From a virus (Duplodnaviria > Caudoviricetes), in the IMG/VR virus record IMGVR_UViG_3300046779_000331, positions 1-41,143 of that record: 41,143 nucleotides of DNA; one strand, 5' to 3'. This document shows positions 1-41,143 of this stretch, piece after piece. Made by a program: the position numbers and the translations under genes. The notes under the pieces were generated by a model, which was not told the DNA's origin, ran no database searches, and saw only the letters and a list, made by a program, of their open reading frames with translations. The first letter of the stretch is position 1. The number at the start of each line of letters is the position of its first letter.

Positions 1-2
1 CA

Positions 3-341
3 GCGGATTCAGCAGAAGCAACTGGCGTAAAGTGGGCAGCAGCCCCTGTAAGCCTTCCATCACAGACTGGTCAGACTGGCAAGTACCTCACAACAGATGG
101 TACTACTGCATCTTGGGCAACTATTGCTGCAGACATCGAATCAGTAACAGCGGGCACTGGTCTTACAGGTGGTGGAACATCAGGTGCTGTCACACTGAAC
201 CTAGATACAACTTCTGTCTATGTCGTACCTTCACAGTCAGGTGCGTCTGGAAAATATTTAACAAGCAACGGAACAGCAGCGTCTTGGGCAACCATTACAA
301 CAGACCCACTGCCACAAATTATGATGATGATGGGAGCATAA
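3..341 (+). CDS. C-terminal part of tail fibre protein (partial; variant of 38767-40593)
   Basis: Same frame and near-identical protein to the end of 38767-40593, ending DPLPQIMMMMGA-TAA. Confidence 0.92.
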   Translation, partial: ADSAEATGVKWAAAPVSLPSQTGQTGKYLTTDGTTASWATIAADIESVTAGTGLTGGGTSGAVTLNLDTTSVYVVPSQSGASGKYLTSNGTAASWATITTDPLPQIMMMMGA

Positions 342-344
342 CCA

Positions 345-551
345 ATGCCAAGTTCATTCGCAATCCAACAGCGTCGTGGCACTACAGCACAGCACGCTAG
401 TTTCACAGGTTTGGCGGGAGAGATAACAGTCGACACCGACAAAAAGGTCGTGGTTGTCCACGATGGAAGTACCGCTGGTGGTATTCCGCTAGCAAAAGAA
501 TCAGCCTTGACCGAGGCTGGCTTTAACCCATTTCTACTAATAGGAGCATAA
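345..551 (+). CDS. Small tail-fibre protein with Mtd_N-like (major tropism determinant N-terminal) motif
   Basis: QQRRGTTAQHASFTGLAGEITVDTD..VVHDGSTAGG.PLA motif; GGAG RBS; second copy at 40597. Confidence 0.75.
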   Translation: MPSSFAIQQRRGTTAQHASFTGLAGEITVDTDKKVVVVHDGSTAGGIPLAKESALTEAGFNPFLLIGA

Positions 552-554
552 TTA

Positions 555-884
555 ATGCCAAACGTATACAAGGTCCTGGCTCAATCTAACCCATCAGCCA
601 CAACCGCAACGACACTTTACACAGTACCTTCTGCAACATCTGCAGTTCTTTCAACAATTACTGTTTGCAATCAGGCAGCATCTGCTGCTTCATTCCGTAT
701 CGCAGTACGCCCAGCGGGTGCAACCCTAGCAGCAGTTCACTATGTTGCTTACGATGTAGCACTAGCAGCAAACGATACAACAGCACTAACACTTGGATTG
801 ACACTTGCAGCAACTGACGTAGTAACTATCTACGCATCATCTGCAACACTTTCATTCCACGCATACGGCTCAGAAATTTCTTAA
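555..884 (+). CDS. Beta-rich small virion protein (putative tail-fibre hub/adaptor)
   Basis: 109 aa, AGGAG RBS; second copy at 40807 differs mostly at synonymous sites, confirming coding status. Confidence 0.7.
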   Translation: MPNVYKVLAQSNPSATTATTLYTVPSATSAVLSTITVCNQAASAASFRIAVRPAGATLAAVHYVAYDVALAANDTTALTLGLTLAATDVVTIYASSATLSFHAYGSEIS

Positions 885-896
885 TAGGAGGATACG

Positions 897-1526
897 ATGG
901 CAATCAGTAGATTTAAGACATCTACTTTGGCACAAGGATTGCCAAAGTATCAAGACGTGTGGGATGGTACTACAACTATAGTGCCAACAACTGGATTTGT
1001 TTCTCTTGCAACTACAACAGTAGGAGCGGGTGGGGCATCTACAATTACATTTTCAAGTATTCCACAAGTATTTAAACATTTACAAATTCGTCACGTTGCA
1101 AGAACAACAAATGCATCCACCAATGGAAATATGTATATCCAACTTAATGGAGATACTGGCAGTAACTACGTATGGCACAGACTTGAAGGTTATGGAACTG
1201 GTGTTGGTGCAGTAGGTATTACTGGCTCAGCAGCATTTGCTATTGGTGGTCTTATGACTGGCTCACAGTCTATTGCATCGTCTTATGGCGCGGGTATTCT
1301 TGACATTACCGACTATAGCAGCACAATCAAAAATAAAACTATGCGAACTTTAACTGGTTACGAAAACAATGGAAATGGTTCTGCTGGAAATGACCAGGGA
1401 TATATCAACTCTAACTCAGGTCTTTGGTTATCAACCAGCGCAATAAATAGTATTTCTATCACAATTAATGGTGGCGGAAATTTTGCACAGTATAGCCAGT
1501 TTGCGTTATACGGAATCCAGGGGTAA
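897..1526 (+). CDS. LYGI-family putative receptor-binding protein, type A1
   Basis: AGGAGG RBS; TITFSSIPQ..LQIR, NGDTGSNY, C-terminal LYGIQG; N-terminal extension ending VWDG. Confidence 0.7.
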   Translation: MAISRFKTSTLAQGLPKYQDVWDGTTTIVPTTGFVSLATTTVGAGGASTITFSSIPQVFKHLQIRHVARTTNASTNGNMYIQLNGDTGSNYVWHRLEGYGTGVGAVGITGSAAFAIGGLMTGSQSIASSYGAGILDITDYSSTIKNKTMRTLTGYENNGNGSAGNDQGYINSNSGLWLSTSAINSISITINGGGNFAQYSQFALYGIQG

Positions 1527-1530
1527 GTAA

Positions 1531-2022
1531 ATGGCAATAGCACAAACATATGAACCGCTTGCAACTCAAACTCTTGGAGGCGCTTCTTCTAGCGTTTCTT
1601 TCAACTCAATAAGTGCTGATTATACAGACCTTGTTTTAGTGATTGACGGAACTGTTGGTTCTAATACTGGTATTCAATTGCGTTTTAATGGTGATTCTGG
1701 TACAAACTATTCATTTATACGAGTAGCAGGAAGCGGCACAAGCGCATCATCGGACCGCAGTTCTAACGCTACCTTTATGGAACTAGGGTACTATCTATCA
1801 GGTAATCGTAATATGAATGTTATACATATTATGAACTATTCAAGTACGTCTATTTATAAAACAGTAATAAATAGGGCAAGTGCTACTACTGCAAACATCG
1901 GCGCTATGGCTTTTGCTGAACTTTGGCGTTCTACTGCTGCCGTTAATTCAATAACAATTAATGCTTCTGGAAACTTATCAAGTGGAAGCACACTAACTCT
2001 CTACGGAATAAAGGCGGCTTAA
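1531..2022 (+). CDS. LYGI-family putative receptor-binding protein, type B1
   Basis: TYEPLAT, YTDLVLV, FNGDSGTNYS, LWRST, LYGIKAA. Confidence 0.7.
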   Translation: MAIAQTYEPLATQTLGGASSSVSFNSISADYTDLVLVIDGTVGSNTGIQLRFNGDSGTNYSFIRVAGSGTSASSDRSSNATFMELGYYLSGNRNMNVIHIMNYSSTSIYKTVINRASATTANIGAMAFAELWRSTAAVNSITINASGNLSSGSTLTLYGIKAA

Positions 2023-2024
2023 AT

Positions 2025-2543
2025 ATGCCAACACCTACATATACCTTAATAAATAGCGTTACAGTTGGTTCTGGCGGGGCAGCAAACATTACTTTTACAT
2101 CTATACCTGGAACATACACTGACCTGCTTGTAAAGTTATCTTCAAGAACAACAAGCAATTATGGCAATGCTTTTGCTCAAGTTGATATGTCACTTAACTC
2201 TACTGGGTATTCTAATGATAGGGTATTATTTGCTACCAATAGTTCTGTTAGTTCTAACAATGGTGGGGTTGGTACAACTTATGGAAATAACTCAAGCATA
2301 GCAACTGCTAGTACATTTAGTAATACAGATATATATATACCAAACTATGCAGGTTCTTCACAAAAAATAACTGCCTCTGATGGTGTGGCAGAAACAAATA
2401 GCACAACAGCCGCCATTGTTTCTGTAAACGCAACGTTATTTAACGTTACATCGGCAGTAACATCTCTAACACTAACACCAAATAGTTCTGGAAATTTTGC
2501 AGAAAATAGCACAGCCTACCTCTACGGCATTAAGAACAGTTAG
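2025..2543 (+). CDS. LYGI-family putative receptor-binding protein, type C1
   Basis: MPT..Y.LIN, SIPGTYTDL, IYIPNY, AYLYGIKNS. Confidence 0.7.
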   Translation: MPTPTYTLINSVTVGSGGAANITFTSIPGTYTDLLVKLSSRTTSNYGNAFAQVDMSLNSTGYSNDRVLFATNSSVSSNNGGVGTTYGNNSSIATASTFSNTDIYIPNYAGSSQKITASDGVAETNSTTAAIVSVNATLFNVTSAVTSLTLTPNSSGNFAENSTAYLYGIKNS

Positions 2544-2551
2544 GACACACT

Positions 2552-3154
2552 ATGGGAATCCGAAGTCTATCAACTGCCAGCATATCTACTGGCGTTAAGC
2601 GAAGCAAGGTGTGGGACCAGAGTGCTGTAGTTCTAACAAGTGCGTATGAGTCTATTGCTACAGCAACAGGCAATGGCTCATCCGACACAATTACTTTTAG
2701 TTCTATCCCTAGCACATACAACAATTTGCAAATACGCATATTAGGGCGAGTCACACCAGCAACCAATGTAGAAAACATTGGCATTTATTTTAATAGCGAT
2801 ACTGGCAGTAATTACAATGGTCACTACATATATGCTAATGGTTCAAGTGTATCGGGCGGTTCAGGTACTAATTCATCTGGTATGACTATCGCTGGGCGTA
2901 TAACTGGTGGAAACATTGCTTCTGAAATTATGGGTGTTGCAATTATTGATATTGCAGAAGTTCAGAATACAAGCAAAAACAAGACAATCCGCGTTTTATC
3001 TGGTTGGGATTCCAACGGAAACGGAGAGGCTTGGTACGCATCAGGTAGTTGGAGAAATACTGCAGCAGTATCCTCTATAAGTGTTCGCCAGTTATATGGT
3101 TCTGGTGGATGGACAACCTCAACTAAAATAGCACTATATGGAATTAAGGGGTAA
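2552..3154 (+). CDS. LYGI-family putative receptor-binding protein, type A2
   Basis: N-terminal extension ending VWDQ, TITFSSIP..LQIR, KNKTIR, LYGIKG; closest to A1. Confidence 0.7.
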   Translation: MGIRSLSTASISTGVKRSKVWDQSAVVLTSAYESIATATGNGSSDTITFSSIPSTYNNLQIRILGRVTPATNVENIGIYFNSDTGSNYNGHYIYANGSSVSGGSGTNSSGMTIAGRITGGNIASEIMGVAIIDIAEVQNTSKNKTIRVLSGWDSNGNGEAWYASGSWRNTAAVSSISVRQLYGSGGWTTSTKIALYGIKG

Positions 3155-3160
3155 TAACTA

Positions 3161-3658
3161 ATGGCTGCTGGTCCTACATACGAACCTATTGCAACTTATA
3201 CATTTCCAGGAGGAACTAACTCAACTACTTTTACCTCTATTCCAAGTACTTATACAGACCTTCGTTTAGTAATTTCATATCAATTAAGTGGTGAGTTAGT
3301 TCAGGCAAGGTTTAATAGCGATACTGGTTCAAATTATTCTTGCACTAATTTTTATGCCAATGGTTCTTCTGCTGCTTCAAATAGGCGTTCTAATTTTACA
3401 GAAGCAAGATTAGGTATTGAAAATGTCAACTCAACCTCACAAGGAGTTCTTACTGTTGATTTTTTTGATTATTCAAATACGGCAATTTACAAAACATTTT
3501 TGTCAAGATGCAGCAATGCAGCACAGGAAGTAAATGAAAGAGTTGGACTTTGGCGCTCAACATCTGCTATTAGCACAATTCAAGTATCAACATTTAATGG
3601 AAGTTGGAATTTTTCTTCTGGTGACCAAGTAACTCTATATGGAATTGTGAGAGCATAA
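3161..3658 (+). CDS. LYGI-family putative receptor-binding protein, type B2
   Basis: TYEPIAT, FNSDTGSNYS, IYKT, LWRST, LYGIVRA; closest to B1. Confidence 0.7.
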   Translation: MAAGPTYEPIATYTFPGGTNSTTFTSIPSTYTDLRLVISYQLSGELVQARFNSDTGSNYSCTNFYANGSSAASNRRSNFTEARLGIENVNSTSQGVLTVDFFDYSNTAIYKTFLSRCSNAAQEVNERVGLWRSTSAISTIQVSTFNGSWNFSSGDQVTLYGIVRA

Positions 3659-4170
3659 TGCCAACTACAATGTACTTAATAAATACTGCGACAGTTACCG
3701 CTGGCGGAACTACATCAATGACATTTAGTTCTATTCCACAAACTTATACTGACTTAAAAATTATTGTTTCTGCAAGAAATGCACAGAACAATTATGGTGG
3801 ATACCAAGTTAGAATTAACGGGGCAACATCTAATAATTCTCTTAGAACTGTTAAAGCATCAGGAACATCAGTTTCTTCATCATCTCGTTCAGATGTAATT
3901 GATGTTTGTTCATTACCAATTTCTGGAGATGACTCTAATGCATTTAGTTGTGATGAAATATACATACCTGACTATACTTCCACAGCGCGAAACAAATCGT
4001 TTTCAGCAGACAGCACTAGAGAATTTAATGATTCAACCAATAACTCTTTGCGTATGTCCGCTGCTCTTCAATCAAATACAGCAGCGGTTACATCGGTAGT
4101 TATTACACTAGACACAGATACTTTTCTAACAGGTTCAAAAGCATACCTTTATGGTATCAAAAACTCATAA
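3658..4170 (+). CDS. LYGI-family putative receptor-binding protein, type C2
   Basis: MPT.MYLIN, SIPQTYTDL, IYIPDY, AYLYGIKNS; closest to C1. Confidence 0.7.
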   Translation: MPTTMYLINTATVTAGGTTSMTFSSIPQTYTDLKIIVSARNAQNNYGGYQVRINGATSNNSLRTVKASGTSVSSSSRSDVIDVCSLPISGDDSNAFSCDEIYIPDYTSTARNKSFSADSTREFNDSTNNSLRMSAALQSNTAAVTSVVITLDTDTFLTGSKAYLYGIKNS

Positions 4171-4188
4171 CAACAAAGGAGCAATACA

Positions 4189-4422
4189 ATGACAGATACA
4201 CTAACAGCGATTGAAGTGAACTGTGAGACAGGGGTTGTTACTGAGCGACCTCTTACAGCAGAAGAAATTTCACAGCGCGAAGCAGATGCAGCAGCATACG
4301 CTGCTCGCAAGGCAGAAGAAGATGCAGCAGCACAGGCTGCAGCAGAGGCTAAGGCATCAGCCGAAGCAAAGTTGGCAGCACTTGGTTTGACTGCTGACGA
4401 AATTGCTGCACTATCTAAGTAA
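4189..4422 (+). CDS. Small Ala/Glu-rich helical protein, possible tail-fibre assembly chaperone
   Basis: AAGGAG RBS; beta-hairpin-like N-terminus then a long helix; lies directly after the fibre cassette. Confidence 0.55.
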   Translation: MTDTLTAIEVNCETGVVTERPLTAEEISQREADAAAYAARKAEEDAAAQAAAEAKASAEAKLAALGLTADEIAALSK

Positions 4423-4425
4423 TAA

Positions 4426-4464
4426 GTTCCCTGGGTATGGACGGAAACTGCCCATTAATTTTTC
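4426..4464 (+). promoter_or_regulatory. Compact hairpin/H-type pseudoknot followed by T-tract
   Basis: GTTC(4426-29)/GGAC(4439-42) crosses TGGGTA(4432-37)/TGCCCA(4449-54). Confidence 0.45.
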
Positions 4465-4479
4465 TATTTAAGGAGTAAC

Positions 4480-6483
4480 GTGGCTGGTCGCGATATAACC
4501 GAAGGTGATGGTAATGTCTGGGCGTTAGCAGGAGATGGTCTGCCTATTGCTCGTGGTATTGCTGACATTGGTATTGTTTCTACAGATGCTGTCTGGCAGA
4601 ATACTAATATCTCTTATGATACAGCCATTGGTGGCATGCCGTTTATATCTGCAATTTCAGATAAAGATGAGTCTACTCGGCAGACTGCACCGTTTCGTAA
4701 AGACCAGTTTGACAATGGCAATGAGCCTGGTGAGCAGTCGCTCACTGGCTGGTGGCTACGCTCACAGATGTCTTTTCATGGTGGTTCTGGTATTAAGTTT
4801 TTTGACCCTGCTACTAATGATGAGTCAGGACAATACCGCTTTGCCGATAGCAAAGGCGTAGATGTCTGGACTAAGGGTCAAGTAACCATGCTCAAGAACT
4901 GCACACAGGGTCATAATGTTACTGGTGCTATTCGGGCAACTGGTCGTCCATTTCAGACTATGCGTTCTATTTTCTGGAGCAATACTTCTGGTGTACTACT
5001 ACATGATGAATATGATGTAGATAAGATTCCAGCAGATGACCCTACAAACCCAGTTCACTTTATTGACTACAATGCTGGAACAGATTCACCAGTGTTTGCA
5101 ATCTGTGATGACGGCACAACTGCATACTGGATTACAAATACAGCAACCAAAAAGACTGTATACAAGAAGGCTTTGACTGGCACATCAGCAACTGCTAATA
5201 CATTTATGTTTGATGAAATTGGTACTATCTCAAACGCAACTATGGACTATGTAAAAGACCGTATTGTGCTATGTGCCGATAACAAAGTCTATGAGTTTGC
5301 TGCATCAGCCGTGGCTATGCCAACGGCTTTGTATACACACCCTGTATCTAGCCATGTGTATACATCTATTACAGCATCTGGTCCTGCTATTTACATTGCA
5401 GGATATAACGGTATCCAGTCTACTATTCAGAAGTTTACACTTAACACCTCTGGTGTCATGCCTACTCTTACATCTGCTGTAGTTGCAGCAGAGTTACCAG
5501 TTGGCGAAATCGTACATAAGATTTATTACTATCTTGGCTACATGATGATTGGCACAAACAAGGGTGTTCGTGCTGCTCTAGTCTCAGACACAGATGGTTC
5601 TATAACCTATGGTCCACTTATCGTGGAGACTAGCCAGCCTTGCTATGACTTTGCTGCTCGTAATCATTACATCTGGTGCGCTACTGGAGTCGCAGGAAAC
5701 CCAGGTCTTATCCGTATTGACCTTAGTAATGAACTAGAAACCTTACGTTTTGCATGGGCTAATGATGTTTATATTGATGACGTAACTGGTCATCAGACAA
5801 CTACCTGTGCATTTGCTAATGGCACAGATAGAATTACATTTGCAACTGCACATGCTGGTGCTGTTGATGGTTATGTTTATGTAGAAGATGCAGCAACTTT
5901 GCGTCCAACTGGCTATCTAACCACAGGTAATATCCGTTATGGAACGCTAGAACCTAAGAACTTTAAGCGCCTTATTGGGCGCGGTGATTTTTCTAAGGGG
6001 TCGCTAGGTCTGCTTACTGTTGACATTGATGGCACAGAATACGACCATATTACATACGACTCACAAGTACCCGAAGTTGAAGTAGGAACTAACCAGCCTT
6101 CTGTTGCTCGTGAGTATATTGCCTACAAGTTCCTGTTTGTTCGTGATGCCGTTACCACATCAACTGGTCCTATATTCAAGGGCTATCAGGCTAAGGCTAC
6201 TATCGCTACTCCACGTCAGCGAATCATTCAGTTTCCTGTCTATTGCTTTGACACAGAGACAGACCGCAATGGTGTAACTACTGGTTATAAAGGTAGGGCG
6301 CATGAGCGCCTTCTGCAGTTGGAAGCAATTGAGGAAAGTGGAGACGTAGTATTGTGGCAGGATTTGAATACACAAGAACTTCGTCAAGTACAAATTGAAG
6401 GCATTTCATTTAAACGGACAACTCCACCAGATAAGTTTAACGGATATGGTGGCATTATTACGATTGTGGTGAGAACAGTATAA
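4480..6483 (+). CDS. Putative tail nozzle / tubular protein B-like beta-propeller virion protein
   Basis: 667 aa, GTG start with AAGGAG; repeated short beta-strand pattern; size and position fit podovirus nozzle proteins. Confidence 0.55.
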   Translation: MAGRDITEGDGNVWALAGDGLPIARGIADIGIVSTDAVWQNTNISYDTAIGGMPFISAISDKDESTRQTAPFRKDQFDNGNEPGEQSLTGWWLRSQMSFHGGSGIKFFDPATNDESGQYRFADSKGVDVWTKGQVTMLKNCTQGHNVTGAIRATGRPFQTMRSIFWSNTSGVLLHDEYDVDKIPADDPTNPVHFIDYNAGTDSPVFAICDDGTTAYWITNTATKKTVYKKALTGTSATANTFMFDEIGTISNATMDYVKDRIVLCADNKVYEFAASAVAMPTALYTHPVSSHVYTSITASGPAIYIAGYNGIQSTIQKFTLNTSGVMPTLTSAVVAAELPVGEIVHKIYYYLGYMMIGTNKGVRAALVSDTDGSITYGPLIVETSQPCYDFAARNHYIWCATGVAGNPGLIRIDLSNELETLRFAWANDVYIDDVTGHQTTTCAFANGTDRITFATAHAGAVDGYVYVEDAATLRPTGYLTTGNIRYGTLEPKNFKRLIGRGDFSKGSLGLLTVDIDGTEYDHITYDSQVPEVEVGTNQPSVAREYIAYKFLFVRDAVTTSTGPIFKGYQAKATIATPRQRIIQFPVYCFDTETDRNGVTTGYKGRAHERLLQLEAIEESGDVVLWQDLNTQELRQVQIEGISFKRTTPPDKFNGYGGIITIVVRTV

Positions 6484-6773
6484 TGACAGCAGAGCAGTGG
6501 GCAGGACTTGTAGTATCAATTACAGTAGTACTTGGTTGTGGACTCGCAGTTATCAGATGGGTAATACGTAACGAAGTTCGTGAAGTCGCACAGGATACTA
6601 AGGCTATTCGTTATGAGACTACTCCTAATAGTGGCAAGTCAATGAATGACTATATTAAAAAAGAAATTCATCCACTGCTAAAAGAAATACGTGAAGACCA
6701 GATTGTAATTAAAGTAGACCTTGCTACACAAATTGGTAAGTTTGAACAGCACATAAAGGAGCACGACAATTAA
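6483..6773 (+). CDS. Membrane protein (one TM helix plus coiled region), lysis-cassette associated
   Basis: Hydrophobic WAGLVVSITVVLGCGLAVIRWVI; TAATG coupling; precedes endolysin. Confidence 0.6.
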   Translation: MTAEQWAGLVVSITVVLGCGLAVIRWVIRNEVREVAQDTKAIRYETTPNSGKSMNDYIKKEIHPLLKEIREDQIVIKVDLATQIGKFEQHIKEHDN

Positions 6774-7215
6774 GATTGCAAAGAGGGCGACACCAGCAGC
6801 AATAGCCGTACTTAGACAAGCAACAGCCTTGCGCCCAAAGCGCAAGAAGGCAAGCGATGGATTGCTACCATCAGCAGCGCATCAGAAACAAAGTCCTAAT
6901 TCAGACCATAATACTGGTCATGCAGTAGACCTAACCCATGACCCTGCAAATGGAATCAACTGCGTTGAGATGTTTATTAAACTGCAGGAAGACAAGCGTG
7001 TAAAGTATCTTATCTTTCAGGGTAAGATTTGGTCGCAGAAGAACGGCGTTTACAATTACACGGGGTCTAATCCGCACAACAAACACTTGCATATCTCCAT
7101 TAAGGAGGGCTGTGGTAACGATACATCCGAATGGTTTCCATGGTTAGGCAAGGCTAAGGCTGTAGGCAAAATTGTTTCCAAAGTAAAACCACTACCAAAG
7201 AAGGACATCAAATGA
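6769..7215 (+). CDS. Endolysin, Zn peptidase M15-like; start uncertain (ATT 6769, ACG 6763 or TTG 6829)
   Basis: ASDG..AH..SDHNTGHAVD..KYLIF..YTGSNPHNKHLHIS matches actinophage M15-type lysins (H-x6-D and HxH Zn ligands). Confidence 0.75.
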   Translation: MKIAKRATPAAIAVLRQATALRPKRKKASDGLLPSAAHQKQSPNSDHNTGHAVDLTHDPANGINCVEMFIKLQEDKRVKYLIFQGKIWSQKNGVYNYTGSNPHNKHLHISIKEGCGNDTSEWFPWLGKAKAVGKIVSKVKPLPKKDIK

Positions 7216-7415
7216 AGAAGTTTAAACTATCTGAAAAGCACAAAAAGGCTATCAAGTCCTACCTTCGTGCTGTCGCTGCATCTGCAATCGTTATGGGTGT
7301 AGCCCTACTTACAGATATGGCTCCACAATATGCCATCCTAATCGGTGCAGTTGCTGGTCCAGCCCTTAAATGGGCAGATAAGTCTGAGAAAGACTTCGGA
7401 CTAGGGTCTAAGTAA
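7212..7415 (+). CDS. Putative holin
   Basis: 67 aa, basic N-terminus, two hydrophobic segments, ATGA overlap with the endolysin. Confidence 0.7.
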   Translation: MKKFKLSEKHKKAIKSYLRAVAASAIVMGVALLTDMAPQYAILIGAVAGPALKWADKSEKDFGLGSK

Positions 7416-7452
7416 CCCCTATTTTAGGGGCGTAGCAGCCCCATAGAGACAC

Positions 7453-7506
7453 AAAAGCCCCCGCTCTGGTACTTTAACCTACCAGGCGGGGGTCTTTTTG
7501 CTTTTT
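7453..7506. terminator. Bidirectional intrinsic terminator between the converging arms
   Basis: AAAA-GCCCCCGC.CTGGTA-loop-TACCAG GCGGGGGT-CTTTTTGCTTTTT. Confidence 0.8.
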
Positions 7507-7509
7507 AAT

Positions 7510-7600
7510 TATGGTTAGGTGTAGCCCCGTAACATTGTTCGCTATTAGTACGGGTTCAGGCAAGGGCATGCGCGAACCAACCCTCTACTACACCACCGTA
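7510..7600. ncRNA. Candidate structured RNA: three-way junction with complementary loops
   Basis: GGTGTAG(7518-24)/CTACACC(7588-94); CCCGTA/TACGGG; AGGG/CCCT; loops carry GTTCGC and GCGAAC. Confidence 0.55.
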
Positions 7601-7669
7601 CACGATTGAGAATTGAACTCAAATTTCCACCAGTTAACTGTGGCGTTCTAGCCATTGAACTATCGTGCC
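7598..7669 (-). tRNA. tRNA-like gene with atypical anticodon arm (identity undetermined; no encoded CCA)
   Basis: GGCACGA TA GTTC-AATGGCTA-GAAC G CCACA-GTTAACT-GGTGG AAAT TTGAG-TTCAATT-CTCAA TCGTGTA C: good D and T arms, 1:72 and 31:39 mismatches. Confidence 0.7.
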
Positions 7670-7675
7670 TTTGTA

Positions 7676-7930
7676 CTACTTACGCCTTGCTGTCTTTTTG
7701 ACTGGCTTCTTCTTGACTGCTGTCTTTTTGGCTACTGGCTTGCTATTTTTAGGTGCTGTATGCCAAGAATATTCATAGCGTGGCTCGTCATGTAGTTCTT
7801 TTAGGAACTGGTCTAGTCGCTTGCGCGACTGATGTGCTCTCCACTTTGTAGCAAGAAACTCTGATAGGTCTTTGACTGCATCAGCAACTGCTAGTCCAAT
7901 GAAGACTCCTAGTGCAATTTCTAGTACCAT
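7676..7930 (-). CDS. Membrane-anchored protein with Lys-rich C-terminal tail
   Basis: TAATG coupling to whiB gives start 7930; N-terminal hydrophobic helix; tail KPVAKKTAVKKKPVKKTARRK. Confidence 0.7.
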   Translation of the reverse strand: MVLEIALGVFIGLAVADAVKDLSEFLATKWRAHQSRKRLDQFLKELHDEPRYEYSWHTAPKNSKPVAKKTAVKKKPVKKTARRK

Positions 7931-8202
7931 TATTGTACCCACTTTTCTGTAATTAATACTGGTTCTGGTGTGATATTAAATTTTTGTTGCATTGTCCTGC
8001 GGGTTTTTTCTGATGTCCCACCCCACCAACCTAGCACCGCATGGTGTAGGGCATAGTCAAGACACTCGGTTCTGACTACGCAATTCTCACATACTCTTTT
8101 TAATAACGGCATATGAAGATATACTTTAGATACTTCATCTGTAAAGAATAGTTCTGTATCTAGTCCGTTACAGTTTGCTTCTTCTCCGAATGCGTACATC
8201 AT
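7930..8202 (-). CDS. whiB: WhiB-family Fe-S transcription regulator
   Basis: C..D.ELFF, CENC, CLDYAL, GWWGG.SE..RR; four conserved Cys. Confidence 0.93.
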   Translation of the reverse strand: MMYAFGEEANCNGLDTELFFTDEVSKVYLHMPLLKRVCENCVVRTECLDYALHHAVLGWWGGTSEKTRRTMQQKFNITPEPVLITEKWVQ

Positions 8203-8360
8203 CCTCCTGTCGAGTAAAAACCTGGTGCATTGAATTTAATCGCTGGGGAAGACCAGATGCGTTGCATAGTGCCACTACAAGTTCCACAAACTGGTGGTAT
8301 ATTTTCATTTGTTTCTATAACCTCACTACATGTCATACATTTAAAGTCATACAAAGGCAT
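8199..8360 (-). CDS. FmdB-family zinc-ribbon protein (53 aa, not in ORF track)
   Basis: MPLYDFKCMTC..CGTCSGTMQRIWSSPAIKFNAPGFYSTGG. Confidence 0.85.
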   Translation of the reverse strand: MPLYDFKCMTCSEVIETNENIPPVCGTCSGTMQRIWSSPAIKFNAPGFYSTGG

Positions 8361-8551
8361 CATTCACACCCATCTATTTCAGTAGGTGCGGTAGTTATCG
8401 TACCGCACTCTACACATTCTTGTGCTAAATCATACCAGCCAACTGCTCTGGTGTCTTGGTCCCACATTACATTGATGCGGAACATTGCGCAACCACATAT
8501 ACAGGCGAATGTAGGTTCGCCTCTAAGGTCATTCACCTGCTTCTGATTCAT
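8360..8551 (-). CDS. Small Zn-binding protein
   Basis: CICGC and CVECG motifs; TGATG coupling. Confidence 0.7.
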   Translation of the reverse strand: MNQKQVNDLRGEPTFACICGCAMFRINVMWDQDTRAVGWYDLAQECVECGTITTAPTEIDGCE

Positions 8552-8577
8552 GGATTGTCAACCATTCTAAATATGTT

Positions 8578-9234
8578 TCAATCATTGACATTTTGTTCTT
8601 CCTCTTCTGCCTCTGATTGAATACTATCTGGCTCATTATATGGTCGCCAACCACCTAGGTTTTTGACCAATGAGTTCATGGCACGCTGCACTTTCATGCG
8701 TGCGCCATCTGGCGTGCTATCCATATCCTTGGCTAGCGTTGCCCAGTCTGGTGAATCAATGCTAAATCTAAGTCGGAGGATGTTCTGTTTTGCATCTGAT
8801 AGTTTCTCAAATGCGCCCATAATATCGCTTCGAAGAGTGAGCCAGTTGTTGCCTTCCGACAAATTACCAGTTCCGAATTTGGCATTGAGGTCTTGAATAC
8901 TAACAGGGATTGAGTATGTCCCCGCAATGATTGACGGAAGAAATGCTTCCACAACAGAGGCATCATAGTAATATAAGTCTGATGTATCGTAACCAGACTT
9001 GCGTGCTTTTTCCCTCTCACAGTATTTAAGAGCAGCATTGCGTAGCGATTTGGCAATTAACTTGTCCTTATCTTTTTGCTCTAACTCTGACCATTCTTTA
9101 TACTTGCGCGGATGAGCAACGAACCAGACCCATAGTTCCTGACCGATGTCATCTAGTTCTAGCATACTATATCTGCGTGCATATTCAGATGCTAACTGCT
9201 GAACTAAATCATTATACTCTGAGATGTAATTCAT
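8578..9234 (-). CDS. Phage sigma-70/ECF-like transcription factor
   Basis: Region-2-like DDIGQELWVWF..LRNAALKY and region-4-like LSDAKQNILRLRF..LAKDM..RAMNSL. Confidence 0.75.
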   Translation of the reverse strand: MNYISEYNDLVQQLASEYARRYSMLELDDIGQELWVWFVAHPRKYKEWSELEQKDKDKLIAKSLRNAALKYCEREKARKSGYDTSDLYYYDASVVEAFLPSIIAGTYSIPVSIQDLNAKFGTGNLSEGNNWLTLRSDIMGAFEKLSDAKQNILRLRFSIDSPDWATLAKDMDSTPDGARMKVQRAMNSLVKNLGGWRPYNEPDSIQSEAEEEEQNVND

Positions 9235-9971
9235 TATGGTAGGTGTACCTCACCATTAATGATAGGCACTGCATATGGAACAACCTTCTTGTTGTTTTCT
9301 ACAAGGATGCCAATGCCTTGCTGCCAATTGGCTGTGCCTGCGGATAGGTAATCCGCCTGCTTGATGTCCATGAGATGTCCGATTTCTAAACCGAACAAGG
9401 TTGATGTCTTCCCATAGAAGCCAACTGTTTCATGTTGCAAGCCCACGCGATGCGTGTGCCCACAGACTACTGACTTTCCTAAACGCTTGGCTAATGACAA
9501 GGCTGTACTTCCAGGTGTCTGCGACAACTTGCCTTCGTCTCCGTGTGCCATTACCCAACCAGGTAGTAACTCGTGCATTCTATGTAGGTATGTAACACCT
9601 AAAGAAGAATACCCCAGTAGTTCTTCAATCTCTAGTGACTTGAGACTGCTAAACGCTGGGGCATACTTACGAATGTAAGTGTCAATGCGGTCTGTGTGAT
9701 TAGACCTTTGGATATAAAAAGGTTTTTTTCCTAATGCTTTTCTATATTCACTTATGATTTCTTTTGTGGTATCTATTCCTTGCTGCAGAGTACCTGCGTA
9801 CTCGCCAGCCATGCCGCGATTCCAACGGCTAGGTTCTGGTGCATCTAGTTCATCACCTACACACCAGAGTTCATCTGGTTTGTAGTCAGCAATGAAATCT
9901 ATGGTTGCATCTACGGCTTTGTTATCTTGATACGGAATCTGTAAGTCACTGAGGACGACGACTCTCTTCAT
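9234..9971 (-). CDS. Calcineurin-like metallophosphoesterase
   Basis: SDLQIP, GDELD, SNH, HGD, GHTHR; start placed at MKRVVVLSD. Confidence 0.88.
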   Translation of the reverse strand: MKRVVVLSDLQIPYQDNKAVDATIDFIADYKPDELWCVGDELDAPEPSRWNRGMAGEYAGTLQQGIDTTKEIISEYRKALGKKPFYIQRSNHTDRIDTYIRKYAPAFSSLKSLEIEELLGYSSLGVTYLHRMHELLPGWVMAHGDEGKLSQTPGSTALSLAKRLGKSVVCGHTHRVGLQHETVGFYGKTSTLFGLEIGHLMDIKQADYLSAGTANWQQGIGILVENNKKVVPYAVPIINGEVHLP

Positions 9972-10263
9972 ATGATTCTCCATTTGGAATGCCAGCCCAC
10001 TGATTGCGCTGAACAAGTAAACCAATTATGGCATAGTTTGCTAGGTCAATCAGGGTATCTTCGATGGATTCATAGTTCGGCGTGTCGCCGCTGTCTATCA
10101 GGTTGTTGAGCCTAGCCAGTTTGTCATACATGCGGACGCGCAGTCCGTTCATAGGACCGCCTGGTGCTCCAGCAATATTCATTGGACCATAGTCTTCATG
10201 CTTTCTAAGCAGGATTCCTAGTAGTTCTTTTGTAATACCATCTGCGTGTCTACTGTCCTTCAT
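9946..10263 (-). CDS. DUF1599 / nucleotide-modification-associated domain 1 protein (MazG-like fold)
   Basis: KHEDYG..RMYDKLARL..ESIEDTLIDLANYAII. Confidence 0.8.
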   Translation of the reverse strand: MKDSRHADGITKELLGILLRKHEDYGPMNIAGAPGGPMNGLRVRMYDKLARLNNLIDSGDTPNYESIEDTLIDLANYAIIGLLVQRNQWAGIPNGESYEESRRPQ

Positions 10264-10531
10264 TGAGTAACTCCTTTAGTTCGTAATCCATATCTTTCTT
10301 AGCCATTTGTACTACTATCTCATTGAATACTTCGTCGGTCTTATTGTACTTGGATGAAAGCATAAGGGCTGCAATCCCCGTGATGAGAAACTTGGCTTCT
10401 TCTGGGTCATCATCTATGGCTAGATATACATCATGCAAGGCATGAAGAATATTAAGATGCTTACTTTCAGATAACTGTATAATCATACTGAAATCTAAAT
10501 GGTCTGCATGCTCCCAAAAACTATCATCCAT
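10250..10531 (-). CDS. Hypothetical acidic helical protein
   Basis: Fills operon gap; start set at the ATG overlapping the primase end. Confidence 0.65.
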   Translation of the reverse strand: MDDSFWEHADHLDFSMIIQLSESKHLNILHALHDVYLAIDDDPEEAKFLITGIAALMLSSKYNKTDEVFNEIVVQMAKKDMDYELKELLNEGQ

Positions 10532-11159
10532 TGGCAATGCATTCTCGGATTCGTTCGTCAATCCACTCACTCCCTTTCTTTATCATCATAGAGTTTACAT
10601 CTTCACCGTCTGGCATGCTGATGATATTAACATTGCCAAGTTCACGGCTAATCTTCTTGCCAAACTCTAAGCCAGGGGCATCGCCGTCGGCTAGGACAAT
10701 GACTGTTTCAAAGTCATCTAAGATTTTAGCATAGTGTTTCTTCCAGTTGTTTGCTCCTGGAATACCAACTGTTGGGTGTTGTGTTTTAGTACCCATCATA
10801 ATGCAATCGAACTCACCTTCGGTTACACATATGTAACTGTCGGCAGCAAAGACTGCTTGCGTGTTAAACATAGTAGTTTCAGCACCAACTAATCCCATAT
10901 ACTTAGCATCATGTGTGCCAGTCAAGTCACGAAATCGTATATCTACCACGCCTGATGGCGTGATATATGGGATAGCAAGCCTGCCTAGATAGGGCTCATG
11001 CCCTGGAAGTGGGTCTTCTACCACTCCCAAGTGAAAGACTTTTGCCTCTTCTACCGAGAGATGACGGCTTGACAGATAGGCGCTCGCGCTTTCTATTGCT
11101 GCTGCGTATCTCTGTGTTGCCTGCAGTAAGAACTGTCTCTGCGAATTGTTTAGCCTCAC
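10524..11159 (-). CDS. dnaG: DNA primase, TOPRIM subunit
   Basis: RLAIPY, VTEGEFD, GIPGA..W, DGDAPG, DVN; GTG start with GAAGGGG RBS. Confidence 0.9.
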   Translation of the reverse strand: MRLNNSQRQFLLQATQRYAAAIESASAYLSSRHLSVEEAKVFHLGVVEDPLPGHEPYLGRLAIPYITPSGVVDIRFRDLTGTHDAKYMGLVGAETTMFNTQAVFAADSYICVTEGEFDCIMMGTKTQHPTVGIPGANNWKKHYAKILDDFETVIVLADGDAPGLEFGKKISRELGNVNIISMPDGEDVNSMMIKKGSEWIDERIRECIANG

Positions 11160-11373
11160 GAAAGTTAACCCCTTCTTTGTACATGATTAGAGAATAGACA
11201 TCGCCTTTGACTCCACAACCGTGGCAGACAAAGGCGTTCTTATCATAGTTTACTGCTGCACTTGCGTGACTATCAAGATGAAAGCAGCACTTCATCTTAC
11301 GCCAACCTGCACCAATTGCTGGTGTGTCTGCACCTATGTAGCGCAGGTATTCTTCAATGCTTGGTTTCTCCAT
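10996..11373 (-). CDS. DNA primase zinc-binding (CHC2) subunit
   Basis: CCFHLDSHASA..FVCHGCGVKGD; overlaps the TOPRIM gene by 164 nt. Confidence 0.88.
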   Translation of the reverse strand: MEKPSIEEYLRYIGADTPAIGAGWRKMKCCFHLDSHASAAVNYDKNAFVCHGCGVKGDVYSLIMYKEGVNFREAKQFAETVLTAGNTEIRSSNRKRERLSVKPSSLGRRGKSLSLGSGRRPTSRA

Positions 11374-11710
11374 TGTTTAAGGCTCTCTTTAATAGGTCTA
11401 GCCATACATAGCCAGGCATAGTGCAGTACCAATCGCCAGGACTTCCCCTACCCTTGCGCTTGTGCCACACTACGCCTGTCCATGCCCCGTCATTACTCAT
11501 TTCTATGAGCAATTCTTCTACCCACCCTGCTAAGTCCATCTTAGCATGGTTTTTGATTTCAATTGTAACTCCAGGTATACCTGAGATGTCACCTTTATCT
11601 AGAGTTGCACCAGCCAATCGCCTATCGACATACTTAAAACCATTCTCTTTTAAATACTTAACTACATCTCGCTCTGCTCCTGAGCCTTTGGCTTTGGCTG
11701 CACTACTCAT
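11354..11710 (-). CDS. Holliday junction resolvase (Hjc-like PD-(D/E)XK)
   Basis: KAKGSGAERDVVKYL..DKGDI..IEIKN. Confidence 0.82.
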   Translation of the reverse strand: MSSAAKAKGSGAERDVVKYLKENGFKYVDRRLAGATLDKGDISGIPGVTIEIKNHAKMDLAGWVEELLIEMSNDGAWTGVVWHKRKGRGSPGDWYCTMPGYVWLDLLKRALNNGETKH

Positions 11711-11850
11711 TAGTAAATCCACTCCCAGCCAGTAATAAACTTATCGTCATCTTCAAGACGACATAGTATTTCAGCGTTAAGTAATTCTATAATACTGTCT
11801 GGTTCTATACCTTCTGCTAGTGTTATAGTTAAAACAATTTTTTTACTCAT
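11710..11850 (-). CDS. Hypothetical 46-aa protein (not in ORF track)
   Basis: ATGA and TAATG overlaps with both neighbours; MSKKIVLTITL..WEWIY. Confidence 0.65.
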   Translation of the reverse strand: MSKKIVLTITLAEGIEPDSIIELLNAEILCRLEDDDKFITGWEWIY

Positions 11851-12662
11851 GCTGTCATCTCTACCTGTCTGTAGTCTCGGACTACATCTTCTAGATACAT
11901 AGAGCCAGGTTCAAATGATAACGATATGTATGTGTTACCAGTCGCATCTGCCTTGCCGTATCTATTCTTAACAGGTGCTACGCATAGGTATGCGTCTTGC
12001 CCCTGCATCATCTGACCTACAGTCAATACCATAGCAGGTATCTGGGCTACCTTACCCTGCAGGGCTGAGCGTGGCTGGCATGGATAGCCAGGTGCGCCTT
12101 CCTGAGTATGGTGTAGCACAAGTACTGCTGCGTTGGTATCTCTTGCTAGGTACTTAAGTTCTTTCATAACCTGTCTCATACCTGCAAACTCTTCATGTCC
12201 ATCAATAGCAATGTCCATAAGATTGTCTACAACTATAAGTGTAGGGCTTCTGCCCCATATAGTTTCGAATGCAGATACTTCTTCATCTAAGTCGCGAAGA
12301 GTAGGACTTGGTTCAAATGACCAATACATATTTCCATACTCACGCAAGATAGACTCTGCTGTATCTGGCTGTGTTTTAAGCATTTGTTCTGCTTGTTGTT
12401 GTGGAATGCGTGCGCGAAGCGCGAGTAATCGCATAGCCATTGTATGTGCATTAGTATCAGCAGAGAAATATAATGTTGGTTGTTTTAATCTTGCTGCGAT
12501 ATGTAATGCGATACTGGACTTGCCTGCACCTGGTGTGCCTGCAATTACAGTTACTTCTGCACGCCGTAATATCATTCCTTCTCTTGCAAAGGCTTGGAAA
12601 GGTGGCGGTAATGGTTCACCGCCTACCTCTGCCTTGCCTACGCTACGGCGTAATGTTTTCAT
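11847..12662 (-). CDS. DnaB/RecA-fold helicase (motor domain only)
   Basis: Walker A GTPGAGKS, Walker B IVVDNL, LHH, VKNRYG. Confidence 0.88.
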   Translation of the reverse strand: MKTLRRSVGKAEVGGEPLPPPFQAFAREGMILRRAEVTVIAGTPGAGKSSIALHIAARLKQPTLYFSADTNAHTMAMRLLALRARIPQQQAEQMLKTQPDTAESILREYGNMYWSFEPSPTLRDLDEEVSAFETIWGRSPTLIVVDNLMDIAIDGHEEFAGMRQVMKELKYLARDTNAAVLVLHHTQEGAPGYPCQPRSALQGKVAQIPAMVLTVGQMMQGQDAYLCVAPVKNRYGKADATGNTYISLSFEPGSMYLEDVVRDYRQVEMTA

Positions 12663-13124
12663 TTATGCCTTTGTTTGGTCTGCTACGAATGTTGCAAACT
12701 CTGGTGAGTTAGCCTTGACATACTGTGTTGTGCACTTAGTTGGGTCGCCCTGCTTTGCTGGACAGAAGTGACCCTTGTAAGGACCAAACTTACCAGTCAA
12801 ACCATGGATGCGTGTCATAGTTCCATGTGGACACATACGCTGACCGCTGCCTGCTGGTGCAGGTGTAGGTGCAACTGATTCAGAGATGATAGTTCCGCCT
12901 AGTGCGTTGGCTGCATAGCCAACTGCTGGCGAAATAGGAGTTGCTGAAGGTGCGCTAAAGTCAGTGCCACGCACTGCTTTTTCGACTTCTCCCACTGCTT
13001 CAACAATTGAAAAGATTTGTGCTGTCAATGCAGTAAATTCATCTGCGTTGTTAGCACGCAGAGTAATTTGTGTTTTGTTTGGTGTATGTAGATTGATGCT
13101 GATAGGTGCTTCTGAATGAGACAT
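12663..13124 (-). CDS. Replication/recombination-region protein with C-terminal Zn ribbon
   Basis: CPHG..GPYKGHFC..C; between exonuclease and helicase. Confidence 0.65.
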   Translation of the reverse strand: MSHSEAPISINLHTPNKTQITLRANNADEFTALTAQIFSIVEAVGEVEKAVRGTDFSAPSATPISPAVGYAANALGGTIISESVAPTPAPAGSGQRMCPHGTMTRIHGLTGKFGPYKGHFCPAKQGDPTKCTTQYVKANSPEFATFVADQTKA

Positions 13125-13897
13125 TATTCTCCTTGTATTGGTGTTGATATGTTTTTCTTGTCGCGGTGCTTTCTTACTTTCATGGCTAGTTCAATACCTT
13201 TCCAACCATGAACTAAGTCTACAAAGTGTAGAGTACATTGTCCACTACCTGCTGGTAGATGTACGATGATTCCCTTCTCTGTGTTGATGTCACCCCAGTT
13301 ACCACGGGTTGCCGTAGCAGGGTCATACGGCAAGCCGTGTGCATAAACTGCTAACTGCATAGCGATTTTGTTTGGGTAACTAATGCTGCCTGTTTTAAGG
13401 TCAGAGATAAACTTTTCGCCTTTGTATTCTACGATTCGGTCTGGTGTACCAGCAATCTTGTACTTGTCTAGCACACAAAACTGTTCGATATGAATGTTTG
13501 TAAAATGTTTTGTTGCTTCTGCATACGCTTGTATATCTGCAACATAATCATCTGGTATTGGACCAAGGTCTATACCTCTGTCTAACTTTTCTGTTAGCGT
13601 ATGGATTGCTGTTCCAATAGTAGCCTGCTTGGTAGCGCCTGCTGCTTCCATAGCATCTTCAACTAATTTATCCATCTCTAATTTATCTTCTCTTGCTGCT
13701 GTCGCAGCCAGTAATAAATCAGAGCGTAGTGTTAAACCAGTTGCAGCCATGCGCAACTTCCATGCTACTAATGCAGTGCCGTCATCTAGTGAGCCAGCAA
13801 CTGTTGTTGTTCTTGTATACGGCACTGGCTTGCCACCTTTCGGTGGCACAATCATTGGTCTGCCGTATCTATCTCTAGGTACTTCTACTTCTGCCAT
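13124..13897 (-). CDS. Cas4/RecB-like PD-(D/E)XK exonuclease
   Basis: GTAIH, IEQ, AGTPDR, DLKTG, QLAVYA; AAGGAGA RBS before ATG 13897. Confidence 0.87.
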   Translation of the reverse strand: MAEVEVPRDRYGRPMIVPPKGGKPVPYTRTTTVAGSLDDGTALVAWKLRMAATGLTLRSDLLLAATAAREDKLEMDKLVEDAMEAAGATKQATIGTAIHTLTEKLDRGIDLGPIPDDYVADIQAYAEATKHFTNIHIEQFCVLDKYKIAGTPDRIVEYKGEKFISDLKTGSISYPNKIAMQLAVYAHGLPYDPATATRGNWGDINTEKGIIVHLPAGSGQCTLHFVDLVHGWKGIELAMKVRKHRDKKNISTPIQGE

Positions 13898-13900
13898 TGT

Positions 13901-13973
13901 TCTCCTTAGATTAAGATACCAGTGGGGGTAGGACAAGGAGAGAGCCAAAAACCTACCGCCCTACTGGTTGTCC
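13901..13973 (-). promoter_or_regulatory. Leader hairpin with anti-Shine-Dalgarno in its loop
   Basis: Stem ACCAGT..GGTAGG/CCTACC..ACTGGT; loop TCTCCTT complementary to RBS AAGGAGA. Confidence 0.55.
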
Positions 13974-13994
13974 CATCATAGCATAAGGAACGGC

Positions 13995-14366
13995 TTATGC
14001 ATTGATGTCATGCCCACAATGCGGGCAAAGTTTTTCTTTCTTTTTATAGACCTGATTAATAATACTGTCACTATATTGTAGGCTATAATATATAGTACAT
14101 TTGTCACGAACATTTGCACTACGCAATATAGCACCAGACTTATGTAGTACTGACAGCACGCCACTTGCAGTGCCGTGATGTACTCCTGCTGCTTCTGCTA
14201 ATTCTTTCCAAGTTAATCCAGCAGGATTATCTTTTAATAGTGCTAACGCTTTTTGTTGGTTGTTATATTCCTTGCCAGTACGTAAGTTATACATAGCCCT
14301 TTCTCGACTTGTATTTGTCCCCGACCAGCCAGCAGTCCCATTATATGGGACGTATGCGCTACTCAT
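13995..14366 (-). CDS. Winged-HTH DNA-binding protein with C-terminal CxxC
   Basis: GLTWKELAEAAGVHHGTASGVLSVLHKSG; CPHCG. Confidence 0.75.
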   Translation of the reverse strand: MSSAYVPYNGTAGWSGTNTSRERAMYNLRTGKEYNNQQKALALLKDNPAGLTWKELAEAAGVHHGTASGVLSVLHKSGAILRSANVRDKCTIYYSLQYSDSIINQVYKKKEKLCPHCGHDINA

Positions 14367-14451
14367 TTTCAATCTCATCTAGTATTTCGTCTAATACTAT
14401 CTGGGCTGAAGCAGCCATGCGGTCTAGAGTTTCTTGCAGTTCTCTACTCAT
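14359..14451 (-). CDS. Hypothetical 30-aa acidic peptide
   Basis: ATGA overlap with upstream ORF; GAGGAG RBS. Confidence 0.5.
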   Translation of the reverse strand: MSRELQETLDRMAASAQIVLDEILDEIENE

Positions 14452-14600
14452 GGATTGTACTCCTCAAGTGGAAGCGACCATGTATCTGACCAGCCATATA
14501 CTTTGCGCTTAAGAAAAATCTTTCCGTCTGCTTGTATTTCAATTAGGAAATACTCGCCTTTATCTTGAAAGATTTGGGTAGTGACAACTGGTGTCTGCAT
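14448..14600 (-). CDS. Hypothetical 50-aa protein
   Basis: TAATG coupling; fills operon gap. Confidence 0.55.
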   Translation of the reverse strand: MQTPVVTTQIFQDKGEYFLIEIQADGKIFLKRKVYGWSDTWSLPLEEYNP

Positions 14601-15037
14601 TAGTTTTCTTCTTCTACATCATGCAGTTCGATACTATCTACATCTATATCTGCAGCATAGCAATCAACTGATAAGTTCTCTGTGACTAGACTTTCTACTT
14701 CGTCTTCGTCTTCAGCATCTAGTTCGAATGTGCCATAGATGGTGAAGTTTCCACGATACTTGGTTGTAAGTTTGCTGCTGCCGATTTGTTCGAGTAATGT
14801 ATTGACATCACCTTTGTTGCAGACTGTCTCACCGTTATCCCATTCACCTTCACTGAAGAAGTCACGGACAGCGTTACGAATCGTACGGATTTCTTTTGCC
14901 ATTGATTGGTAGGACTCTTGTACTGCATCTATTTCCTTTGTTCTTTTTAGAAAGTGCAGGACTTCTGCTTCCGTATATGTTACATCATATGGTGTGCCAG
15001 ACTCTTCATTGACACGACTGATTGTGATTGTGTTCAT
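14600..15037 (-). CDS. Hypothetical acidic protein
   Basis: GAGAGGA RBS before ATG 15037. Confidence 0.7.
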   Translation of the reverse strand: MNTITISRVNEESGTPYDVTYTEAEVLHFLKRTKEIDAVQESYQSMAKEIRTIRNAVRDFFSEGEWDNGETVCNKGDVNTLLEQIGSSKLTTKYRGNFTIYGTFELDAEDEDEVESLVTENLSVDCYAADIDVDSIELHDVEEEN

Positions 15038-15060
15038 GTTTTCCTCTCGTTGTTTTTTAG

Positions 15061-15189
15061 TGCCCCGTGTTCGCGGATGGCGGGGCAACCCATCCTAGAA
15101 GGTTAAGGAATAACCCTGCGACTGGCATAAACTACCTGCATCTTAGTGGTTTACCCACTGTACGCTGGTTCACTATGCCAAGTTTATGC
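15061..15189 (-). promoter_or_regulatory. Structured intergenic RNA: long hairpin, short hairpin and H-type pseudoknot
   Basis: TGGCATA/TATGCCA with AGTGG/CCACT; GGTTA/TAACC; GGATGG/CCATCC crossing TGCCCCG/CGGGGCA. Confidence 0.55.
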
Positions 15190-16206
15190 AAGCACTAACT
15201 CTAGTGCTTTGTTCTTGATACCGTCACTGCGTCCGCTAAGGGCGGCAACGGCAAGGCGTTCGGAGCCGCCCGATGCATGGTGGTCTGCATATTCTACAAC
15301 TGCTTGCCATGCACCAAAGGCTGTACCTCTGATGTTGGATTGTGTTTCTGATTCGTTGTATATCTGCCATGCTTTATCGCGTGCAGTTACAGCAATGGTC
15401 TGTTGTCTGCGCTCACCTTGGGTGAGTAGGTGGTATGGCTTATCTTCTACTGTAGAAGGCAACGCCCATACACGCTTGAAGTAATCACGCACTTGTCCTG
15501 CTGATACTTCACGCTTAAGTAGACCGTTTGCTGTCTGCTCATACTCTTCAATTGCTTGGTATGTAAGTTGGGTAATGTTACGAATGTCTTGCACTGACAA
15601 CTCTGAATTAGTTGTGTGCTTCATAACATAAGTGAAGTCGTTTGTCTTCTTGCCTTTAATCAACTTGTTGATTTGATTAGAGCAGAACAAACGCTCAATG
15701 ATAGGGCGAATGCGTACTGCACATGAGCCGTCATGTGATGACTGCACTAGCAGGAATGCAGCGTGTGGGTCATTGGCTACATTTACACCAAGAGGTAGTT
15801 CCATAACCATCCAGATGTTAGCACCTTTATTGTATTCACCTGCTGCTGTGTATCGTGCATCACCTGAATCTACTAGCGTATCTAATGCGCTAAATACTTC
15901 CATGTTTTGCACAATCTTGTATTTGTCACCGACTACACCAATGACTTCATTTGTATTGTCTTTGCCAAGTTTGATTACTGCTTGCTTTTTTGGAACAGGA
16001 TAGTAATCTGTTACTGACTCGAACTCGTTGACTTTATTAGAAACATATGCCTGCATATCTGCAAGCATTACATTCCAGTCAAGTCCAGCCTGTCGTGCAG
16101 CCTCTGATGCAGAGCCAGCGTTGACTGCAACGCCTGCTCTTTTCCAAGCCTGCTTGTTTAGTCTAGTCAGCGATTTGTTATTATATTCTTCCGTTACTTG
16201 CTGCAT
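15184..16206 (-). CDS. DUF932/DUF945-family phage protein
   Basis: AGLDWNV, GVVGDKYKIVQN, SHDGS, RLFCSN, GTAFGAWQAVVEYADH. Confidence 0.85.
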   Translation of the reverse strand: MQQVTEEYNNKSLTRLNKQAWKRAGVAVNAGSASEAARQAGLDWNVMLADMQAYVSNKVNEFESVTDYYPVPKKQAVIKLGKDNTNEVIGVVGDKYKIVQNMEVFSALDTLVDSGDARYTAAGEYNKGANIWMVMELPLGVNVANDPHAAFLLVQSSHDGSCAVRIRPIIERLFCSNQINKLIKGKKTNDFTYVMKHTTNSELSVQDIRNITQLTYQAIEEYEQTANGLLKREVSAGQVRDYFKRVWALPSTVEDKPYHLLTQGERRQQTIAVTARDKAWQIYNESETQSNIRGTAFGAWQAVVEYADHHASGGSERLAVAALSGRSDGIKNKALELVLA

Positions 16207-16218
16207 TGCTTTCTCCCT

Positions 16219-16575
16219 TTACCATGATGCGTGATACTCAAACTCAGTATCATCGCTGCTTTCTTCTATAATTGTATTTAGTTTTTCAAGTGTGGATTTT
16301 ATATCATCCCAGTACCAGTCGTCAATCTCTCTACTGCCAAAAAAGAATCCAGTTGTTGGAGGCAGCAGTTCCCATGCTATCTCTTCTGTACCTTCACTTA
16401 ATACTTTCTGGCAATCATCTCGTAGTTGAACAAGGTCATGCATGCTGACATGAATAGGAGTGCAGTCATCTACTACACTAGCATTGTTTATAATCCAACC
16501 ATGAATAGCATTGGCTTTGCGCCAGTATGCTACTTCATCTATTGTTTTACGATACAAATACATGTCAAGACCCAT
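16219..16575 (-). CDS. Conserved phage hypothetical protein (MGLDMYL..YWRKANAIH type)
   Basis: MGLDMYL, YWRKANAIHGW, LPPTTGFFFGS, YHASW. Confidence 0.75.
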   Translation of the reverse strand: MGLDMYLYRKTIDEVAYWRKANAIHGWIINNASVVDDCTPIHVSMHDLVQLRDDCQKVLSEGTEEIAWELLPPTTGFFFGSREIDDWYWDDIKSTLEKLNTIIEESSDDTEFEYHASW

Positions 16576-16577
16576 GA

Positions 16578-17057
16578 TTAAGCCCTTTCTCCGAAGATGT
16601 TTGCTACTACCTGTGGGTGTAGTTCTTCACGCATACGAGCAAATGACTTAGGGTCCCAGCCTACTTGGAATACACGGCTAAGCAACTTAGCAAGTGAGTA
16701 ACTTGGCTGTGCATTAGTTAGAGTTAAGAATGCATCTCCAGTTCTACCTAGTTCATACTCATACTGAGCAAGCAAGGCTGCAGGTGCATTGATATATGGT
16801 GTATCTGTTACTGCATTGTTGAGTAGATGATTTAGTGCAGCGAGAGTACGCTCTTCGCCATACTTACCAAGAATACCAAGTGCAAAGTCACGCACCTGAA
16901 TGTCAGTTAGATAGTAAAGTACACGAGTAGTCGTGACTTCATCTGTATCTCCTGCTGTAAATGTAGAGAAGAACTCATCTACTAGCGTAGCACCTTTACG
17001 CTGAATGCTAGTATCTTGGTTCTCTTCTAGTGTTTTGTAGTCATCTTTAGTTGTCAT
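16578..17057 (-). CDS. DUF4192-like protein
   Basis: LTDIQVRD, APAALLA..G..A, PSYSLAKLL resemble the actinobacterial DUF4192 C-terminal half. Confidence 0.6.
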   Translation of the reverse strand: MTTKDDYKTLEENQDTSIQRKGATLVDEFFSTFTAGDTDEVTTTRVLYYLTDIQVRDFALGILGKYGEERTLAALNHLLNNAVTDTPYINAPAALLAQYEYELGRTGDAFLTLTNAQPSYSLAKLLSRVFQVGWDPKSFARMREELHPQVVANIFGERA

Positions 17058-17205
17058 TGTTTGTCTCTCCTTCTAGTCGTGTATCTATCCATCGGTGAAT
17101 AGACATTGTTGCACCATACATTTGTATAGCATCTTGCACCCAGAACAAAGCAGCATCATCGTTGTCTGCTTCAACTGAGATTTCTACCTGTACTATGTAG
17201 TTCAT
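17047..17205 (-). CDS. Hypothetical 52-aa protein
   Basis: TAATG coupling to upstream gene. Confidence 0.6.
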   Translation of the reverse strand: MNYIVQVEISVEADNDDAALFWVQDAIQMYGATMSIHRWIDTRLEGETNNDN

Positions 17206-17654
17206 TAGTACCAACCATGCTTTCTCCAGTGTGACCAAGCGATTGAAGGCTTGTCGTATCTATGCTTGATATACGCCAGCCCCTTCTCAATCTGGAGAGG
17301 GGCGGGCGTTCCAGGCTTAGTCTTTAAGACTTGTGCTACTCCGTAGGCTGTTGACTTAGGGTTATCTGCTTTATGATTCCATGCAGATTCTTTTCCCCAT
17401 AGTTTTAGCAGTGCCTTCCACTCGCTGCGTCCCCAATGTGGATACTCCAAAGACATGTAGCCACGTGCATATGTCTTTGACATATACGGTGTCCAGTAGT
17501 GTGGCTTGATAGCCTGCACTACATAGTCTTCGTCTGTTGCTATCTGCTTATCTACATACTTGACATACGATTTGATTGGTATGCCAAACATAGTAGCAAG
17601 TATTAATATACCTGCACTAATGATTGCTTGGTATTTCTTTGCCACTGTGAACAC
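17205..17654 (-). CDS. Secreted or membrane-anchored lysozyme-like transglycosylase (SLT/Apf-like)
   Basis: Hydrophobic N-terminus; KESAWN..A.NP.STAYGVAQ..QIEKGLAYIKHRY..GWY; AGGAGA RBS. Confidence 0.82.
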   Translation of the reverse strand: MFTVAKKYQAIISAGILILATMFGIPIKSYVKYVDKQIATDEDYVVQAIKPHYWTPYMSKTYARGYMSLEYPHWGRSEWKALLKLWGKESAWNHKADNPKSTAYGVAQVLKTKPGTPAPLQIEKGLAYIKHRYDKPSIAWSHWRKHGWY

Positions 17655-17671
17655 GGCTCTCCTAACTTATA

Positions 17672-17803
17672 TTAGTCTGCGTATATTACATCGAATGGTT
17701 CATCTGGTGCGTTGCATACGCACTCCCAGATAAAGCAACCACATTCATCACATTCTTCATCTTTGTCTAGCGCAATGTCATCTTCTACTCTTGGTTCACT
17801 CAT
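17672..17803 (-). CDS. Small acidic Cys-rich protein (43 aa)
   Basis: CDECGC..CVC; overlaps upstream stop. Confidence 0.55.
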   Translation of the reverse strand: MSEPRVEDDIALDKDEECDECGCFIWECVCNAPDEPFDVIYAD

Positions 17804-17975
17804 TAGTAATTGCCCTTTCATCTACTATAACTTTACTCCTACGCACACTGATACCACGATTGGTTAGGTATGCGTCATACAATTCTTTGTATTCTTCATA
17901 GTATTTATTAGCAAGAAACTTCTGCGCATAACCTGCTGCTTTAGCACGCATCTTCATGATTTCATCTGGTGTCAT
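17796..17975 (-). CDS. Hypothetical protein
   Basis: GGAG RBS before ATG 17975. Confidence 0.6.
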   Translation of the reverse strand: MTPDEIMKMRAKAAGYAQKFLANKYYEEYKELYDAYLTNRGISVRRSKVIVDERAITNE

Positions 17976-18082
17976 AGTTTTGCTCCACACTTATCGCATA
18001 TTAGATTGTCTCCTGCGTCCAAAGCATCATGCTTTGTTGCTTGCCAACATGTAGTGCATTGGATTCTAAAATCCATACTCAT
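17972..18082 (-). CDS. 36-aa zinc-ribbon protein
   Basis: CTTC..CDKCG; ATGA overlaps at both ends. Confidence 0.55.
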   Translation of the reverse strand: MSMDFRIQCTTCWQATKHDALDAGDNLICDKCGAKL

Positions 18083-18297
18083 AGTCGTGCATCCCGCATG
18101 GTAGATTCTATCTGATTTACTGTGTCTTGATGACCTGCTTCTGCAGCGTCATAGGTCTGATACCTGCGGGTAAATGGTTCTACTTCCATGTCGCGCTCAT
18201 CAAAGACCATGGTTTCATATAGGTCTAGACCATGGGCAAAGGGCAATGCAACTGTAGATACTTGTAGATTTGCTACTTCTGTTTTTAGATTCATCAT
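18079..18297 (-). CDS. Hypothetical phage protein
   Basis: VSTV..YETMVF..RY.T..A.AGH pattern. Confidence 0.65.
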   Translation of the reverse strand: MMNLKTEVANLQVSTVALPFAHGLDLYETMVFDERDMEVEPFTRRYQTYDAAEAGHQDTVNQIESTMRDARL

Positions 18298-18467
18298 TTG
18301 TGGTTTACTCTCGCTTCCCAATATCGTCTGTTAGTTCTGAGCCTGATGCGCAGCAGTTTATTATCCTGCTGCAATCTGTAGTTTGCAATAGTAGTTAGCA
18401 ATATAATTATGATAGATGAGCCTAGTGCAATAGATACACCTAGGACTTCTGCTGTAGATAGATACAT
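18294..18467 (-). CDS. Small membrane protein (57 aa)
   Basis: AGGAGAG RBS; hydrophobic N-half, basic C-half. Confidence 0.6.
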   Translation of the reverse strand: MYLSTAEVLGVSIALGSSIIIILLTTIANYRLQQDNKLLRIRLRTNRRYWEARVNHK

Positions 18468-18528
18468 AATCTCTCCTATGATTAGTAATGGACTCGCATT
18501 AGTCTGTACTTATACGGAAAACCCTGCC

Positions 18529-18574
18529 AAAAAAATATAGACAGGTGAGTGACATTTCTGCCACCCACCTGCCT
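18529..18574 (-). terminator. Intrinsic terminator after SSB-like gene
   Basis: 16-bp stem with three G.U pairs, GAAA tetraloop, then ATATTTTTTT on the minus strand. Confidence 0.85.
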
Positions 18575-18579
18575 GGTAT

Positions 18580-18927
18580 TTAAGCGTGTACTTCTACTGC
18601 ATGTACTTCCAACTGGAGTGTTGGTGCGTACTGCTTGTCACGAGGGACATTTGGACGGCGGTCAAAGCGTGTGACCATGCGTCCTGTGAGAGTGATAGGC
18701 ATGGAAGTTTCTGTTCCTGCTTTAGTTGCACCTAGGATTTCACCTACTGTGGAATCATCTAGCGCAACTACATTCATGCCGACTACATAAACCTGTCGGT
18801 CTGCAGTTCCGTCTGAGGTACGAGATGTATCTCGTTGGTCAAACCAGCCTGTAAGCAATGTTCCACGCTCGTTTGTATATGTCTTTACATTCTTGATTGT
18901 ACCTGTGATGCTGATTTCGTTCTTCAC
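18580..18927 (-). CDS. OB-fold single-stranded DNA-binding-like protein
   Basis: NEISITGTI..ITLTGRM..QLEVHAV resembles SSB strands; AAGGAG RBS; no acidic tail. Confidence 0.6.
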   Translation of the reverse strand: MKNEISITGTIKNVKTYTNERGTLLTGWFDQRDTSRTSDGTADRQVYVVGMNVVALDDSTVGEILGATKAGTETSMPITLTGRMVTRFDRRPNVPRDKQYAPTLQLEVHAVEVHA

Positions 18928-18966
18928 TTGCTTCTCCTTAGTTAGTTAGTTGATTACTTACTGGCT

Positions 18967-18996
18967 GGCAAGCCCGCCAAAGGCGACGGGCTTGCC
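18967..18996. terminator. GC-rich hairpin without T-tract
   Basis: GGCAAGCCCG-N10-CGGGCTTGCC perfect inverted repeat. Confidence 0.5.
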
Positions 18997-19007
18997 TGCT
19001 TGAATGT

Positions 19008-19541
19008 CTATCTGACATTCAATTCTAGTGGTTTGTCACATGCTTGGCAGTCGTTGAATGTTTTTGGGGTAAGCAGATTGCACCAGTGACATTGGACTTC
19101 TCTAGCGCGCTGGCGCTGGTCGTCTAGTTCCCAGTATTCTTCATAGACACCGCCGTCTATGAGTTGTGCAATTGGGGGCAGGAACTCGCTACGCGTTACT
19201 GGTTCGTCTGTGTCTATGAACTTCACAGCGAGTTCTATTAACTTCAGGTTATCGTCCCACTTTTCTATCATTTGTGCTCTCCTTGTTTGTGGCTTGACAT
19301 ATGTTTCTGACGCGACCCAGTCACTTGCACTGGGAGCGTCACTGGTATCTAGGCTTAGGCAGTTGCCTTCCCCTAGACGGTCTTCTTCATGCAGATTCCA
19401 AGCATTGGTATCTGCTTTTGCTTCTGCGTCATCGACGCAGGACTGACACTGACTAGGAGGATAACCTTCCGCAGTGTCTCGTGCTATGACCATGCACTCA
19501 TAGCACTCGTTAGTCACGCTGATGCCGAGTGACTCGCTCAT
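19008..19541 (-). CDS. Early protein with four CxxC motifs
   Basis: CYEC, CQSC, CHWC, CQAC; ATGA overlap gives start 19541. Confidence 0.65.
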   Translation of the reverse strand: MSESLGISVTNECYECMVIARDTAEGYPPSQCQSCVDDAEAKADTNAWNLHEEDRLGEGNCLSLDTSDAPSASDWVASETYVKPQTRRAQMIEKWDDNLKLIELAVKFIDTDEPVTRSEFLPPIAQLIDGGVYEEYWELDDQRQRAREVQCHWCNLLTPKTFNDCQACDKPLELNVR

Positions 19542-19744
19542 GCTTGGTCTTCCAAGTGGAAGCCGTTGGTTGGGCATGAGCCACCCATGAAGCATGGGCA
19601 CTCTTCTTCGTCGACAAGGTCGGTCTCCCAACCTTTTTCAACGGCGAAGTCGTTGTAGCAACCTGCGCAGACATATGCCTGAGCCTTAGGTTCCCATTGT
19701 GACTGATAGGCGCAGTTGCATAGTGAGCATGGTGTTGATGGCAT
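19538..19744 (-). CDS. Small Cys-rich early protein
   Basis: CSLC, CAGC, CPC..C; AAAGG RBS; first gene of the minus arm. Confidence 0.6.
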   Translation of the reverse strand: MPSTPCSLCNCAYQSQWEPKAQAYVCAGCYNDFAVEKGWETDLVDEEECPCFMGGSCPTNGFHLEDQA

Positions 19745-20264
19745 GATTACCTTTCTGTGTTAGAGAGATTCTAACTACATAAATCAGACCAGCATAGACT
19801 GTGACGGCTGTCAAGCCCTGCTCTTTTCAAGGGCTTGATAGACTAGCAGACTATGCTATAGCCATGCATCTGCCCGCAGATTATGCAGTTTAACTGGGCG
19901 CAGTACCGTTAGGTTTAGTTCCGCCCCAGACTACTGTCTGTCCCGCAGACTATCTAACAGTACAACTGAGTCGCAGACTAACTGTCTGTGGGTCTAAATG
20001 ACCCCAGACTGTTAAAATGTATGTCAAATATAGTAGTGTATCTCTACCTAAAATATTTCTGTACAGTAGTACTCCCCCAGTCTGACCTGCAGTTTTATAA
20101 ATAGTTCTGTCAAAAATGTTCGTTTGACCTGTTTGAACGGATTAATATATAGTAGAGACTAAAATAGTTCGGAAGTCTTTTTAGAGCCTTCCTCACAACT
20201 GTTACAATAGACTGTACTAATCTGCTACAAGGCAGGTGTATACTGTCCAAAACTAGGGGGCTAG
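19745..20264. promoter_or_regulatory. Divergent non-coding control region with (C/T)AGACT repeats
   Basis: 520 nt between divergent arms; about a dozen CAGACT-like hexamers; inverted repeat 19791-19857; possible TTGACC-N18-TATAGT at 20124-20153. Confidence 0.7.
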
Positions 20265-22154
20265 ATGACGTTCGAAAAGGGGGCGACTAACCCCAAAACT
20301 GCCAAGACCAATGCAGCCAAAGAGCAGGTGCTTCTGCTGGTGGCTGAGGGTATGTCCCTGGCAAAGGCGATGGAGAAGGTTGGCTCGAAGCCCGACACCG
20401 CCCGTATCTGGATTTATAGGGATGCCGATTTTGCCCGTAGGCTTGAACAAGCCAAGGAGGATGCCAAGAGCAACTCCATCAAGGCGCTGGGGATTCCTAA
20501 AGAAGAGATTCAGTTTGCCCAGTTCTCTGAGATGTTTTTGGGGTCGAAGGTCTTCCCCCACCATCAGGACTGGATTGACCTGATTGAGGGTAGGGAACCT
20601 TCCTGGCTCCACCCTTCTATGACCTATGACCCAGGCGATGAGACCCGCCTGTTGGTGAACGTGCCTCCCGAGCACGCTAAGTCCACTGTGGTCACGGTGA
20701 ACTATTCGACCTACCGCATTGCCATCAATTCGAATGTCCGCATCATAGTGGTTTCCAAGACATTGAACAAAGCACGCGAGTTTGTATACTCAATTAAGAA
20801 TCGGTTGTCCCACCCTCGTTACGCCAAGATGCAAAATACATTTGGTCCTGAAGGCGGCTGGAAGGGTGACGCAGACACGTGGCGTGTTGATACTGTCTAC
20901 CTTGGTGGCGATGCGCGTGATTCATCTGAGAAAGACCCAACCATCCAAGCCCTTGGTATGGGGGGTCAGATTTACGGCGCACGTGCTGACCTGATTATCC
21001 TAGACGACTGCATTACTACGGCTAACGCCCATGAGTATGAAAAGCAGATTAACTGGCTACAGAAAGAAGTTATTACCCGTCTGGGCAAGAATGGTAAATT
21101 GCTTATAGTGGGAACGCGAATTGCGCCCACGGATTTCTACAAAGAATTAAGAGACCCGAAGTACTGGTCTAATGGTAAAAGCCCATTTACATATATGGCT
21201 ATGCCTGCAGTCCTTGAGTACAAAGAGAAGGTCGAAGATTGGGTAACTCTGTGGCCCAAGTCTAACATCCATTGGGACGGGGATGAAGACACTCCTGATG
21301 AGGATGGGCTATACCCTAAGTGGGACGGACCAGCATTAAATAAGCGACGCGGTGAAGTTACTGCTTCTACTTGGGCGCTTGTCTACCAGCAAGAGGATGT
21401 CACCGAAGATGCAATCTTCTCAGCACCTTTGGTGCAGGGTTGCATTAATGGCATGCGCAAGCGTGGTCCGCTAGACCCAGATAAGCCTGGACACCCAGAG
21501 CGTGTGAGTGGATATACCATTATTGGCTTTGACCCCGCTATGGGTGCAGGGCATGCAGCCTTTGTAGTTATTAACTATAACTCTGCAGATAGCCGTATTT
21601 ATGTTCTTGACTGTGTAAACATGTCAGAACCTAATCCACAGAAGATTCGTGATGCAATTGAAGAGTTGGTTCAGAAGTACCGACCTAATGAATTGCGTGT
21701 TGAGATTAACGCACACCAGAAGGCTTACTCGCTAGATGATGATTTGCGTAACTGGCTTGCTCAGTATGGTTGTGACCTGAAGCCACACTTTACTGGTAGA
21801 AACAAATGGGACACAAATCTTGGCGTTGCCTCTATGTCCACGTTCTTTGGAACAACAGTAGATGGCAAGTTTCAAGATAACAACTCAATAGAGTTCCCAT
21901 CTACTGAAGGTTCAGAAGGTCTTAAAGCCTTACTTCAGCAGTTGATGACATGGAAGCCCAACACTAGAGGTAAGACCGACTGCGTTATGGCTTTATGGTT
22001 TGCCGTACTTAGGGCAAAAGAACTAATGCAAGCGGCTTCGTTCACTAGCCGATACAAAGAAAACCGTTGGGCTACTAGAGCGCAACTATCAAAACGACAA
22101 ACAGTAAACCTAGACGCTGCCTATCAAGAGCAGTGGCAAGAACAATTCGGTTAG
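20265..22154 (+). CDS. terL: Terminase large subunit with N-terminal HTH extension
   Basis: PPEHAKST Walker A, LIILDD Walker B, VGTR, YQQ, nuclease GFDPA and KTDCVMALW. Confidence 0.93.
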   Translation: MTFEKGATNPKTAKTNAAKEQVLLLVAEGMSLAKAMEKVGSKPDTARIWIYRDADFARRLEQAKEDAKSNSIKALGIPKEEIQFAQFSEMFLGSKVFPHHQDWIDLIEGREPSWLHPSMTYDPGDETRLLVNVPPEHAKSTVVTVNYSTYRIAINSNVRIIVVSKTLNKAREFVYSIKNRLSHPRYAKMQNTFGPEGGWKGDADTWRVDTVYLGGDARDSSEKDPTIQALGMGGQIYGARADLIILDDCITTANAHEYEKQINWLQKEVITRLGKNGKLLIVGTRIAPTDFYKELRDPKYWSNGKSPFTYMAMPAVLEYKEKVEDWVTLWPKSNIHWDGDEDTPDEDGLYPKWDGPALNKRRGEVTASTWALVYQQEDVTEDAIFSAPLVQGCINGMRKRGPLDPDKPGHPERVSGYTIIGFDPAMGAGHAAFVVINYNSADSRIYVLDCVNMSEPNPQKIRDAIEELVQKYRPNELRVEINAHQKAYSLDDDLRNWLAQYGCDLKPHFTGRNKWDTNLGVASMSTFFGTTVDGKFQDNNSIEFPSTEGSEGLKALLQQLMTWKPNTRGKTDCVMALWFAVLRAKELMQAASFTSRYKENRWATRAQLSKRQTVNLDAAYQEQWQEQFG

Positions 22155-22162
22155 GAATTAAT

Positions 22163-22483
22163 ATGAAATCACCAAAAGATAAAGCAGCAAGAGCGCGTAA
22201 TTTGGCGACAGAAACATTTGGTAGCGTTAGTCTTAGCAAAACCCGTAAACTTGTAAATCAAAATGCAAAGGCAGCAGGAAAAAAACTTAGTCCTTCAGAA
22301 GAAACACGTGCTGCAAAAATTATGCAACCACGTCGTCAAAATGACCGTAACCGCACAGCGGCTCGTGGAACATTTATTACAGGTCCTAATTCTCCTGCAT
22401 CAAAGCGTGCGGTTAGAGCAAAAATTACAGCCGCGGTTGCTGGACCAAAAAGCAAATCTTCAGCAAAGAAAAAGGGTAAGTAA
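22163..22483 (+). CDS. Lys/Arg-rich protein
   Basis: AGGA RBS before ATG 22163; ends AKKKGK. Confidence 0.7.
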   Translation: MKSPKDKAARARNLATETFGSVSLSKTRKLVNQNAKAAGKKLSPSEETRAAKIMQPRRQNDRNRTAARGTFITGPNSPASKRAVRAKITAAVAGPKSKSSAKKKGK

Positions 22484-22484
22484 C

Positions 22485-23024
22485 ATGCCAGCACCACTAG
22501 TTGCAGCATCACTTGCTGCTCGGCTTATTGCACGACAATTAGCAGAAAAATCAGCAAAGAAGGCTGTAACAAAGGTTGCAAAAAAATCTGTTAGCAAGGC
22601 ACTTAAGACTTCTAAAAAGTCTAAGCCATTGGCTGAACCTAAGTCTGCTGTTCGCGTAAAGTACAATAAGCAGGCTATGGAAAACGCTATTAAAGATGGT
22701 CAACTTAAAACAAAGCGTCCAAATATGTCTGCTTCTCGTCCAATAGTTTCTCGTCCAGGTAGCGGTAGGGCAATTAAAATTAACACAGACCCTACAAAGC
22801 CAAAGGGTGTTTTTGGTCCACTAAAGAAAAAAATAGCAGCAAAGAGTCCAGAAGGTCGCGCTAATGCAAAGGCTAATGCTCGTGGACTTAAGGCTGCTAA
22901 TAAAAAAGTTTCTGATAAAAACAGTGGTTTTGGTGGTCCAACAGTATCTGCAATTATTAAGCGTGCAGAACCAGCACGTGCTAATCGCACTCGTTTAGGT
23001 AAGAACGCTTTTAAGTCTAAGTAA
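22485..23024 (+). CDS. Lys/Arg-rich protein with MPAPLV N-terminus
   Basis: ATG 1 nt after upstream stop; N-terminus shared with 36945. Confidence 0.7.
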   Translation: MPAPLVAASLAARLIARQLAEKSAKKAVTKVAKKSVSKALKTSKKSKPLAEPKSAVRVKYNKQAMENAIKDGQLKTKRPNMSASRPIVSRPGSGRAIKINTDPTKPKGVFGPLKKKIAAKSPEGRANAKANARGLKAANKKVSDKNSGFGGPTVSAIIKRAEPARANRTRLGKNAFKSK

Positions 23025-23049
23025 TTTTTAATCAATCGTTAGGACAATA

Positions 23050-24795
23050 ATGTTATCAGTTAAGCAGATTGCGGCGCGTGTTGAGTCGCTAAAACACCGC
23101 GCCCGCGAGCGCGATTCTAGACATGAAGATGTCCTAGCCGTACGTCGTGGTCAGATTTCTAGCGTTTATCCAGACTTCTTCCCAGAAGGAGTAGATGCAA
23201 ACGTAGTTGCAAACTTTATCGACATTGTTGCACGTGACCTATCTGAAGTTATGGCTCCGCTTCCTGCAATTAACTGCTCTGCAATTAATCAGGTTGAGGA
23301 TAAGTCGCGCAAGTTTGCTGACACTCGTACCCGAATTGCTGCAAACTACTTTATTAATTCAGATTTACAAGTACAGATGTATACTGGTGCAGACTGGTAT
23401 CTCACATTTGGTTTCGTCCCATTCATCATTGAGTTCGACGAAGAAGCAAAACTGCCGCGTATCCGCATAGAAAACCCTGTAGGTGCTTACCCAGAGTATG
23501 ACCGCTATGGACGCTGCATTGCTTTTGCTAAGAAATACCGCATGACAGTTGCCGAATTGATTGCTCAGTTCCCTGAGCACGAAGAAGGCATTCTTGGTAA
23601 AGATGGTTATGACCAAGATATGAATGGATATTTAACTGTCATTCGATACTACGATAAGGAACAGTCTGTAATTTATATTCCAGACCGTAACAACTACGCA
23701 GTATCTGTAGCGGAAAATCCAATCAAGAAGATGCTAGTCCACATTGCACGTCGTCCATCTGTTGATGGCGAGATGCGTGGACAGTTTGATGACGTACTTG
23801 GTATTCAGTTGCTTCGCAACCGATTTGCATTACTTGCAATGGAAGCAGCGGAGAAGTCAGTACAGTCACCTATCGTCTTGCCTAGCGATGTTCAGGAGTT
23901 TGAGTTTGGTGGCGATGGTGTCATCCGCACAAACAACCCTGCTGGTGTTCGCCGTGTAGAACTACCTATCCCTGCTGGTGCATTTAATGAGCAGCAGATT
24001 CTACAAGGAGAACTACGCACTGGAACACGTTACCCAGAATCACGTACTGGTAACGTAGATGCTTCGATTATTACGGGACAGGGCGTTCAAGCCCTTATGG
24101 GTGGATTTGATACACAGGTTAAGTCTGCACAGGCTATCTTTGCTTCTGCACTTAAGAGTGTTATTTCAATCTGCTTTGAAGTTGATGAAAAAGTATTTGA
24201 TGAAAAGAAGACAATTCGTGGCGTAGACGCTGGTGCACCATATGCACTTGAGTACACACCATCTAAGAATATCAAGGGTGACTATTCTGCAGATGTACGC
24301 TACGGCATGCTGGCTGGACTTAACCCAGCACAGGGACTTATCTTTATGCTTCAGGCATTGGGTGGCGATTTAATCTCCGTTGACTTGGCTCAGCGCGAAA
24401 TGCCATTTGGCATTAACGTCACACAGGAACAAGAGAAGATTGAAGTTGAAAAACTTCGTAAGGCTCTCATTGGTTCTCTGCAAGCATATACACAAACAAT
24501 TCCACAAATGGCGACTCAGGGACAAGACCCACTACCTATCATTCAAAAGATTGCTATGGCAATTAAGGGACGTAAAGAGGGTAGACAAATTGAGGATGTT
24601 ATTGAGGAAGTGTTTACACCAGAGAATCCTCCTGCTGGTGCTCCAGTCGAGCAACCCGTCCCCTCTGCTCCTGGCGCTCCAGTAGGAGGCGCTCCTGCAC
24701 AGGGAAGACCAGATTTGCAAATGCTTCTTAGTCGTTTGAGTTCAAGCGGAGAAGCATCAGGTTCAGCACAGATTAGACAACAGCAAGTAATTTAA
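23050..24795 (+). CDS. Portal protein
   Basis: 581 aa after terminase; helical N-part, beta-rich wing, Pro/Gln-rich tail typical of podovirus portals. Confidence 0.82.
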   Translation: MLSVKQIAARVESLKHRARERDSRHEDVLAVRRGQISSVYPDFFPEGVDANVVANFIDIVARDLSEVMAPLPAINCSAINQVEDKSRKFADTRTRIAANYFINSDLQVQMYTGADWYLTFGFVPFIIEFDEEAKLPRIRIENPVGAYPEYDRYGRCIAFAKKYRMTVAELIAQFPEHEEGILGKDGYDQDMNGYLTVIRYYDKEQSVIYIPDRNNYAVSVAENPIKKMLVHIARRPSVDGEMRGQFDDVLGIQLLRNRFALLAMEAAEKSVQSPIVLPSDVQEFEFGGDGVIRTNNPAGVRRVELPIPAGAFNEQQILQGELRTGTRYPESRTGNVDASIITGQGVQALMGGFDTQVKSAQAIFASALKSVISICFEVDEKVFDEKKTIRGVDAGAPYALEYTPSKNIKGDYSADVRYGMLAGLNPAQGLIFMLQALGGDLISVDLAQREMPFGINVTQEQEKIEVEKLRKALIGSLQAYTQTIPQMATQGQDPLPIIQKIAMAIKGRKEGRQIEDVIEEVFTPENPPAGAPVEQPVPSAPGAPVGGAPAQGRPDLQMLLSRLSSSGEASGSAQIRQQQVI

Positions 24796-24805
24796 GGGGG
24801 TAATC

Positions 24806-25054
24806 ATGGCAACACCACGCAAGAAGCCAGTACGTAGAGCAAAAGTGCGCACAGTTGAAAACGATGATTACACTCCGCTAGAAAAATACTGCATTGCAAT
24901 TAATGAATATTTTAAAGCGTTACGCGTAGCAGGATTTTCTGAAGCAATTGCGCTGTCAATGATTCAGAGTGTTGAGTCTTATCCAAACTGGATTATTCCA
25001 GACCTGCCAAACAAGATTGATAATATTCCATATGACGATGAGGATGATGACTAA
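24806..25054 (+). CDS. Hypothetical protein, basic N-terminus and acidic C-terminus
   Basis: AAGGGG RBS; TAATG coupling downstream. Confidence 0.7.
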   Translation: MATPRKKPVRRAKVRTVENDDYTPLEKYCIAINEYFKALRVAGFSEAIALSMIQSVESYPNWIIPDLPNKIDNIPYDDEDDD

Positions 25055-25479
25055 TGGCTGAAACAAGAGGCGGATACCGCAAGCCAAACATGCCTGCTCC
25101 TACATCTGGTCCTGGTGCTTTATCACAACGTACAGATGGTGGACCAGCGCAAGGCGCTAAGTATATTTCTGGACTTCCATATGGACAAGGACAGGCTACA
25201 TACGACCAGCAAACTGCTGCTCCTATGGCTGGAACACCAAGCATGCCAAGTGCACCATCAGTGCCTATGGAAATGCCAACACCATTGTTTGCTCCAACTG
25301 CACGACCAAATGAACCAATTACATCTGGCGTTGATATAGGTGCAGGACCAGGAAGCAATGCGTTAAACCTGCCATCACAAGAACCAACTCTTGCATCCAC
25401 CTTGCGCAAAATTGCGCAGTTTGATAACAGTGGTGATGCAGAAATGATTTATGCAGCAATTGCCGAATATGGGTACTAA
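25054..25479 (+). CDS. Pro/Gly-rich putative virion protein
   Basis: Coupled to both neighbours by TAATG. Confidence 0.7.
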   Translation: MAETRGGYRKPNMPAPTSGPGALSQRTDGGPAQGAKYISGLPYGQGQATYDQQTAAPMAGTPSMPSAPSVPMEMPTPLFAPTARPNEPITSGVDIGAGPGSNALNLPSQEPTLASTLRKIAQFDNSGDAEMIYAAIAEYGY

Positions 25480-28400
25480 TGGCTCGCATCATAAAACCAA
25501 TTGTTGGTGAACTTAGTCCTAATGTTTATAACGCTGCTAAGAACGCTGCGCTGTCCCCACAGGAACAGCAGTACATGGAGCAGTTTGCTTATACAGTAAA
25601 GAACGCTAAGCGTCTTCGTAACATGGATGTTAAGTCTGCCAAAAAAGAATTTCAGGGTTTAACCGAAGATGCACAAAATGCAATTCGCACAATGTATCCA
25701 AATGCAGAGTTTGTAAAAGAAGACCCAAGCATTACAGATAGACTAATTGGTGCTGGAGTAAAAGTTGCCAAGTTTCTTGGTTCACCGATTATTGAAACAT
25801 ATAATGCTGCAGCAGGATATGGCAAAGCCCTTAACACTCCATATAGCGCATTTCGTCAAATTCAACAGGGTGCTAGCCCTGCCTTATCTTTTGATATAAA
25901 TAAACCATTTAAGAATCCATTTTCTGGAACTGTGTGGTCACAGGCATACAACGGAAAAGAACTTTACGATAAAGGTGCGGTTTCCCGATTAGAGGAAAAG
26001 CATGGAAGTGAAGTTGTATTTGTAGCAAAAGGATTACTTGCTGGTAAAACTCCTGGAGAAATTGTAGAAGAGTACGGCAAAGTAGATGCCAAGATTTCAT
26101 CTGCAATCGTAAGTGCATTTGATGAACCAGATAAGTTTAAAGAAATTCTTTCTGACGTTAAGTATGCACAGACGTCACCTGGTAGAGATTTGACTCGTTC
26201 TGCTCTTGAGGCAAAGCCTACATCTGGTGGCGGTATTCTGAGCAAAATTATTTTTGGTGAAAAACCAGACCCTAAGACTGTTGCTTCATGGCAAAAAATT
26301 ACCAAGCGTTCAACTGGTCTTATTGATGCAATGTATCAGATTATTATTGACCCACTAACTTATGTTACTGGTGGCACAAGCAAGATTGCAACTAAAGGTG
26401 GACGAATCGCAGAGGGAATTGCACAGCAGGCTAAGAATGGAAACTATTCTGGCGCAATTAAAGAAGCATTTTCACAGCCAGATGTTCGCAATCTATGGGA
26501 TGGAGAACTAGGTTCTCTTATTAAAGAGTTTGCCGAGGCTCCGAACACTGCAGTTAAGTCTGATGTATATCGCAGAATTGCACAAAACTATCCTGGCTTT
26601 AGCAACTTTGAAGCGGTAGATGTTTTTGCAAAAGGTAAAACTTTTGATGCTGCTTCTGCAGAAGACTTCTTTAGCAAGAACGTAGAAAATGCTACGACTC
26701 TTTTGAATAGCAGAGTTGATGGTGTTACATATATGCGTAATGGTGTTGCAACTGCTCGCAACCAACGTAGAATTTCTGGCGGTATGGCAACAACCGCTGA
26801 TGCGATTTTTAATCCAAGTGCTGCAAACAAAAGTGTTTCTGACAAACTTGATGAACTGCAGCGCAAGGGCATGGATAAAGTAGCAATACTAAAAACCGTT
26901 GGTGAAGACATTGACCAAGGCATCAACGTAGAAGGTATTAAAAACTTTACGGATATAGATAAAGACATTCTAAAAGCACGCCGTCTTGCCGAAGTTGTTG
27001 GTCGCTTAATGTCTCGAAGCCCATCAGGTGGTCGTATCCTTATTGGTGATGATGCAATCAAGACTGCTGAAAACTTCCGTCTTGTTGCCCGTCAGGTTTT
27101 TACTAGAGACATTGCTGACTTTGTTACATTTGAATTTCTTAACTCAAAGATGGATGAGCAGGTTGTTATCCTACGCAATCTTTATGCATCTGTTATGTAC
27201 CGATATGGTCTAGGTGGTACGCCAGAAGGCAACCAACTTATACAGGAAGTAATTAACAGAACATTTAATAATCGCGCTGGTATGACTACAACTTCCAGAA
27301 CTGAAGTTCCAAAAGATTTTACTTCTGAGATTAGCGAGCATGCCCTTAAGTTAGAAAATGATGTCCCATTGCTTTCTGCTCGTGGCATTGTTCAACCATC
27401 ACAGATTGCAAATGCTATTGGCTCACTACCATATGAAAAGATTATGGAAGTTGCAGCAGTAACTAGACGTAAGAATTCTATTCCAGCACTATTTGACGGC
27501 GCTACAAGAAACAGATATGTCAATGAGTTCGTAAACTTCTGGACAATCTTAACACTATTTCCACGCCTAGGTGTTCGTTCAGCAATTGACGAAACATTTA
27601 TGTATGCGCTTAGCGCACCAACGCGTGACCTATTAAACTTTGCTAGACCTTCTATCAAAAAAGAAGGCGCAGTTCTTACTGCTCTTACTGGTTCAAAGGC
27701 TGCTGTTGGTCCAATCAAGCGTGCTATTAACGTTGCATTCCGTAAAGGTGGAGCAGAAGGAAAACTATCTATTGAAGATAGAATCCGTATCCCACAAGAG
27801 ATTGCTGAAAAACTAGATATACCAGTTGAAGAAGTAACTCACGTTATGATTCGCGAAGAGACAGCAAATCGTGTCTTTGCTATGTTTGGTGTAGATGAAA
27901 GCATGGGCAACTTTAAGTATATTAAAGAAGCCTTTGTTTATCACCCAGATGTGTTGAACTCTATGGCTTCATCTGTCGCAGCCCGTACATCTTTGGGTGG
28001 ACGTTTTGACAAAGAGATTATTGATGCTGTCTTTACCCCAAGCACGCTCTCTCAGGCTTTGAATGATGCCTCACTAAAGGTGGGTCGCAAGTTCCGCGCT
28101 ATGTCAACAGAGCAATTGCGTCGTGCAAATGACAAGTGGCTAACACTTGCACACTTTGACACATGGTATCGTCAGTTTGTACCTAACACAAAGTCCCTTG
28201 GGGACGGTGTAGTGGTAGACCCAATCAATGCATTCTTCCGAAACAACGGATTGAAGACATCAAAAGACTTTGCAGTTGCTAGAACTGAAATGCTTGAGGC
28301 TTTAGGCGTAGTATACGACTACACAACACGTCAGTTTATTGTAAAGCGACCAGACATAGTTAATAAATTCTTAAACCAGTTTGGTGATTCTCTTTACTTT

Positions 28401-30644
28401 AGCCAGCGTGGTATACAAAAAGCAGAAATTGCACGCATTCACGTAGAAACAATGCTACTTGATATGCGCAATACATTCCATGGTGGACCAAATTCATTCA
28501 ATGATGCACTTTGGGACTTAATGGTTGGTCGTCATAATGCTTTAGTAGCCCGTGAAATGGAAACTGGACGCAAGATTCCTGGCAAGTGGGCTAGAGTTGC
28601 CGACAATATTAAGTTTGAAGAGTTTGAAAAGGCTACAGTTGGCAAGCAACCTAGCGGAGAAATCAATACTGCTATTGAATTTCCAGAGTTGCTACCTAAA
28701 GCAGAGTTAGAATCTGCTTGGGCTAAACTTGGCAATGGTTTAATGGAGCAAATGGACCGTCAAGTTACTGGTTTGTTCCGTCAACCAGCAGTTATATCTA
28801 CATATACACGCCTTCGTGAAGGATATTCTGGTCTTCAGGATGAATTTGCTAGCATGGCATACAAGCAACTAAAGTCTGAACGTCCTAATATGAAGGATGA
28901 GTTGCTTCGTGAGATGGCAGACGATATGGCGCGTAAGCGTTATACCGAAATTGCTATGTCAGAGGCTACAGATTCTGTTTTGAAGTATGTAGATAACCCT
29001 GCTATTCGTTCCAACTTTGCTTTATCCACAAGAACAGTAGCCCGTTTCTACAGAGCAACAGAAGACTTCTGGAGACGCTACTATCGCTTGCTTCGTGACA
29101 AGCCACTGCAGGTTATCTATCGTATGCGTCTAGTGCATCAGGGATTATCTGCACGTGGTGAGATTCATTATGATGATAAAGGCGAGCCATATGTAGTATT
29201 ACCTACAGATACAATTATTAACAGTGCAGTAGAACCAGTAATGCGCAAGTTAACAAACAGCGCATTTAAAGTTCCACAGTTTAATGACATTACTCTTAAA
29301 CTACGTCTGATTAACCCATCATTTTCACCTGATGCTGGTCAGCCAAGCCTTAGTGGTCCTGTTGCTGCACTAGGTTTCTTAGGATTTAAGTCATTGCTTG
29401 GCTATATGCCAGGACCATTAAAGGCTCCAGCAACAGACTTTGCTGACACTATTGATACCTATGCACTGGGTTATCTTGGCGATAACATGACTGTTCAGCG
29501 TGCAATTATTCCTTTGTTCTTGCAGAATCTAAGAGATGTTTTGCCAAGACAGGAAATGTCACGTCAAGAAATAACAGCAGCATTCCAGGCTATTGCATAT
29601 ACACAAGCATTTGGTGGTCCTGGTTCACAGTTGCCAGATAATGCAACACCAAGAGAACGTAACGAGTACATTAAATCTATTAAGATTGCTGCTCATAATA
29701 TTGTAGCGGTTCGTGCATTCTTGGGAATGGTATCTCCAATCTCGCCTACACTACGCGAAAGCAAGGGTGTGCCAGACTATATTAAGACAACTGGTATCAC
29801 AAACCTTCGTGCAGAGTTCTATGACATTCTTGCTGGTATATCTAAGACCGAATCTGATGATGTCTTTGACCCATATGAACTAGCAGTTGCTATGTTCGTT
29901 GGTAAGAATCCACGTAAGATTATCTACACGGTATCTCGTAATGAAAAGACTACAAAGGTTCTTATTCAAAAGACCGAGCAGATGAAGCGTTGGTCTTCAT
30001 ACAACAAGTCTTTCATTGATACATATGGTGAGTCTGCATTTATATTTGGACCACAAGTTGGTGACTATACTGCAGATGCATATACATGGCTTGAGGCACA
30101 GGAACTTATTAAGTCTCCTACTCTAGAAAAGTATCTAGATAATGTTCAGGTTGCTAGGGCTAAGGCTGCATACTTTGATATTGAGCGCGAAGAACGCGCA
30201 GCATTGGCAACAGAAGCCAGCATACCAGCCCGTAAAACAATTATTGAACAGGCTACATTGCGTAGGCAGGCACTAAAAGATGGAAACCCATTGCTTCGCT
30301 CAGCCCTAGAAACTGGTGGCTTTGAAGTAGCAACTGAAGAAAATCTTCTATCATCTATTGAGCAGGCTATTGCAGACAAGTCAACACCAATTAATGCTGA
30401 ACTCAGAAGAAAAATGTCTATATCAACCAAGTTGATTAGAGAGTTTATTACCTTCTCTAAAGACCCAGAGATGAAACTAATCTGGAACTTTACAGATGCA
30501 AAGCGTGATAAGCGTGCAGCAATTGAAGCAACATTAGAAGATTTAATTAAATCTGACCCATCTATTAGAGAGGCTAACCGAGCAGTGTTCGCACCGATTC
30601 TTGGATTCTACTCTCGCGATACCTATTCAGTTGGAGGCAACTAA
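25479..30644 (+). CDS. Large putative internal virion / DNA-ejection protein
   Basis: 1721 aa, largely helical, in structural operon; no tape-measure periodicity or enzyme motif recognised. Confidence 0.6.
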   Translation: MARIIKPIVGELSPNVYNAAKNAALSPQEQQYMEQFAYTVKNAKRLRNMDVKSAKKEFQGLTEDAQNAIRTMYPNAEFVKEDPSITDRLIGAGVKVAKFLGSPIIETYNAAAGYGKALNTPYSAFRQIQQGASPALSFDINKPFKNPFSGTVWSQAYNGKELYDKGAVSRLEEKHGSEVVFVAKGLLAGKTPGEIVEEYGKVDAKISSAIVSAFDEPDKFKEILSDVKYAQTSPGRDLTRSALEAKPTSGGGILSKIIFGEKPDPKTVASWQKITKRSTGLIDAMYQIIIDPLTYVTGGTSKIATKGGRIAEGIAQQAKNGNYSGAIKEAFSQPDVRNLWDGELGSLIKEFAEAPNTAVKSDVYRRIAQNYPGFSNFEAVDVFAKGKTFDAASAEDFFSKNVENATTLLNSRVDGVTYMRNGVATARNQRRISGGMATTADAIFNPSAANKSVSDKLDELQRKGMDKVAILKTVGEDIDQGINVEGIKNFTDIDKDILKARRLAEVVGRLMSRSPSGGRILIGDDAIKTAENFRLVARQVFTRDIADFVTFEFLNSKMDEQVVILRNLYASVMYRYGLGGTPEGNQLIQEVINRTFNNRAGMTTTSRTEVPKDFTSEISEHALKLENDVPLLSARGIVQPSQIANAIGSLPYEKIMEVAAVTRRKNSIPALFDGATRNRYVNEFVNFWTILTLFPRLGVRSAIDETFMYALSAPTRDLLNFARPSIKKEGAVLTALTGSKAAVGPIKRAINVAFRKGGAEGKLSIEDRIRIPQEIAEKLDIPVEEVTHVMIREETANRVFAMFGVDESMGNFKYIKEAFVYHPDVLNSMASSVAARTSLGGRFDKEIIDAVFTPSTLSQALNDASLKVGRKFRAMSTEQLRRANDKWLTLAHFDTWYRQFVPNTKSLGDGVVVDPINAFFRNNGLKTSKDFAVARTEMLEALGVVYDYTTRQFIVKRPDIVNKFLNQFGDSLYFSQRGIQKAEIARIHVETMLLDMRNTFHGGPNSFNDALWDLMVGRHNALVAREMETGRKIPGKWARVADNIKFEEFEKATVGKQPSGEINTAIEFPELLPKAELESAWAKLGNGLMEQMDRQVTGLFRQPAVISTYTRLREGYSGLQDEFASMAYKQLKSERPNMKDELLREMADDMARKRYTEIAMSEATDSVLKYVDNPAIRSNFALSTRTVARFYRATEDFWRRYYRLLRDKPLQVIYRMRLVHQGLSARGEIHYDDKGEPYVVLPTDTIINSAVEPVMRKLTNSAFKVPQFNDITLKLRLINPSFSPDAGQPSLSGPVAALGFLGFKSLLGYMPGPLKAPATDFADTIDTYALGYLGDNMTVQRAIIPLFLQNLRDVLPRQEMSRQEITAAFQAIAYTQAFGGPGSQLPDNATPRERNEYIKSIKIAAHNIVAVRAFLGMVSPISPTLRESKGVPDYIKTTGITNLRAEFYDILAGISKTESDDVFDPYELAVAMFVGKNPRKIIYTVSRNEKTTKVLIQKTEQMKRWSSYNKSFIDTYGESAFIFGPQVGDYTADAYTWLEAQELIKSPTLEKYLDNVQVARAKAAYFDIEREERAALATEASIPARKTIIEQATLRRQALKDGNPLLRSALETGGFEVATEENLLSSIEQAIADKSTPINAELRRKMSISTKLIREFITFSKDPEMKLIWNFTDAKRDKRAAIEATLEDLIKSDPSIREANRAVFAPILGFYSRDTYSVGGN

Positions 30645-31864
30645 TGGCAGGTAAGTTAGACCCCAAAAAGGTAAATGTTTTAACACCAGAAGCACAGACC
30701 AAAAAAGATATGGAAGAAGATTTTGGTCCTAATGGTAAGTACAAAGTAACTCAGGCTGGCAATACTTGGATTCTGAATAGTTCTGAAGGTGAGCGATTCC
30801 TTTTTATTGATTCAAAGGGCGACTATCGGGTTTATGATGCAGACCAAGTTCGTGCTGCATACATTAAAGACGCACAGTCTCGTGGTGGTATTGATGGTCT
30901 AAGACAGCGCCTTTACAGGGCTGGCTACATGAATGACACAGAGTTCAATACTAAAGATGCAACTGCTTTAAGTGTTGCAATTATTAGGGCTGCTCGTAAG
31001 GTATCTGTTGAAGCAGTAAGTAACTTTACAGATACAAATACACCTTTAACCACATCATTTGATTCTTGGTTGGGAAAGCAGTCATCTGGAGATAGCGGTC
31101 CAACAAGCGGAGTAAGTCTTTCTACCCGTACAGAAACAGACCAAGATATTGATGAGTTCTTTATGGAGTATATTGGTCGTAAGGCTACTCCAGAGGAAAG
31201 AACAGATTACTTTAATCGTGTTGCCAAAGAAGAAAAGGCTGCTGTTCGCAAGCGTACTGTATCTGGTTCTAAAGAAACAATTACTGGTGGATACCTAGAT
31301 GAGACAGACTACTATCGTATTCGTGCGGAAGTACTTAAGCCTGTTGTAAAGAATACTTCTATTGAAGATATTACTAAGGGTAATGGCAAGATTGCTAAAG
31401 ATGTTGCAGACCTTAAGGCATTTGCTGCTGATTATGGAATCAAGATGGATACTAAGCAGGCTCTTGATAAGGTTTACTCTGGTTTAACACCAGGAAAAAC
31501 TCTTACAACTGGCAACCTAGATTCTCAAAAGACAGCCATTAAGGAAATGTCTAAGGCATTCTATGGCAAGTTGGCTCCATTAATTGACCAAGGTGTAAAG
31601 ATTTCAGATATTGCAAATCAATTTGCATACTACAAAGGTCAGACACTAGAACTTCCAGATAATGCTGTAAGTATTTTTGATGAAGATATTCAAGAGGCTT
31701 TAAAGAATGAGGGTAAAGACGGAGTTATGACACTTACTGATTATCAGAAGTTGCTACGTACAAACCCAAAGACCAAGCAAGTTTGGCTAAAGACAAAGGG
31801 TGCTAAGGAAGAAGCGTCGGGTTATGCCTACGAAATCCTTAAGTCATTCGGATTGATGGCATAA
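30644..31864 (+). CDS. Putative internal virion protein
   Basis: 406 aa, GGAGG RBS, coupled to neighbours. Confidence 0.55.
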   Translation: MAGKLDPKKVNVLTPEAQTKKDMEEDFGPNGKYKVTQAGNTWILNSSEGERFLFIDSKGDYRVYDADQVRAAYIKDAQSRGGIDGLRQRLYRAGYMNDTEFNTKDATALSVAIIRAARKVSVEAVSNFTDTNTPLTTSFDSWLGKQSSGDSGPTSGVSLSTRTETDQDIDEFFMEYIGRKATPEERTDYFNRVAKEEKAAVRKRTVSGSKETITGGYLDETDYYRIRAEVLKPVVKNTSIEDITKGNGKIAKDVADLKAFAADYGIKMDTKQALDKVYSGLTPGKTLTTGNLDSQKTAIKEMSKAFYGKLAPLIDQGVKISDIANQFAYYKGQTLELPDNAVSIFDEDIQEALKNEGKDGVMTLTDYQKLLRTNPKTKQVWLKTKGAKEEASGYAYEILKSFGLMA

Positions 31865-33237
31865 TGGCTAGATTACCAATGGATGATTCAGACGCTAGAA
31901 TGTCTTCTAGGTCTAGAACAACAACACCTGTAACTTCATATAACCCTTTATCTGGAATGGTTGCTCAGCAATCACAGCCAACGGTTTCATACAATCCTTT
32001 AACTGGATTGACTGTACAGCCAAACCAGCCAAATGTTCCTTATAATCCTTTGACTGGAAAAATAGATACTCCTCCTACTCCAGATACAAAAAAGACTGAT
32101 GATACAAAAAAGACTGATACTTCTATACCAGCAATGAACAATAGAAGTCAAGAACCACGTCCACCTCAAAAGGGTTATAAGTGGATTTGGGTTTCTATGG
32201 CTAAGGTCAATAATCCATATGGTGGGGAATGGCGAGAAGTATGGGCTGGCGGTGTCCAAGACGATGCTGGCGATAGTGGTACTGGTGGAGACAAAGATGG
32301 CGTAACACTTATTAGTACTGAAACAGATGAGTATGGAAACGTAATTGGTTTCTATTCAGATGGTACAACTAAGATTCTTGTTAAGTCTGGTCGTACAACA
32401 AAAACAACCGTAGATGAAGATGCGTATTCTCTTCTTGAACAAACATTTAAAGACTATGGTCTAGAAGAACTTGTGCCAGTAATCAAAGGCTACATGGATA
32501 GAAACCTTGGTGCTAATCAGGCTGCACTTGAACTACGTAAAGAACCAGCGTATCAACGCCGATTTAAGGGTAATGAAATCCGTCGTGCTACAGGACTAAA
32601 TGTTCTTTCTGAGGCTGAGTATCTAGCACTTGAAGATTCATACTCACAAACTCTTCGTGCATATGGTTTGCAGAATTATTTTGGAGCAGATGCCGTCTCT
32701 AAGCAAAAGGCTATGAGCGATATTATTGGTAATGATATATCTGCAACTGAATTTAAAGATAGAATTGATACTGTAGTTACTAGAGTTCAGAACTCTGACC
32801 CATCAATTAAGTCAACACTACGTTCATTCTATGATATTACGGATGAAGATATTGTTTCATATTTCTTGAATCCGAAGGATAACCTACCTAAGTTACAGGA
32901 AAAGGTTACATCTGCTGAGATTGGTGCAGCAGCAAAGGGTCAGGGTCTTGCAACTAGTATGGAAGCAGCAACTGCGCTTGCACAGTTTGGTGTTACAAAG
33001 CAGCAGGCTCAAGAAGGTTATCAGGCTGTTGGCGCTATCTTGCCTACAGCAACTAAACTCGGTGATATTTACGGAGACCAGTACACACAAGCAACTGCTG
33101 AAGAAGAAGTATTTAAGGGAACTGCATCTGCAGCGCGTAAGCGCCAGCGGTTAGCAGCACTAGAAGAAGCACAGTTTGGTGGTGCTGCAGGAAGACTACG
33201 CACTGGTAAAACAACAGGTAACCAAGGCGCATTTTAG
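31864..33237 (+). CDS. Putative internal virion protein with N-terminal repeats
   Basis: 457 aa; three YNPL(S/T)G repeats; helical C-terminal half. Confidence 0.55.
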   Translation: MARLPMDDSDARMSSRSRTTTPVTSYNPLSGMVAQQSQPTVSYNPLTGLTVQPNQPNVPYNPLTGKIDTPPTPDTKKTDDTKKTDTSIPAMNNRSQEPRPPQKGYKWIWVSMAKVNNPYGGEWREVWAGGVQDDAGDSGTGGDKDGVTLISTETDEYGNVIGFYSDGTTKILVKSGRTTKTTVDEDAYSLLEQTFKDYGLEELVPVIKGYMDRNLGANQAALELRKEPAYQRRFKGNEIRRATGLNVLSEAEYLALEDSYSQTLRAYGLQNYFGADAVSKQKAMSDIIGNDISATEFKDRIDTVVTRVQNSDPSIKSTLRSFYDITDEDIVSYFLNPKDNLPKLQEKVTSAEIGAAAKGQGLATSMEAATALAQFGVTKQQAQEGYQAVGAILPTATKLGDIYGDQYTQATAEEEVFKGTASAARKRQRLAALEEAQFGGAAGRLRTGKTTGNQGAF

Positions 33238-33240
33238 AAT

Positions 33241-33326
33241 CCCTAGACGGACCGACTAGCCCCGTCAGGCGTATAAGACTAGGAGTAGAAGCCAGCCCAT
33301 TTCCCCGAATGGTAACTGTGGTCTGC
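33241..33326 (+). promoter_or_regulatory. Structured leader upstream of scaffold/capsid genes
   Basis: CCT.GACGG/CCGTC AGG hairpin; GTAGA/TCTGC, CAG/CTG and CCATT/AATGG hairpin. Confidence 0.5.
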
Positions 33327-33357
33327 GAAACTAACAACAATAGAAGGGTGAGGTTGC

Positions 33358-33849
33358 ATGAGCAACAATAACAACTGGGATAATGACGACGACCTAGATA
33401 TGTACAACGAGGTCAATCAAGACGAAACGAATGGTATTAAAGACCTTCGTAGAGCCAAGAAAGCCGACGAAAAGCGTATCAAGGAACTCACAGAAAAGTT
33501 GGAAATGTTCGAACGCCAACAGCGTGAGTCTACAGTCAAGTCAGTCCTAGAATCCAAGGGAGTCAACTCCAAGGCTGCCCGTCTAATCCTTAAGGATTTA
33601 GATGAAGTCAGCGAAGATGCAGTTACAAACTGGCTTCGTGAAAATGGAGATATTGTCGGGTATACCGAACCAGAACAAACAGAGACAAAGCCAAACGTAA
33701 GCGAGTTTGCTCGCCAAGATGGTGCGACTCAGTTTGCTGCGACTCCCGACGTTTCAGATGAATATGTTGATATGTTACAAAACTATAACGGAAACTCTGA
33801 AGAAGAATTACTGTCCATAATCCAAGGCATCGCAAATAAGATGCAATAA
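33358..33849 (+). CDS. Capsid scaffolding protein
   Basis: Acidic N-terminus and coiled coil, immediately upstream of the capsid gene. Confidence 0.75.
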   Translation: MSNNNNWDNDDDLDMYNEVNQDETNGIKDLRRAKKADEKRIKELTEKLEMFERQQRESTVKSVLESKGVNSKAARLILKDLDEVSEDAVTNWLRENGDIVGYTEPEQTETKPNVSEFARQDGATQFAATPDVSDEYVDMLQNYNGNSEEELLSIIQGIANKMQ

Positions 33850-33870
33850 TCCAGAAAGAGGTATCGCCAA

Positions 33871-34872
33871 ATGGCAGATGTCTTTACTACCACAGGTAGC
33901 GGATTAGGAACTAACCTTGTAACTCTAGCATACGACAAGTTGATTGAAACCAACCTCCGTGTATTGCCAAAGTTCCGCGAGATTGCTGACAAGAAGGTCG
34001 GCTCACTCACACACAACGGTTCCTCAATCCGTTTCCAGTTCAACAACGATATTGCTGATACAACTGTAGCAGGAGCAACACTCAATGAGACTGTTGACCC
34101 AGATTCAGTTGCACTACCAGCAACATCATACATTGACATTGCACAACTTGAACTCGGACGCTCAGTGCTTCCAGTCAAGAAGATTAACCTAATGTCAATC
34201 GCTAACATTGACCCATGGGTTGCTAACGCAATCGGCTTCAACATGACAAAGACACTTGACAACGCAATCGTTGCTAAGTTGGATGCAGGCGCAAACATTG
34301 TCCGCGTATCTGGCGGAACAGGCGCAGTTTCAAACGTCTACGAAGGTGTTGGAACAGTTGCTGCTAAGACAGCAATCCAGGGTGCAGACACAATGAAGTC
34401 TGCTGCTATCCGCACTGCAGTTACCAAGATGCGTGCTGCTGGAGTTCAATACAAGTCTGCTGGAATGTTTGTTGCATACATTCACCCAGAAGTATCTGTA
34501 GACCTCCGCACAGAGACAGGTAACAACGTATGGCGTACACCACATGAGTACCAGAATGCTGCTCCACTTTACGGCGGAGAAACAGGTTCATGGGAAGGCG
34601 TTCGTTTCATCGAAACAGCAAACGCTACAAACGCACAGGCTGGAGCAGGCGCAGGCGCTGCACAGACACGTGTATACCACACCTACGTTACAGGTGCTCA
34701 GGCACTTGCCGAGGCTGTATGGAAGGAACCAGGAATGGAAGTTGGCGTTGTCCAGGACCGTTTCAACCGTTTCTCACCAGCAGGTTGGTACGGAATCATC
34801 AACTGGGCGCTTTACCGCACACCAGCATTGGTTCGTATCGAAACCGCAGCATCAGGTCGTCAGACTGTCTAA
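33871..34872 (+). CDS. Major capsid protein (HK97 fold, N4-gp56-like)
   Basis: 333 aa; YIHPEVSVDLR, GETGSWEGVRFIET, GWYG; strong codon bias; AGAGG RBS. Confidence 0.9.
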   Translation: MADVFTTTGSGLGTNLVTLAYDKLIETNLRVLPKFREIADKKVGSLTHNGSSIRFQFNNDIADTTVAGATLNETVDPDSVALPATSYIDIAQLELGRSVLPVKKINLMSIANIDPWVANAIGFNMTKTLDNAIVAKLDAGANIVRVSGGTGAVSNVYEGVGTVAAKTAIQGADTMKSAAIRTAVTKMRAAGVQYKSAGMFVAYIHPEVSVDLRTETGNNVWRTPHEYQNAAPLYGGETGSWEGVRFIETANATNAQAGAGAGAAQTRVYHTYVTGAQALAEAVWKEPGMEVGVVQDRFNRFSPAGWYGIINWALYRTPALVRIETAASGRQTV

Positions 34873-34886
34873 TCAGTAGATTGACG

Positions 34887-34915
34887 GATAGGCAGGGGCT
34901 TTGCCCCTGTCTATC
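34887..34915 (+). terminator. Hairpin after capsid gene (terminator or mRNA stabiliser)
   Basis: GATAGGCAGGGGC-TTT-GCCCCTGTCTATC; no T-tract. Confidence 0.65.
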
Positions 34916-34936
34916 AGTAAACCTATTGGAGGAACA

Positions 34937-35191
34937 ATGGCATACAGATTTACTACACCAACAATTCTAGAAGAGATGGAAAGTGACGGTCACCCATTAT
35001 TTTCTAGAATCAAAATCCCCAAGGGTATAACAGTTCTAAAGATTGATGGCGATTACTTTGAAGTTCGTTATCCATCTGCAGAAGAAGTAGCAGATGCAGA
35101 TATTGCTTACATTGGTGGCTACTCATATGAAGTAACAGCAGGGGAAAAGGCTGACTTAGAGTCAGCGGGATACACAGTGGAGACGGTATGA
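34937..35191 (+). CDS. Hypothetical virion-region protein
   Basis: GGAGG RBS before ATG 34937. Confidence 0.7.
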   Translation: MAYRFTTPTILEEMESDGHPLFSRIKIPKGITVLKIDGDYFEVRYPSAEEVADADIAYIGGYSYEVTAGEKADLESAGYTVETV

Positions 35192-35631
35192 CATATTGCA
35201 ATCATATTACAAGGGTGAAGACATGGGGTTTTACAGAAGCCCATGACTTTAAGGTGACAGAGTATGACTGCGTTTTGTGTGGCGCTATATCTCAGATTCC
35301 ATTTAATGATGAAGAAGATATTGATATTGACCATACTAACTGTGATGATGATTGCTTTGGATGCAAGGCTCGCACATTGCAACTAAATACAGGTGATGCT
35401 AACTCTCAAAAGAGTATGTCAAATAAGAAATGGGACGGTGAGTTAAATGCTTACCGCAAGGCAAGAGCACAGGGTATTCAACCTGCTGGCACTAGCATGG
35501 CACATGTTAAAGCAGCGGTTGAAGCATCTAACGTAATGGGTAAACCATTTGATGCAGACACAGCAATTACAACAGCACAATCAATTACTAAAAAATCAGT
35601 AGCATCACTTAAAGAAGTAGGAGCAATATAA
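35188..35631 (+). CDS. Hypothetical protein with Cys/His motifs
   Basis: CNH, CVLC, CFGCK; ATGA overlap. Confidence 0.7.
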   Translation: MTYCNHITRVKTWGFTEAHDFKVTEYDCVLCGAISQIPFNDEEDIDIDHTNCDDDCFGCKARTLQLNTGDANSQKSMSNKKWDGELNAYRKARAQGIQPAGTSMAHVKAAVEASNVMGKPFDADTAITTAQSITKKSVASLKEVGAI

Positions 35632-35813
35632 TGCCAATGTTCGGAGAAAAGAAGTTTCCATACACACCAGCAGGTAAGAAGGCTGCAAAGATGTATGCCA
35701 AGGCTGAAGGTCTAGAGTACAAGTCAATGGAGATGGCTTCAAAGGCTAAGAAGAAGACTGTTAAGAAGTCTGCTAAGAAGGCTGCACCTAAGAAGATGGG
35801 TAAGAAGAAGTAA
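35631..35813 (+). CDS. Lys-rich small protein
   Basis: KKFPYTPAGKKAAK..KKAAPKKMGKKK; AGGAG RBS. Confidence 0.75.
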   Translation: MPMFGEKKFPYTPAGKKAAKMYAKAEGLEYKSMEMASKAKKKTVKKSAKKAAPKKMGKKK

Positions 35814-36094
35814 TGAAAATGCAAAGAAAACCTACTTCACCAGTACGCGCTAAAAAGCGCGGCACTCCAGTTCCTATGCCTAAGATGCCAGCCAAGGGAC
35901 CAGTTGCAAGAATGACTCAACAGGCTATGGGTAAGCCAAAGACTGCTAAGAAAACTGCTACTCCAAAACCAAAGGCTACACCTAAGCCAAAGATTACACG
36001 CAAGCCAATTACAGAACGTCAACTACTTGATGTAGCAAACATGACACCTGCAGAAAAAGCAGCATACCTAGAGCGTGGAAAGCGTGGCTACTAA
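35813..36094 (+). CDS. Lys/Pro-rich small protein
   Basis: ATPKPK repeated twice; TAATG coupling. Confidence 0.7.
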   Translation: MKMQRKPTSPVRAKKRGTPVPMPKMPAKGPVARMTQQAMGKPKTAKKTATPKPKATPKPKITRKPITERQLLDVANMTPAEKAAYLERGKRGY

Positions 36095-36267
36095 TGAAGA
36101 AGCACCCAGGATTCAAGGCAGTACAGAAAAAGATTGCTGCTCGTCAAGGTGTATCAATGGAAGGTGCGGGTGCAATTCTTGCTGCGTCTGCGAGGAAAGC
36201 ATCTAAGCAGGCTGTGGCTAAGAACCCACGCCTAAAGCGTGTTACAGGGGTTAAGAAGGGTAAGTAA
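36094..36267 (+). CDS. Lys-rich 57-aa protein (not in ORF track)
   Basis: MKKHPGFKAVQKKIAARQG..KNPRLKRVTGVKKGK; TAATG at both ends. Confidence 0.75.
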   Translation: MKKHPGFKAVQKKIAARQGVSMEGAGAILAASARKASKQAVAKNPRLKRVTGVKKGK

Positions 36268-36662
36268 TGGCATATACCAAGGCAGCACTAAGAGAGCGTT
36301 TAAAGAATCAGATTATGTCTGGCTCTAAGGGTGGCAAGCCTGGTCAATGGTCTGCTCGTAAGGCACAGTTACTAGCACAGGCTTATAAAAAGGCAGGCGG
36401 TGGCTACTCAGGTAGCAAGACCAAGGCTCAGGCTTCTCTGTCCAAGTGGACAAAAGAGAAGTGGGGCACAAAGTCAGGCAAGCCCAGCACGCAGGGTCCA
36501 AAGGCTACTGGTGAGCGTTACCTACCCAAGCGGGCTAGACAGGCTCTATCAGCCTCTGAGTACGCTAAAACCACCGCTGCAAAGCGGGCTGGCATGAAGC
36601 AGGGCAAGCAGTTTGTAAGACAACCAAAATCTATAGCAAAGAAGACGGCAAAGTTCAGATGA
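36267..36662 (+). CDS. Basic protein, DUF5872-like
   Basis: GQWSARKAQLL..YKKAGGGY..LSKWTKEKW.T..ERYLP. Confidence 0.7.
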   Translation: MAYTKAALRERLKNQIMSGSKGGKPGQWSARKAQLLAQAYKKAGGGYSGSKTKAQASLSKWTKEKWGTKSGKPSTQGPKATGERYLPKRARQALSASEYAKTTAAKRAGMKQGKQFVRQPKSIAKKTAKFR

Positions 36663-36943
36663 AGAAAAAAGATTCTCGCCTAGCAAGGGCTGGGGTATCA
36701 GGCTTTAACAAGCCTAAGCGTACCCCTAACCACCCTAAGAAGTCTCATGTTGTCGTTGCCAAAGAAGGCAACGTAGTCAAGACAATCCGTTTTGGACAGC
36801 AGGGTGTAAGTGGTTCACCTAAGAAGGCTGGAGAGTCTGCTTCATATAGAAAGCGTCGTGAGTCTTTTAAGGCACGCCATGCAAAGAACATATCCAAAGG
36901 CAAACTAAGCGCAGCATACTGGGCAGATAAGGTCAAGTGGTAA
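36659..36943 (+). CDS. Basic conserved phage protein
   Basis: IRFGQQG..RRESFKARH..SAAYWADKVKW. Confidence 0.7.
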   Translation: MKKKDSRLARAGVSGFNKPKRTPNHPKKSHVVVAKEGNVVKTIRFGQQGVSGSPKKAGESASYRKRRESFKARHAKNISKGKLSAAYWADKVKW

Positions 36944-36944
36944 T

Positions 36945-37835
36945 ATGCCAGCACCATTAGTAGTTATAGGGGCAGGAGCAATTGCTCGCGCAGTTGCAGC
37001 GGCTGTTGCTAGAGAAGCAGCAAAGCAAGGTGTAAAAAAACTTACTGTTGCACAGACTCGTAAGATAGTCCGTCAAGAGGCTGCTAAACGTGGTATTAAA
37101 AAAGTATCACCTATTCAGGCTCGTCGTATTGCTGAAAATGTTGCAGGACCAAAGGCTAAAACACCAACGGGTCGAGTGCCAAGCAAAGTTGGTGGGGCAA
37201 AGACTGGTCCAGTAATTCGTATTACAGATAAAAAAACAACTGTAAGTACGCCAATGAAGCGTGGTGGAAAAACTAAAACAAAATCTCCTGTAACAAAAAG
37301 TTATCAAAAAGATAGAATAACGCCTGCTGACCGTCGTGAAGCAAAGGCTAGAGAACGCGTTCAGCGCGTTACTAAATTGCTTACACCGATTAAACCACGT
37401 GGCACAAAGTCTAGCGGTAAGGCAATCCAAGGTCCTAAAACTAATCCACGTACAGTTAGAGTTGCTAAACCTGGCAGAGCGACAGAAGAAAATAAATTAA
37501 TTACTGCGCCACGTCCAAAAGAAAACGGCAGAGTTAACGAAAGCCGTAGAATTGGAATGAGAGGTGCTGCAGAAGATTCAAGAAATGTGTCTCAACCATT
37601 AGGTAAAACACCAAGACAGCGCGAATTAGAGCAACGCCCTGATACAAACCGTGTTAGCGAATTACGTCCAAAAGACCCCGCTCAACGCGAAGCAGACAAG
37701 CGCGTTGCAGAAGGTTTAAAGAAATTAGAAAAGGGCAAAAAGGCTCGTCCAGATTTTCCTAAAACAAGAGCACGTGCTCCTAAATATCCAAGTTCAACAA
37801 GAGCACGTTTTAGACGACAGACTGGTGGAGAATAA
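36945..37835 (+). CDS. Long Lys/Arg-rich low-complexity protein with MPAPLV N-terminus
   Basis: 296 aa; ATG 1 nt after upstream stop. Confidence 0.7.
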   Translation: MPAPLVVIGAGAIARAVAAAVAREAAKQGVKKLTVAQTRKIVRQEAAKRGIKKVSPIQARRIAENVAGPKAKTPTGRVPSKVGGAKTGPVIRITDKKTTVSTPMKRGGKTKTKSPVTKSYQKDRITPADRREAKARERVQRVTKLLTPIKPRGTKSSGKAIQGPKTNPRTVRVAKPGRATEENKLITAPRPKENGRVNESRRIGMRGAAEDSRNVSQPLGKTPRQRELEQRPDTNRVSELRPKDPAQREADKRVAEGLKKLEKGKKARPDFPKTRARAPKYPSSTRARFRRQTGGE

Positions 37836-38758
37836 TGACAGCAACGCTTGATACACTAGCAGATGAAGTCATTATGAATCTTGCTGGCTATACGCTACAG
37901 CAAGACCGTACTACACACCTGACTACAAATATAACTACAACTACATCTACACTTGCTGCACCTACTACCTTCTCGCTTGATGCAGAAGAAATTGGTAGCG
38001 GTATTATTGAAATTGGCGATGAGTTGCTATGGGTAGATGCGTATGACCGCATTTCTAAGACTGCAACTATTCCGCCATATGGTCGTGGGTTTATGGGTAC
38101 TACTGCTACAACGCATGATGCTGGTGACAGAGTAGTTATTACTCCTACATTCCCACGCTCATCTGTTAAGCGTTCTATTCAGGATACTATCCGAGCCATT
38201 GGCTCGTCTATCTTTGCTGCAAAGAACACATCATTTACCTACAACTCAGTTGTAGATACATATGCTTTTACAGGATTAAATATTCAAAACATCCTACGTA
38301 TGTCATGGGAAGACATTGGCTCTAGTAAGCGATGGATTCCTATCAATAGATTTACTTGGGATTCATCCCCAGACACAACAGCATGGGGCGCTAACTCACA
38401 AACTGTAACTATTAATGACCGATATATTCATGCTGGTCGCAAGATTAATGTTACCTACGCAACAGCACCATCAACACTAAGCACATCATCTACTGATTCA
38501 TTTTCGGTACAGACGGGACTACCAGAATCAGTTAGGGACGTTGTTGTGCTTGGAGCATCATATCGATTGCTGTCGTTCCTAGACCCTGCACGCAATGCTC
38601 TAACCAGCCCACAGGCTGATGAACTAGACAGCAAGCGTCAGTATGGTTCTGGTAACACAGCAACACGTGCCCTATATCAACTATACGCAACACGCTTGGC
38701 TGAAGAAACTCAAGCACAGCAACAGCAATATCCCGTACGCCCACGCTACAGCCGATAG
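37835..38758 (+). CDS. Putative head-tail adaptor / tail tubular protein A-like
   Basis: Helical termini with beta core; directly precedes tail fibre; GGAG RBS. Confidence 0.5.
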   Translation: MTATLDTLADEVIMNLAGYTLQQDRTTHLTTNITTTTSTLAAPTTFSLDAEEIGSGIIEIGDELLWVDAYDRISKTATIPPYGRGFMGTTATTHDAGDRVVITPTFPRSSVKRSIQDTIRAIGSSIFAAKNTSFTYNSVVDTYAFTGLNIQNILRMSWEDIGSSKRWIPINRFTWDSSPDTTAWGANSQTVTINDRYIHAGRKINVTYATAPSTLSTSSTDSFSVQTGLPESVRDVVVLGASYRLLSFLDPARNALTSPQADELDSKRQYGSGNTATRALYQLYATRLAEETQAQQQQYPVRPRYSR

Positions 38759-38766
38759 GAATCTGA

Positions 38767-40593
38767 ATGACAACCCGTAAATACTCATCCCGTTCGCAGA
38801 GTACAACCCTTGCGTCATCTATTAACTCTGGCAGCAGTTCTATTACAGTTGTATCTGCATCGTCCCTTCTTGGCGGTGTGACTATTTCTGCTGGTGAAAC
38901 CTTCACAGTTGTCATTGACCCAGATACAGCACTTGAAGAAATTGTAGATGTATATAAGGTTGATGGTAACCCTGTATCTGGAAATATCCTAACAATTGTA
39001 AGAAACATTGATGGCTCTACACCACAGTCGCACTCTGCTGGTGCGGTTGTTCGTCATATGGCTATTGGTCGTGACTATACAGAAGCCAATCAGCATGCTA
39101 AGAATACAACGACTGCACATGGTCTTACAATCTCGGATGTAATTACAACTACAAATACTAAGACAATTACTAATAAGACAATTTCTGCAGCAGATAATAC
39201 ATTGACTGGTGTGGCTACTCTTACTGGTACACAGACTCTTACTAACAAAACTTTAACTAGCCCAACAATTAATGGCGGTACAGTATCTGCTGCTGCGGTA
39301 ACAGGGCTATCAGCCCCATCTGCAGGCGGAGACGCTGCTAATAAAACATATGTAGATGGAATTCTTGGTTCTGCTACAAGCGCTGCAACTAGCGCTAGTG
39401 CTGCTGCAGCAAGTGCTGCTGCTGCTTCTACTAGCGCAACTAACGCTGCTAGCAGTGCAAGTTCTGCATCAACCTCAGCAACAAATGCTGCCAACTCTGC
39501 AAGCACAGCGACTACACAGGCTGGTAACGCATCTACATCAGCAACTAATGCTGCTGCTTCCGCTAGCGCGGCAGCAGGGTCTGCATCAACTGCTACATCA
39601 CAGGCTACCGCAGCATCTGGCTCAGCAAGTGCTGCTGCCACATCTGCAACCAACGCAGCCAATAGTGCAACTGCAGCAGCCAACAGCGCAACCTCTGCAT
39701 CTAACAGCGCTACTTCTGCTTCTAACTCTTTAACTAGCGTAACTGGTTTAACTGGTGCTGGTGTTATCCGTGATATGGGTTCAATTACAGACCCAGATAC
39801 AACTACTGGTACATTTATTAGCCTATCAACGCTAACTACAAATGCTCAGACTGCAGCAACTAACTCATCTAACTCGGCTACTGCAGCAGCATCATCTGCA
39901 TCTGCAGCATCTGGCAGTGCTACAGCAGCAGCAGGGTCTGCTAGCGCAGCAGCAACTTCTGCGTCTAACGCAGCAGCATCTGATATTTCTGCACAGAACT
40001 GGGCAACTCAGACATCTGGACCAGTGGCTGGTGGAGAATATTCTGCTAAGTATCATGCACAGCAAGCAGCAACTTCGGCTACTAACTCTGCAAACTCAGC
40101 AACAGCCTCTGCCAACTCAGCAGCCTTGGCTGCTTCAGTAGTTGCATCTGCAGTATCGGGAACACTCTTTGATGCTAAAGGTGATTTGCTTGTAGGTACA
40201 GCCAATGATGCTGTATCTCGCCTTGCAGTAGGTGCTAATGGATACTTACTCACAGCGGATTCAGCAGAAGCAACTGGCGTAAAGTGGGCAGCAGCCCCTG
40301 TAAGCCTTCCATCACAGACTGGTCAAACTGGCAAGTACTTAACCACAGATGGCTCTACTGCATCTTGGGCAACTATCTCTGCAGATATTGAATCAGTTAC
40401 AGCAGGTACTGGCTTAACAGGTGGTGGCACATCTGGTGCTGTAACAGTAAGCCTTGATACAACTTCTGCTTATGTTGTGCCTTCACAGACTGGTGCAGCA
40501 GGCAAATATTTAACAAGCAACGGAACAGCAGCGTCTTGGGCAACCATTACAACAGACCCACTGCCACAAATTATGATGATGATGGGAGCATAA
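38767..40593 (+). CDS. Tail fibre protein with Ala/Ser/Thr-rich shaft
   Basis: QTLTNKTLTSP motif, SATNAA repeats, KGDLLVG..RLAVGANG, duplicated PSQTG..GKYLT..G..ASW. Confidence 0.85.
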   Translation: MTTRKYSSRSQSTTLASSINSGSSSITVVSASSLLGGVTISAGETFTVVIDPDTALEEIVDVYKVDGNPVSGNILTIVRNIDGSTPQSHSAGAVVRHMAIGRDYTEANQHAKNTTTAHGLTISDVITTTNTKTITNKTISAADNTLTGVATLTGTQTLTNKTLTSPTINGGTVSAAAVTGLSAPSAGGDAANKTYVDGILGSATSAATSASAAAASAAAASTSATNAASSASSASTSATNAANSASTATTQAGNASTSATNAAASASAAAGSASTATSQATAASGSASAAATSATNAANSATAAANSATSASNSATSASNSLTSVTGLTGAGVIRDMGSITDPDTTTGTFISLSTLTTNAQTAATNSSNSATAAASSASAASGSATAAAGSASAAATSASNAAASDISAQNWATQTSGPVAGGEYSAKYHAQQAATSATNSANSATASANSAALAASVVASAVSGTLFDAKGDLLVGTANDAVSRLAVGANGYLLTADSAEATGVKWAAAPVSLPSQTGQTGKYLTTDGSTASWATISADIESVTAGTGLTGGGTSGAVTVSLDTTSAYVVPSQTGAAGKYLTSNGTAASWATITTDPLPQIMMMMGA

Positions 40594-40596
40594 CTA

Positions 40597-40803
40597 ATGC
40601 CAAGTTCATTCGCAGTTCAACAGCGTAGAGGCACTACAGCACAACACGCTAGTTTTACAGGTTTGGCGGGAGAGATTACAATCGATACCGACAAAGACAC
40701 TATCGTGGTTCACGATGGGGTAACGGCTGGTGGTTATCCACTAGCAAAAGAATCAGCCTTGACTGAGGCTGGCTTTAATCCATTTCTACTAATAGGAGCA
40801 TAA
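40597..40803 (+). CDS. Mtd_N-like small tail-fibre protein (variant of 345-551)
   Basis: Same length, few amino-acid changes. Confidence 0.75.
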   Translation: MPSSFAVQQRRGTTAQHASFTGLAGEITIDTDKDTIVVHDGVTAGGYPLAKESALTEAGFNPFLLIGA

Positions 40804-40806
40804 TTA

Positions 40807-41136
40807 ATGCCAAATGTATACAAGGTCCTGGCACAATCTAACCCATCTGCCACAACCGCAACGACACTTTACACAGTGCCTGCAGCAACATCTGCAGTAA
40901 TTTCAACCATTACAGTATGTAACCAAGCAGCATCTGCTGGTTCATTTCGTATCGCAGTACGCCCAGGTGGAGCATCACTTGCTGCTCAGCACTATGTAGC
41001 GTACGACGTAGCAATTGCTGCTAATGATACAACAGCACTAACACTTGGTTTGACACTTGCAACAACTGACGTAGTAACAATCTACGCATCATCTGCAACA
41101 ATGTCATTCAACGCTTACGGCTCAGAGATTTCTTAA
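40807..41136 (+). CDS. Beta-rich small virion protein (variant of 555-884)
   Basis: Same length, mostly synonymous differences. Confidence 0.7.
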   Translation: MPNVYKVLAQSNPSATTATTLYTVPAATSAVISTITVCNQAASAGSFRIAVRPGGASLAAQHYVAYDVAIAANDTTALTLGLTLATTDVVTIYASSATMSFNAYGSEIS

Positions 41137-41143
41137 TAGGAGG

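Follow-up and report, generated by a model that had tools for sequence, protein, structure and literature searches.

The purine riboswitch consists of a closing helix and two hairpins, which are joined by a strand of 7-8 nt and meet in a loop-loop contact, and its junction consensus is UUCUAC. Junctions closed by loop-loop contacts also occur in hammerheads, the core of which is CUGANGA and GAAA. The 5' domain of the bacterial SRP Alu RNA is a family C junction whose loops form five Watson-Crick pairs in a row, with UGU in the strand that links helices 3 and 4; the Alu domain resembles a tRNA and is modelled at the ribosomal elongation-factor site (PMC4231752). In phage phi29, prohead RNA (pRNA) carries complementary loops on a three-way junction, which pair between molecules (PMC4201828). 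Further precedents concern the tRNA regions of phages. RNAC and RNAD of phage T4 are small non-tRNA RNAs, of unknown role, from the phage tRNA region (PMC3014915, PMC9697503), and theta ribozymes, which are minimal HDV-like, are reported to start near the 3' end of phage tRNAs (PMC10879173).

The stretch of DNA analyzed here (the window, 41,143 nt) is a complete-length virus record, IMGVR_UViG_3300046779_000331, corresponding to a 41-kb actinophage-type genome with a GC content of 43.6% and genes for terminase, portal, capsid, tail, primase, helicase, a sigma factor and WhiB. Its capsid protein is approximately 40% identical to those of Beephvirinae Streptomyces phages, Streptomyces phage Kumquat being the closest cultured relative by this protein (42% identity), and from this similarity we infer an actinobacterial host. 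The early and replication genes occupy the minus strand and end at 7676, while the structural and lysis-type genes occupy the plus strand and end at 7415. Between the early and the lysis genes a tRNA-like gene, an RNA element and a strong hairpin are found in this order. We consider the element to represent a real, previously uncatalogued family of mobile phage RNAs with a covarying loop-loop pairing and a putative function. The features discussed below are as follows.

7676..7930, minus strand: final gene ahead of the cassette, encoding a small protein whose N-terminus is hydrophobic and whose tail is Lys-rich, present in relatives without the cassette
7598..7669, minus strand: tRNA-like gene of the tRNA-Glu(UUC) lineage, which also precedes the element in L302, L304 and L307
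7512..7597, minus strand: whole element, a three-way-junction RNA of 86 nt in which a 5-bp loop-loop pairing is conserved (folding, homologs, covariation)
7587..7597, minus strand: 5' strand of P1, two G, one unpaired pyrimidine and then 8 bp (covariation)
7562..7585, minus strand: hairpin A, with an invariant GGGU/GCCC stem, a 2x2 internal loop and an invariant G-C pair closing a 6-nt loop
7572..7576, minus strand: 5-nt kissing strand in loop A (covariation)
7555..7561, minus strand: junction strand of 6-7 nt linking the hairpins, variable apart from its first G
7526..7554, minus strand: hairpin B, with a 5-6 bp stem beside P1 and a 16-17 nt loop (covariation)
7538..7542, minus strand: 5-nt kissing strand in loop B (covariation)
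7512..7525, minus strand: 3' strand of P1, internal loop and terminal CC(A), the end helix also capping the insert of L232 and L296
about 7453-7506, strand not assigned: strong hairpin with A and T runs on its flanks (folding z -6.05 and -5.42)

As originally proposed, the element occupies the interval from the tRNA-like gene's 3' end (7598, minus strand) to the strong hairpin. The latter would be a terminator working in both directions, with the early operon (minus strand) on one side and the lysis genes (plus strand) on the other; it was absent from the output of a simple terminator scan of the window, and its core is present in 83 viral loci. A small G+C hairpin at 7427-7442 of the window adjoins the terminator hairpin, and a similar stretch occurs in relatives. 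Regarding the protein encoded at 7676-7930, its Lys-rich tail is histone-like and 11 relatives were collected, while no Pfam domain and no PHROG were found. A search with the single protein returned no relative, and an alignment query gave 4 loci, on contigs already known and all without the cassette. Genes of this type precede most of the inserts in the slot between early and lysis genes (window, L226, L232, L296, L272, L206 and L266), and many others adjoin an empty slot.

Read on the minus strand, the element comprises two G-C pairs, a small internal loop and the 8-bp P1, followed after 1 nt by hairpin A and, 7 nt further on, by hairpin B, which is placed directly on P1. The closing stem and the two hairpins of the original prediction are present, the stem being 8 bp long on this strand (7594-7587 with 7525-7518), with 2-3 bp added past the small internal loop. 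The loop of hairpin B contains a conserved C-G pair, and conserved adenines adjoin its kissing strand. This three-way junction was both the minimum-free-energy and the centroid structure of the minus strand (ViennaRNA). The fold of the lone sequence was not significant: for the plus strand folding z was -0.24, for the minus strand -1.14 or -1.67. With homologs set aside, the evidence is weak. The complementary motifs GTTCGC and GCGAAC were confirmed at 7537-7542 and 7572-7577 of the plus strand, and in 20,000 trials shuffled loops gave an exact 6-mer complement in 1.0% and a 5-mer complement in 5.7%. There is no promoter-like site adjoining the element. Contigs from 8 runs, with shares of 0.13 or less, did not extend over the element, a result that bears neither on its expression nor on habitat.

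Homologs amount to 5 distinct sequences in 3 lineages and are only 56-69% identical. The copy at L226:500-593, with a predicted structure almost identical to that of the window element at approximately 60% sequence identity, was first noticed by eye; a covariance model derived from just the window sequence subsequently ranked it first among 83 loci (E 4e-6, next best 0.01, both rough values) and scored L302 at E 6e-12. A pattern consisting of the bases shared by the window and L226, with the kissing bases left free, gave 10 matches in viral sequences, 4 of them real (L302, L303, L304 and L307, L303 being the L226 contig), and the 6 chance matches were dropped uncounted. With a refined pattern 2 of the 28 matches in metagenomes were real (L336 and L337) and the remaining 26, due to chance, were likewise dropped uncounted, while none of the 32 matches in prokaryote genomes was real, the best reaching 18.3 bits. 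In addition, BLAST against 50,697 annotated phage records did not find the element, returning only the tRNA or chance pieces, and 53 endolysin-neighbour loci contained neither tRNA nor element. Two looser patterns for the loops, applied to viral contigs, were rejected as matching by chance, since none of the 120 loci obtained with the first and none of the 26 obtained with the second was real.

The collected homologs were examined for covariation, as the original prediction had proposed, and compensatory changes were found both in the stems and in the loop-loop pairs. In a MAFFT alignment (A4), which was not fitted to the model and was used for the kiss, all 25 cells of the loop-loop pairs could pair and 4 of the 5 pairs change on both sides, while sliding the loop partners on the same alignment lowered the pairing to 32-51%. 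All five changes in loop A are compensated (2 in L302 and 3 in L226), and neither L302 nor L226 had been selected for loop complementarity. In the model-fitted alignment (A5), which leans to the structure, the nested pairs were formed in 105/105 cells with 8/21 changing on both sides, a result reached by none of 500 shuffles; relatedness inflates tests of this type, and the lineages are few. RNAalifold returned the same three-way-junction fold. Given these homologs, the predicted structure stands clearly above chance.

Of the 8 pairs in P1, 3 show changes of both partners and 1 a change of a single partner, with no variation in the outer pairs; all 5 pairs of hairpin A are invariant; the 5 pairs of hairpin B comprise 4 that are altered in both partners and 1 that is altered in one. 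The GGGU/GCCC stem is invariant, and so are the G-C pair that closes loop A, the leading U-A pair of the kiss, the adenines of loop B and the end helix. The long junction strand differs between homologs in both sequence and length. Of the loop complementarity in the original prediction, a kiss of 5 bp and not 6 is conserved: the sixth position is G-A in both L302 and L226, and its G is paired within its own hairpin in all five sequences. With respect to the strand, which had been left ambiguous, one-sided changes of the U-G/C-G and U-A/U-G type together with an invariant U-G pair are consistent with the minus strand only, and these G-U pairs and the position of the tRNA lead us to assign the element to the minus strand.

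A scan against Rfam 15, which the original prediction had suggested, gave no match over the element at E<=10 (8 matches, none spanning it), only the tRNA was matched in the window at gathering score, and the L226 copy had 0 matches, all consistent with an uncatalogued RNA. Furthermore, no description of the element was found in the literature listings searched, and five short motifs were absent from 6 of the supplementary files of a catalogue of viral structured RNAs (PMC10690425). The original prediction of a new phage non-coding RNA released by tRNA processing thus holds as regards a conserved, uncatalogued structure with compensatory changes, while release from a tRNA precursor would be a reading of position, to which we return below. 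It had also set the element apart from both purine riboswitches and prohead RNA, and the comparisons agree on both counts, the junction consensus of the former being absent and the features of the latter lacking.

The links of the element measure 0-1, 1-3 and 6-7 nt. At these lengths the rule for family C junctions predicts that hairpin B stacks on P1 and that hairpin A lies alongside, so the kiss probably forms within one molecule. The covariation itself fits pairing within or between molecules alike, and a three-way junction bearing complementary loops is the distinguishing mark of phi29 pRNA (PMC4201828), so that a prohead-RNA-like oligomer, joined through the two loops for packaging or for another ring-shaped assembly, has to be considered. 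We regard this as the least probable of the functions weighed here and scarcely to be expected, since pRNA is an essential part of the gp10/gp16 motor of phi29, whereas the window phage has a large terminase and a portal, and the element is accessory, lies 12 kb from the terminase and portal genes in the early operon, is absent from 20/20 near-complete relatives and has no Rfam match.

The layout of the junction is also that of purine riboswitches, and in L226 the corresponding junction strands contain UA and CUA, which could suggest an orphan metabolite-binding aptamer with a riboswitch-like fold acting as a ligand sponge. However, the UUCUAC consensus is absent from all 6 loci, the junction strands are not conserved, the kiss consists of five Watson-Crick pairs, and there is no downstream gene on the same strand, the element being followed at the mapped loci by a terminator-like hairpin and convergent genes. 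An aptamer therefore appears very unlikely. The next gene is convergent in every copy, and thus there is nothing that the element could regulate in cis as a leader.

The closest structural parallel is the SRP Alu 5' domain (helices 2-4; RF01854), which is likewise a three-way junction with five consecutive kissing Watson-Crick pairs. Compared by eye with two SRP loci (L370 and L371), the element shares with them a GGG...GCCC hairpin, a kissing loop beginning with GU, and a second loop that is larger and has adenines ahead of its kissing strand. In contrast, the UGU that follows the first hairpin in SRP Alu is absent from all 6 loci of the element, where the G alone is retained, the junction strand is 6-7 nt long against approximately 4 nt in SRP, and helix 5 and the S domain are lacking, a long closed P1 taking their place. 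RF01854 matched none of the 4 homolog-bearing records, while 7 of the 14 control genomes matched; the covariance model R3 of the element, run on three SRP loci, gave no match at the SRP genes, and profile searches between the element and SRP found no match in either direction. Homology to SRP Alu was thus rejected, there being no model or profile match. We believe that the element resembles SRP Alu in topology only, and that it may work like an Alu domain without being one.

The gene preceding the element has a peculiar form in the window. Its D- and T-loops are intact, the T-stem with 3 compensatory changes, while the anticodon arm is rebuilt (UAA, A31-G39 mismatch and C37); in addition, G1-A72 is mismatched, the variable loop is short and CCA is not encoded. 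ARAGORN labels it Leu(UAA). A functional tRNA-Leu(UAA) has a long variable arm, a purine at 37 and paired 31-39 and 1-72, and this identity was ruled out by the short variable loop, C37 and the A31-G39 and G1-A72 mismatches. As the Leu features are absent, we read the gene as a putative tRNA-shaped processing handle, of which the retained tRNA shape and the loss of normal decoding features would be expected. The derived form precedes the element in the window, L336 and L337, while a regular tRNA-Glu(UUC) does so in L302, L304 and L307. With regard to these genes, the anticodon loop in the window is self-complementary, with a palindromic hexamer within a 10-base palindrome; the tRNA-Glu forms of L302 and L304 have G1-U72 as their first pair; and a conserved hairpin of approximately 30 nt is located directly 5' of the tRNA at L304:243-277 (plus strand), as well as in L307 and L337, and is absent in the window.

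The element starts right behind the base following the tRNA discriminator in 4 of the 5 distinct sequences. The exception is L226, where there is no tRNA and the element begins 4 nt after a stop codon, and hence a tRNA is not required for the element. The release by tRNA processing that had originally been put forward is thus suggested by position in 4/5 sequences and dispensable in the remaining one. Theta ribozymes likewise begin no more than 1 nt from a tRNA 3' end (PMC10879173), and the element could instead be a new ribozyme whose putative self-cleavage would, as in their case, set the tRNA 3' end free. The unpaired bases that are invariant across the homologs and the closure of the junction by a loop-loop contact, as in hammerheads, would fit such an activity. 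Nevertheless, the hammerhead core was found in 0/6 loci, the long junction strand is variable, the 5' end lies about 11 bp from the junction, and L226 has no tRNA to be freed. The nested double pseudoknot with a catalytic cytosine that characterizes theta ribozymes is also not matched, the element being a closed three-way junction with a kiss. On balance we consider a ribozyme doubtful, with an outside chance only.

The distribution of the element is patchy. Among the 83 terminator-core loci, as judged by reading, the slot is empty in 77 and contains inserts in 6, one of which is the element; 11 of 12 WhiB-neighbour loci reach the slot, 0 with a tRNA or element and 3 with another insert. Covariance model R3 found the element in 1/50 related records (the known L226 record) and in 0/20 near-complete related records, and it is absent from Streptomyces phage Kumquat. 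The window and L337 share 99% identity in the tRNA and 96% in the element, while their flanks are 54% and 46% alike, against a shuffle baseline of approximately 50%. Near-identity of the cassette between unrelated flanks indicates that it has moved between phage backbones, and in our reading of these comparisons the element is accessory cargo.

The slot has also been occupied by at least four other types of insert. L232 and L296:530-593 (plus strand) carry a 64-nt rod-like insert with the same end helix and a different interior, for which no Rfam match was found, and this sharing of the end helix around different interiors suggests that the helix is a processing or protection handle, separate from the cargo. 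A different insert of approximately 95 nt is present in the same slot at L206:2478-2575 (plus strand), L208 and L272:499-592 (plus strand; identical to L212). It has a closing stem and a three-way junction with 2 compensated pairs in 2 sequences, its GGGG loop could pair with a CCCC tail as a candidate pseudoknot, and no convincing Rfam match was obtained. Short inserts occur at L266:545-600 (plus strand), which by eye may form an H-type pseudoknot, and in L244 (minus strand), with a 42-nt gap before the terminator. In Kumquat (L374), the tRNA array contains unannotated gaps with tRNA-like T-arm sequences at 16083-16165 and 16628-16714, the first of which looks permuted, and an unannotated, hairpin-rich gap of 244 nt at 17007-17250.

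Rarity, movement between backbones and the variety of inserts in one slot would all be consistent with a selfish or nearly neutral passenger, that is, a structured mobile element spreading by recombination in the slot without benefit to the phage. However, the compensation of a tertiary pairing at 56-69% identity needs selection on the folded RNA, and no mobility gene adjoins the element, so that we consider this explanation quite unlikely. A role in cis has somewhat more in its favour. The fold could stay on the early transcript or on the tRNA precursor and set its stability or processing, as a nuclease roadblock or as an insulator against the convergent transcripts of the lysis genes. The element is always in the last slot of the early operon, before those genes, and the L226 copy follows the stop codon closely; because there is no tRNA in L226, a cis role at the mRNA 3' end may hold equally well for that copy. 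On the other hand, the terminator hairpin already caps this end, nothing occupies the slot in most terminator loci, and the tRNA that accompanies the cassette would be severed from the mRNA. For the family as a whole, a cis element is thus rather unlikely.

We tentatively favour, at somewhat below even chances, an excised small stable RNA, compact and of tRNA size, that would act in trans as a decoy for a host factor linked to translation or targeting tRNAs; the decoy role is drawn from shape and context. The paired 5' and 3' ends and the fixed end helix would suit such an RNA. It would be transcribed by read-through from the early operon, its 5' end arising when the host processes the tRNA 3' end or, for L226, when the transcript is cut directly after the stop codon, and its 3' end by termination followed by trimming up to the terminal helix, to give a stable product of approximately 86 nt. 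In this product the intramolecular kiss would bring hairpin A beside hairpin B, the latter stacked on P1, an arrangement like that of the SRP Alu 5' domain. A partner might then be bound in trans, speculatively as the target of the decoy, with the invariant GGGU/GCCC stem and the terminal internal loop as predicted contact surfaces. RNAC and RNAD of T4 offer a precedent of the same kind, small RNAs from a phage tRNA region; in contrast to them, the element is accompanied by a single tRNA or by none and belongs to an actinophage-type genome of 41 kb, and no sequence link to them emerged from the BLAST search of 50,697 phage records. A bolder version, which we put forward as a long shot, is that of a free-standing, protein-free phage mimic of SRP Alu, which would dock at the elongation-factor site of the host ribosome or titrate a defence protein that binds the tRNA elbow, as swappable cargo of a slot at the early-operon end where several unrelated structured RNAs would share one processing handle.

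The element adds a compact family with covariation support to the few tRNA-linked phage RNAs of unknown role, such as T4 RNAC and RNAD. At 86 nt and with natural compensated variants, it is tractable in vitro with respect to folding, oligomer state, cleavage and partners. Moreover, a single intergenic slot in this phage group appears to gain and lose several structured RNAs in the way that accessory genes are gained and lost. If the element turned out to bind the ribosome in an Alu-like manner, or to act as a new ribozyme, it would represent a new phage route to host translation or tRNA processing.
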